This document shows, piece by piece, positions 1-64,000 of a DNA stretch of 64,000 nt; within the stretch, counting starts at the first letter, position 1, and each line of letters starts with the position of its first letter. Below the pieces are notes generated by a model. It was given only the letters and a program-made list of their open reading frames with translations, had not been told where the DNA came from and did not search any database. The position numbers were made by a program, and so were the translations under genes. This DNA comes from Isurus oxyrinchus (Eukaryota), in contig JANJGN010000008.1 in assembly GCA_026770705.1 (NCBI GenBank), positions 68,820,001-68,884,000 of the forward strand, read 5' to 3'.

Positions 1-2814
1 CTGGAACTCCATCACCTCTCCCCGGCAGAGACTTCTTGCAGTATTTCGAATGTAATTGTTGCGCTTGTGGGAATCATCAATCCGTAAACATTTAAAATAA
101 CCACAAGTATGTTTAAAAACCATCCAAGAGGTCCAATGAAATCCCTGAGCATTTTCTTTCAGCTCGTTTTGACATTAGAGTAGAATCCATGGCATGTCAA
201 AGTGAAGAATGCCAGATTGAATTAACTCTGATCTCGTGTGTAAATATGAAACAGAAACCACTTTGCAGCAATATTAAAGTTGTAAGCACTCACTGCCACT
301 GCACTAGGTGGGAACGAGCTTACTCATTTTATGGCATGCCTGTAGCACTGAAATAGTATCTAAGTTAGAAATTGTAGTGAGAGTGCACTACATTATATTG
401 TTAAGAGGATGAACAATATAGAATCCCCAACAGGATTATTTTTAAAGAAGGAACCAGCCTGGTAATTCCTTTGAGAGGAAAATCAGTTGCAGAATTGCAC
501 AAACGTTTTTAACAATTTAAATTAATTATATTATTAAGTTTCAATAATATCGTGCATTAAGTAGGCATTGAACTAATCGTGCCTTAGAAGGAGGATCACA
601 AATCTACAGTAACCTTGCCCTTTTATGCTAATTTTACAGTACAGTAAAAAGATTGAGTGTTGTATATGTTTCAAAGCTCTTCATCTTCAATGAGCCACTT
701 TGAAGCGCCCTGATTATTGTTATGTAGCCAGACAGGCCCAACGCTCCCAACTGTTAACTTATTACACCATCGTCTTTACACCGTTCAAAATGCAATTCGA
801 ATAGCAAGGATCTTAAACTTAATCAGAATTCAATGTACCAATTGAATTTTAGGATTGACTTTTCTTCAGGTTCGACGACCCCCTCCCATCCCCGCAAACG
901 TTTTGATTTGTGTGGCCTCACATTTATGTATAAAGAAAGTTAATTTGAGATGATCATGCGTGTCAGCCCAGTTTTCACAAACCGCACAGCCGAGGTTGGA
1001 TAAGAGCTGCCGTTTGGTATGAGGTTACCCACTCAAATTGTGGGGGTTATATTAGCAATTGGGTGTATTTGTGGAGCAGAAAATTTTACCAACTTGATAC
1101 TAAGTAAATATATGGTGAAATAGTGACATTAATTTTAGTTTCGGCTTCATAAAATCAGCAGTTATTGTAGCTAACATCTTCCACGTGATTGCATATAATT
1201 GGCAAATCGTATCGAAATTATATGTACACATTATAATGAAACCTCTTTCTGTCCTCTGGACTGTCCAAAGTCTGTGGTAAGCAATAGTTTACTTAGGAGA
1301 GACGGGCATTGCAAAATCCCGAAAACAGGAAATCGCTAACTCAATTTTCCAGATGTGAGTTAGCTACTGAATATAAATGTTTGCGCTTGAGGAGCGATTT
1401 TAAAATTCACTTTCTGAAACGATGTATTTGTTGACTAATTTAGTGACACGCCTGTGCAGCTGAATCATCGAGAGAGCTTCTAAATAAGGTCATGTTGAGC
1501 AAAGCCAGGTGAATTATTAGACATCAGCTGTATGTGTTGACCCTTAAAGTAACGCCTAACCAGAAACGTTAGTACATAAACCAGCTGCCGCCTCAAACTA
1601 AATTTATATACTGGTTTCAACATTTCAAATGGTCTGCAGTCTGAATTAGCCATTTTTGGCTGCCAAGAATGTAATGCCATTAGGAAGTATCAGCAGTTAA
1701 AAGCACATCATTGTACGGTAGATAGTGCTGTGGCTGGCAGTTTTTCTTCTGTGATGTCCTTTCATGATCTGCGAGTGATGTTTCAGCGACTTCACTACTC
1801 ATTGAATTCCTAATTAGCCATCACTCGCAAGGTGCCCAGCGCCTGCTTCCAGCAGCACGTTGTACACTGGAATGTGGATATACATTGAGAACATATCTTT
1901 AAACATGTACCCACTGCCCCTGCTACTTGACTGTTTATTAAACGCTCCCTTAGTAACACCTGATCTTCAATTAAGTTCTGTCCGTCCTGTATTAGTGCCA
2001 CGTCAATAGCTGAACTTGCGAGAGTGTTTATTAAGTCGGTCCCTGATGCCCAATTTCTGATCGCATTAATCCAGCTCTAATACCAATGCAGGCGTACCCA
2101 CTGCCAGATTTTAAACGCAATTCCATCATTGGATTACATAGTTTTGTGCTGCCGCTGCATTTTCAAAAACCGTCCTATCTGGTTCTTCTTTCTAAGCGGC
2201 TTAAGATCGTGACCTTGGGTGCTGGCTGATCGAAAGTGGCAGTGACAAAATAACACTTCAATCTGTGAAACAAAACGAAGCAAAGAAAGCCACCACAGGT
2301 TCAATGTCAGAAATTTACTAATATTGCTACATAATATTAACCTGACTGCAGGGTGTATTCGGTGGAACGTATATCAGTGAAAATGCAGCTTTTACATTTA
2401 CACCATCTAATATTCAACATAAACAAAAGCCAAACACAAACTACAATCGGCTTCCATTCGAAGTGTAATCGATCTGATCTTTATGCAAGAACCGGATTCA
2501 AAATGTACACAGAGCAATCTGCAACATGAGTGAATGCCCTGTTTACTCACAAATTCAGATGATAAATATTCCCTTCTCAAGAGCTCATTCGGAGTTAACT
2601 CCGTGCAGAGGGCGGCGGGTGAACTTGACCGTCTATTTCCAATCCAATGTCCATTATTAAAACCGACTTATTTCTCTATCACTTTATCACTTTGGGCTAA
2701 CAGTAAATAGTATTGCGGCGGTTTGGAGCACTCTACAGAAAAGGAGTGCGTGTAATTTTAGTATCAGTAAGACAAAGGGTATATGTAACCTGAGCGAAAA
2801 TGGATTCGCCATAA

Positions 2815-3740
2815 AGGCAACTGCGGTTACCTGTAGGAATGTTTCACACAGAAGGAAATACAGTTACCTGTAGCAATGTTTGATTGATAAGGAAGTGTAG
2901 TTACTTGCAGTAATGTTTGATTGATAACAAAGTGTAGTTACTTGCAGTAACGTCTGATTGATAAGTAAGTGTAGATACTTGCAGTAATGTTTGATTAATG
3001 AGTAAGGTTTGATTGATAAGTAAATGTAGTTACTTGCAGTAATGTTTTATTTATAAGTGTAGTTACTTGCAGTAATGTTGATTGATAAGGAAGTGTAGAT
3101 ACTTGTAGTAATGTTTGATTAATGAGTAAGGTTTGATTGATAAGTAAGCGTAGTTACTTGCCGTAATGTTTGATTGATAAGAAAGTGTAGTTACTTGTAG
3201 TAATGTTCGATTAATAAGGAAATGTAGATACTTGTAGTAATGTTTGATTAATGAGTAAGTGTAGTTACTTGCAGTAATGTTTGATTGATAAGAAAGTGTA
3301 GTTACTTGCAGTAATGTTTGATTGATAAGTAAATGTCGTTACTTGCAGTCATGTTTGATTGATAAGAAAGTGTAGTTACTTGTAGTAATGTTCGATTGAT
3401 AAGGAAATGTAGATACTTGTAGTAATGTTTGATTAATGAGTAAGGTTTGATTGATAAGTAAATGTGGTTACCTGCAGTAATGTTTGATAAGAAAATGTAG
3501 ATACTTGTAGTTATGTTTGGTGAATGAGTAAGGTTTGATGGATAAGAAAGCGTAGTTATTTGCAGTAATGTTTGATTGATAAGTAAGTGTAGTTACTTGC
3601 AGTAATGTTTGATTGATAAGAGCAATAACCTGTGGTAATTTTCTTGGAGAGGTAATTGCATTTAGCTGTAGTAACGCTTCATTAATAGAAAAATGCCGTT
3701 ACCTGTAGTAATATTTAATTGAGGGGAACATGCAATTGCC
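2815..3740. repeat. 37-bp minisatellite (GTAGTTACTTGCAGTAATGTTTGATTGATAAGAAAGT), roughly 20+ copies with recurring variant units
   Basis: Unit starts recur at 3261 and 3298 (period 37); copies degenerate at both edges. Confidence 0.92.
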
Positions 3741-4904
3741 TGTAACGGCGTCCCATGGAGAGTACTGGATCCCAGAGGTTAGTATTTAAATAAATGTCCA
3801 GAATAGATCCGTCCACCCTGCCCTTACCTACACTACCAGATTGCACTTTCGCGTGATTGCGAAAAGTAACAGCAATATTGGATATAGCAGGGATTGTTCC
3901 ATGTTACTTAATATTGATATTCTCCATTGGAGTTAATCAACGCCGCCAGTATTTTCGCAGTGTGAAAATATCCCGAATGAAATGGGGCGAGTGCTTTAAT
4001 CCTCTAGCTGTTGAGGGAAACAGATAGGAATCTGACCATGTCTTCGGTAATGTTTCTCTTCTGTACAAATCCCGGCAAACACAGCCCCCAGAATGGAAAT
4101 ATTGCACAATGAGCATCAAAAGGTTTGTTAGGATTTGCAGCCGATAACCAACCCGTTCGCAGGAACTTGCGCTCTGAAGCACGATTCTGTGTGAATGTGA
4201 TGTCAAGATTAAAGAGCGAAGGAGAATTAATTGAATTAATTGTTACGGCAACGGATTAAAATCATTAATAGGACCATTAATAAATCAAACACATTTAAAG
4301 AAAATAAAGTCATTTCTGAATAGGCAAATAGTAAAGCTGTACCACAGCAAAGCAGATTGTTAATCAAATACTGCAGCATTCTGGTGGTAAATTTACATTT
4401 ACAACATTTAAATGGAGAAGATATTCTCAATTTTAATTGCTCTTAATTTGCTTTGGAATCTGCCCAGTGAAATGTGCAGCATTTCTCCAGCAGGAGGAGG
4501 CAAAGGGTTAATTTAAACATATGTGGTTTCAGTGACTTTGGAAGTGCTGGGATCAGCGCTCCTTCACCTGCAGAACTGCTGCTTCCAGTTTAGCATGATG
4601 CTCCGATTTTTTCATCTGAATATTTCTTACGATTGCGGATACTTTATGATCTCCTCGTTTTTTTTAACCTCCCCCGGGTTCTGAACAAGTTTGGTCAGAG
4701 TGACAGTTTTCAGTCAGCTAAAGTTCATGGCACCGCGCGGCCCTGGCCTTCTGAACGCCTGTACTGTTGTTGGGCGATCTGACTCGCGGGAAGCGACAGC
4801 CGCTGCAGCCCAGCCGGCGGCAAGATAGCGCAGGCTGGTGTATTCGCATGGGGCAGGGTTCGGGCACAAGGAGGCAAGAGTGGGACTCAGCATCCTGGTA
4901 CACC

Positions 4905-5180
4905 TTAGAGATAGATTGACCATCGATGGAGAGATAGCTGGGTAAAGCTTAGATTGGGAGATATATAGATAGACACACAATGACATATTGATGGATATAG
5001 AGGTAGATTGTTAGGTAATTAGGCAGTTTAGATAGAGGTAGATATATACATAAAGTTAATATATATCGTTTACTTAATAAATGTGGATGGACAAAGTTTA
5101 ATCTATATAGAGGTGAATAGATTATTAGGTGTAGAGAAGACAAATCTTTCGCTGGATTCCTATAGAGACTGTGATAGATG
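4905..5180. repeat. Degenerate (TAGA/GATA)-rich low-complexity tract
   Basis: Repeated gatag/tagat words; the likely source of spurious Y/L/I-rich ORFs. Confidence 0.6.
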
Positions 5181-5379
5181 CCGCATTGCTGTTTCTCCCC
5201 GCGGAGAAGTTATTTGAATTCATTTCACAAGAGCAAGTTTTTTTTATCATTTTAATTCTACGGCCTTAGCGAAGCTGACTGTTACTGAAGGATTTGGTAG
5301 CTTTGCCAGCGGAGATTTCATCAGCCCCTGTGCAACGCTTGCACACACAGGCAGGCAGACCCGCGCTGTTTGGCTCGGG

Positions 5380-5600
5380 GGTGGGGGTTTTCGGTAAGTC
5401 TGCCTGGGGAGGGAGGTTGGACCCTTTCCTCTTGCGCATTCTGCGCATGTCCACCACGCCTGTAACTGAGACGAGTTGCGGGGCAGGTAATGGAGCCAAT
5501 CGGTGAGAAACTGCTGGCAATCAATGGGCTGTTTAGTGTCAGCCCCCTTTTAATTAGATCATCCAGCTCCAAATCGTTAACACAAGTTTTTTTTTAAACC
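5380..5600 (+). promoter_or_regulatory. Putative Emx3 proximal promoter
   Basis: GC-rich stretch just upstream of exon 1 with an NRF1-like TGCGCATTCTGCGCATG (~5433-5449), a CCAAT box (gagCCAATc ~5493-5501) and a TTAATTAG homeodomain site (~5550-5557). The transcription start cannot be fixed from sequence alone. Confidence 0.55.
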
Positions 5601-5771
5601 GAATCACACATTGCCAGGTACGCATATGGATTGTGATATGGATTGGAGTCCACATTGGATCTAAGGAATTGTGCCTACTGGGGAAAAGCAAACCTTCTTT
5701 CGGCCCTGTTTTTGGACTTTCTCAAACCTTCCCGATCTTTGCCATCAGAGCCAACCCATTTGGCGAAAGCC

Positions 5772-6123
5772 ATGTTCCAGCCTGCGACCAAGAAATGCTT
5801 CACCATCGAGGCTCTGGTAGGCAAAGACAGCTCCTCCACACTTGGGGATGAGCCCCTTCGACCCACAGCTCTGAGATACGCCGATTCGGTGCACGCTTCT
5901 CCCTTTGGGAGCGGCTTTCAGAACGCCGGCAGGACTCTCTACGGCAGCCCCGAGCTCCTGTTCCCGGAGCCGGTGACACACGCGGCCAGCCCCGCTCTCT
6001 CTATGCACCCGGGGAACCCGCACCATCTCCCCGCACAGTCTTTCTTTGCACCGCAGCAGAGAGAAGCGCTGAGTTTTTACCCATGGGTATTAAGGAACAG
6101 ATACCTGGGTCACAGGTTTCAAG
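5772..6123 (+). CDS. emx3: Emx3 homeobox gene, coding exon 1 (MFQPATKKCFTIEALVGKD...FYPWVLRNRYLGHRFQ/G)
   Basis: ATG at 5772 in gccATG context. Emx N-terminal eh1-like motif FTIEALV and YPW-type motif FYPWVLRNR. Ends CAA G|GTAAAT (phase-1 donor at 6124). The N-terminus and RYLGHRFQG resemble remembered teleost emx3 more than Emx1 or Emx2. Confidence 0.93.
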
Positions 6124-7171
6124 GTAAATTGTTAGAATTTTAAGTAATGACAGTTTGTAAGTATCGTATCCAAAGAAAAAGGTATAAAATATTAAATTGC
6201 ATCCGAATAAAACTCACTAACCAACTCTTACTTTACAGATCGGTTAGACAAACTCCTAATCTCAGCTCCTTACATCCTGCGTGTCTACGAGTTATGTTTT
6301 AAACAGCTCTTGCTAGGCAAGGGGTTAGTTTGAAAAAGAAAATCGACCACTTTTACATCGTTAGACTACCGACAATATCCTGTGCAGGCTCTTTATTCGA
6401 TTTTCGATTCTCAAAACATAAACACGTCGTTAAGCATGTAAATCAGGATTATGTAGTAGTGTACAATACCGGTTAGATATGACTGGAACTGAAACCACAG
6501 TTCAGTTCAGATGGAAATTTGAGTTCAAAAGTAAACTCCGCGCGAATGAGTAAGGGTTCAATTTGAACGAAGATCAGGGGATGGTTTAAAAATATAAATG
6601 AGAAGGCTCTGTAATAACCAGGCGTTAGCACCAATTCTAGAAAAGCGCCGCCACTTCACTTGGGATACACTGGGCTGCAGCTCACCTGACTGCCACAGCT
6701 TCCGCCGAGTTCCTGAACTTTGGGGTTCTCACGACCACAGGACTGCCTGGGCTCAATCAGCCGTTGTTGCGGATTTAAATAAGTTTGGAAAGGTGGCCAC
6801 GAACGTTCTGATGCTCCTGTCCTCGGTGGCTCCGAATCCAGTTAGCAAGCTACGGTTCCATCTAAGGCTAACGAAACGCCACACTACGACTAGGAATTTT
6901 TATCTGGAATGAAAACACAGAAAGAGGTTTGAAATGTGCAGGGTGCACCTTGCTTTTGCAAACTGGCCGCACTCCCACTGAATTTAGGAGAGTTGGATTA
7001 ATTTTAAAAAATACCGTTTGCAATCGAGTTTTTTTTTAATGCAAACCGATTTATTTGCTGCAAATTGTCACATGGATCACCTTTGGTACTGTAGTAAAAC
7101 TGCTGGTTTAATATGTGTTTACACTCCAGGCAAAGGCGCACCTTGTTTGCGGTTCACAGTCTCTCTAGGTC

Positions 7172-7308
7172 CTGAACACAAACCGAGCTGGAAATACTCA
7201 GCAGGTAGTGGCAGCCTCTGTGGAGAGAGAAACTGAGTTAACGTTTCAGGTGGATGACCCTTCGTCGTGTTTTCATTCCAGATTTCCAGCAATCGCAGTA
7301 TTTGCTTT
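7172..7308 (-). mobile_element. Short Penelope-type terminal-repeat fragment with a decayed hammerhead-like motif
   Basis: gctggaaatactcagcagg...gagttaacgtttcaggtggatgacccttcgtcg is homologous to the 21.8 kb and 52.9 kb elements. Imperfect flanking repeat agtctctctagg / agtctctaag. Confidence 0.65.
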
Positions 7309-9541
7309 AGTCTCTAAGTTCAGTAAATTGTGAGTATTCCTTCTATTAATGTACATCAATCAGCAGAGGAAAGCCACGTTAAATTACAACACTATTCTAT
7401 TATACATCTGAAAGGCGCAACGCCATCAATTTGAAATGAATCAGATCTGGGTCTAATTGTCTCCTACTGATGGCCTCAATACCTTTACAACCAGTACCCT
7501 ATTAAAAACCAGCCATTACGACGCAAGTGCTTGTGGTATAATATTCTTTGTTGCACATGAACGCAGTCTGTTTACCTAGTCATCGTCTAGACTTTAAGAA
7601 AAACGACTTGGCGGAAAGCATTTAAATATATTGTGAATTATACAAACATATCTTTCTTGGAAGATCTGAGAAAACGCACTGCAAAAGCCTTGCTGTAAAA
7701 GCAGAATATGTGCGCAGTGTTTGGTTAGCCTGCGCTTTTCCACCAGTTTAATTCAATAAGTTTAAAATGGCAATTTGCTAGTGTAAGTAATTTACACACA
7801 CTCGCACAACTGAATTGCATGATTCCAGTAATGAGGTTTAGCACAGAAAGATTGAATTCCTATGTAACAGTTGTAATGCGCGGATATTTTAAAGTTGTCT
7901 TCTGATATTTATACACCAGAATCATTTGATTTATATTATACGTGATACAGCATGACCCATATAATTGACTGGAGCTGTTGTAAAACAGTCTGATAGTCCA
8001 TATATAAAGATTATCACATATTCGGGATGTGAAAGGCGCTTTACAACTCCCAAGTTCTTACTTAATGAAATTTGCATCTTGATTTTTTTTTGAATATAAA
8101 CACAATCATTGTGAAGGAAATAGATTGGGTTTAAAATTCCATTGAATCACTCTTTGAACTTATAAATTTCCAGGGGTGAGGGACGAAGTCGTCCAAATTA
8201 GTTTTAAATTCCACCCATTCTTCGGGGCATTAAAAGTTGGTGGGTCTCAGAGGAAGATGGCGGGACAAAATGACATTGCTCCTCGTGACTGAATTAGAAA
8301 TCGGGATCAGCGGTGGAGCTGGAGGAGGGAAAATGCAGCCTCTTCGGAAAAGGCGAAAATTGGTTGACACATTGTTTCTAAGTTATCTGTTTAGTGAAGC
8401 TTGATTTTGAGATAATTTGAAGGAATTTTTTTTAACAATCTATAAGTTTAAAACAAGAAATGCAACCAAACACAGATTAACACTGAAATATTGTATCACC
8501 CCTGTAGAGAATTTCAGTTGTACCTCACATGTAAATATAAACTGGCGATAACAAGTTAACTTTATCACAAGCGACGCGCAGAGTAAAACAATAAAATTAT
8601 TACTTGTACACACACAGCAGACTGTACAGCTTGGGACCCCGCAAGTTTATCTTACACAGCACATTGCAGGCCGTGCAGCACGTGTTATAGAGTCTGCAGA
8701 GTTGGAGACATGTAATAGACTGTCCATTGCAAGTCCATAATCTATAGGTCTATTGTATACTGTGCATAACACAAATGTACCTTACGCTGTGCATAGTAGA
8801 GAGTTCATGTAGAGTGTATTACATTATTGTGCAGAGCACTTTACCTTTGTAGACTTCGATACAACATACAATGCAGGTTAAAAAAAACGTCGTAAAGCAT
8901 GTCACAAACTGAAAAGAGCTCGCGACTGACCTCGCGCACAACACTGACAGCATGCTAGATTCAGGGGAAAATTCCTTCCAGCGCGCAACATGCTAAGGAC
9001 ATGCAAAGTACATTAAAAGTCCGCAGAGAATGTGAGAGTATGTAAATACTTCGCTAATCTTATGAGGAAAACTTTGTGACTTTGCGTGCCACAGACCTGT
9101 AAACACTTTAAAATGGATTACCCATCATGAGTGGTTAGGGCTGCGGTGCGTGTGCCTGACTTACTAACATTGTCTTTCAAAGCTAAGTGCAATTTCTTTA
9201 ACGTATAGATCATTTGAAGTGTGATATAAACCTATAGATTTCGAAGCACTTAGTACATGTTTTAATTACACCTCCATAAATATTAACTAAGTGTTAGATC
9301 AATTACTCGCTTTTCACTCCCATACATATTAGGGACATTGCGTTGATGCATTGGAAAATGTAATTCTCTGATATAAAAAAGCTGAATTTAAATATTATTT
9401 ACTTTAGTAAGGGGCTACAGTAATGGTGCTCAAAAGTTGAAGGGACGACAGCACTTGAAACTCGAAATATCATTCTGCTGTTTATTACATGACCTGGACC
9501 CCTTGATTAAAGTAGTATCGTGCGACTTAGCCTCATATATT

Positions 9542-9576
<35 letters not shown>
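9542..9576. repeat. (TG)n(TA)n microsatellite
   Basis: tgtgtgtgtgtatatatatatatatatatatatat. Confidence 0.95.
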
Positions 9577-10779
9577 TTGCTGTTTTTCATAAGTAGAGTT
9601 TATATGGAGAAACAATTCTCCAATATCGAACTTTATTCCCTGAAACTACATTTTCTGAACACTATATTGAATGTGTATCAGATGTGCTATGGATAGTTGC
9701 TCCAGACTTACTATCTAACTGATGAACTAAACAATCAGAAAGATACAACGTAGACGTCATTCTGATTAATCCTTTAATATAGGTGATGTAACCTTGCTTT
9801 ACATAATTAAACCTAATCATTTATACAAATGTTTCACATTTGCAACATATGCAAATTGAAGACATTTTATTGAAGGAGAAATGTCCTAAAATTATCAGTG
9901 ATCTTGTTTGCAGAGTAGCTGGTTAAACCAGACTGTTAGAATGTCCCTGTAACATTAAAGTTGGACCATGTATGACAGTGTATGTGACTTGCAAAGATTT
10001 TGCACCTCTCGACCAGTACATGACATGTATGGTAACTCTTGCAAGCTTTTTGTTACCAGTAAGCCACGTGGTTATACCGACTGACCTTGTGTTACTGCTA
10101 GGCCATGTGTGATCACATATTTTAACCTCTATGGGCTTTCTGTCATAAATAGGCTGCATATTTGCAATGTAAATACTATACAAAGGTGGTATTGTTAAGA
10201 TCATTAAAACATATAATTATAAAGTTATACCTAAGTAAGTTGTTTTTGCCCACAATTTTATTAAATTGTAATCCTTCGATGAAATGTTTTTTTCTAGTGT
10301 AAGGTCTGAAAACATGTGAGTCTCTCTCTCTGCAATTGACAACAACATTCAGAGGACATTTTTTTTTTTCTGAAGCATCACCAATGGGTGTTGACAGTTA
10401 CTTCCACCATTGCTCCTGCCTGGATCTTCCACTTTAAAGAGATAAAGTCCAAATCTTGATGATTTAAACAAGTCTAACTTCTTAAAATGAAACTGTATAA
10501 TATACTCATCTTTTGATGTCTTAACTGGATGAATCACATTATACAGCTTTTCAATGTAAATATTTTAAAATGAAAACCACAAATATAGTATTATTTATAA
10601 AAATGTAAATGCATAACCACAACACCTGTTTATATTTTTAGGTTTTCTCAGTAAGGGCATAGAGTACAAGAAATGGAGTAACGATGAATATACAGAAGGC
10701 AACAGTGAGGGTATAGTTAGAGGATTGTGTGTATTTTTGGATGTCATAAAGCCATAGGGAGTATACAACACAATTTGTG

Positions 10780-11220
10780 CTGAGGTATACAACACAGAGA
10801 TTAGAAACTAATAACATGACCAGAGATTTTGGATACTGTGACTATTTTCTTTGAAGTGAAAAAGCCTATGCGGAGATTTATTAGAGACTTTTAAAATCAT
10901 GATGAGTTTTGATAGGGTGACAGATCATTTTCTCCAGTTTAGAAGTCTGAGCCAAGAGGTTATCAATTCAAAATGACTAATCAGAGAGAGAGAGGTGAGA
11001 AGCTAGGGGAAATTTATTTACAAGAAATGTATTAGAAATTTGCCATGTAAACCCATTGAAGCATTACTATTACATATCTTAAAGAAAAAGTTGATAAACT
11101 TCTAAAGCAGAAGAAGCTACAGAACCAAAGGGAGAGAGAAGGGCTTGTTCTAGTAAAGAGCCAGCATCAACAGAGAAGGTTGAATGGCCCCCTTCTGAAG
11201 TGTACATTTCTATATTTCTA
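10780..11220 (+). mobile_element. Decayed CR1-type LINE 3' fragment
   Basis: Resembles CR1 3' ends: ggagatttattagagacttttaaaatcatgatgagttttgatagggt and terminal ggttgaatggcccccttctg...tttcta. Confidence 0.5.
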
Positions 11221-12334
11221 AGTAAAGGCAATAAGTTGCTTTATAGTAGAATATGGTTTAGCTGGATGTTAAGAGTTTCTTCCTTGACAATTTTCTTGAG
11301 ACTGTTGGTTTGAATAGAAAATGTGTCAGAGACACTGTCCCCAGAATTTAGAATCTATTTCAGGAAAGTCACTGATTTTGGGATTTGTGGCCCAATTAAG
11401 GAACAAATACTGCTCGTAGGATTGATAGTTCAATTAAGGAATAATATTTTTCCTGGGATTGTATATTCTTTTAAGAAATAGTCACTTAGTGATTTTCCTG
11501 AGATTATGGATACATTTTAAGAAATAGTTCCATCTAAGTCCTGGATTTAAAAAGGCACTGTCTCAACTGAGGAATTTAAAGTAACATAGTTGGAGAGAAG
11601 GTAATGAGTCTGCCACTAATGCATAGTTCTAGTTAACTTCTGCACATTATTAATTTGTTTGTAAATAGAAAGTAAAGTGTCAATTATGGCACAACAAATT
11701 CACATGGCTACCTTCATCTGTTTTAAACAGCCATTTCCTCTGTAATCTAGTTTAGTAGAGCACCTGCCTGAATAAAGCAGTAGTCACTATGTATAAAATT
11801 TACAGTAGTACTATATCATAATGGTGAATGAATCCAACATCTGGATTCAATCACCATTAGTTTGTTCTGAACTGAACCAGCTTGATTTCCCCAAGCACAA
11901 ACCTCCTTGGGTCATCCCATCAGCCATACTTCGATGCAAATCAAGAATAATCACTTCAGTTACAAAGCATTTGATTCAAAATCAGCTGAGATCTCTTCTA
12001 AAAATGTGCACACAAACAAAAAATAAATCCAAGGGAGGTCTGAAGACTTTATGCCATCTATTCAAATAACTATTTCCAATAAACTGCTGTGAATTTGGGC
12101 CATGCATATAATTACCCAACAAGTAACTTCAACCAGGTAAACTTCAAACAATCCATCTTTCCTATTTCTGTAGTTAATGGAGTAGAGTGAAGTATCACAG
12201 GGTAAGAGATGGAATGTCTCCACAGTACTGAGTCAACATGGAAACTTGATTTAAATGGCCACAGATGCTTTTGGATTATCCTCTTCAACAGCTTATATAC
12301 TATCAGTGCCTTGACCGAAACACACAACTTTGAC

Positions 12335-12660
12335 ATCAGATCAGGAAGATCCCAGGTTCAGCCTGGTTGTTACCTCATCATAACCAGGTTCTTGTAGGGA
12401 GAGTGAATAACTCTTACCAGCATTAGGTCAAAGAAAGATAAAGTAGCCAGAGTTTACATTCCTAAAGTTTGTGTGATTGGATATCAGGTAACAATAGAAT
12501 TGAACTTGGCTATGATGTCTTCTGTAGTTGAATGACTTTCACATTCTTGTTGTCAAAGATCACACAGGAATAATGATACATGGGTAAAGGCACTGAAGGA
12601 AATGGTATCCTAACAAAGAGTTAGCATCTTCAGGAGAGGACAGAAAAGAAGGTGGAAAAT
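12335..12660 (+). mobile_element. LF-SINE-like tRNA-derived SINE, decayed
   Basis: caggaagatcccaggttca (B-box-like) head and ...catcttcaggagaggacagaaaa tail resemble a remembered LF-SINE-related consensus. Similar copies on the - strand at ~39.4 and ~55.9 kb. Confidence 0.45.
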
Positions 12661-15600
12661 TGATGAGAAACGGAATAATGCACCACAAATTATTTAGCTA
12701 ATAGGTGTGGCAAGAGGATTTTTGATTTGCCATTGGTTTCAGTAGATTAAGTTTGATTAAGTCCTATTGCTCAGAATTTTGTTATTAACATCAGCAATAG
12801 ACATTTATATTCAGTAGAAAATAAAAACTTAACCTGATATTCTATCACTATTTTCCTATAGCTAGGTTGGACACTAAAGGCCATATGTTGCTTGTTTCAT
12901 TAAGTTCAGTTAAAAAAAGGTAATGAGTAAAACGGCGTAATGCAAGTAAAAAGTACTGTGGCTATTTGTCTCTTTAGTGTTGTTCCTATACTTCTATTCC
13001 TCCAGAATTGTTTTAGCAAACAGTAGAAAATAATTGAGAGAAAATGAAATTTGTACATGTTAGCACTTTGTTAGCTTCATTAGTAATGATTTTATGAAGG
13101 ATTGTACAGCTGTACAGTCAAATTTAGAAGTGAGGATTTTACTCCAGCTCAGACTTGGAGTTACGGAGCTTACTGAAGGGGAAAATGTCAAACTATCAAC
13201 AAGCAGTGGCAGAAGTGAAAGATAAACAGGGTGTTCCATTTGTCCATCAGCAAAGCTGCATTTGCTATTGGCAAATGGTACTGCAATGTAACAACATGTA
13301 GAAGAGGAGTACACACAGTGTAAAAACCATAGGATTACAAATTCACAGTGAGTCCTGGCCTGGGAAGTGAGTCTACAGCAGTTAGCTCTGGAGCATGATA
13401 CAGGACCACTGTGTAAAGAAGCCCAGACTATGGTGAGGAACAATCAGCTGCCTGGAATTCTGAACAAGTGCCAGTGAAGGTTAACATTCTACTCAACAAA
13501 CACCCTCAGAAGTCAACCACTTTGTCTTTCAGACATCTGATGTTTTTTTTTTACTACATGGTTAAATAATTTGTAGGCTACAAAAAATAAATAAACCTAA
13601 ATTAATTTCATTTAGTTATGCATGTGTATGGTTTATGTATGCTTGTCTTTTATGCATTGTGAACATCTTCATTCTGGTTGTGCAAATATCCTAATTTTGA
13701 GTAGTTGAAGGGAAGCACTTGTGTGTGGAGACAGATCAATGATGAGATATAAAGGATACCACCTGTCTCTGGTACCAATTCTGAAACATCTGGATCACAG
13801 ATGGGGCTCTTTGCTGGAGTTGCAGTGATTTCAGTATCTTCAGAGATAGTATCTACTTGTGCAAGATTATATGATCTAGTTGATGTGAATACCTACCAGT
13901 CACTTTAATCTACTTCTCACATGCATCCTCTGACGTGCTTCTCTCAAGAGGTTCATTGCCATGTCTGAGATAGGTTAATTGGCATCTATGAAGTATTGAT
14001 ATTCCCTTTCTAATGTCTGAAATCATTCTGCAAAGAGATACAGAAATCCAGCCATTGCTGCATCTTGGACTTCTAAGCTTCCAAAGCATTGATGAAATAT
14101 ACATGAAAGATGCTTCTAATGTGCTTATGGCCTGTATAATTTCAGCCTCTGCAGATGTCACATGCTCAATGGTAGTCTGTAGTGCAGCCAATTATTGATC
14201 CATGTCAGTACTCATGGGCAGTGGCATATTTGCATGTTGCACTTTCCCACATTATCCAGATCAACTTCCAATGTAGTACACATGAATGTACATGACTTCT
14301 CAATATGGCTGGTGTTGCATCAGTGTGTTGGAAGGAGTCTCACTAACTTGTTTCCACATTCAACTCAGCAAAATAGACCCCTGTTCTAGATCAGCTACCA
14401 TTCTTTAACCACACCTCTGCTCTTTTCCTCACCAATTCTTGTTGGCTTCCTCCTCAGTCATTAGCTGTTAGCAGTGTGCAGATAGCTATGTTGGTTCCTG
14501 CTTTGCATAATGTCATGATATATGTTGTTCGGTAGTGCTGTTCAGGTATGGCTGGAGTTCTTCTTGTTGTGTGAAAATAACAGATGCTACATTGTGAGTA
14601 AATGACCACATTTATCGATTTTGCTACTACATTACCAGGATAGTATCAAGAGTTAGAGCATAATCATTCTGTCTGGTGATGTTACTATTGTACAAATCGG
14701 TGAATTTTCAAATAATATAGTAACATAACATAGTATAGTAATATAACATTACATAACTCTTGAGCTCTAATATCTCCAAAGGCCCATGATTTTCCAAACT
14801 CTGCCTCTTGAACAAATGTACAGTTAAAGTGAACTGTTGTATCTCAGTATCTGCCACTTGCTCCATGCTCCAATTTCTGTTTATATGCAGGTTAAAACAT
14901 ACAGGCGGCAAGGAATAAACAGAATGTTGTGGCCCATGGAAATGATTTTTTTCAGTATACTCTCTTTCTCCTATCATGACTTTGTTTAATTCCAATATCC
15001 TTGCTAACATTTTCCTGTGTCAGTGCAGCACTTCTAATAGATTTTAATGACTGTTACTTTTTCCATGTCTACCTATATCCAGTACTGTTACTTTGCATTA
15101 CTGCCTTTGTACTCTTACTTCAGTCTTGTAACTTCATTTCAACATCCAGCAGTTATTGTGTGTTGTTGGCACAACCTTCACACATTTTCATATAAAGGAA
15201 TCATCCCCTACCCCAACATAATACAAGGTCACATTTCCCCATCACTAGGGATCCAGAATCTGGCTGATGAAATGGGACCTGTTCTCAAATTGCTTAGTAA
15301 TTTCCTTTGAAAATTGCAATGCACTACTGGATTAAAGAATGACTGTTCTGGTTAAATGGCTGGAAAAGTGATTGAGAGGCTTTAAAAGCCCTTTTTATTG
15401 ATGCTGCCATTGACTGTTATCGTCATATTGCCATTGGTTAAATGGAAGTCACAGGAATGATGAAAAACATACCTTCCCACTATTTCATTGGCAGGTCAGA
15501 AATGATTAAGACCTGGATGTGCCCCATCCAATATTTAGAAGAAAATATATTTTTGAAATGTGTATGGATTCCTGATGTGTTTCTACATAAAGAATGATAT

Positions 15601-15907
15601 TAGTCCTGCAATGACCAGAAGTTCCTCTTGTCTGTTTAAGAAAAGAGTGGTGGCTTACCAAACAAACGTAAAAATCTAACATGATAAAAGTTTGCACATA
15701 ATGCATGTATTGTGCTTTTATTTACATCATATCTGTCTCTGTGATCGAGCTTTTGGAAACTTTACTGTGCCCAACAAATGCCAATTACTGTATAGTTACA
15801 TATGTAACAGGGTAATATACTTATTGGATTAGTTTATAGATTAACAAGTATGGTTGATAGACTTATTATGGATACAAAGCCAAAGGTAGAAAAAGAACAC
15901 ATGATAT

Positions 15908-16385
15908 CCAACCCTTAAACCAGCCCCAAACCTAACCCCTAAACCGGCCCCAACCCTAACCCTTAAATGAGCCCCAGTTGTAATATTTAAACCAGCCCCA
16001 ACACAAACACTAAAACCAGCCCCAACCCAAACACTAAAACCAGCCCCAACCCTAAAACTAAAACCAGCCCCAACGCTAACCCTTAAATCAGCCCAGCCCT
16101 AACATTTAAACTGAGCCCCAATCCTAACACTAAAACCAGCCCCAACCCTAACACTTAAACCAGCCCCAACCCTAAAACTAAAACCAGCCCCAACCCTAAC
16201 ACTTAAACCAGCCCCAACCCTAACACTAAAACCAGTCCCAACCCTAACACTAAAACCAAGCTACTACTCTAAACTTTAAACTACTCCATAACCCCAACTG
16301 TTAAAACCAAACACTAACCTCAACCCCAGCCCTTAAGCCAAATCCAACCCTTGAACCAAACCCTTCTAGGTATAACTCTAAACCC
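15908..16385. repeat. 24-bp telomere-like minisatellite (AAAACCAGCCCCAACCCTAACACT) in Emx3 intron 1
   Basis: Unit starts at 16036 and 16060 (period 24 = 4 hexamers); most units contain CCCTAA. Confidence 0.9.
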
Positions 16386-17489
16386 CACACGACACTATAG
16401 TTTCCGCTAACTGTAGATCGAGGCCTTAGAAACTCCAAACATTCCACCACACCCCCCACCCCAACCCAGTTTTCACCATAATCCCAATGCAAAACACTGG
16501 TTCTGGACAACTTTAACCGAGATAACTTTGAATTCAAAAACTGGGACGCAATTTATACTAATCCTAAACCAAGCCTTAACCATATCCACTAAACTAACGA
16601 TTGCGGTTTTAATTAAGTTGAGGCCCAAAGTAAGATAACAGTTTCTGCTGATCCTAGTAGTGATGTTGTTGATTAAATGGGAACTGTGCCAATACCAGTG
16701 TTCTTTTTCTTTTCCTTTTAAGGTGTGAATTTTGTTGGCACATTGCAGTGTAATAGTGTTTAATTACACTGCGCATATCTAATTTATAACACTTTTATTA
16801 TCGTACAGCAACATATTCAGATATTAATAACTGTACAATTAATAATTATTCGTATTTAATGCTAATTGCTTTGTTGCAAAAAATAATATTGGTTTGGACC
16901 TGTTTCGTTTGTCTCATTGAAGGACAGCTTAATATATTGCCACGTAAAGCAACGTAACGGTTTAAAATTCATAGTTACATTTTGATATCAGGTAGATTGT
17001 GAGTTGAGTGGAGTGGAAAAGCAGACGCGTGAAAATTCGGGACCATATCCACTTAGCACCGCGGGAAAGACTCAGCTATGTCGTTGCCGATATTGTCCTT
17101 CCAAAGGTGGCTTAGATTTGGAAAGAGCATTTTGAACTATACAACACTAGAGCGATGTATCGCTGTTAACAGGTCTGTCATTAATGATGGTTGTGGAACA
17201 TTTTGAGGTGATAAATTAAAAGTAGCACGCGGATTGGCACAGAAATAAAGCATATTGGCTGAAGTGCGATTTCTGCTAGTGTATGACTCCCAATATGTTG
17301 AAGTGTAGTGACAGCAGTCTGTGTGCAATTACAATCACTTATGAGTACAGAGCACGCACTATCCAGTCATTATTCTTGATCATATTGATCATATTTTCTA
17401 AGCAGAGCAAAAAATCTCATGCTGATGTAATCGGAAACCAATTCCTCCTAATACATTTACCCTTGTTATTTTTCTGTTGTTGTTTGTAG

Positions 17490-17674
17490 GTAGTGAGGGG
17501 GGAGCCGAGGGTTTGCTCCTTCACGGCCCTTTCACCAGAAAACCTAAACGGATTCGAACAGCCTTCTCCCCGTCCCAGCTCCTGAGGTTAGAGCGAGCCT
17601 TCGAGAAAAATCATTATGTGGTGGGAGCCGAGAGAAAACAATTAGCAAACAGCTTGTGTCTGACAGAAACCCAG
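17490..17674 (+). CDS. emx3: Emx3 coding exon 2 (linker plus homeodomain up to the start of helix 3)
   Basis: Pyrimidine-rich acceptor ...ttgttgtttgtag|GT. Encodes (G)[61 protein letters not shown]. Donor CAG|GTAAGA at 17675. Phase matches exon 1 (352+185 nt = 179 codons). Confidence 0.96.
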
Positions 17675-20499
17675 GTAAGAATGTTGAAGTAGATAGCTAG
17701 AGAGAGGGGCGGATTGATGCTTGGGTTTGGCAGGAAGAAACATGGGCGGAGGGAGGGTGTGCGGCGAAAAATGTTTGTAATGCAGCGATTTTCGGCTTAG
17801 ACTGCACTAACCGAAGATTTGATGCCAGCGCATTCAACAGCAACTTTCACAGGGGCATTTATATTTAGTTGAAAATGAAACATTGACAGGGCGATGGCAA
17901 GTCACGGAACTGTGACTAATTGGATCATTCTTCCAAACAGCTAACACGGTCACGATGGGCAGAATACCCCCCTCTAAATTGCATGATTCCACACAAAAAC
18001 ATCAAATAGGATTTGTATAATGTGAGGCAGTTGCTGTGAACGTTCCACTATACTTCCCCACTTGTATTCAGGCAGCTTAATATAGGCCGTCGTTAAATAA
18101 TCAAATAGTCGTACATTAAACAGAATTTCTTAAAAATCCAAATAGTTCCATGACATTTTGATCTGCCAAATACCTCAGGGGGCTCCTTCTCGTTAAATCA
18201 AGGGAAATTTCTGCAAATATTCAGAACATTGCCGTTCTGAATGATCAGAAGAAAAGGGAGGGGCAAATCATAGAACTAACCCAACATGCAAAAACCCCTC
18301 TTTGAGCTGTGTGTCAAGCATGTCAAGCAAGTTTGTTGCAGTACCTGTTTATTATCTGGACACCTGCGGTCTTTAAGACTGTTGTATTTACGCAGAAAGA
18401 GTGAAAAAAGCAGTTCATATTCGGCCTCATAACAGTTCGATTGAAGCTCAGGAGAGGAAGGTGTACCTTGTTTAATCGTGCACAGACTGTAATAACCGAG
18501 AATGACATGCAAGTGGTAATAATAATAAATAGAACATTCTGTTGACATGTGCTAATGTTGCTGTACCGTGGATTTCTTGTGATTATTGGGCCATCTCCAT
18601 ACTCAGCCTGGTGTAAAATGGAAACTATCACATTTTACTAATGGAACAGGTCACATGTTCCAAAATAAAAACACTAACGACAAAAATGAACACGCAGGAA
18701 TTATTCGCCTCTCACTAAGGACCAAATATTGGAATACGAAAACCGAGGAAATATTCTAAACTGATACAGTTAGATCTACATCCCTATAAATGTACAATGC
18801 TTACAAAAGCAATGTCAGTATTTATCAGCTGGCTTGGCGTTTGGACAGACTGCATATGAACAAATACATGTGTTAGAATGTACTCCTCAGCCTGTTTAAA
18901 CAGCGATTCTGCAACAAGATCTGAATCAAAACTGTAGTATGATAAAATGATCCAAAATGAGGATAAGTTGCAGAAGGCGTTAATGTGTAAATTTATTAGG
19001 TACAGCATTGCAGTGCTCGAGTGAAAGAAATGGGGGAGGACTTAGAATATTCATTGTGTTGAGTACTGTAAACATGAATAATCAGGAGGTTTGCTTGTAT
19101 CCAGATTGTGCGTTAAAATGCTTAGCTGATATGTTCTCTACAATGGGAGTGGATAGGAAAGTGTCTTTTTCTTGGGATTTAATACAGCAATTGACTTTGC
19201 CCCAGTATTCTGCATTATACCAAGTGGCATGGCCCATTGGGGTTTTGTTTAAAGAAAGATGCCGTGATCGTTGCCGAGATCACGGTTGCTTTTGTTTGGA
19301 GTGAACCACTTTGTTAATTAATATAAACTAGTGACATTTGTGTGCCCATGTAAAAACATTGGTTGAAATAGTTAACTACTATACTACCCACAACTCTACA
19401 TCGATAAATGGCCCGAATCGTGTGTCACTTTAGTCTTGCATTTTAGTATTGCACTGAAATTGAGGGACATAACATTTGCACCTCAATGGATTAACACTGC
19501 TATAGTCCCAAATCAGCTAGTACAACGAAGATCAGCCGGGGTAAGAAACCTGATCCAGTAGTTGTTGATTCTGACTGTAATTGTACAATGAAGTAACAAT
19601 AGTATCAGCATCCACCACATGAAAACGATGATATATTAATACAGGCACTTCAGTGCTTAGAAAGGCAATATGAGCGGGTTATTCATGCTCTGCTTAATTA
19701 TTTATCCATCAACCTTTGTTGATAAATAGAACAATACATCAACATAGCAAATTACTTCCACCCTCTAAAAGTACGTATCGCCAACAATAATCAGGTTTAA
19801 AGTAATCTAACTGAAGAAGGGTTGATATTTGCAGTGCAGATGATTCTCGGTCATTTAGAGCGGTTTAGCACTATCCTAAAGTGAATACATGGGAGGCAAG
19901 GCTTGTCCGAAGAAGCATTTCCGATGCATATATTCAACTGTGGCTATCAAGGATAGAACGGATCAGGCGAGGAGACAGTGTAGCGATGGGGGGAATCGTC
20001 CCATTTCTGCCTGTCATCTATTTAAATTGCTCTGGACCCCTTTAATATCGGTGTGGACGCGAGTTCAGTTTTTGACAACGGCTTTCAGACTTAAGGTCCC
20101 ATGAACGGGGCTAAGCTGAAACACCAGCCGCCTTCTGAAGGAGATGAGAGTTGATTTTAGCCGCTGCTTGTCGGCGAACAGGACAATCTAGAATCCGGAA
20201 GAGAAAACAAAAGATAGGACAAAGTTATTTTCAAGTATTCATTTTCAAGTATTAACCAACTTCCAACCTGTTTCGCAAAGAAATGAAAATCCATTACAGA
20301 ATTCTGGTTTGACTACATTTCCAAGGATATCTAATTGAATAAAGCGTGTCGATTGGGAGGGCTGTGCTGTGTAAAAAGAGTTTAGGAAGAAAATATAAAT
20401 CAAGTAAAACACGAATTGATTCTTTTGAAGTTAATTTAACGCCATCCAAATGGATATTGCCAGCGTAAAGAGGTTTACGAAAAGTCTTTCCCTGACATA

Positions 20500-21420
20500 C
20501 GAAGCATTCATATAGACACCAGCACAGAGTGAGGCGCACAGAGACAACCTCCAAAATATACGGACTCAAACATACAAACGCATAGACACACACACACACA
20601 CACACACACACACTGACTAAATAGACATTGACATACACATACAGGCCCTTAGAAACACACACACAAACACACACACAGGAATCCACTGACTCGTACATAC
20701 AGATCCTTAAACACAGAGACAAAGGTACAGACATAGACTGACGCACACACAAATACTGATATAAATAAACATTGACATACACATACAGGCCCATAGAAAC
20801 ACACACACACAAATATTAATATAAATGTACATTGTCATACACATATAAACCCATAGACACACACAACACAGATACAGAAATGAACTGACATACAGGTCCA
20901 TAGACACGAACACAAATAGAGGAATACATTGACTAATGGAGATCCACACACACACACACACATACACAGAGAAATTCACTGACTCATACATACAGAGTCT
21001 TAAACACAAACAGAGACACGTGTATAGATATAGACTGATTGTCACACACAAATACTGATGTAAATATACATTGACATACACATATAGGCCCATAGAAACA
21101 CACACACACAGAAATTCACTGAGTCGTACAGACAGATCCTTAAGCAGAGATACATGTACAAGCTTAGACTGACTCTCACACCCAGATCCACGGTAACAAA
21201 TATACAGACACAGGCACAGAAATACACTGACTCCAACATACAAATCCATAGATACAACACATGCTCACAGACACAAGGACAGGAATTAATGGACACAGAT
21301 CTATAGATACAGGGACTCATAGGTACAGATCCATAAACACAAACACACAAACACCCAGGCATAGTGGCGGAAGTAAACTGACTCATACATACAGATCCAT
21401 AATCTGATACCGGAACAGAA
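20500..21420. repeat. Degenerate CA-rich complex tandem repeat with (CA)n tracts in intron 2
   Basis: Recurring cattgacatacacatacaggcccatagaaacacacacac and attcactgactc blocks; source of V/C/Y-rich spurious ORFs. Confidence 0.85.
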
Positions 21421-21796
21421 TTATACATCATTTCATTCACATTATTTCCGAATCTTCAAAACGGATTGAATAATCCAGTGTAGAGAATCCTATTGTGGAA
21501 CGTACAAGTTTAAAATAAATGACTTATGTTTTAATACATTTACAAAGAAATCAGTTTGCAGGTGTGTTGTGGGCCTTTAACTGTAACACTAGAATTCAGA
21601 TTATCAATGTTTGACAGTGAACCCCGGATCAGTACTATATCAAACCACCGTTCATGGCTATTCACTCCCTCTGTTTATAGACTTTAATCACGTCATTTTC
21701 ATTCTGGGTAGACCCATTTTTTTTCTGACTTGCCTTATATGAACTGGATGCCAAATCACTTCACACTCATTCTACGGTGGGCTAGAAAAAGGAGGA

Positions 21797-22001
21797 TAAA
21801 AACAAAAAACTGCGGATGCTGGAAATCCAAAACAAAAACAGAATTACATGGAAAAACTCAGCAGGTCTGGCAGCATCGGCGGAGAAGAAAAGAGTTGACG
21901 TTTCGAGTCCTCATGACCCTTCCACAGAACTGTCAACGTCAACTCTTCTCCGCCGATGCTGCCAGACCTGCTGAGTTTTCCAGGTAATTCTGTTTTTGTT
22001 T
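21797..22001. mobile_element. Penelope-type short insertion with inverted (fold-back) arms and a 14-bp target-site duplication
   Basis: TAGAAAAAGGAGGA at 21783-21796 and 22002-22015. Arms at ~21829-21902 and ~21935-22002 are near-perfect reverse complements. Hammerhead-like motif on the - strand at 21893-21931. Confidence 0.85.
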
Positions 22002-25000
22002 TAGAAAAAGGAGGAAATGGCTTTCGGTTCACTTGCATTATAAGGAATTCTAACTCAGATGCCCAAACCCATTTGAGGCCCAGTTGTACTTTCCAGTGTT
22101 TAGTACGGATCAAGGACGCATCTGTCAATCGAAGGTCTTTTATATCTAAGTATTACAAATCGAACCATTGGCCCATTAATACTTTCTCACATTTATTTTT
22201 GTTCTTGGTCCATTAATACTTTATCGTTTATTTTTGTTAAGTATCCGTACAATAATTTTGTCTAGAATTGTTGCCAGGGAAAACGAATCGTACTGGATTA
22301 CAGATATTACAAGCGGGTTATCTGTATTAGGAGGGACAGAAAATCTCGCTGAGATTTCACAACAATTTGTTCAGTTGTAAGGAATTGGTTAGATGGTTAG
22401 TGTACCTAGTAGTAACGATCAAAATGAAAGGATAGCTCGACGCCACATGCAACAATGAAGAAGGGCATGTTTGTCCTAGTGCTGTTTCCGTGGTGAGGCG
22501 GAAGAATAATCGACTGCCCCATTCGTTGTAGAAGACTTAGGTACAGGTACAGGAGTCGCTCAAAAAATAATACCCAAAAATAAAATTGCGCCCCTCCCGT
22601 CACGGATTTTACATTTGGAATACAGCCAACCCAGAATCACTCTGAATGTTTGCTTTAAAGACCCGACGTTAGTGGAAGTGAAACAACAGCATGTTCAAAC
22701 AGGATAATAAAAGTTGAACTTTTCCAGTGTCAGTGGACTCAAAGGCCAACAGTAAAGCGGGGCTGCGCTGACCAGATATCGCATTCACTTTCTGTCCTGG
22801 TTAGTTAGAAAGGGACAATATTTGGAGTTTTCTTTTTAAGAGAACGAATTAAGTCCCCAGTGCCTAATATAGTAGGGCGTATTAAAACGGCAATGTTTAC
22901 GGGTCTGTTCTGGTCGAGGATTTACGGAACAGACAGACCTTTAAAGGCACAGTTTGTCATGTGCAGCCGCGTTTGCAAACTCGGCTACGACTTATAGCTA
23001 TTTGAAAAATATACATAATGCAAAAAAAACCCAATCAAACCACGACGTTCAGCCCCGAGGCTAACAATGTGCTGGTTGTTTCATCGGCATTCTGTCCAAG
23101 TGCAGTCATTCATTTTAATTTTGTTAACGTGCCACCGATTAAGCAAAATGCTGCAACACTTCAGAACGAAAATAGCTCACAGCTTTTCAAAACTTCCCCT
23201 GTGCGCGCATTGGAGCTCATTCCTTTAAAGAAAAACTCCCTTAATGCTGCCTTGCAGCATCAGTTCCAGGCTATACTGTCTAGAGCATGACCTGAGGTAC
23301 ATACTGTGTCATATATCGTACAGATATCTTACACCCGCCGGGTAGTATGCCGCAAAGAACTGGGACATAGGCATGTTTTTGGATATTGGACCAGGGACGT
23401 TCGGGTTCAAGAAGGAGCAATGGGAGAAATGGGAAATGAGAGAAATGGGCTTTCTTGCCTGCAATTGGTTTATGTTTTAATCCGCTATTCTGGGGCAAGT
23501 AAAATATATATAAAAAAAACTGGAATTCCGTTAGAAGGTGAACGGATACAATTGGTAGAGATAGAAATGTCTTTTTACTGGGTATTAATTTACCCTCTCT
23601 TTAGGCTGAGTATGTACCCCAGGGGAATAGAAATGTCCGCTCACCAGTGTGTGCCAACAACCTCAGAGACTGATGCAAGGGCACCGTCAGGCAACTCACC
23701 AGCCGGGGCTTTGCTCACCCTACTGATTGCTAACGGATTCACCTTACAGCCTATTGCAGATATATGCCACTTCAGATATGCCGAAGTGACTGAGCCGCTG
23801 AGGTGGCTTCGATTTGGGTTAATTCTGGGAGCGGGAGGCCGATCAACTTTTAGCGAGCGAAAAAAAAGGTGTTCGAGTTTTGCATGTGTGCTGGGGATTC
23901 AAAGAAGTCCTCGGTGCAGTGTGTGAAATAAAGATCCCTTCTGTAATGAAAGTAAGACGGGGATGTGGCTAATCCCTTCACTATTCACTCGATGCAATGG
24001 TAATGTGCCCTTCTTCAAACAAAACGCCGGGGTTCCCCGCAGTTCAGTCTCTTTAGAACAGGGACACTGCAGAGGGCGGGGGGTGGCAGAGACCCTGTGA
24101 GTGAATAGAAGAAAGCAGAGTTAAAAGGCACAGGGGTGGGAGAATTTAGTTTTGGTCGGGTTTGACAGAAATTTATCCCAGAAATTCCGTGTGTCATAAA
24201 AGGTATTTGGTAGGAGAGAAGGTTGAAAGTAGATTGAATAAAGTTGCAGGGCCCTTGTAAAATCACCTGCTCCTGCCAGGGAGTCCACTCTCAGCACACG
24301 GTGTTTCGTTCCCATCCTTCAATAGTACTGCTCGATGTTATTTCAGCCCTGGGCTTCCACCAAGTTCCATGTCCAAATATTACTGTATATTTTCCTATCC
24401 AGTTGGCTTGACCTTTGCCAGAACCACGGCTGAGAAAGATCAGAAAATAGTATTTAGGGAAACGCTGGTTACAGGAACTCGAGTTCAAAGTGAAGACTCG
24501 TCACCCGTCAACCCAACTGACTAAAATGTCTGTCTGCGTTCAACAGCTGAGCGATTCCCCTAAAATAACAACCAATAATTGTGCACGTGTACCCTCAATC
24601 TTTTTAGAACTAGGCAGAAAATATAATTAAAAGGAAAATGGTTTGGGAATGTTCCAAACGTGTGCATTTATTGAGCATTGTGAACGCCTCAAAATCTCAA
24701 AGTCCTTTATAGAGAATGAACACGAAATGTGTCATTCAATCCACACAAACAACTTTAATAAATGTGTAATTACATGTTTGTTAATGGGTTCAATATTTAT
24801 ATGTTTTATCTATATATATATCTCATCTATACTAGTCCATTCTAAATAGTTCAGACACACAACGGATTGTGCAGTTTTTCTTTGGTCCTCCATATGTACC
24901 TTGTTTTCTAAAAAAAACCCGGCCTGCACATTTATTCTGTGGTACATCTGAGAAAATAGCAAAGAAAGGATTTATTTTGGGGAGCGCAGCCGGTCCCTCT

Positions 25001-25357
25001 CACTGACCGGGGGTAGTTGCAGCGGCGTCGGCTTCTCTCTGATTATTTGAAAGTTTTATGGTTTCCAGGTAAACGATAAGGTAACATTTACAGGATTAAT
25101 TCGGCTCTGAATTGATTGGGAAAGACTGATTTAAAATAGGCTATTTTATGTAATGAACGTGATGTCTATGTGGAGTGTGTCCACGAACTGATCAGCTGTT
25201 ATGTCAAGTTGCCTAAACTCGAATTGCCCATACCAGTTGCAAAGCGCCCTAAATTCAAATTGACACACATAAGGAAATCAAACGATTGTAGCCCCTGTTT
25301 TATAGAACTCTCAATCCAGATATAACACATCAACTATTCTCCGACCAGTTAAAAACT

Positions 25358-25384
25358 ACCCCCCCCCCCCCCCCCCCCCCCCCC
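25358..25384. repeat. Poly(C) tract
   Basis: About 26 consecutive C. Confidence 0.95.
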
Positions 25385-26486
25385 GCTGTTATTCTCAATT
25401 GCCCATCTGAGCAACAGGCAAAGGGGTCGCTCCTACCTCCATCTGAAGCTGCTTCAAATGGCCCAGTACCACCCAGCCTTTGAGGCGCATTCTGCGGGGA
25501 TTTTTCGTTTCGGCCAGGAATTTTGTTTTACTGCAGGGTTTAGGATTATTCGGTAGAACGCTTCCCGTAGAAATCCTGAATAAACGCCCACACCCCCCCC
25601 CCCCACCCCCACCAGATCGTAACGACGTTAGCATTTATATATAAGCAATGCGTGATTTTCTCTAGCTTTTGTTCAAGTTCAATGGGAACCCCGAGCCTAT
25701 TGCTGCACCAACGGGTAGATATAAATGCTAAATCCCAGTGTTTTTATACCGTGCACGAAGCACAAGCGGTGCAGGCAAATTGGTCAGTTAGCAGGGCCTT
25801 GCAGGCTGTGTCAGATAACGGAGAAAATCGACGCCCAGGGACAGAATGCACGTGCTGGATTTTTTGTTTAAAGAAAATAAATAAACTGCCCTATGTTCAT
25901 CTGGTTGTCATGCTGAATAATCCTCGATGCAGTATTATTTTTGTGATAATCATAACGGAGTGTTGACGCCCCGGGTTCAATGTGCAAATGAAACAGAAAA
26001 CATGTCTTCTTGCTATTAATTAAAATGTACTTGCGGGGCTTGAGTGAGGTGTTTGTACAGAAGATAAATGGTATTGCTGGTTCAGAAAACTCGAGAGTTT
26101 AGCAAGACTTCGTTTATTGTAGTTGTAATTAACACTTTCAGATTCCGGGAAGAAGGGAGAAACAGGACATTCCCTTTGCAGGATTCCAACATAGCGAAAT
26201 CTGGAGGTGATATTAGACACAAAGAAGGATTCGTCATTTCTCGGTTGATCGAGCCTAAAATGACACTTGGACTATTTTTTTAAAGTGGCGTCCGACAGGA
26301 ATGTACTGCGAAACTAAAGCGTTAGCAACAATGAAAATATTCAAACCAGACTTAAGCAAAGTTCTGAGAGAAGGTCGAGAGGGCTCGATTTGGGGAATAG
26401 GAGTGGGGGCGCAGCTTAGTTTCCATTTACTTAATATCGGGTTGATCATGAAAGTGTCCAAGATTGATTGACAATGAAGGGATGAA

Positions 26487-26752
26487 CCCCCCCCCCCCCA
26501 CCCCGCCCCCCGCCACCTCCCCCCACCCACCCCCCCCCCCCGCCCCCCCGCCACCTCCCCCCACCCACCCCCCCCCCCCCCCCCCCCGCCGCTCCCTCCG
26601 CTCAAACCCCTCTTAAACTCCTTCTTGAACCATGCGCATTTTCACACCCGATGGGCTGGTGAGGAGGATGGACAGCTTTCCAAAACACATTATACCTAGA
26701 CCCCCCCCCCCCTCCCTCCCCCGCCCACCACCCCCCCCCTCCTCCCCACCCC
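26487..26752. repeat. C-run clusters (G-quadruplex-prone on the - strand)
   Basis: Multiple long C runs at 26487-26600 and 26701-26752. Confidence 0.9.
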
Positions 26753-27227
26753 GTCCTCTGTAAACGGCACGTAAAAACCGTCAGGTTTGTACTAAGGCCA
26801 ATGGCAAACATTCGTTCTGTACCTTATTGTAGAAAGTTACTGTAGATGCGCTGAATATATATATATATGTATACATATACACGCGCACACACCAATAATT
26901 TCCGCTAGGACTCCCTCAGTTTACTACGCTTCTTGGGTTTCCGCCGAAGTTACGTTGGGAGCAGCGGATCAATTCGTTTCAGCGCGCCTAGGTACTGAAA
27001 AAAGAAATCGTGTGAACATTTTAATACCGAGTGGGATCTCATCAATGTCGAATTAAATAGAAGTGGATAAGAATGATTTGATGTGTTTGGATTCGGTCCA
27101 AGCCAACGAATGAGAATGGACGTGGCACATTGCGACCTTTACAATGAGGATAGAAGTGAATAAAAACCTGTTGGGACATTAGGATTGCAAGTCTATATTT
27201 CTATATCAGGTCAGGATTGTTAGTTTT

Positions 27228-27570
27228 CTTTTATTCTTCTTGGAATGTGGACGTCGTTGCAAGGCCAGCATTTATTGCCCATCCATGGGCAACCTCCAAC
27301 TGAATGGCTTGCTCATCCTTTTCAGAGAGCAAATCACTGCTGTGGGTTGCAGACGCACGTAGGTATGGACGGCAGATTTCTTCCCCTGAAGGACATCAGT
27401 GAACCAGATGTTTTGTTTTGACAATGCAGTAGTTTAATGATCATTGTTAATGGGACCAGCATTTTAATTCCCGATTTATGAAGTTATTTTATTTAAATTC
27501 GTCCAGCTGCTATGGTGGGATTGAACCCATGTCCAGAATACTAGCTCAGTAACATTACCACTATGCTATC
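27228..27570 (-). mobile_element. tRNA-headed SINE sharing its 3' tail with the CR1-group LINE
   Basis: The - strand reads tagcatagtggtaatgttactgagctag...gggttcaatccc (A/B-box-like), then catctggttcactgatgtccttcagggaag, then tail gatgggcaataaatgctggccttgc. Confidence 0.75.
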
Positions 27571-27914
27571 GCAATTCCCCCCCGCCCGCCTGTTACGGTA
27601 GACGATGCTTAATGTTACTTTCATTTCTCGTGCTTGATTAAATCCATTAAGTGAAAAGAGTTATTTAGCTCCATGAGCGCAAGGCACAATTTAGGATCAA
27701 TAGCAACGTTGATGTTCCAGAATAGATTGAGGTGTATAAAATAACTAATCTTAACATTGAGCTAGTGGCTGGATGCTTGAATACAATCTAAGCAAATGAA
27801 GCACTTGGGCCAGATCAATTTCGCCCCAGGGTTCCTTCCTGGAAACTCAAGGACCTACTAACAGAAACATTAGCAGAAATAACTAGCGATTGGTTATAAT
27901 TGGGTCATAGTGGG

Positions 27915-29110
27915 CAACTGGAGAAAGGATAATGCACTGCCTTCGTTTCAAAAGATCAAGGAGGGCTAATCTGGATTGCTCCAGATTGGTTCGTTTCACA
28001 TCAATAGTAAGGAAATTTTAGAATTAATGATCAAGGAAAGAGGCAGTGGAATCATTAGGAAGATGCAAACCGATTGGTAAGAGTTGAAATGAATTTACAA
28101 AAGGGAACTCGTGGCGATAGACATCTACAGGGCGATAGATATCTTGATAATGCAAGAAAAGATAAAATCAAGGGTAAGAATGTACATCTGAAAAAAATGA
28201 TTTTTTAGTAAAGTTGGTCCCTGAGAAAACTAGTCCAGAAGATGAGCAGACATGGTATTAGCAGCAGTGTGTTAAGATGGATTGATGCACCTAAGAAACA
28301 CGTATTAGAAAGGAAAATATCCCGGATGTAGGGGCATGACAAGAGGAATGCGTGGGGTATGGATGTTTAAACCAACTACTCTTCATTTTTACAAATGACT
28401 TGGAAAAAAATGTCTTAGCAAGGTTGACCTGTATCTGCAGAGAAAATGGTTGCGTTGACATTTTGAGTGCAGGGGGTTAAATCAGAATTGAAACATGAGG
28501 AGAACGGGGTCTGACTGACCCTAGGTCCATCAGTGCATGAAGCCAATGTTTGGCTGCTTTCAAAAAAAAATGAATGGGATGTTAGGTTATAAAAACGATA
28601 GAGCGTAGCCCAGTGGGAATACCCTGCATATAAAGCATTGGCGAAGCCACACTGGGAGTGTTGTGTGCAGTTCTGGAACCCTGGCGATAGAAAGAATGCA
28701 GTTGAACTGGATAAAAACTTTGAGAAAATAAACCTTAAATGGTAAGGAAAGAAGAGAGCACAAGGAGGGATACGGGGAACTCGAGTCTTGATTGAAGAGG
28801 AGATAGGGAGAAGATAGATACGAGTGAGGTTTTTAAATTGATAAGACTCGGGGCTGCAGGGAAGGGATCAAACCTGTTGGAATTGGTAGGCGATTGTAGG
28901 AGACTTGAGCATAAGTGGAAAAAAGTAGGCTTACATTTAAAGAACTGCTACTTTACTGAGAGGGCAGCCAGTTTCTGCCATCAAAGAGGCACAAGGGGCA
29001 AGTAACCGAGATCGTTTCAAAGTGATATTGACGAAGTAGCGTGAACAACAGAATCTATAGTTGGCTACAACTGGCGGGGCTAAGGCTTGTGGCCATGGTT
29101 TTCCCCTCCT
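27915..29110 (+). mobile_element. Heavily decayed CR1 LINE reverse-transcriptase region in intron 2
   Basis: Remnants of CR1 ORF2 motifs: ...TSIVRKILELMIK-like at ~27995-28035, and gccacactgggagtgttgtgtgcagttctgg (HLEYCVQFW-like) at ~28646-28677. Confidence 0.65.
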
Positions 29111-29350
29111 GCCCTCTTCAGCCCAAGATTGTCCTCCTATTAAAGTGAACAGTGGAAAGCGGCGGGCTGTGGAGGTTAAAAAGGGGCAAACCCAGTCTGT
29201 GAACTTAGTTTGGTGAACATGACACATGCGGGGTTGTGCATCGGCATCTAAATGGAATACACTAAAAAATATTTTTGAGATGTGACCTCCTTACATGGAA
29301 ACACAATAAAAAGTGCACAGTCTCTCAAATGTTCCCGTTTCTCTCGCCAG

Positions 29351-29518
29351 GTAAAAGTGTGGTTTCAGAACAGAAGGACCAAATACAAGCGACAAAAACT
29401 GGAGGAGGAGAGTCCTGACACACAGCAAAAACGGAAAGGGACACAGCACGTTAACAGGTGGAGAATGGCCACCAGACAGACCAGTCCAGAGGACATTGAT
29501 GTCATTTCAGAAGATTAG
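29351..29518 (+). CDS. emx3: Emx3 coding exon 3 (recognition helix [11 protein letters not shown] and C-terminus ...EDIDVISED*)
   Basis: Acceptor ttcccgtttctctcgccag| at 29350, phase 0. TAG stop at 29516-29518. Emx-type C-terminal DIDV motif. Spliced product is 234 aa. Confidence 0.96.
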
Positions 29519-30330
29519 AGGCATTTTGGATTTAAAGGACAAACAACGATACAAACTTCTCAGTATAATTCGTGCAATGGTCACGCCAAGCAGCCGGGCA
29601 CATGGACTGAGATCATTAAGCAGATATAATAAATATATATATATTCAACACCTTTTATTATATTGGCCCATTGCGGAGTTATCGAGTCCACTTCTAATCA
29701 ATTCATAGGACACATGATGGACTTAGAAAAAAACTCCAAACGTGTGATTATGCTTTCATTAAAAAGATTTTTTTTAAAACGACTGCAGCAACTTGAAGAC
29801 GGATCGTTCCCGCTTGAAATGACCTTGGGATTGGGAGGCCGAGCATGGAAGGAGTCCGCCTCGCCGCTCGCTATACATTGAGAGTTGAATTCTTTTTAAG
29901 GCGGACTTGATTAAAGTAGCATCCAACATGTCTGCAGATAGAGCCACGGGGGATGGTGTTTTTTTCTAAAAATCACGTTTTAGGTCGGAGGATTTTTTTA
30001 AAGAGGGAAGTGCGCGCAAGAGCGGGCGCACCTGCACGCACTTGAAGTGTGAGTGAGAAAGGCTCATTTAAAAGTTTCTACGGGTTTTTAAACAGAGAAA
30101 AGGACGGTCTGTAGGAGTTTAGCGCCGAGGACCTCGTGTATATGAATATGTGGTTCCTGTTTCTTGATGTACCTGTTGATGTCTTATCTCGCCCCCCGCC
30201 CCTAGATCTCTTTTATACTGGTCTTCATTGTCGATTGTAAATATATGTGTGTCACGAATGGCGTGTCTGTACTACAGAATAATAAGGAAATATTTTTTCC
30301 ACAATAAAATATATTAAAAAAAACATGCTT
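29519..30330 (+). other. Putative Emx3 3' UTR with polyadenylation signals
   Basis: AATAAA at 29628-29633 and 30303-30308. The distal signal sits in an AT-rich stretch and is preceded by TGTAAATA (30236-30243), typical of developmental transcription-factor mRNA ends. Confidence 0.55.
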
Positions 30331-30373
30331 TCTAATGGTTAGGAACAGGAAACAAGTCTTCTCAGTAGCCTGA

Positions 30374-30478
30374 AAGCAAAATACTGCAGATGCAGCAAAC
30401 TTGAAATAAAAACAGAAAATGCTGGAAATACTCAGCAGGTCAGGCTCCCTCCAGATGCTGCCTGACGTGCTGAGTGAG
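30374..30478. mobile_element. Short Penelope-type fold-back fragment with a 7-bp flanking direct repeat
   Basis: aaagcaaaatactgcagatgc...aaaacagaaaatgctggaaatactcagcaggtcaggc; inverted arm gcctgacgtgctgagt; AGCCTGA at 30367-30373 and 30479-30485. Confidence 0.7.
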
Positions 30479-30679
30479 AGCCTGACTTGCTCCGTCTCCT
30501 CAATATGCTCACACACACACACATACAGAACGGTTTTAACTGTCGTCAGCTGGGGACACCACACACCCGTTCGAGTTTAACTTTAGGATACTCCTTTCCA
30601 TGCGGGGAAATTTCGACAGGTTTGCAGAGATTGGAATGATCAAAAAAAAAACGCTGCGATTTTACTTCATGCAATCGTA

Positions 30680-31170
30680 GAGACACAAACGCATAAACAA
30701 ACACAATCTCACACAAAATGCAGCCACAAACACAATCTCGCAGAAAACGCAGACACAAACATGGTCTCAAATGAAATACAGACACAAACACAATCTCACA
30801 CAAAACGCAGCCACAAACACAATCTCGCAGAAAACGCAGACACAAACATGGTCTCAAATGAAATACAGACACAAACACGGTCTCACACAAAACGCAGACA
30901 CGAACAGTCTCACACGAAAAGCAGACACAAACACGGTCTCACACAAAACACAGACACAAACACTATTTCACACAAAACACAAACACTATTTCACTCAAAA
31001 ACACTCACTTTCATGCAAAAACACCCAAACTCAATCTCAGACAAAACATACACAAATACAATATGACACAATCTCACACAACATGTGCAGACACGAACTC
31101 ACACAACAACAAACATTCTCACACAGCACACACACACAAGCGCACAGTCATGCATAACATATACACAAAC
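30680..31170. repeat. CA-rich tandem array, 29-bp monomer with an 87-bp higher-order unit
   Basis: acacaatctcacacaaaa recurs at 30701 and 30788 (87 = 3 x 29). Confidence 0.85.
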
Positions 31171-31172
31171 AC

Positions 31173-31881
31173 AGGGCTGAATTTTATGGGGTGCCATGGT
31201 CCACACCCCCTGGATAAAAAGTTGGGTTGGGGGGGAGGGGGGGGGGGTGTTGGGGTAACAGCATTAATTGCTTTAAGGTGAGAATTCTGCCCCTACCTTG
31301 GTAGGAAGCTCGCTTTAGAGATCTGTGGTTGATCAGAATGGCCAGCAACTCTTTAGTCCCAGCAGTGCCAACCAGGAGTGCCAGATTCTGTGGGGATTAT
31401 AGGCTGTCCCACTACACTAGAGAACCCAGGTAAATCTGGGGTTGGGGCTCTCTGTGAGGGATGTAGGGGATTGAGGAGGTGGGGTGGGGAGTGGGGAGAG
31501 GTTCAAATGGCCGGCAGGAGGATTAAAGGGGGAGCTAACTTTAGGGGGAGGGTGCTTCTGATAGGCCCAGGGGGCTTCCAAAGGAGAATTACCCTTTGCC
31601 TGATGCCAGCTCGCACAGCTGAAACTGCCAGGTTTCCTGCATGGCATGGTTATGAGTAAACTAGCAGCAGCAGCAGACTGAGGCCTTTTAGAAGCATTAA
31701 TCGACCCCTTAAGGGCCTCAATATGCCCAAGAGTGGGTCACCTGCCCATAGCCTCCACCACCCTCCATAGAATTTCAGACAGGTCACGAGGGGTGGGTGG
31801 GCAGTGGGCAGGCAGCCTGCTGGATCTTATGAGCTCCCCATGTCTTCAAAACCACCAACAGAGGAGCCCAAAATCCAGCTC
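31173..31881. mobile_element. MITE-like non-autonomous DNA element (possibly PIF/Harbinger-related)
   Basis: Starts gggctgaatttt and ends aaaatccagctc (imperfect terminal inverted repeats). GC-rich interior interrupts CA-rich sequence on both sides. Confidence 0.5.
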
Positions 31882-32009
31882 TCAATCTCACACAAAACAC
31901 ACACACCCACACATGCCCACCCTCATCCCACCTCTTCCAAAAGGCAAGCACACACGTGCGCACCTGTCCCCAACCCCAATGCCAGCTCAACCAAAACACA
32001 CATGTGCCC

Positions 32010-32730
32010 ACCCCAACACCATCTCACACAGAACACACCCACGTGCAACACCATCTCACACAGAACACACCCACCCCCAACACCATCTCACACAGAACAT
32101 ACCCACCCCCAACACCATCTCACACAGAACTCTCCTACCCCCAACACCATCTCACACAGAACACACCCACCCCAACACCATCTCACATAGAACACACCCA
32201 CTCCAACACCATCTCACACAGAACACACCCACCCCCAACACCATCTCACACAGAACACACCCACCACCAACACCATCTCACACAGAACATACCCACCACC
32301 AACACCATCTCACACAGAACATACCCACCACCAACACCATCTCACACAGAACACACCCACCCCCAACACCATCTCACACAGAACACACCCACCACCAACA
32401 CCATCTCACACAGAACACACCCACCACCAACACCATCTCAAAGAACACACCCACCCCAACACCATCTCACACAGAACACACCCACCCCCAACACCATCTC
32501 ATGCAGAACACACCCACCCCCAACACCATCTCACAGAACACACCCAGCCCCAACACCATCTCACACAGAACACACCCACCCCCAAAACCATCTCACACAG
32601 AACAAACCCACCCCCAACACCATCTCACACAGAACACACCCACCTCCAACACCATCTCACACAGAACACACCCACCCCCAACACCATCTTACACAGAACA
32701 CACCCACCCCTAACACCATCTCACACAGAA
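32010..32730. repeat. 32-bp minisatellite (CAACACCATCTCACACAGAACACACCCACCCC), about 22 copies
   Basis: Highly homogeneous units; generates stop-free H/T/P-rich ORFs. Confidence 0.95.
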
Positions 32731-33499
32731 TATAAATAGGGTTATGAAAAATGATAAACTTTGTGATTGTAGATCGATCGGAGAATCTTCAACATCTACA
32801 ATGGCACCCAATTCAAATCCAACAAAAAATGATCTTAGAATCTAGGTGATGAATACATTTCCAATTCTGAGCCACTGATAGAAAGGGACAAAAGTTGGGT
32901 AAATTGTGTGCTGTGTATTAGAATCAATACACACAAAAACAGAATTAATATTGTAAATGACCAACTAATTATAGTGAAGAAAGTCATTCATGCCATTTAA
33001 TTAATTCATCCAGAATTTCCCTCAAATTCCCGATTGCAGTATTGAATTCATTCTTAGATGATTATAGAGTTTTGGCCTCCAACAGCATCTTGTATTTATA
33101 TAGCATAATCAATCAAACATGGACATGGACCCAAAAATGGAAACAATAGGATGGGTGACCAAAAGCTTGGTCAAACCAGCATCTTTATAGAGAGATACAT
33201 GGAAAGGCAAATAGTTTTGGGTAAGAATTCCAGAGTTTAAGGCCTGGACAACTGAAGAAATGCAGAGTTCTGGCAGGGTTGTAGGACTGGAGGAGATTAT
33301 AGAGATGGAACGTTGAGAGACTAGTGTCGGATTTGTATGGAGTCAATTCCTATTAGTAATGCTGATTTACCATTTACTTGTTTGCATTTATGACAGCTTG
33401 TTCTCCCCTTGCAATTTAAAGTAACATTTTAGATTTACTTTTCCCTTACCATTTACTATGTTATCCCAAAAGACTACCTCTGCAGTACAATATTTGAAG

Positions 33500-33725
33500 G
33501 TTGCAAAGCCCAAGTTTTTTCAATCATTTCTTATGATTCAGATCTCTAACACTAGGATTAGTCTTGTGGTTCTTCATTGCACCAACTCCCAGGCTTAAAT
33601 TTCTCCCTTGTGTTTCAATGACCAGAACTGTGCACCGTACTCAAAGTGGGGGACTGACAAGTGTATTGTACAGTTTGATCATGGTATCCTCTGACAAGTT
33701 CTACAGTATTTGATTTATTGATTGC
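33500..33725 (-). mobile_element. Decayed CR1 fragment
   Basis: accagaactgtgcaccgtactcaagtgggggactgac on the - strand encodes a HLEYxAQFW-like CR1 ORF2 motif. Confidence 0.5.
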
Positions 33726-36419
33726 TGGGTTCAGTGTTAAAATAAAAGAACCCACCCTCCTACACACATGCGCACACATAGATGCACACAACGCATTCAT
33801 ATGCACAAATATCCACAGAAACATGCAGATGGTGTTGTATAAGCAACTCAGTCATGCAGCCAAATGCAATCATATATTGCAGCCAAAACCAAAATTACTG
33901 CAGCCAGTGCAAAGCCAAAGAGCTGTTAGAATGCCATTTGACCATCACTAAATGAAACAGCTCTGGGTATGAATAGATTAAAAAAAGCAGAGCTAGCAGT
34001 GAGTGAGTCCTTAATCATCTAAAAACCAGAAGGTAGTGTCACAACATTGGGTTATACTGTTTAAATGTGGTATGGAATTTTTAAAGAAAGTGTTTAGAGA
34101 CTGTGGACTCTCCCACACCCACTTTTCAATAGGATTACCAATTAGTTACACAATGCAGACAGTGCTGCAAACATATGTGCAGACAAGTTCTTTGTCACTG
34201 AGCTTGGTGAATCCTACAGCCTACACTTTGTGCATCTGCCTGCTGACTATTACACTACATGAAGACAAGTATCTGTAATCAGGCAACACCGACACTGCCT
34301 CCGGAAGTGGTCACACGTATTTTATTCAGCCGACTTCACACTTAAATTACATGACACAGTTTGTGCCAATGTGAAACCAAAAATACTTTGCATTGGTGCA
34401 AGCTATTTACTATAACTGACTTGCAAAGAGTGAGACAGAAACAAATAGATAGGAAAGAGAAGTTTGCTTTACCTATTATGTTATTTTATTTTTTTCTTCA
34501 GAACATTTTCCATTTTCTTATAACAATTTTTTCAGTTGCTTTTTAATATTTATTTTAAAAATCTATGGCGTTTAGTAGAGAAGAGTGATAACTACAATGT
34601 GATGCCTGGTTATGTGACTAACTTCCTAACTCACAAAGCAATTAGTGAAATGTGGTAGCACATTGATAGTTTCATTGTATAAAACTATAAGCAAATCAAA
34701 TAATTGTGGAGAAATGTTTTCAATTAACATGTAAGCTCTTGTTTTATTCCATACAAACTATTGCCTGTAGGAAGACAATAAAATATATTTCTCCTTCAAA
34801 CATTTCAATCTAAGTGCACTGTGATTACTGCTTTCCCTGAACTTTACAAACCTTTTCATGCCTTTTATTGTTTTTTATTCTTTCCTAACTGTATACCCAC
34901 TCCCCTAACTCCTCTATCACTGGCTCAAGTACATTGGTTTTTACTGTCTACCTTTCCTTTATCAGGCACCATATATGTATATATTTAGCTATGTTAAGAG
35001 AACACATACCACAATTGTGTAACATTTCTTTGTCAGCAATTTCAAAGCATGTGTTCACTTAATTAATTTAAATGGGTTATTACCTCTGCTAAAATATTGG
35101 ACAACAAACCATCCTATGAATGCATCAAGCATTCATCCACTAATATTGGACATCATAATTTCTAGCCTATCATCATTTCATTTTCGTCTCTGCATAAACT
35201 TTACTTCCTCTTTAACTCTTCAGCACATTCTTCTGTGCCACACAAGCCTTTTCTTAGTTCTCTCTCAGGTTACATTTTCTACTTCCTCATTTTCATTCTT
35301 TTTGTACCAGCCTTTAACCATCATCATAGCCTGGCTTCTGTGGGGAGCCCAAAAATCTCTCATCTTTGATAGGACTTCAGGGGACTTTACTGATGTTCTC
35401 AAAGCCTCATCTCAAGTACCATGGGATGCTTTACTTTCTTAAAGGAGCTGTATAAATGCAAGTTGTTGTTGTCTCCTTTTTTTGATACCTTCTCAGTTCT
35501 TTTGTTCCTTCCATGCTCTCCTCATAATATCTGTCTTTCACTCTTTCTATAACTTCTTCCAAATTGGTACAATGTTATCAGCTTCAGGCTCAGTCCTTAA
35601 GTCTTTGCACTCTTCCTTTCATCAATCTGTTCTTGCACCCCCATTGATTGCAGTCAACTTCCTTACCTTTGTTGTATCAGTCGTGGTTCAATCATTGAAA
35701 TGTTCCTTCTGAAGCATACCCACATGATCACTCCAGTGCGAGATGAGATCCCATCAGTGTCCTAATAACCCAGTCATGTTTCAACTGCTGTTGGATTCCA
35801 ATATCTGCCTGGTATAGTACAACTAAGGGAAATCCAAGAGAATCACATATGCAAATAAATAAATGCGATCATAAATGACGATAAATGATGGGTCTAAACC
35901 CATGAATTATTGCCTGTAATATACACTTGCACTTGACTGGAAATTATTTTTCATCAGGCTGATGCCTTTATTAATGCAAAATATACTCATTTTTAATTTC
36001 CATTTCAATAACACTTCATTATAACATTCAAACCCTATGTATGCTGTAGTTAGAGATGATTTCCTGTATTCTTTGCTCTTTGTATGGTCTCCAGCCAGAG
36101 TGTACATCATTAAACATTTTTGTTCAGATTCCAAGAGACTCCTCTGATAGTTGTGAAAGCGTGTGGTTCTTAATCTGCGTGTTGAAGTAAAACAGCTTCA
36201 CTAGGAAAACTGGTAAAGAATAGGAAAGCTTTTCAATTATTTCATAGCAGAAGTTTCACATGCCAGTTTGATAAATTGAAAGAACTACATGATTAGAAGG
36301 AAGTCATGCGATTTGAGAATCTACATAACCAGGGTCTTGGTTTTTGTGAATACTGCTCCTCAGAACTTCATTAAGCATTGTGAGCATGACATTATGTGGT
36401 TGAAGCAGCCAGAGAAAAG

Positions 36420-36590
36420 AAAAAGACTTGCATTTATATTGCACTTTCATGACCTAAATGTATCTCAAAACACTTTACAACTAATAAAGTACTTTTCAAG
36501 TCTACCAGCTGTTGTAATGTAAAGAACATGGCAGCCAATTTGCACATAGCAATGTCCCATAAACAGTAATGGGAATACTTTCCCAGATCT
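36420..36590 (-). mobile_element. Deu-type SINE (SacSINE1/AmnSINE1-like), 3' part
   Basis: aaaagacttgcatttatat...gtacttttcaag...atggcagccaatttgcaca matches the intact copy at 62270-62690. Confidence 0.65.
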
Positions 36591-36594
36591 CCTG

Positions 36595-38372
36595 AGTTAG
36601 GTATTCAGGTAGTGGTGTAGTAATCCAGAGACCAAGAGTAATGATGTAGGGACCCAGGTTCAAATTTGAATTCAATAAAAATCTGGAATTAAAGGTCTAA
36701 TGATGACCATGAAACCATTGTTGATTGTTGTAAAACCCCATCTGGTTCACTAATTTCCTTTAGGGAAGGATAGCTGCTGTCCTTACCTGATCTGGCCCTA
36801 ACCTGATCTGGCCCTTAGCTACATTTGGCCTACATTTGACTCCAAATCTACAGCAATGTGGTTGACTCTTAACTGCCCTCTGAAATGACATAGCAAGCCA
36901 CTCAGTTATATCAAACTGCTAAAAACAAGTCAGTAAGGAATTTGAGTATTGCTGAAAAAGAGACACATCTAAGCTTTTCATCTTGCACTCATCAGGACAC
37001 TTCACAAGAATACCAACATAAGGGGAAAATAATGGGCAGGGTACAGATCGTACCCAACCAGCCCGTGCTTGCAAAACTCAAAACAAGTGTCCAACATCAT
37101 CTCAGTTCCAGGACATCACTGTGGGAGTTCCTCTGGGTAGTGTTCTAGGCCCAACCATTTTCAGCTGCTTCATCAATGATCTTCCTTCCAACATAAGGTC
37201 ACTGATGCTTGCACAATGTTTAGCTCCATTCGCGCCTTCTCAGATACTGAAGCAGTACATGTCCAAATGCAGCAACACCTGGACAATATCCAGGCTTGGG
37301 CTGACAAGTGGCAAGTCACATCCATGCCACACAAGTGCCAGGCAATGACCATCTCCAACAAAAGAGAATCTAACCATCACCCCTTAACATTCAGTGGCAT
37401 TACCATAGTGGAATCCCCTTGGCCCAACCATCTTTAGTTGCTTCATCAATGACCTTCCTTCCATCATAAGGTCAGAAGTGGGGATGTTCGCTGATGATTG
37501 CACGATGTTCAGCACCTTTTGCGACTCCTCAGATACTGAAGCAGTCCATGTCCAAATGCAGCAAGAACTGGACAATATCCAGGCTTGGGCTGACAAGTGA
37601 CAAGTAACATTCACACCATACAAGTGTCAGGCAATGACCACCTCCAACAAAAGAGAATCCAACCACCCTTGATGTTCAATGGCATTACCATCACTGAATC
37701 CCCCATTATCAACATCCTGGGGGTTACCACTGACCAGAAACTGAACTGGACTAGCCATATAAATACTGTGGTTACAAGAGCAGGTCAGAGGCTAGGAATC
37801 GTGCAATGAATAACTCATCTCCTGACTCCCAAAGCCTGTCCACCATTTACAAGGCACAAATCAGGAGTATGTTGGAATACTCCCCACTTGCCTGGATGAG
37901 TGCAGCTCCCACAACACTCAAGAAGCTGGACATCTTCCAGACAAAGCAGATTGCTTGATTGGCACCACATCCACAAACATTCACTCCCTCCACCACCGAC
38001 GCACAGTACTAGCAGTGTGTGCCATCTACAAGATGCACTGCAGGAATTCATCAAGGCTGCTTAGACAGCACCTTCCAAACCCATGAACAATACCATCTAG
38101 AAGAACAAGGGCAGCAGATAGATGGGAACACCAGCACATGGAAGGTCCCCTCCAAGCCATACACTGACTTGGAAATATATCACCATTCCTTCACTGTTGC
38201 TGTGTCAAAATCCTGGAACTCCCTCCCAAAAGCACAGTGGGTCTATCTACACCACATAGACTGCAGCAGTTCAAGAAGGCAGCTCACCACCACCTTCTCA
38301 AGGGCAACTAGGAATGGGCAATAAAATGCTGGCCCAGGGACGCCCACATCCTGTGAATGGATAAAAAAATAA
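36595..38372 (+). mobile_element. Internally deleted CR1-group LINE: tRNA-like head, RT 3' half with a 273-bp tandem duplication, A-rich tail
   Basis: Head at 36605-36930 is homologous to the SINEs at 27.2 and 57.5 kb. RT motifs GVPLGSVLGPTIFSCFINDLP, MFADD and INILGVTTDQKLNWTSHIN. Ends gggcaataaaatgctggcc...aaaaaaataaa. Confidence 0.85.
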
Positions 38373-38375
38373 AGA

Positions 38376-38575
38376 CTGAGGGATAAAGATTGACTAGGAC
38401 AATGGGAGAACTCTACTGCTCTTCTTTGAAACAGTTCTATGAAACCTTTGTCATCCACCTAGGAGACTGGATTGGATATATGTTTAATTTGTGCTTCAAA
38501 TCTAACAGTGGCATTTGTACCCATAACTTTCCTACTGAAGAGATGAGTGCTGCTACCAGAGCCAAACTTGACATC
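38376..38575 (-). mobile_element. Deu-type SINE, 5'/central part (continuation of 36420-36590)
   Basis: gagggataaagattgactaggac...gagaactc...atccacct...gagtgctgctacc aligns with 62440-62680. Confidence 0.55.
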
Positions 38576-39399
38576 TTTGTCAGGAAGTAACAAAAGATGC
38601 CTAGAATACACAGCAGGAACACTCACTAATTATATATTTGTGTTTTCTTACTTCTAAAACAATATATTCAATTATTCCTTATTCCTTGAACCATTGATTC
38701 CTTGCTAAGGTACAATTCCACTCCTTCTGTTATTTCACCCACCTGCCAATAATTGTGGATGAACTGTGGTGATGATAATTATCAGGCTGTTTAATTATGG
38801 AGGATGCACAAAGGCATGGGCCCAGCTTGATTATTTTCTTACCTGCAGTCGATGCATTTCCATCAGAAGCCACTGTATACAAGTTAAACCCAGGACATAG
38901 AACTGATTTTGCCTCGTTCCTAATTCAGGTGTTGAGGCTCATTGTAGGACCCCTTTCTCTGTCCTGGCTAAAATCAGATAATAATGTAGGTCAGGTATTA
39001 AACTGGGACTTCCATTGGTTTGTATGGAGCAGCTATCTGGTTTCCCCTTATGGGAAGTCTCTAATATTACAGCTTACATTTGGTTTTAGCGACAATAATT
39101 CCAAATAGCTCAATAATGTCGTTTTACTTTGGCACTTTCCAGTATTATATTGAATGTGACTAAACAAATCGTAGTCACATGCAACAAGGTCTTACATGCA
39201 GGCCTGTAAAAAAATGTTTTTTTTATACCACTCAATGTTCAAAAACGAATTTTTACCAGCATTGTGATTTTTTTTGTGTGCAGAATTACGGTGCAGTCAG
39301 TGCTGGAGTAGCAGTGACTGGGGTTGACTGTGCGCTTCTTGGGTACGAGTGTTTGGCTATTGTTGCTGGGTTGATAATCGAAAGCCCTGGACTAATGAT

Positions 39400-39580
39400 C
39401 CATTGAATTAATAGGCGTCGTTGGCTAGCAATAAGGAGCGGAACCCCTAGACCGTTTTCTCCTTCCAATTGCAAGAGTGGCGAGGTCAGCTGTGGCACTC
39501 ACCACCAGCTCCGGCTGAGGCAGCAGAGAGCGGGACTTCAAACTGGAATCTTCCTGTTTTGTAAACTCAGCCACTCAGAC
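39400..39580 (-). mobile_element. LF-SINE-like element, decayed
   Basis: The - strand reads ctgagtggctgag...caggaagattccagtttgaagtccc...ctcagccgg...ggggttccgctcc, like the 12.3 kb copy. Confidence 0.4.
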
Positions 39581-40779
39581 ATCAGAAAAGCGAAGGCTTA
39601 ATGTGCATGTTAAACATACCTCAAACTCCCGGGACAGCCTTGGCTGCAAAGAAAAGGGATTAGAGTAAACTGGGGGTGGGGGCTATTTTTCTAACGTAAT
39701 GAACTTGTAAACGGCACAGAGATTAAAGCATTAAAGACTTAATTACGGAAGGATCAATGTTGCAGAGACAGGTATCAATAAAATGTGATATTCCTTGGGA
39801 AGATTTGATTTATGCTGCTAGTTACATATCACCCTGTGTCAGAAAAGCTCAACATACAAATGCCTGGATTCATACACATAATTCTGCTCCCCTAAAAGGT
39901 CACTTTTGAATGTTAAGGGGAGAGTGTGACGGAGCACCTACTTTCCACCAAAATTAAACATGGATACACTAAACATGTAATTCTCCAAAAGACCTACAAT
40001 GCAGTCTAATTGTGAACCATGTTTTAGTGCACCCGGAGTCAGATTGCCAATGCGTATTCAGAGTCATGCAGGAACTTTCACAGTCGACACCACTTTGCAT
40101 GGAAAGTGACACTATAACTGCACCCTAAATTGCTCATCACACACGACAGTTTCAAAAGTTGCAGCTACTTAGATTTTATGTTTGCATCAGCTTTTTTTCA
40201 ATTGATATAATTAGTTTTCTTTAATTAATACTTAGAATGTAATGAGAAAATCAGCCGTTTCCTGGACAACATTAGCACTTTAATGCCGAGTGTTGTTCAT
40301 ATCATACTTTATACGCACTTGCTATGTATATTTTGCAAATATGTGTTAATTATATGTATTATTTAAATGTCTCTGCACGTGTGTGTCCACGGGGTTTGTA
40401 TTTATGTCTCGCTGTATTTATGTATGTATTTGCTGAGTTCTCTGCTCAAGCTTTAGTTGCAGCAGATTATTATATCCAGATTTTATATCATTTTACAAGT
40501 ATCAATACATATTATAGGTTCATTTTAGGTTCTGCAAAACACCAGAAAGGATTTCTTAGAACAGTCTTTCCAAAATTACTGTCAGTGGAACGAGCAAACA
40601 TCCAAGATTCCATCAGATGTGCAAAGCAACATCGTTTCAAAATACCAGATCCAAGCAATTGGTTGGCTTATTGGTTGACTCCGTGAACTGTGGTAATATT
40701 TGACAAATTAATATGCGTAATTATTTACTGAATGTTATGAGACACAGACATTATGTGGCTTCAAATATTCTCCTCTTTT

Positions 40780-41029
40780 TAATTAGTATTCAACGTTTCA
40801 AGTAACTCTTTCGAGTATAAACCCGTTTCTATCTGTTACTATTCAGATGAAGTGACATTGTTTCATAGTTTGCCATTGTGAGATTTGAACTCTTGATACT
40901 CTTTCGAGCACAAACCTATTTCCATCTGTTTCAGATGAAGTTACATTGTTTCGCCATTGTGAGATTTGAATTCTCGATCTTGGGGTTACAAACCCAGTAC
41001 CATAACCACTTGGCTATTTAGGCCAAGCC
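40780..41029 (-). mobile_element. tRNA-derived SINE / tRNA pseudogene (Thr-TGT-like loop) with an internal tandem duplication
   Basis: The - strand reads GCCTAAATAGCCAAGTGGTTATGGTACTGGGTTTGTAACCCCAAGATCGAGAATTCAAATCTCACAATGGC (A box, TTTGTAA loop, B-box-like). The block actctttcgag...gagatttgaa is present twice. Confidence 0.65.
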
Positions 41030-41439
41030 AGTTGAAGTACACAAACGCAGCTAATCAATGACAAAAAAACGAGCCTTCCATTCAGTACCCTGGCGGAGAT
41101 GTAACCGAGGAGTTCAAATAATGAAGAGCCCCAGAGATTTTTAGTTGGATACAGGCAGTTGCCAGTTTATTTTCAAGTTTTCCAGTGATTTTGTTTTGAT
41201 TTTTTATGATTGATCTGCATTATACCTTACTACAGTGTTGCCAGTCTCACCTCGCACTGCATAGACGATTGTTTTGGGACGTGAATCACCACGTCCCCCC
41301 CGCCTCCCCAAGCCCCCTCAACGTCGTGTTAAGAATGACTGATCAACTGGTAAGGACTATCCAATGGCCATATCTGTGTACTCTATTAAAACGGAGGGGA
41401 AAGAGAAGCAGCAGAGGCAAGGAATTGCAAAATTGAGGC

Positions 41440-42330
41440 ATCATGGCAGAAGGCAGTTAGTCCACTCACTGTTCCCCTGATACAGAGTGTACAAGCAGTG
41501 TAGGTCATACCAAGACCATTTTGAGGAACAGTGTGACAAGAGACTGGGGTTCTCCAAGGAAGCCATGAGCCACCTGTGGGACATTTTAACATTTTAGAAG
41601 AAGACCTCAATCCACAATCAACAATCAACTGCCCGCAGAGCATTATCCATACAGATGAAGGTCACAATGTCTTTGGATCTTAATGGCTTTAGCTCCTTCC
41701 ATCAGCCACGTGAGAATCTAGATAAAATCAATCCGGGTTAGGGACTGAAAATGACACGTGATAGTTGCCCACTGCTGAAAGGCACTTGCCTTGATCAACT
41801 TTGATGAGATCCATGTAGAACAGAGAGACATAAGCATTCAACTCTATAGGCTCATTGGCTTTGCTAGAGTTCAGAGGGTGATGAGCTGCACGCTGAAAGT
41901 GGCTCTGTAAATGCCAACACAGAATTCACTGTCATACATCAATAAGAATGTGTCCTAGTCACTGAATGTGCTGATTGCCTTTGCAGTGCAGCAAAGGGTA
42001 GTCCATGTCAATGCACAGCACTCAGTAAGACACCATGAGACAATCATCCTTTGATATTCAGCCACTATACAGCTATTTGGAGAGCAGAGCTGAATTGCTG
42101 GAAGGATCCTGAGGTCAAGGTTACATCTGTTACCATAGCCAATGATACCTTTCAATGTGACCTGTAATGAAACAAAGAAGTGTTGCACTCAAGCCCATGC
42201 AGTGAGCAGCAGGGTGTGGGAGAGGGCCAAGGGTTTTCTGAAAGCCTAAGTTAGATGCCTGGACAAGTCATTTGGTGTCTTACATTGTGCACCATGGAGG
42301 GTCGTAAGAATAATTGTGTCCTTACAGGAA
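41440..42330 (+). mobile_element. PIF/Harbinger DDE transposase relic (pseudogenised)
   Basis: Collinear decayed HARBI1-family motifs: MKVTMSL...SSFHQ (~41655), GFARVQRVMSCT (IDCT-like, ~41857), SLNVL (~41958), GY...MIP, and ERAKGFLK.*.RCLDKS.G.L (~42220-42290). Stops and frameshifts throughout. Confidence 0.7.
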
Positions 42331-44621
42331 GTGCTCAGTTTAGACAGCTCATGAGAAGACCATTGCACCAGAAGGCACTGAGCTACAGGCATAAAAGCTC
42401 CTGATAATGCCTGCTCAGACTTGTAACTTGAAACTACCAGAACAGGTCTGATTACCTCCATTTACAGAACAAAGCTTAGCAACCTTCACTCCCTCACCCT
42501 TGTCAATAAAGATTGTCTAAAACCAACATCTGCCCAAGGACATGACATAAACATCAAGTTTCTTCCCCTCAGTGATTTTCCTCCAAGAATCATCACTGGA
42601 GTAAATGGCTGCCTTGAACAAATGCACCCATTTTTGTCTGACTGTGATTTCCTTGGTTGAATCTCCATGAATGATAAAGCACAAAAATAACTGCACATTC
42701 AACATTACATTGATGGAAAATTACAAACCAGTCTCCAAAGAACAGAATTGAACCTTAGCCCAGAAATGGTCAAAGACAAACAGGCCTCCATCAATAATTC
42801 AGCAAAACAAATGTACATTCAAGCATCAGATAGTTGTGGCAAGGCACAAAACAGCCTCCAGGAAATACTACAAGCAAAGCAAGCGCCCTTTGAAATTGAC
42901 ATACAGCCAAACAGTCTATCAACTGCTTCCTAAAACCATATATCTCTCTGGTGCCTAGAACTGCTGTTCTGTTGCTGTGTTCACCAGTGCCATGAGGACC
43001 AGAAAGAAGAGACGTGATGCGCATTTCCTGGACTGAGGTTGTTCTCAACTCATCACACCTGGCTCTTGGTATGGAGCTGCTACTGGCTGCATCTCTGGAG
43101 GAAGCTCCAAGGCAGCCTGCCAAAATTCAGTGGCATGATATTCTCAGAGGGAAGGCCAGAGCCCTGGCATATGCTGCTTGTATTGAGAAATGGCAGGAGC
43201 AGGCTTCAACTGATGCCTTTGCACTTGGCCTTTGATCTGTGGCTCCAGTTATCAGATGGTATGATGGCAGCCACTAAATCCTGGAAGATCCGAATCATTG
43301 AATTAACCAAGGACTGGAAAGCACATTTAAAGGTGCTTCCCATTATGTGCAGCTTTCAAACTATGCTTCCATGGAAGTGGTGGTGCTAATTGTTTCCTAG
43401 CTTCACCTTTGGGGATCTCCTGAAGACCTTAATGCAACTGCCTTTTGCTGTATTGGTTCTGACATCTCTGTGATGTTGCTGCAAATCAGAGCGGTAGACT
43501 CTGCAGCCACACCTGTGACTAGCCACAAACCAATGGGAGATCATTCCCAAGTACTCACCTCTCACGATGCATCTTTTGAGACATGTAACCATGTGGTCGA
43601 GATCTCAGATCTCTGAAGTCATTGGCCGCCTTACAGTCAACCTCAACGGAGAAGCAGTCACATCCTCCCTAACTTGCCACTCTAATGGGTCCCCCACGCT
43701 TGGTGTTTCGCTTGGTGAGCTTTCCTGGCTCCTGCTAACTAGTTTCCTAAATTGCTAGTCTCTGTGCTGGTGCCTGGAACAGGTGTGATGAATGATATAG
43801 ATATGAAGTCAGGAGGACTTGGCATTCCCAAAGATGGTGAACTCTGGGGGAGAACAGAGGAAAAAGGCTCCTGTGTTTAGTTTCCTCTTCTTTGTCCTCT
43901 TCATCTGGGCCTTGTGGAGGCTCAGGATCTTTTTTCCCAAGCTGATTCCCCTTTTCGTCCTCCCCCTACTTCCTCAATTTCCTCCTGCTGCTTTGTAGGA
44001 TTTGCAAAGTAGGTTTCCTCTAAATTCGATTTATCCCATTTGCCTTAATCTTTAAAAATCTTACAAATGGAGCTCATTCAAAGCTTTCAGAAAATTTAAC
44101 CTTGAGACTACCTGCATTCATAAATTATTTATCTCTTCAAGGAATTTCTGTAGACATTTGAAGCAGCATTTGCTGCTTTTCTAGCCACCCTGTGGCCCCT
44201 GTGTTCTTTAAATGAACAGTAATAGCAAACTAAAAAATACCCCAGGTTATTTTTTGTACTGTAGATGTTAAACTAACTAATCAGTGACTCCCAGCTTCCT
44301 GTTTTACTCCTTTTCTGAATACTAGTATAGCAGATGCTAATCTCTAATCATCAGGTAAAGCTCATTGATTGATAAAATTTCCAGGATTTTTAAGAACATT
44401 GACCACAGTCTCAGAAAATCCTTTTAATTTTCTTGCTGCCTTCTCACCAAGTTACCATCTGCACATTTAACACATTTTTACTGTTTATGGTTGTTGTATT
44501 CCTAAGGATGGTCATTGGATCTATCATTTGTCTCCACTTCATGTAGTAATGTGCAGATAATACTGCTAACATTTCAACTTGATAAATTTTTTAAAGAGCC
44601 CATTACAAGCAGCAAGAGACA

Positions 44622-45398
44622 TTTGCACCACACAAGTGCCAGGCAATGAACGTCTCCAATGAGAGACTATCTAACTATTTCCCCTTGACATTCCATGGCA
44701 TTACTATTGCTGAACCCCACTCCATCAAAATCTTAGGTGTTACCATTGACCAGAAACTTAACCTGACCGGCCATAAAAATATTGTGAATACAAGAGCAGG
44801 TTAGAGGTTGAGAATTCTCTGGAATTTGAATAACTCACTTCCTGACTTTGCAAAGCCTGTCCATCTACAAAGCACCAGTCAGGAGTGTGGCAGAATACTC
44901 TCTACTTTCCTGGAATGTGCGCAACTCCAACAACACTCAAGAAGCTCGACACCACCCAGGACAAAGCAGCCCACTAAAGGGCACCACATCCACCACCTTA
45001 ATTCACCCCCTCCATGCCTGATGCACAGTGGAACAAGTGTGTACCATCTACAAGATGTATTGCAACAACTCCTTAAGTCTCCTTTGACAGCACCTTCCAC
45101 CCTGTGACCTCTATTACCTAGAAGGTCAAGGGCAATAGATACATGGAAACACAACCATCTGAATTTCCCTCCAAGCCACACACTATCCTGACTTGAAATT
45201 ATATCACCGTTCCTTCACTGTCACTGGGTCAAGATCCTGGAACTCCCTCTCTAACAGCACGATGGGTATACCTATACCACATGAACTGCAATGGCTCAAG
45301 AAGGTGTTTCACCATCATCTTCTCAAGGGAATTTAGGGATGGGCAACAAATGCAGACCTTGCCAGTGATGCTCACGTTCCGCGTACAAGTAAGAAAAA
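44622..45398 (+). mobile_element. 5'-truncated CR1-group LINE, same family as 37.1-38.4 kb
   Basis: Runs from cacaagtgccaggcaatga...gaccagaaactta through the tail agggatgggcaacaaatgc. Confidence 0.85.
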
Positions 45399-48300
45399 TC
45401 CCCACATGTTGCAGAAAATAAGTTCAAGTCTCTAATGATTCTTTCCCACTTTCTGTTACTTTCCTGTTTCCAGTACTCATTTGAATTGTCCTTTTGTACC
45501 ATTAGTCATATCAGCTTCCTTGTATCTTAAAACATTTCGGCTTTGAGGGGAAGATTTGCTCTGTGCATGATGTTTAACAAATTGTGAACCACATTTACAA
45601 AGAAAATGTATATTGTTACACACAGAATACGCAGAAATCACCCTGTCCGGTGTTATTTTTGAGCTCCCTATTCAATTCTTGAGAAATTGGTCTTGCTTGA
45701 TTGTTCTATTTTCTCATAGAGATATCACTTTTTTCCTCATGTCCCATAAGTGGACTTTATTTTTCTTGTTTTTTTTGCATTCTTCTGGGATATTGAAACC
45801 CCTATGATTATTGATTGTGATTTCCTATTGATCTCATTCAGTTGCCTAAACAGCTCTCTGCCTGACGGTTAATAGTAGTTGTTAATTATTGCTTTGTTGC
45901 CTGCATTTTTACTAATTTACATTCATATAGCTTCTACTATTTCCTCTTACCTTATGTATATGCCTATGATAGTAGCTCCCTCAGCTCTTATCACTAATGC
46001 CACAGATTAAGACTACTGTGTATTCATTCCAATATTTATTCCATGTGTGTCCCTGCGTATGTAAATATACCACATCAACAGTTAAATGTAATGCAAGGCT
46101 TTTATCAAATAGTGTTTATTTGACACTTAAATCCTACCTGTGATGGATGATTAAAATGTATTTATTGCAAAGTGGAACAAGGATATAACACATTGATGCG
46201 CATAAAACTGAAGGATTTAGGTTTGTGTACAAGATTTTCCATACAATCTCAACAGAATTGAATTTGTAAAATTCTGAATGGAAGCATTTCTCAAGGTGGA
46301 GAAGAGGGAGGTAATTCATCTTCCACTATTTTTGTAATCTATTTACCAGCTGACTTGAAAGTGACATGGACAGAGGCCTTCACCTTCCTGGCTGAAGCAT
46401 TTAAAAGGAACTAAATTTAAAAAGTAAAAAATTGGAATGAAATCTAAAATTAATATGTATTTAAAATATTGCAACCATTATGATGCAGAGCTTATAACTT
46501 GACTGTAAATGTAACAAATGTGTTTTTTTAGTGTACTGACCCAAGGTGAGAATTCAGTCGGATCAGCAGTGGTCACGGCTCTAGGGATGTATGCTTTGAT
46601 TGGAATTTGAATGTTTGAATGTCCTGATGCTGATATAATTGATGGAGAATTGGGAATCTGTTGGCCTGGCTCCCATCTTGACACCCAAATGTTCAGCCTG
46701 GGTGGATTCACGATAGTAAATCAGATTTAATGGGGATATTTCTTTTCAGATGTGTATAAGTGAGCACCTCTCAGTGGTTGTCCTTTTATATAGAATCACC
46801 TTCTTTTCCAAAATAGACTTTCACAGGTTTCTGTATTTAATCTCCCTCTGCACAATGATTTAGAAAGTGTCACCATATATTTATTTTCAAAGCCATGTCA
46901 CCTTTATATTTGTCCTGATAATACATGGTCAATTCTGCTTAACAAGTACATTGTTAGGATGAATCTCTGTCTATACTGGAGATTTAAAATGAACCAAATT
47001 GCCTGTGAATAATTTTATGCAAGTGCTGTTTAAATATAAAGCACAAATTATCCCTGTACATTACTGACATTAAAATTTGAGTTTTGTGTGAAGATGATGA
47101 TTTGCAGCATCAGAGAGTAGTGGAAACCAGGACCAAAGTTGTGAGTTGGGGAGGAGAAAGAAGTGTGGAGCTTGGGCTGAAGTAGGAATTCATGAATGGA
47201 ACACCAAGAGTTGGGGCTGCAGTCAGGAGTCACAGAGTCATTGTTGCATATTGTCGGGAGAGTGTTACAGAGGATGCTCAGTGAATCCCTTCCAAGTTCA
47301 CATTAGATTTGGAGAGTTGGTAATTCAACCTCACTCCTTGGGTTTCAAATCAGTTTGAAGTCTCTTCACATCACTGCATGTGCTGCTGTCATGATCTTCA
47401 GAGTGCATATGTACATGCCAATTTGAAAACCTTTGCAAATGTGAAGCATTTCATATATTCTATCAGGATCTACCAACTGGAAACTTAATTTAAAAGCATA
47501 AAACCATCTCACTTACTTTGCTGACAGAATATTCTTGTTTCACTGTGCACTTTCAACCTGAACTGTGGTCTACACTACAGCCTGGGATCTGCAGTTCAGG
47601 TGTGAAACCGTTAGCTGCTCCATGTAATTGCTGGTGTTAATCTCTGTTTGCACACCAACTTCACCTTCACATCAAAGCAAATAGCATTTAAAAATTGGTG
47701 TGTAAATAAACAGAAACATGTGACTTGACTATCATAGCACTGAAGAAAGAAAACATTAAAAATTCTCAATTACCTGGCATGCACAAGTATGAGAGCTCCA
47801 CATCATTTTGTCATCAGAAATATTCTAACTCAGTTAGTAAGCAAGGTAAAATGTTATCCTCAGAGTAATGTTGACTAAGAGAGATTCCATGTAGTGTCTG
47901 TGTACTTTCATAGTCTGTTGCCTATTTTCTGCATGACTTATTGAGCAAGAAGGTACAGTCAACCACAGATTTTACAAACTTAGACTGAGTTATTTGAAAT
48001 ATAATAAATATTTACTGTAGTAAATAGAGAGTTGACTATACATTGACCAGTTAAATGTTATGGCTTCCTGCCCACTCTGAACAGGATTGTTGCAACTTAT
48101 TCACATCAGTCCCTGAGAAGCCTTCAGATAGAAATGGTTTGCATCCCACTAGTCTGGGCTACATTCAAACCCATATCCATGTTGTGCAAGGATAAGAATG
48201 ATATTTTGCAGCTGTTTGCGTACAGTTAGATTTTCAGAAGTAATGACATCAACATTCCTCATTTCCTAGATACTCCAGACAATGGCAACCTTGATGTGTC

Positions 48301-49529
48301 ACTGCTCATTTGGGTTCTGTGTGAAACAGCTTTCTTACACAGTTTTATTCCAATCTTCAGAAATAACTCCTCTTCATCGTTTATCTCCCTTTCCATTTCA
48401 ATGGATTAGCAAGCCTCCAATGCTGTTATTTCTTTACCCTAACCCGACACTTGCTTCTGTGAATATTGGAGTGGGGACATGAGGGCAACTTCAGGTTGTT
48501 GCAAAAACATTTTATTGGGAGCTAATCCAACTGAGTCTAGTCTAGGTTCTGCAAAAATATTGGAATTAATGTTTCAAACTTGAATATAATTTTAAAAAAT
48601 CACTGACTTCTCTCTTTCTTGCTCCCCCTTTCTCAGTTTCTCTTTTGGTGAGTTAAGTCACTCACCATCATTAGTGCTGTTCCAGGTGGTGGGCTCCTCT
48701 CCAAAGCAGTCAATGTGATGATAAAGTTGTCTGAAAGAGTTATAATGCTATTAATGGTTTTTTTTTGCTTTTAATAGCATTTCCTGTCAACCAGAAGCTT
48801 TCTTTATTAATAGCCATTATCTACTTAGACAATAATAAAAGGAGAGATGCATAAATATCTCAGATTCTACAAACTATGGTCTGTTTTGGAAAGAGATAAT
48901 ATTGACTATGAAAACAGACAGACATGCTAAACTTTAGAATGGCAACTCTTGACTTTGTTACTGGCAAACGATTACTGCTAATATCTATATATTATTGGTT
49001 TAAAATATGATTTTCCTGTTATCTGTGACTCATTTGACAGCATAACTCTTGTGTAAAACATTAAGTGGTTCTCAGGCTGAGGAAGCAAGTGATTTGATAT
49101 ATGTTTGGCATTGAGTGTTCAGTTACTCAGAATCCTTCTTTCATTTAGCCTTAATATAGTTTCTATTGCATGAAGCCCACTGCCTTTCTGGCAGGTATGA
49201 AACATAGTTTCTTGTGTGAATAAAAACAGGAACTGGAGACTGTTGATGTCTTTTAACTAAAGAGAATAGAAGATGACCTAACATATTGGTTCAGACAACC
49301 GACTATCAGACTGGTGCCTGTCATCTAGTATTTGATGTGCAGAAACATTTTCTAATTAAATATTGGGCATACCAAAGTCATTGGCCTGAATTTTCCAGTC
49401 TCCCCTCCCTGCAGCAGGTTCCCCTGCGAAGGGGCCGGAGGGCCATTGACATCTCTGTTCACATTGGCAGGACTGGAGGATCCCATTGTCTTCAGTCCCT
49501 GCCAAAGATACCAAAATACTCTAATCACT

Positions 49530-50265
49530 GACTCCATCCCTCTCCCTGGCAACTGTCTGAGGCTGAACCAGACTGTTTGAAACTTTGGTCTTGCACTTGA
49601 TCCCGAGATGAGCTCTGACCATACATTTCCACCATCAAGAAGATTGCCTACTTCCATCTAACCAACATCACATTTCTCTGTGACTGCCTCCCTTCATCTG
49701 CTGCTTAAACACTTATTCATGCTTTCATTGCATCTAGAGCTGACTATTCTAATACATTTCTGGATGGTCTCCAAACTTTCATCCTCCATAAACTTAAGCT
49801 TATCTAAAATTTTGCTCCCTTATCCTAACTCGCACCAAATGACGTTAACCCATCACTCTTAACCTACATTGGTTCCCAGTTGAGCAGTGCCTCGATCTTA
49901 AAATTTTCATTCTTGTTTGCAAATCCTTTCATGGTCTCACCCGCTCCCAATCACTGTAACCTTCTCCAGCCCTACAACCTTCCAAGATATCTGCACCCTC
50001 CAATTCTGGCTTCTTATACATTCCTGATTTTAATTATCCCACCATTGCTGGCTATGACTTCATTTGCTGAGGCCCTGGAATTCACTCCCTAAATCTCTAG
50101 GCTTCTCTACCGCTCTTTCCTCCTTCAAGAAACTCCTTCAAATTTACCTCTGACTAAGCTTTCAGTCATCTGACCTAATATCCTCTTGTGTGGCTTTGTG
50201 TCAATTTTTGTTTGATAACACTCCTATGAAGCACCTTGGGACTTTTATTCTGTTAAAGGTGCTAC
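49530..50265 (+). mobile_element. L2-type LINE 3' fragment
   Basis: Decayed L2 ORF2 C-terminal motifs (AYFHL.NI, LIHAF..SR.DYSN, LHWFP) and tail gaagcaccttgggac...ttaaaggtgcta. Confidence 0.7.
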
Positions 50266-50799
50266 TGGGTGATCCATGTGTTTCATACACTCTTGTGAGC
50301 AAGGTTTTCTTAAACATTTGCAAATTGAAAAGACAATATTGCTGGGACATGGATTTGTTCTTGTCCATTTTGTGCTTGCTTACATCTTGTACTTGACAGA
50401 TATATTTGGTTTAGGTCATAATGCAGATTTTTCAACTGTTTCGGCCAGAAAATGAAGCAATGAAACACAATGAAATACTGCCTTTTATGGGTTATTTTTG
50501 GAACCTCACAGGGGCATTGGCACTATGGAATAACTACTTTGTGGTGAAAGTTGATCTTGATGAGAATGGGATTAATAGTGGAAAAATCTATTTCATCTAA
50601 AGCCACTAATTATGGTCAACCAATCATTTGACCTCATTTACAAACATAAAATAATTGTCTTGTAACACACTGAGTCATCAGGACTGTAAATGAGTTTTTC
50701 TTCTGCCATTTAGCTTGACTGTTAGACATCCTCATGATGATATTTATATATGCGTTTGTGCAGTATACTCCAATAGCAAGTATTATCAACAGAGTACTT

Positions 50800-51090
50800 C
50801 CCACTGCCAACCCTCCGCTACCAAGAACGACAGAAGCAGCATTATCATGGGAACACCATCAACTTCCAAGTTCCTCTACAACACCATTCTAAATTGGAAA
50901 TATAATGCTGTTCTTTCATCATCCTAGATCAATAACTTGGTATAACCCTACCTATAACACCATCATGGAAACATCATCACCACAAAAACTGCAGCAGTTC
51001 AAGAACAAGACCCACCATTTCTTTCTCAGAGCAACTGGAATGCAGTCTTGTTGGATTGGCTCATACCCCATGCACAATGTAAAAAAAATA
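50800..51090 (+). mobile_element. Strongly decayed 3' tail of the CR1-group LINE
   Basis: ctgcagcagttcaagaacaagacccacc...ttctcagagcaactggaatg is homologous to 38260-38320. Confidence 0.6.
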
Positions 51091-51242
51091 TTGAGTTCTT
51101 CATCATAACTCCAGGCATATTAGGAACTGTACAGCCTACTGTAGTATAAATATGAACTTTAGATATCTGTAAAATTAAATTACTCAAACTCAGTTAGAAC
51201 CCTGGTCTAGTGCTATCTTGTAATCCAGAAGGAAAATTAAAC

Positions 51243-51462
51243 AGTTCGGACCAGTATTCTTACTCCCAGTTTTACTGGTGTTCCATTTTAAGGTATACAA
51301 GACCAGTTTGGATCAGTATTTTTGTTTCCCAGTTTTACTGGCATTCAATTTTAAGGTATACAAGACCAGTTTGGACCAGTATTCTTGTTCCTCAGTTTTA
51401 CTGGTGTTTCATTTTAAGATACACAAGACCAGTTTGGACCAGTATTCTTGTTCCCCAGTTTT
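51243..51462. repeat. 63-bp tandem repeat, about 3.5 copies
   Basis: gaccagtttgg recurs at 51301, 51364 and 51427. Confidence 0.9.
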
Positions 51463-52349
51463 TGCTGCTTTTTCTTTCTGGGGAAACACTCCTCTCTACC
51501 TCTGTTATATGAAACAAAGTAACACAGCAACGTTTGGCAACCATAACAACAGATAGTGAGAAAACAGAAAGGAAAGATAGATGGAAATATCTGAGAAACT
51601 CAGTAAATCAAAAATAGAATGCAGATGATTCAACTTATGGGAAAGTTCAGCAATTGCTTTTTTTACCTCAGGATATTTAAAAAGGGACTGGTGCTTAGTG
51701 CCAAGTGAAGTCCTCTGGAATTTACATTTAAATTCAATGCTGTCGGCTTTGGTCCCAAGCTCTTCTTTTGAACAATTGCAAACCTTCTCAAGTAAAACTT
51801 CAGAAATGTCTAGTAAATGTAAGACTACTGTAAAGTTGTAATCAGTTGGGTTTAGTTGCTGTGAAGTAGCTGTGATAAAAGCAGGTCTTTATTCTCATTA
51901 ATCTTCTGTATTTTATGCCTTGGAGTTTTGTAATAACTGGAGTTGAGATGGAAGTGACTTTCCTTTTCCAACTTCAAGGCAGAGACCTGCAGATAAATTG
52001 ACTGTAGGATAGGTCAAATTTTGCAACCTGTAAATTAGTCAAGTGGCAGTGAATGGTGATTGAATCAAATGTGGTCAAAACATTGTTAGTTAAGCAGAGC
52101 TGAGAGTAACCACTGGTCAGCCTTTCTGTGAGGATTTAACTCCATTATGTTGTTGAAATTTGAAAGGTGTGAATATATTATCAGCATAGAAATTGCATTG
52201 CCAACATATGACATTGCATTGGGAAGTTTACAAAAGATATTTTGTTTCAAATGTCTTGTGGTTTCTCAATGTTTTCTGAAATGTGTTCTATATTTTAACC
52301 CCTTGTGAACTCACCGGATATTTATTACTTGAAGTACTATGAAACTAAT

Positions 52350-52479
52350 GGGTAATTTTAACTTTGGGTGACAGTGTAAGATGGGGATTATTAATTTGAC
52401 TGCCCATTATCCGCTCTGCACAATTTTCCTTTCCATCAACGTCACCCACTTTACTCTGACGCCCAATGTTAAAATCCCC
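52350..52479. mobile_element. Small MITE (~130 bp) with ~25-bp imperfect terminal inverted repeats
   Basis: Left end gggtaattttaactttgggtgacag versus reverse complement of the right end ggggattttaacattgggcgtcag. Confidence 0.6.
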
Positions 52480-52797
52480 TCTCCCCCAGTTTTTGGCTGT
52501 GTTTTACTGTTGTATATACTATCTCTATTGTAATTAAACCTGTATATTAGTTTGAGTTGGAATGTAACCATCTAATATTCTTGTATTCACCAAGTTTGGA
52601 AAATGTAGTGGGTTTCACACAGCTTCTGGTGCACTATACTGACACAGGATGATAATTGGTCATCTTGGGCATGTTACTTCAGACATGCCAAGCAAAAAGA
52701 TGCTGTTTTGGTTCATAGGAAATTCTTTCTGTTTAAGAAAATAACCTTCTCTGCTTTGAGCAAGACAAGAGTGTTGGGAGGCAGTCTGGGCCTTAAC

Positions 52798-53017
52798 TTC
52801 TATCACTGCTTGTTTGTCTACACAAGCACCTCTGTCTCTCTCTCTGTCTCCCCCCCCCCCCCACCCCACACCTTAAACCAGCTTATATTTCAACTCTTTC
52901 CTGGACTCGAAATCAAGTTCTGTCGAAGGGTCATGAGGACTCGAAACGTCAACTCTTTTCTTCTCCGCCGATGCTGCCAGACCTGCTGAGTTTTTCCAGG
53001 TAATTCTGTTTTTGTTT
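52798..53017 (+). mobile_element. Penelope-type short insertion with an 11-bp target-site duplication and a hammerhead-like motif
   Basis: TGGGCCTTAAC at 52787-52797 and 53018-53028. The 3' ~100 bp is nearly identical to the 21.8 kb element. Confidence 0.85.
52916..52954 (+). ncRNA. Minimal type-I hammerhead-ribozyme-like motif (variant core)
   Basis: AGTT-CTGTCGA-A-GGGTC(ATGAG)GACTC-GAAAC-GTC-AACT: stem I AGTT/AACT, stem II GGGTC/GACTC, palindromic ACGT stem III, GUC cleavage triplet. Core is CUGUCGA rather than CUGANGA. Confidence 0.6.
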
Positions 53018-53569
53018 TGGGCCTTAACAGTGGCAGGTTCATGTATACAGGTCATAGAGATGGCATGTGTGTGAAATGGAGATTTCGGAGTGATAGAGAG
53101 ATCACACTCTCTTAATACAAGAGCCAGGTTAATGCTAGGGAATGTAGGAGAGATTTAATAGAAAGTGTAGTGGGAACTTTACACTACATTTAACTTTATC
53201 TCAGAGTGGTTAATGAGAAAATGCAGCATGACTTTATTTTAAATTTAATCCATGGTATTTGGATCAGGGAGGCCTTGATGAGGCAAGGCGGATAGAATAT
53301 GCATAGATAGCCATAAAAACAAGTTGAATCTAGCAGACATTTTGTCCATCATGCTTTGACATTATACTATCATGATCATAAAATTGTGTGGCACACATGT
53401 ATCTGATTGGCTCAAATTTTGTATTCATAGCAACAAATCACAATTAAGGCAGAGGGAAGGCACCAAACACCAAGTGTAAAACAAAAATAAAAACCAACAA
53501 CTGCGATTTTAAAAATAGCTTGGAATCAGATCACAGGTTATCAAGCATGCTACATTTTAATGGACATAA

Positions 53570-53850
53570 ACAAGGGCAGCAGATAGATGGGAACACCTTC
53601 ACCTGGAAGATCCCCTCCAAGTCACTCACCACCCTGACTTGGAAATATATTGCCGTTCCTTCACTGTCACTGGGTCTGGGTCAAAATCCTGGAACTCCCT
53701 TCCTAACAGCACTGTGGGTGTATCTACACCACATGGACTGCAGCGGTTCAAGAAAGCAGCTCACCACCACCTTCTCAAGGGCAATTAGGGATGGGCAATA
53801 AATGCTGGCCTAGCCAGCAACGCTCACACCCCATGAATGAATAAAAGAAG
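53570..53850 (+). mobile_element. 3' end fragment of the CR1-group LINE
   Basis: caagggcagcagatagatgggaacacc...gggatgggcaataaatgctggcctagccagc...atgaatgaataaaa is near-identical to 38105-38370. Confidence 0.85.
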
Positions 53851-55139
53851 AAATTGCAATCGTATCTGCAACTCAAGGTTTGGTTCACATCACGTATGAG
53901 ACAACGCCAAGCTAGACAGTGAACAAAACGTCACACATCTGTCATAGTGATGGAAGAATCCATCATTAAGTTGGTGTACTTTGCTAGCAAGAATTACTAC
54001 TGCAAAATTATTGATGAAGAAGAAAAATGCAATTAAAAAAAATGTTATTGGCCTGAACTTCTGGCCAGTGGCAATGATGCCTGCATTGGCCCATTTTTTT
54101 CTAGGATCTTCTGATCAGCAAAATGTGCAGCACAGCGTCCCCTTCCTAACTCCAGCAAGCAGAGGCGGGAGAACGAGAGGGCATGCCCAATTTTTATGGC
54201 ACTAGTTGCTGCATTCGGCTAAGTTTAAAGGTCCAGTCTTTGAGTATGGGTTAGTGAATGAATGAGTAAATGAGTGAGTAGGTAGGTGCATGAGGTAGGT
54301 GGATGGGTGAACGGGTAGGTAGGTGAAGTGGGTGATGTGAGTAGGTGGGTGAGTAGGATTAGCATTATTTAAAGGGTCAGGCACTCAATTTACATCTTAG
54401 ATGATTTTTAAGAGCTTTTTTGTTGCAAGGTGTCTAACATAATCTGGAGATTTTTTTGGCGATGATGTGAGTGCCTGGATTTACTGGGAGTGTTGCTGCA
54501 TGCCCTCATGGAGGACAAAGGAGTAGGTGACTGACAACACAAAGGTTGTAACAGGTATGGGGTTGCAATAATGGTGCATCTGGGTCTTCAGCATGATTGA
54601 GAGATGGAGCCGAGGCTGCAGAGAGAGCAAGCTCTGCCCTATGCTCTTTGCTAGCTTGGAGCTGGATTCCTTTGTGCTCCTTAATGGTGACAGGAGGCTA
54701 CCTGGCAGGCCAGTCAATGCATCTAGGTGTGCATGCCCATCAGTGCTCTCTTGTATACCATTCCGTTAAGGTCCTGTGCAGCAGAACTCATCTTTAACCT
54801 CACCTTCTGGTGAGCTGTCAAACAATGCTTTCCGCTGGCCTAGCTGCAGCCCAGTGACTCACCACACACTGATGCCAACTCTATACTAGCCTCCCATGCA
54901 TGTTCAGTGCCAACATTTGAGCTGGTGGATGTAGGTGTCAGATCAATTGATGGGGCCTCTAATTCTGCACCTTTCCCTTCCTCCTTGGGTTGCTGTGGCA
55001 GGGCAGGGGGGCAGTTCTTGGTCTGGAAACAGGGGAACTCAAAGAGGAAGGTTGGTGTGAAGGAAGTGGAGTTGGGATGGGAAGCAAGGGATAACCTCAT
55101 GGCTTGGTATATCCCTCACTCTACCATTACTATCAATCC

Positions 55140-55260
55140 AGGGGACCAAAGCTGGTTCATTGACTTCAGTTTTACTCCAGCTCCTTAAGGCCACACTTGG
55201 TCAAATGCTGTGTTGATGTCAAGGGCAGTCACTTTCACCTCACCTCTAGAATTCAACCTG
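55140..55260 (-). mobile_element. Short LINE RT fragment
   Basis: The - strand encodes EVKVTALDINTAFDQVW (ALDI..AFD.V reverse-transcriptase motif). Confidence 0.65.
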
Positions 55261-55829
55261 AAAAGTACCTCTTCCTCCCAGTGGCCTGAGCTTGTGAATA
55301 CACATGGACATTGCGGTGATGGGTAGATCTGGTACAGCCAGGCTGATCTTGTGCTATCTGAACAATTAGTCTGATCTTATAGGTTTAGCATCGTCCATCC
55401 ATTGTCCCCAGTTTCTGTGCTAACAATGGAATAGAATTGATGAATAGTGTTTCTTTGACAAGTTATTTAATTTTATGGAAGTAATCTTAATGTATGTGTC
55501 TGGTAAGATGTTGAAATCTTATGCCCTAAGTATATTATTCTTCTTCTGGTATATATCTGAAAGAGTTTGGATGTAAAGCTGCTGCAGAAACCAGAGAGCT
55601 GACAGGTGAAGCTCACAGTGAGTAAATACCTATTCATCTCAGTCAAAACACAGAGCTTTACCAATTAGTTCCTATTCAGGGGAAAGTGTTAAAGACATGG
55701 ATATTTGAAACTGCTGACATCGCTGCAGTTCAAGCATCACCTATTGTGGTTCTCAGTTACTCTGTTTATACTCAACTGGAGAGAGACTAGCATATTGCCC
55801 CTGTAGCATTATCCTTGGGTTGGTTTGAA

Positions 55830-55990
55830 CTCCCCCTGCTAACCCAGTAATGTGTACTTCCTCAATGGTACCTCAATTACCAGGTTCATGAAATTGGACC
55901 CTGGCTAATTTTTCCCCTCTCTAATCCTGGTGCTGCAATTGCCAACCCAGCTGACTCAATAGAGACTGGGAATCACCATGTTCCTATCCT
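55830..55990 (-). mobile_element. LF-SINE-like fragment
   Basis: gaccctggctaatttttcccctct...caattgcc...cagctgactca...gactgggaatc is similar to the other LF-like copies. Confidence 0.4.
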
Positions 55991-57479
55991 GTAGGCCTAA
56001 CAAGCCCGTGTTATAGGGAAGACCTTGTGCATATTCCCCACATGTGACTTAAATGGGAGTCTGTTCGACTGCCTGTAAACCTGACCAGGACCCAGCCAGA
56101 TAGGCAGTCCTTATATTGCATGGAAGTTTCACAGGCAGGAAGTTGAGAAGTAGTGAAGTCAGTGCCATCTTTCACTGTGGTTAACTACAAGTTTGCTAAT
56201 TTCAACCTTTATACTGTGGCTGGCAGGTCAATTTCATTCAACAATAGCTTTGCGCTATGCACTTGCCTTCTCCAACCTGGTGAGATGCAGGGACAATGTG
56301 GAACGGATGCACTGGCAGTTAAAATTACAATGCAGGTTTAAAGACTGACTTAATTTCCTATTTTTATATCTGAATGAGTGTCTTGATGCTAGTCAGGAAT
56401 TCCTAACGGAACCCTCTGGCTGAAAGCTGGAAGAGGGTGGGATATTTTTGGCTCTCAACCTTACTTCCCTTTTCAGGGATTTAAACCCCCCTGCACATGT
56501 GCAAACCCAACTCCCCTCACCTGGGAAAACTGAGTGCATAAGATCAGAAACACCAAGCTTGTTCTGTTTAAGCCCAGCCAGCAATTCCACATGTTAGTCC
56601 TCGATTCCATCATCTTCCCTGGATACTCCAGCACATACAGTGGTGTTTAACTCCATTCCTCTGCTCAATCCAGAGCTCAGCTTCAAACTTAGTAATCGGC
56701 CCATCTCCAGCATGGACCTCACACATTTAATTGGGGCTTGGATACTCTACTGACCGCGCCAACAGAACTAGGCCCCTAGATGTGGCATATCACTTCCAAA
56801 GGTGACTTGTTTTTAATTAAGTATTCCCTTTTCCCAGTTCAGTACATTTATTTCTGTTGCTGTGGAGGACCGAAATATGATACTGCCATTTGCCAACTGT
56901 TTTCATGCAGTAGCCTTTCTTGCAATGGAATATTTACCTGGCAGCAAACTCAGTGCAGAAGGTAGAAACTCCTTTTGAGTTCAGGAGGGAACAGCAAAGG
57001 CAGATGCAAAAACAATTTCAGTATTAGGTCAAGAACCTGTGGTTTGGCACATCAGAGTGGACCTGTCTTTGCCACCTCAACTTCTTCACAGCCATGCCAT
57101 TTGTTCTTGGCTGATGTACAGCTCTTCCCATAGTTGTGAGAGTGACCACAGCACAAATGTTTTGTGCTGCTGCATTCTTCATAGCAGGAACACCTGCCAG
57201 AGCAAGTGGGCTGTTGCCTATAGATGCATTAAGCAAGCAAAGGACATGGTGGGGTTGGTGGGGGTGGGGGGTGGGGGGGGGGGGGCGGGGTTTGTGGCGG
57301 TGTTGGTGGCTGTTTGGAAGAAGATTTTCATAGTTGGTGGACATAAACATCTTGCTGGCAAGATGCTCTCAGTGAGAAGCGTGAGCCATTTGGATAGTTC
57401 AGGCCTTTATTGCATCCAGTTGGCAAGGAGAGGAACCCAATGGCCCAACGGTGGAGCTGAAACAGAAGATTACCAAAGC

Positions 57480-57815
57480 CTAGTTGTCAGAGTACTGCAC
57501 TGATAATCCAGAGAACATGAGTTTAACTCTCACCTTGATAGCCTGAGAATGTAAATTCCGTTTACGATATGTGGCCAAGGAGATCAGATTATCATAAAAA
57601 CCCAACTGGGCCACTAATGTCCTTCATGGAAGAAAACCTGCTGTCCTTATCCAGTCTGTCCTATGTGCAATTGCATCCTTCATTACTGTGGCCCTCTGAA
57701 GTGGCCCAGTAAGTTGTGTCCAAACTGACCCACCACCAGCTTCTCAGGGACAACTAGGGATGGGCAATAGCTACTGCCCTTGCCAGAGAAGCTCACACCC
57801 AGAGAATAAATTAAA
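57480..57815 (+). mobile_element. tRNA-headed SINE (same family as 27.2 kb) ending in the LINE tail
   Basis: taatccagagaacatgagttt...ccactaatgtccttcatggaagaaaacctgctgtcctta...gccctctgaa...caccaccagcttctcagggacaactagggatgggcaata. Confidence 0.7.
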
Positions 57816-60179
57816 TGAAACCCCCAAAAAGTGAAAAATAGTTAATGTAGAACAGACCGTTGCTCTGTTGAAGGAGGGATTCTGTTGTTTGGACTGGACA
57901 GGCAGGGAGCTCCTGCCTAGTCTAGCAAAGCTGTATCAAATCATCATGTCCTGCTACTGTACAGATACTCCTCACTGTGCGACAATGTGCTGTAAAGTAT
58001 TGAGGTTATGAATACAACTAGATCTTGGCTCCACAACTTGCAAAGATCCTACATGAAGAGAAAAGGAAGATGTGAGATTTCTGTGTGGGGTTCTACTGAT
58101 CTTCTACTGAGAGTTGGTAAAAGATGAGCAACACTCTTGACATATAGTGCAAGTGGTGTTTGTTTATGCGTTCCATTGATATTTGCCAGAGTTATGGCAG
58201 GAAAGTGAAATTCTCTCCCAATATGTTATCTACCACTGTACTGTAATGTACTGTATACCTCCATGTTACAGTGGGAGGCAGTAAGGGTAACAGACTAATT
58301 AAAGGAGGATGCTTGCAATATGGTGGCATCGCACTTCTAAACTCTCCATCCTTCTACTCCTTCCACAGATTCTGAGGGGGTGGTGCTAAGCATCTTTGAG
58401 CCAAAGTGTGACAGCTTCTCGTGTTATCCAGGTCCACCTCTGTTGCTTGTGTTTTCTGTATTGTTTAGCGTATCGTTAACAGTTGCTTTGCAGTCCAGTC
58501 AATTTTTCTAGTTAAAAATAGTGCCCCTTTAAGGAGAAGCAGAAACTGTTTAAGCTGCTTTAAATCCCATTCCATCCCATCCCAATTTCATTGCTGGCTA
58601 AGAGTCCTGTGCTCACTTAACATCTGCAGGGCATATTAAAATTAAGAGAAGGCACAGGCCTTATACAATCTGACAAAGCCTGCTCATTCTGCTGCTAACA
58701 CAAGCATTTTTATGCCATCTGTGTACATGCTCCTAAGTTTGGATCTCAAACTTGGATCTTTGATGTGATGTATTGATTTGAAGTTTGTGTCAGCCATGCT
58801 ATTCTACTCTTGAATTTTCTCCTTTTTTGGTGGCATAGGTTGTCATGGACGTTGATGGATGGAAGATTTCTACAATCACAACTGGACTAATCAGACTAGA
58901 TCATGTGGTGGGCTAGACCATCACATGATTTCAACTGGAGTAATATTGTATCGCATGATTTGAACGAGCCTAATACACTGCACAATTTGATTGAGCTGAT
59001 GTCCAGTTTTAGTTTATTGCTGGTCACGGGGAAATAGAAAATGTTCGCTATATTGAAAGCACATTTATGCTATTATAGCTATGATGTGTTTGAAATAAAT
59101 GCATAGATAGTGAAACCAATGTTACTGGATGCTTTTATCTAGTGGGTTTTAATGTATGGTTTTCAAATAAATGGTGTAAGAGGAGCTCCGAAAGGCAAAT
59201 TCCCAACTTGTTTCTAAGTCACTGGTGCAGCAGCAGATCATGTGTGTTGAGATAGTCTGACAGTGTTTTGATTAGGTGCTGTGTACCTCTCAGTTCCTCA
59301 TGCATAACTTTGCTGTGGCCATTGAGTTTTTAAACAATGGAGGAAATAGCAGGAGGGAGTAATAAAAAAGGTGGCAACTGGGTTGAAAGTCAAGGGAGAT
59401 TTCCTTTCTCTGCTCTAATTCTGCCTTTAGCAGTCAGGGCACTGAGTGTTTGACCAGAGGTTGGGGGAACTCGTTGCAAAGAAAAGCCTTGGATCCCTGA
59501 TTATGACAGGAATTTGAGCTGAGGAAATGGTACACCAGGACTTCACACCTGTTCGCAGATTGAATGTCACTCACAACACAAAACATTCTCTGCTCTTGCC
59601 TTTTATTTTTTTTAAACTTCAGGATTTTTAAGTTCGGGAAGAATATGTTTTTTCTTTGGCGTGAGAACCTGAACTATCAGTCATAGATACTTTTAGTTGT
59701 GAGGAAGAAAGGGGGAAGCAAAGCGTTTTATTTACAGGAAGGACTATTTTCAGTTAAATTGATAGGTCATGACTGCAGTAGCTCTTGTTCAATCTACCTG
59801 TTTACATCTGGCAGACAAAGAATGAATAGCAGGATTACTCGTCAAACCAGGACAGCCAGTGCATTTCAGATAAAAAGTCCTGTATCTTTTAGATTAGGAA
59901 AATCAGGAAAAGTGATAAAGCATCATTTCATTTTAAAGTAATTAATGATCTGGGCCATCAATAGGGTAATATGATTTTGTTGCAGTGGCTGATTTATGAC
60001 TGCTCAGAAAGCTACATTTTCACTACACTGTGATTTAAAAAAATTAAAACTTTATTACCAGGGCAGCAAATCACACTAAATGTGGCAAGACTCTTTAGAC
60101 ATTATTGAAGGATGTCAAATTACTTGTGGAAAGTATCAGCACTTGTTAGGCTTGTCCCACTTTGTCCCCTTTACTCTCT

Positions 60180-61925
60180 GCGTGTTACATACAAAAGTGG
60201 CAAGACGAGTTTAGATGGCCGGAGGTAGTTCTGGATGCAGTCGGTGACCAGAATGTCTCCTGGGTCTTGTTGAGTTCTACCCATTCCGCAACACGGTGCT
60301 GACCCACCTTCAAGATTGTTGGACCTTAGATTGGTCTCATCCACCAAGTCCATCGGAATCAGCCTTCACATGCCAGGGTAGGCTAATCCCTAAGTCGCCA
60401 AGAGCAAGGGACCTGGTGGCTACCCTCAACTGGTTTGGCCCAGCCATCAAGACAGTTTACCAGGGTGTGGACTCTGTTGCCAGCAACTACTTGGAGTCAT
60501 AGGTGAGAACTGGGTGAAGATGAGGACTGATACAGGATGACCCACTCCAAACGGTCAAAGGACCCCACCTGTGAGAGACGTTTCCCCTCCCTTACATCTC
60601 TTGTTGATCTGACAAAGTCAGCTGTGAGGGGCTTTGGAAGGTAATGGAAAAATTCGGCTGTTTGGTGGTTCAGTTATTCCATAATGTCATATTTATGTGT
60701 GTCCTGGTTGATTGAGTCTTCTGACCCATTTCCAATCACTAATGTCATTAAACAGGGCTGTGTGCTAATGCCAACCCTCTTCAGCATGTTTTCTCCGCCA
60801 TGCTCTCCAATGCCTCCATGATGGTGATTGTCGCATCAAAATCCGTTATCACATAGACAGGATGCTGCTAATCTGAGATGAACCCAGGCAATGACTAAGG
60901 TCTGCAAGGACATACTTCATGATTTCCTGTTTGCTGATGACTGTGCACTAGCTGCCATTTAGAGCTGGACATGCAGTGTAGCAAGTACTTGTTCTCTAAT
61001 GCATGCAACAACTTTGGCCTTATAATCAGCATGAAGAAAACTGAAGTAAGGTATCACCATGCTCCAGGAAAGCCTGATTTCGAACCCAAGGTTTCAGTTC
61101 ATAACCAGAACCTGTCATCAGTGGAAAAGTACTTACCACAGCTGCACATTTTCTCAAGCTGTCTATAATGCCGACAAGACGCATGGAAGAATTGCCAAAG
61201 CAAGAGTAATCTTCAGCAGACATCCAACACCAGTCTGGGAATGAGAAAGTCTGCCAGTCAAACTGAAAATCGATAGAAGAATAATCCTGTCCACCCTGCT
61301 CCACTCTGCTCTGCTCTGGACTGTGTACCAGCATCATGCCAAAAAGCTCATCCACTTTCACTTGAGCTGCCTTTGGGAGGTTCTGAAGATCGGATGGCAG
61401 GACAAAATACCAGACACTGAGGTGCTCACCTGAGTTGGCATGTCAAGGATCCACACCATATTGAGACAGTCACAACAGTGTTGGGCTGGTTTAGTGGTCA
61501 GAATGCCTGACATTTGCTTACCAAAGTGAAGCTTCTATGGAGAGCATGAGCCAGCGGTTGTGTTCCCTTGGCAGTCAAAGGAAGCACTAGAAGGACAGTC
61601 TGAAGTTTTCACTTCGGAGTTTAGATATTGACTTCGAGTCCTGGGAGAAGTTTGCCCAGGATTGCAGCACTTGGCCCAACCAAATCAAAAAGGCTTCAGC
61701 CTCCTTTGAAAGTAAGCACATATCAGAGGCAGAGACAAAATGCAAGGAGAGGAAATCCTCAACCAGCAACTCATCCAAAACTCAATCGTCTCTGCTATCC
61801 TGTCCTATTTACAGCAGAACATTCTGGGTGCAGTTTGGCCTTAGCAGTCACCTACATACCCACTAGAACCTTACCAAACACCTCAGAGTATGAATATGGT
61901 CATCTTCACTTTGAAGGACAAACAA
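60180..61925 (+). mobile_element. Decayed, internally deleted RTE-clade LINE
   Basis: PFPITNVIKQGCVLMPTLFSM (~60725-60790), DFLFADDCAL (~60921-60950), FGLIISMKKTEV, LKIGWQDKIPDTEVL (~61383-61427) and LPK..FYGE: RTE ORF motifs with frameshifts. Confidence 0.85.
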
Positions 61926-62269
61926 GGCATACAAAAACCGAGATGCATTCCTGTTATCTTGTTTCTTTTGCTTTTGTTTTGTGTCTTGTATTTCCAGTAA
62001 ATAAACTGGAGTTATTACTGGCTATTATCATGCATTTCCATCTCATTTGCATTTGACACAGTAGCAGGAATTTTCCAATTAGATTCTGGTTAGGCCATGG
62101 GTTATTAGTTCTTCTGCCCACTCCACTCCCTCAGCCCCCTGCCTGATTTTGTGTAAGCAGCTTTATTTGCAGAATGAGAACTCTGTCCAATGCTGGGCCC
62201 AGCATCCGGAGTTTGCCGCAGGGATAGCAATGGGGTAGAAAACCACATGGAAGTGGCCCCTAAAGAGAA

Positions 62270-62690
62270 AGAAACACTTGCATTTATATTGGACATTGCA
62301 AAGCACTCCACAGTCAATGAAGTACTTTTCAAGTGTGGTCACGTTGTCATGTAGAAAATGTAGCAGCCAATTTGCACACTGTAGGGTCTGACAGTAATGT
62401 GATAATGACCTGATAATCTGTTTTTTATGGTATTAGATGGGGATAAATATTGGCCAGGGCACTGTGGAGAACTTCCGGGCTATAGGGTCTTTTACATTCA
62501 CTTGGGAGGGTAAGCAGGGTCTTACTTAACTGCTAATGTCTCAATGAAAAGATGGCATCTCCAACATTGTGGCACTCAGTCAGTACTGCACTGGAGAGTC
62601 AGCCTAGATTTTGAGTTTAAGGCTCTGCAGGTAGCTATGAACCTACAACATTCAGACTCTGAGGTAAGAGTGCTACCATTCAATCACTGC
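62270..62690 (-). mobile_element. Near full-length Deu-type SINE (SacSINE1/AmnSINE1-like)
   Basis: The - strand has a tRNA-like head (ggtagcactcttacctcagagtctgaatgttgtaggttca), a central cagtgcagtactga...ccctggccaatatttatccc domain, and tail aattggctgctac...atataaatgcaag. Confidence 0.7.
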
Positions 62691-63627
62691 CCAGAGCAAT
62701 GGTTAAAAATAAAGGCACACAACTTTTTAAAGTTAAGTGAGTATATATAGGGGAAAAAAGTGTTTGATGGAGGCTTTCCAATATTTTAATATGTACACAA
62801 ATTGTAGCATCTGCAAAGGTTAGTTGGGTAACAGAAAAATTCTTTTGGCTACGCTAATTGTGAAGAAAGAAAACAAAGTCTTTGGCCCGTTATGAGATGT
62901 AGCACTGCACCACTTGAACGCCCTGAGATATGAAATGAAAATGGCGCTGTGTGAAATGATAGTGAGGAGGGCATTTGTCACCGGAGAGCACCCTCCCTAT
63001 AGGACACCATTGTAACACAGTGGGAAGGAGGCAGGGGCAGGGAATATGAGGACACAGCTAATACAATCTGCACCTAAGGTGCAAATGTTCTTCAAGAGGG
63101 AGCACCGATTCATCATGGCCTCGCTGGGTACTTGGAAGCAGAGCTCCTCTGACCTAATCATAGCAGTTGTTTGGTGGAATGTTGAATTGGCAGACAGCTG
63201 GGATGAACAATGTTACAATTTGCCTTGGCAATCCTAGCTAGAGAGGTGAAAATACATGTTCCTAATCTTGATTGTGGTTCATTTTCTGTTCTGTGTCTCT
63301 GAAACACATAAACAATTAATCGTGGAGTCGGTGTTATGGCAGTGGATGGTAAATGCTGAGTTGTTCAAATCCCAGGAAGAAACTTGAAATAACTGTCACA
63401 ACTATTTTACAGTTTGTATTTATTTCGAGATACATGCCTTGAATTCAGCTGTAATAAGACCACCGAGAAACCTATAAGAAACCTTACAAAACTAAATTAA
63501 ACCTTCATTAATACAAAAAACGATTTTAAGCACATACATAGGTTTATAAATTACTACTATGATATCTCCTAGCTCCCAGTTATACCTTCATTAAAGCAAC
63601 AGCAAGACACAAAGGCTTGAATCTTCT

Positions 63628-63765
63628 GATCGACGTGAGCGGGCAGGTCCTTAATTGGCCCGCCCACGTAAAATGGCGGTGTGCAGCCAATCACGGACAG
63701 TGATTGGCTAAGCGCCCGCTCCCACTCAGCCCCCTCCCTCCCCGACGGGGAGAAAATTCTCCCCA
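63628..63765. mobile_element. GC-rich MITE end fragment with an internal hairpin
   Basis: CpG-rich patch ending aaaattctcccc (TIR-like); perfect 10-bp stem AGCCAATCAC/GTGATTGGCT. Confidence 0.45.
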
Positions 63766-64000
63766 CAGGTTTTAAAGACCCAGGCAAAGTAACACGTTAC
63801 CCTGAACAGTCGAATTGAAGTGAGTTTTTCTCAGCTTCAGTTCCTTGTAGACAGCAGCTTGAGGCTTAGATACTGGAGGCTTTTCACACTTGTGTTAGAT
63901 CTTAAAAATGCCTTCTTTCCTACACACAGCCTCACCTCCTTTATACAGATTCCTCCCTTTTCAATGTAAATCCCATTGTTTCGATATGTCTTTTCAACTC

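Follow-up and report, generated by a model that had tools for sequence, protein, structure and literature searches.

An insert in a shark genome is almost certainly the truncated end of an autonomous Penelope-like element (PLE), and the minimal hammerhead ribozyme that it carries has U in place of A at core position 6 (A6U). Our preferred reading, at a probability of about 55%, is that this ribozyme is attenuated, that its fold is still selected, and that cutting is dispensable for most insertions. The family multiplied with one core letter altered and the rest of the motif intact, so cutting is likely to be weak and unneeded for jumping. The locus itself, positions 52787 to 53028 of the 64-kb window (the whole stretch of DNA analysed), is an unremarkable truncated copy. 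The genome as a whole contains dated subfamilies on either side of a single core substitution, plus intact young source elements. It therefore offers matched natural A6 and U6 RNAs for relating cleavage rate to retrotransposition.

The insert and its parent element

The insert is bracketed by an exact 11-bp repeat, TGGGCCTTAAC, which has no third occurrence on either strand of the 64-kb window; both copies are present, so the target-site duplication around a non-coding insert stands as it was first described. Homology to a full-length element spans 52797 to 53018, and the element therefore stops at both repeats, with a 1-nt overlap on each side (Table 1).

Table 1. Features of the insert and of related copies in the window
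Feature	Position	Strand	Remarks
Left target-site duplication	52787..52797	+	11 bp; final base matches element too
5'-truncated pseudo-LTR (pLTR) end of EN+ Penelope-like element, youngest subfamily (U6C7)	52798..53017	+	pLTR alignment
TATA-like box	52884..52890	+	starts 32 nt upstream of first base of stem I
Minimal type-I hammerhead	52916..52954	+	predicted cut after 52950 (C17)
Stem I	52916-19/52951-54	+	AGUU/AACU
Core CUGUCGA	52920-26	+	U6 at 52923; unpaired A next
Stem II	52928-32/52938-42	+	GGGUC/GACUC, 5-nt loop
GAAAC-GUC	52943-50	+	C17 at 52950
Conserved segment reaching the first of the family's two 3' ends	52955..53017	+	putative RT start site
Right target-site duplication	53018..53028	+	11 bp
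Sister insertion	21783..22015	-	minus arm with tail, plus inverted truncated plus arm 21935-22002
Sister hammerhead, CUGUGGA	21893-21931	-	begins exactly at stem I
Sister's own target-site duplication	21783-21796 and 22002-22015		14 bp
Old decayed relative	7188..7264	-	A retained at core position 6

Six genome regions with closely spaced motif matches were retrieved, among them a tandem array, L031, in which three motifs are spaced 3.35 kb apart and each follows the end of an ORF, giving units of ~3.35 kb. One unit has a 926-aa open frame with an RVT_1 match (E 7e-8, above the cut-off) plus, at its C terminus, a GIY-YIG match (E 9e-4, below the curated cut-off), and the element bears the same U6 motif. 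Read directly from the translation, the linker that joins RT to EN is CPRKRCNTC, of the form CX4CxxC, and the EN has CSQC...H...H (CCHH). Both the linker and the CCHH arrangement are those of Neptune and Nematis, and the tandem pseudo-LTRs of L031 are those of EN+ PLEs. The optional 30-40 bp tail and the inverted truncated arms of that group are present as well. In a sample of 99 copies picked via a downstream anchor, 3' ends are bimodal, at +31..36 in 37 and at +61/+66 in 40, the two points being ~32 nt apart, and 25 copies are flagged as inverted.

Apart from a CT/C run, the insert differs from the pLTR of L031 by 2 substitutions; it corresponds to the 3' 220 bp of such a pLTR. Its 3' end, at +34, falls at the first of the two family points, and the ~32-nt tail is missing. 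The alignment and this end identify the insert as a truncated copy from an autonomous family. The sequence-only reading was right about a Penelope origin, and the RT plus GIY-YIG frame that it proposed to look for at full-length copies lies beside the U6 motif in the L031 tandem; its non-autonomous family is contradicted by the same data. That the insert comes instead from a retrozyme or SINE-like family with a 220-bp unit of its own can hardly be correct: such a source would account for a non-coding, hammerhead-bearing insert with a target duplication, but not for the match to an autonomous pLTR, for variable 5' ends that in 65 of 99 copies reach past the pile-up zone described below, or for the ORF in the family tandems examined. 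Likewise, the tandem ORF-less units of non-LTR retrozymes were not seen among the tandems examined; this copy is solitary. It is near certain that the insert belongs to an autonomous PLE. Two other copies (L195 and L249) resemble template jumps: in each, an internal stretch of the ORF abuts the pLTR immediately above the hammerhead.

The minimal type-I hammerhead with CUGU was correctly recognized from the letters, with every part that had been listed lying within 52916 to 52954. It has the features of PLE hammerheads: type-I topology, an extra base after A9, G10.1-C11.1, a palindromic 15.2-16.2, GAAA, and UH. The core departs from the CUGANGA of minimal PLE hammerheads in having U6. A check against Rfam models gave no hammerhead match in the 64-kb window, the only hit at E<=1 being a miRNA model (E 0.58). 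The ViennaRNA optimum for the monomer forms stem II without stem I (-7.3 vs -5.9 kcal/mol for stems I and II together), and in a longer context the hammerhead pairs have a probability of at most 0.03; the fold is thus supported comparatively, not energetically. Stem changes inside the U6 lineage are one-sided only. Two-sided changes in stem II (AGGUC/GACCU) occur as individual cases in distant A6 families (L413 and L414). The AG that precedes the core resembles a splice acceptor; among the sequencing contigs listed, none showed a spliced joint at this place.

Upstream of the motif, the TATA-like box would act as a promoter. Its distance from stem I is 29 nt in the S2 consensus, and older copies such as L084 and L086 have, by eye, TATAAAT ~31 nt upstream. 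In the youngest subfamily, GGACTCGAAATCAA has been gained directly upstream of stem I (window 52885-52915); it nearly duplicates the hammerhead's 3' half. At the same spot, older subfamilies show a run of pyrimidines that terminates in AG.

The sister copy at 21.9 kb, an inverted two-arm insertion, does share CUGU as claimed, although its full core is different, with G at N7. The window also holds an old inverted Penelope end relic without a hammerhead (30380-30475).

Spread and age of the A6U change

When positions 6 and 7 are left free, a pattern of 31 letters has 78,939 exact matches in the 4.98-Gb genome. Position 6 is A in 138 of these and C or G in 1,751, which leaves ~77,050 (~98%) with U6; among the first 100 matches listed, 98 have U6. 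The suggestion that CUGU is family-wide rather than the product of random decay is therefore confirmed. Older subfamilies retain canonical CUGA, with 16,089 loose matches vs 42 for the control, and the older loop accompanies a non-A6 core in 7,550 matches, mostly U6 among the 100 listed.

The subfamily consensus series, built from 231 motifs, starts at A6A7, passes to A6U7 and then to U6U7, still with the old loop, and ends at U6C7, the form now present. The 16 copies of the first U6 subfamily show 4.4% non-CpG divergence, vs 0.9% for the 15 copies of the youngest, a value that supports the recent mobility first proposed. The ORF consensuses of these two subfamilies differ at 67 of 1,091 sites, including 43 of 362 third positions. 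Of 371 motifs, 59 had 400 or more ORF bases aligned and entered an ORF tree. The tree has the shape of a ladder in which most A6 copies branch near the base, and the A6/U6 boundary is poorly resolved. Two old A6 copies sit among U6 copies in this tree, and one A6 copy is nested within the youngest U6 copies. U6 is derived and lineage-fixed. Since 5 among the first 100 C/G6 matches (1,751 in all) have G, G6 is estimated at ~88 copies, close to the A6 count, so A6 revertants look neutral. Four sequencing runs under three organism labels list no alternative letter at 52923, which suggests that U6 at this position is common to the sampled labels.

CUGCUG accounts for ~84 of the first 100 C/G6 matches listed. 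By a rough estimate this C6U7 form (L418-L432) has ~1,470 copies, roughly a tenth of the U6U7 number. An amplified C6 subfamily was considered but lacks support: several different upstream and downstream backgrounds are represented among the 17 C6U7 copies printed. For the excess of C6U7 over neutral decay, a mutation hot spot and repeated C6 source elements are the candidates.

Constraint, 5' ends and the activity of the U6 ribozyme

Between the first and the youngest U6 consensus, none of the 21 core and stem I positions changed, compared with 4 of the 7 free positions (Fisher P=0.0017, for a single lineage and with position classes taken from the known consensus). Stem II has changed at 1 of 10 positions since A6U, from A-U to G-U, with pairing kept. 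The changes include H17 U to C, after which the triplet remains cleavable. In the 79 of 99 young copies that span the motif gap-free, variants seen at least 4 times are confined to N7, CpG sites and the base that ends the loop. Measured against background, the constraint is modest: the probability of 0 changes in 21 is 0.07 at the rate of ORF third positions and 0.03 at that of the upstream pLTR. Only 7 sites (10.6%) changed in the 66 nt downstream of the motif, and such slow change means that constraint covers the whole region. Neutral decay since A6U, with the core left unchanged by chance and by general conservation of the terminal region, can appeal to these background probabilities and to the conserved downstream segment; it is nonetheless very unlikely, in view of the contrast between free and core positions within the same 39 nt and of a sole stem II change that preserves its pair. 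Taken together, a single lineage provides moderate evidence that selection still maintains the hammerhead pattern.

The 5' ends of the 99 copies lie at the scissile bond in none, downstream of it in 2, inside the motif in 5, at its 5' edge in 27 and beyond it in 65. The 27 fall in 13 nt around the edge of stem I (P 3e-12 vs an even spread). Filtering the whole genome for breaks close to the bond returned 339 copies over seven positions, and the first 100, assigned by eye, are distributed as 11, 8, 32, 8, 14, 21 and 6, with the 32 at the bond. Separate counts gave 69 at the bond vs 168 over the next four positions, a 1.6-fold excess (P 5e-4). At an estimated filter pass rate of ~0.22, bond ends number ~300, or ~0.3% of about 90,000-100,000 copies (85,632 counted). 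Copies ending at the bond are mostly inversions, many with microhomology. Of the 7 simple bond-site truncations checked, one has a clean junction; 3 share 1-3 nt with the duplication, and in the other 3 no duplication abuts. The 1.6-fold excess may reflect real cleavage, as a hint only.

The ~0.3% of ends at the bond, compared with 27 of 99 at the stem I edge, indicates that many templates retained an intact 5' hammerhead, and inserted copies appear to have been templated mostly by uncut RNA. Cleavage followed by re-ligation into circles would likewise leave the bond free of ends. By eye, older A6 subfamilies mostly read through the site too, so read-through is not specific to U6. When the bond test was applied to the old A6 families, ~45 of 100 cases by eye were another element inserted in the TTAA palindrome at the cut site, and these swamped any comparison of A6 and U6 footprints. 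This element has GGGCNGAATTTT-like ends and frequently occupies that palindrome in old subfamilies (L323-L352); an end resembling the GGGCNGAATTTT type lies at about 31175-31290 of the window.

The position of the TATA-like box, 29-32 nt upstream, and the pile-up of 5' ends point to an RNA start at stem I. In the mechanism that we propose, transcription would begin at the first base of stem I, 52916. The element protein would nick the target and prime reverse transcription internally, at a point ~68 or 100 nt downstream of the cut site. The cDNA would then traverse the uncut hammerhead, often running off the 5' end of the RNA; alternatively, a read-through transcript would let it extend into the pLTR upstream and so yield a copy such as the one in the window. 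Any cleavage would be slow and would require a dimer or help from a protein, because stem III consists of the ACGU palindrome only. In older mutagenesis, A6U is reportedly harmful. A search of the available literature for a measured A6U cleavage value found none, and published A6C values serve here as a stand-in: a natural A6C hammerhead has a kobs <0.1/min (PMC3088659, in the part available) and, in the available text of PMC7151607, is far slower in Mg2+ than in Mn2+, with good activity in Mn2+.

Three other readings concern how much activity the U6 motif retains. It might be catalytically dead and kept as a 5' leader, a protein-binding site or a core promoter element, which we regard as somewhat unlikely. 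Its placement at the putative transcription start fits this, as do the lack of any pull back to A at position 6 (138 A6 against ~88 G6), the preference of ViennaRNA for other folds in context, and the multiplication of Naiad PLEs without canonical hammerheads, as the available portion of PMC8557442 describes it. A dead motif would not, however, be expected to confine its changes exactly to catalytically free positions, H17 among them, nor would ends be expected to be even slightly over-represented at the bond. Conversely, the U6 ribozyme could be effectively active in vivo, either dimeric or assisted by the element protein, and tandem transcripts would then be processed to give units or circles. 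Cleavage by the anole hammerhead requires protein in the available account (PMC11167929), a transcript of tandem units carries two motifs, conservation extends to the ACGU palindrome, and there is the 1.6-fold excess at the bond. Set against the rarity of bond ends beside the stem I pile-up, and with only 1 clean case among the simple truncations, this seems quite improbable. Between these lies a tuned-down but functional U6 hammerhead at the RNA 5' end, whose slow cutting would spare a capped template and would have aided the dominance of the lineage while the core stayed selected; we consider this doubtful. The reading that we prefer remains that of an attenuated ribozyme with a selected fold and largely dispensable cutting.

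Relation to known systems

Literature searches, with limited coverage of subscription papers, found no natural U6 core and no shark Penelope hammerheads. Metazoan hammerheads in PLE pLTRs are described as minimal, of low activity and in need of dimers (Cervera and de la Pena 2014, PMC4209133). Those motifs resemble the present one in their pLTR location, short stem I, a base left unpaired between 9 and 10.1, G10.1-C11.1, palindromic 15.2-16.2 without a loop III, and mostly solitary truncated copies. In contrast to U6 here, all of their rows examined have A6, which the descriptor required, and the only core change in the text examined of that paper is U3-A8. Descriptors built on CUGANGA overlook tens of thousands of motifs in this one genome.

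The parent element is like the EN+ PLEs Neptune and Nematis, as characterized in the available part of Craig et al. 2021 (PMC8557442), in its single frame of RT and C-terminal GIY-YIG, CX2-5CxxC linker, tandem pLTRs, inverted truncated arm and optional 30-40 bp tail; unlike them, it has a non-canonical core and 5' ends that cluster on the motif's first base. The role of the hammerhead in Penelope elements is stated there to be unclear. Anolis Poseidon PAc (Frangieh et al. 2024, PMC11167929) shares, in the text available, two internal RT starts that define the tail, and unprocessed RNA as the main template. Hammerhead core mutants of that anole element had no effect on insertion in vitro. PAc belongs to a different clade, with a canonical core and an ORF that starts inside the hammerhead, whereas the first in-frame ATG here is ~170 nt downstream of the motif start. 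The Bcep176 A6C hammerhead (PMC3088659, PMC7151607; available parts) also has a natural pyrimidine at core position 6. It is a single phage motif with C6 and a measured low activity; the U6 motif occurs in tens of thousands of copies and is known from sequence alone. Animal non-LTR retrozymes, in the available part of bioRxiv 10.64898/2026.07.22.740005, are likewise PLE-derived and non-coding with a type-I hammerhead, but form tandem ORF-less units, unlike the solitary truncated pLTR here.

Elsewhere in the window, another dispersed repeat recurs at 37145-38373, 44605-45375 and 53569-53853, with 75-84% identity, and tandem arrays lie at 2826-3722, 20538-21402 and 30683-31173. At both its start and its end, the open frame at 5637-6143 (+) is similar to what we take to be the first exon of an Emx homeobox gene.
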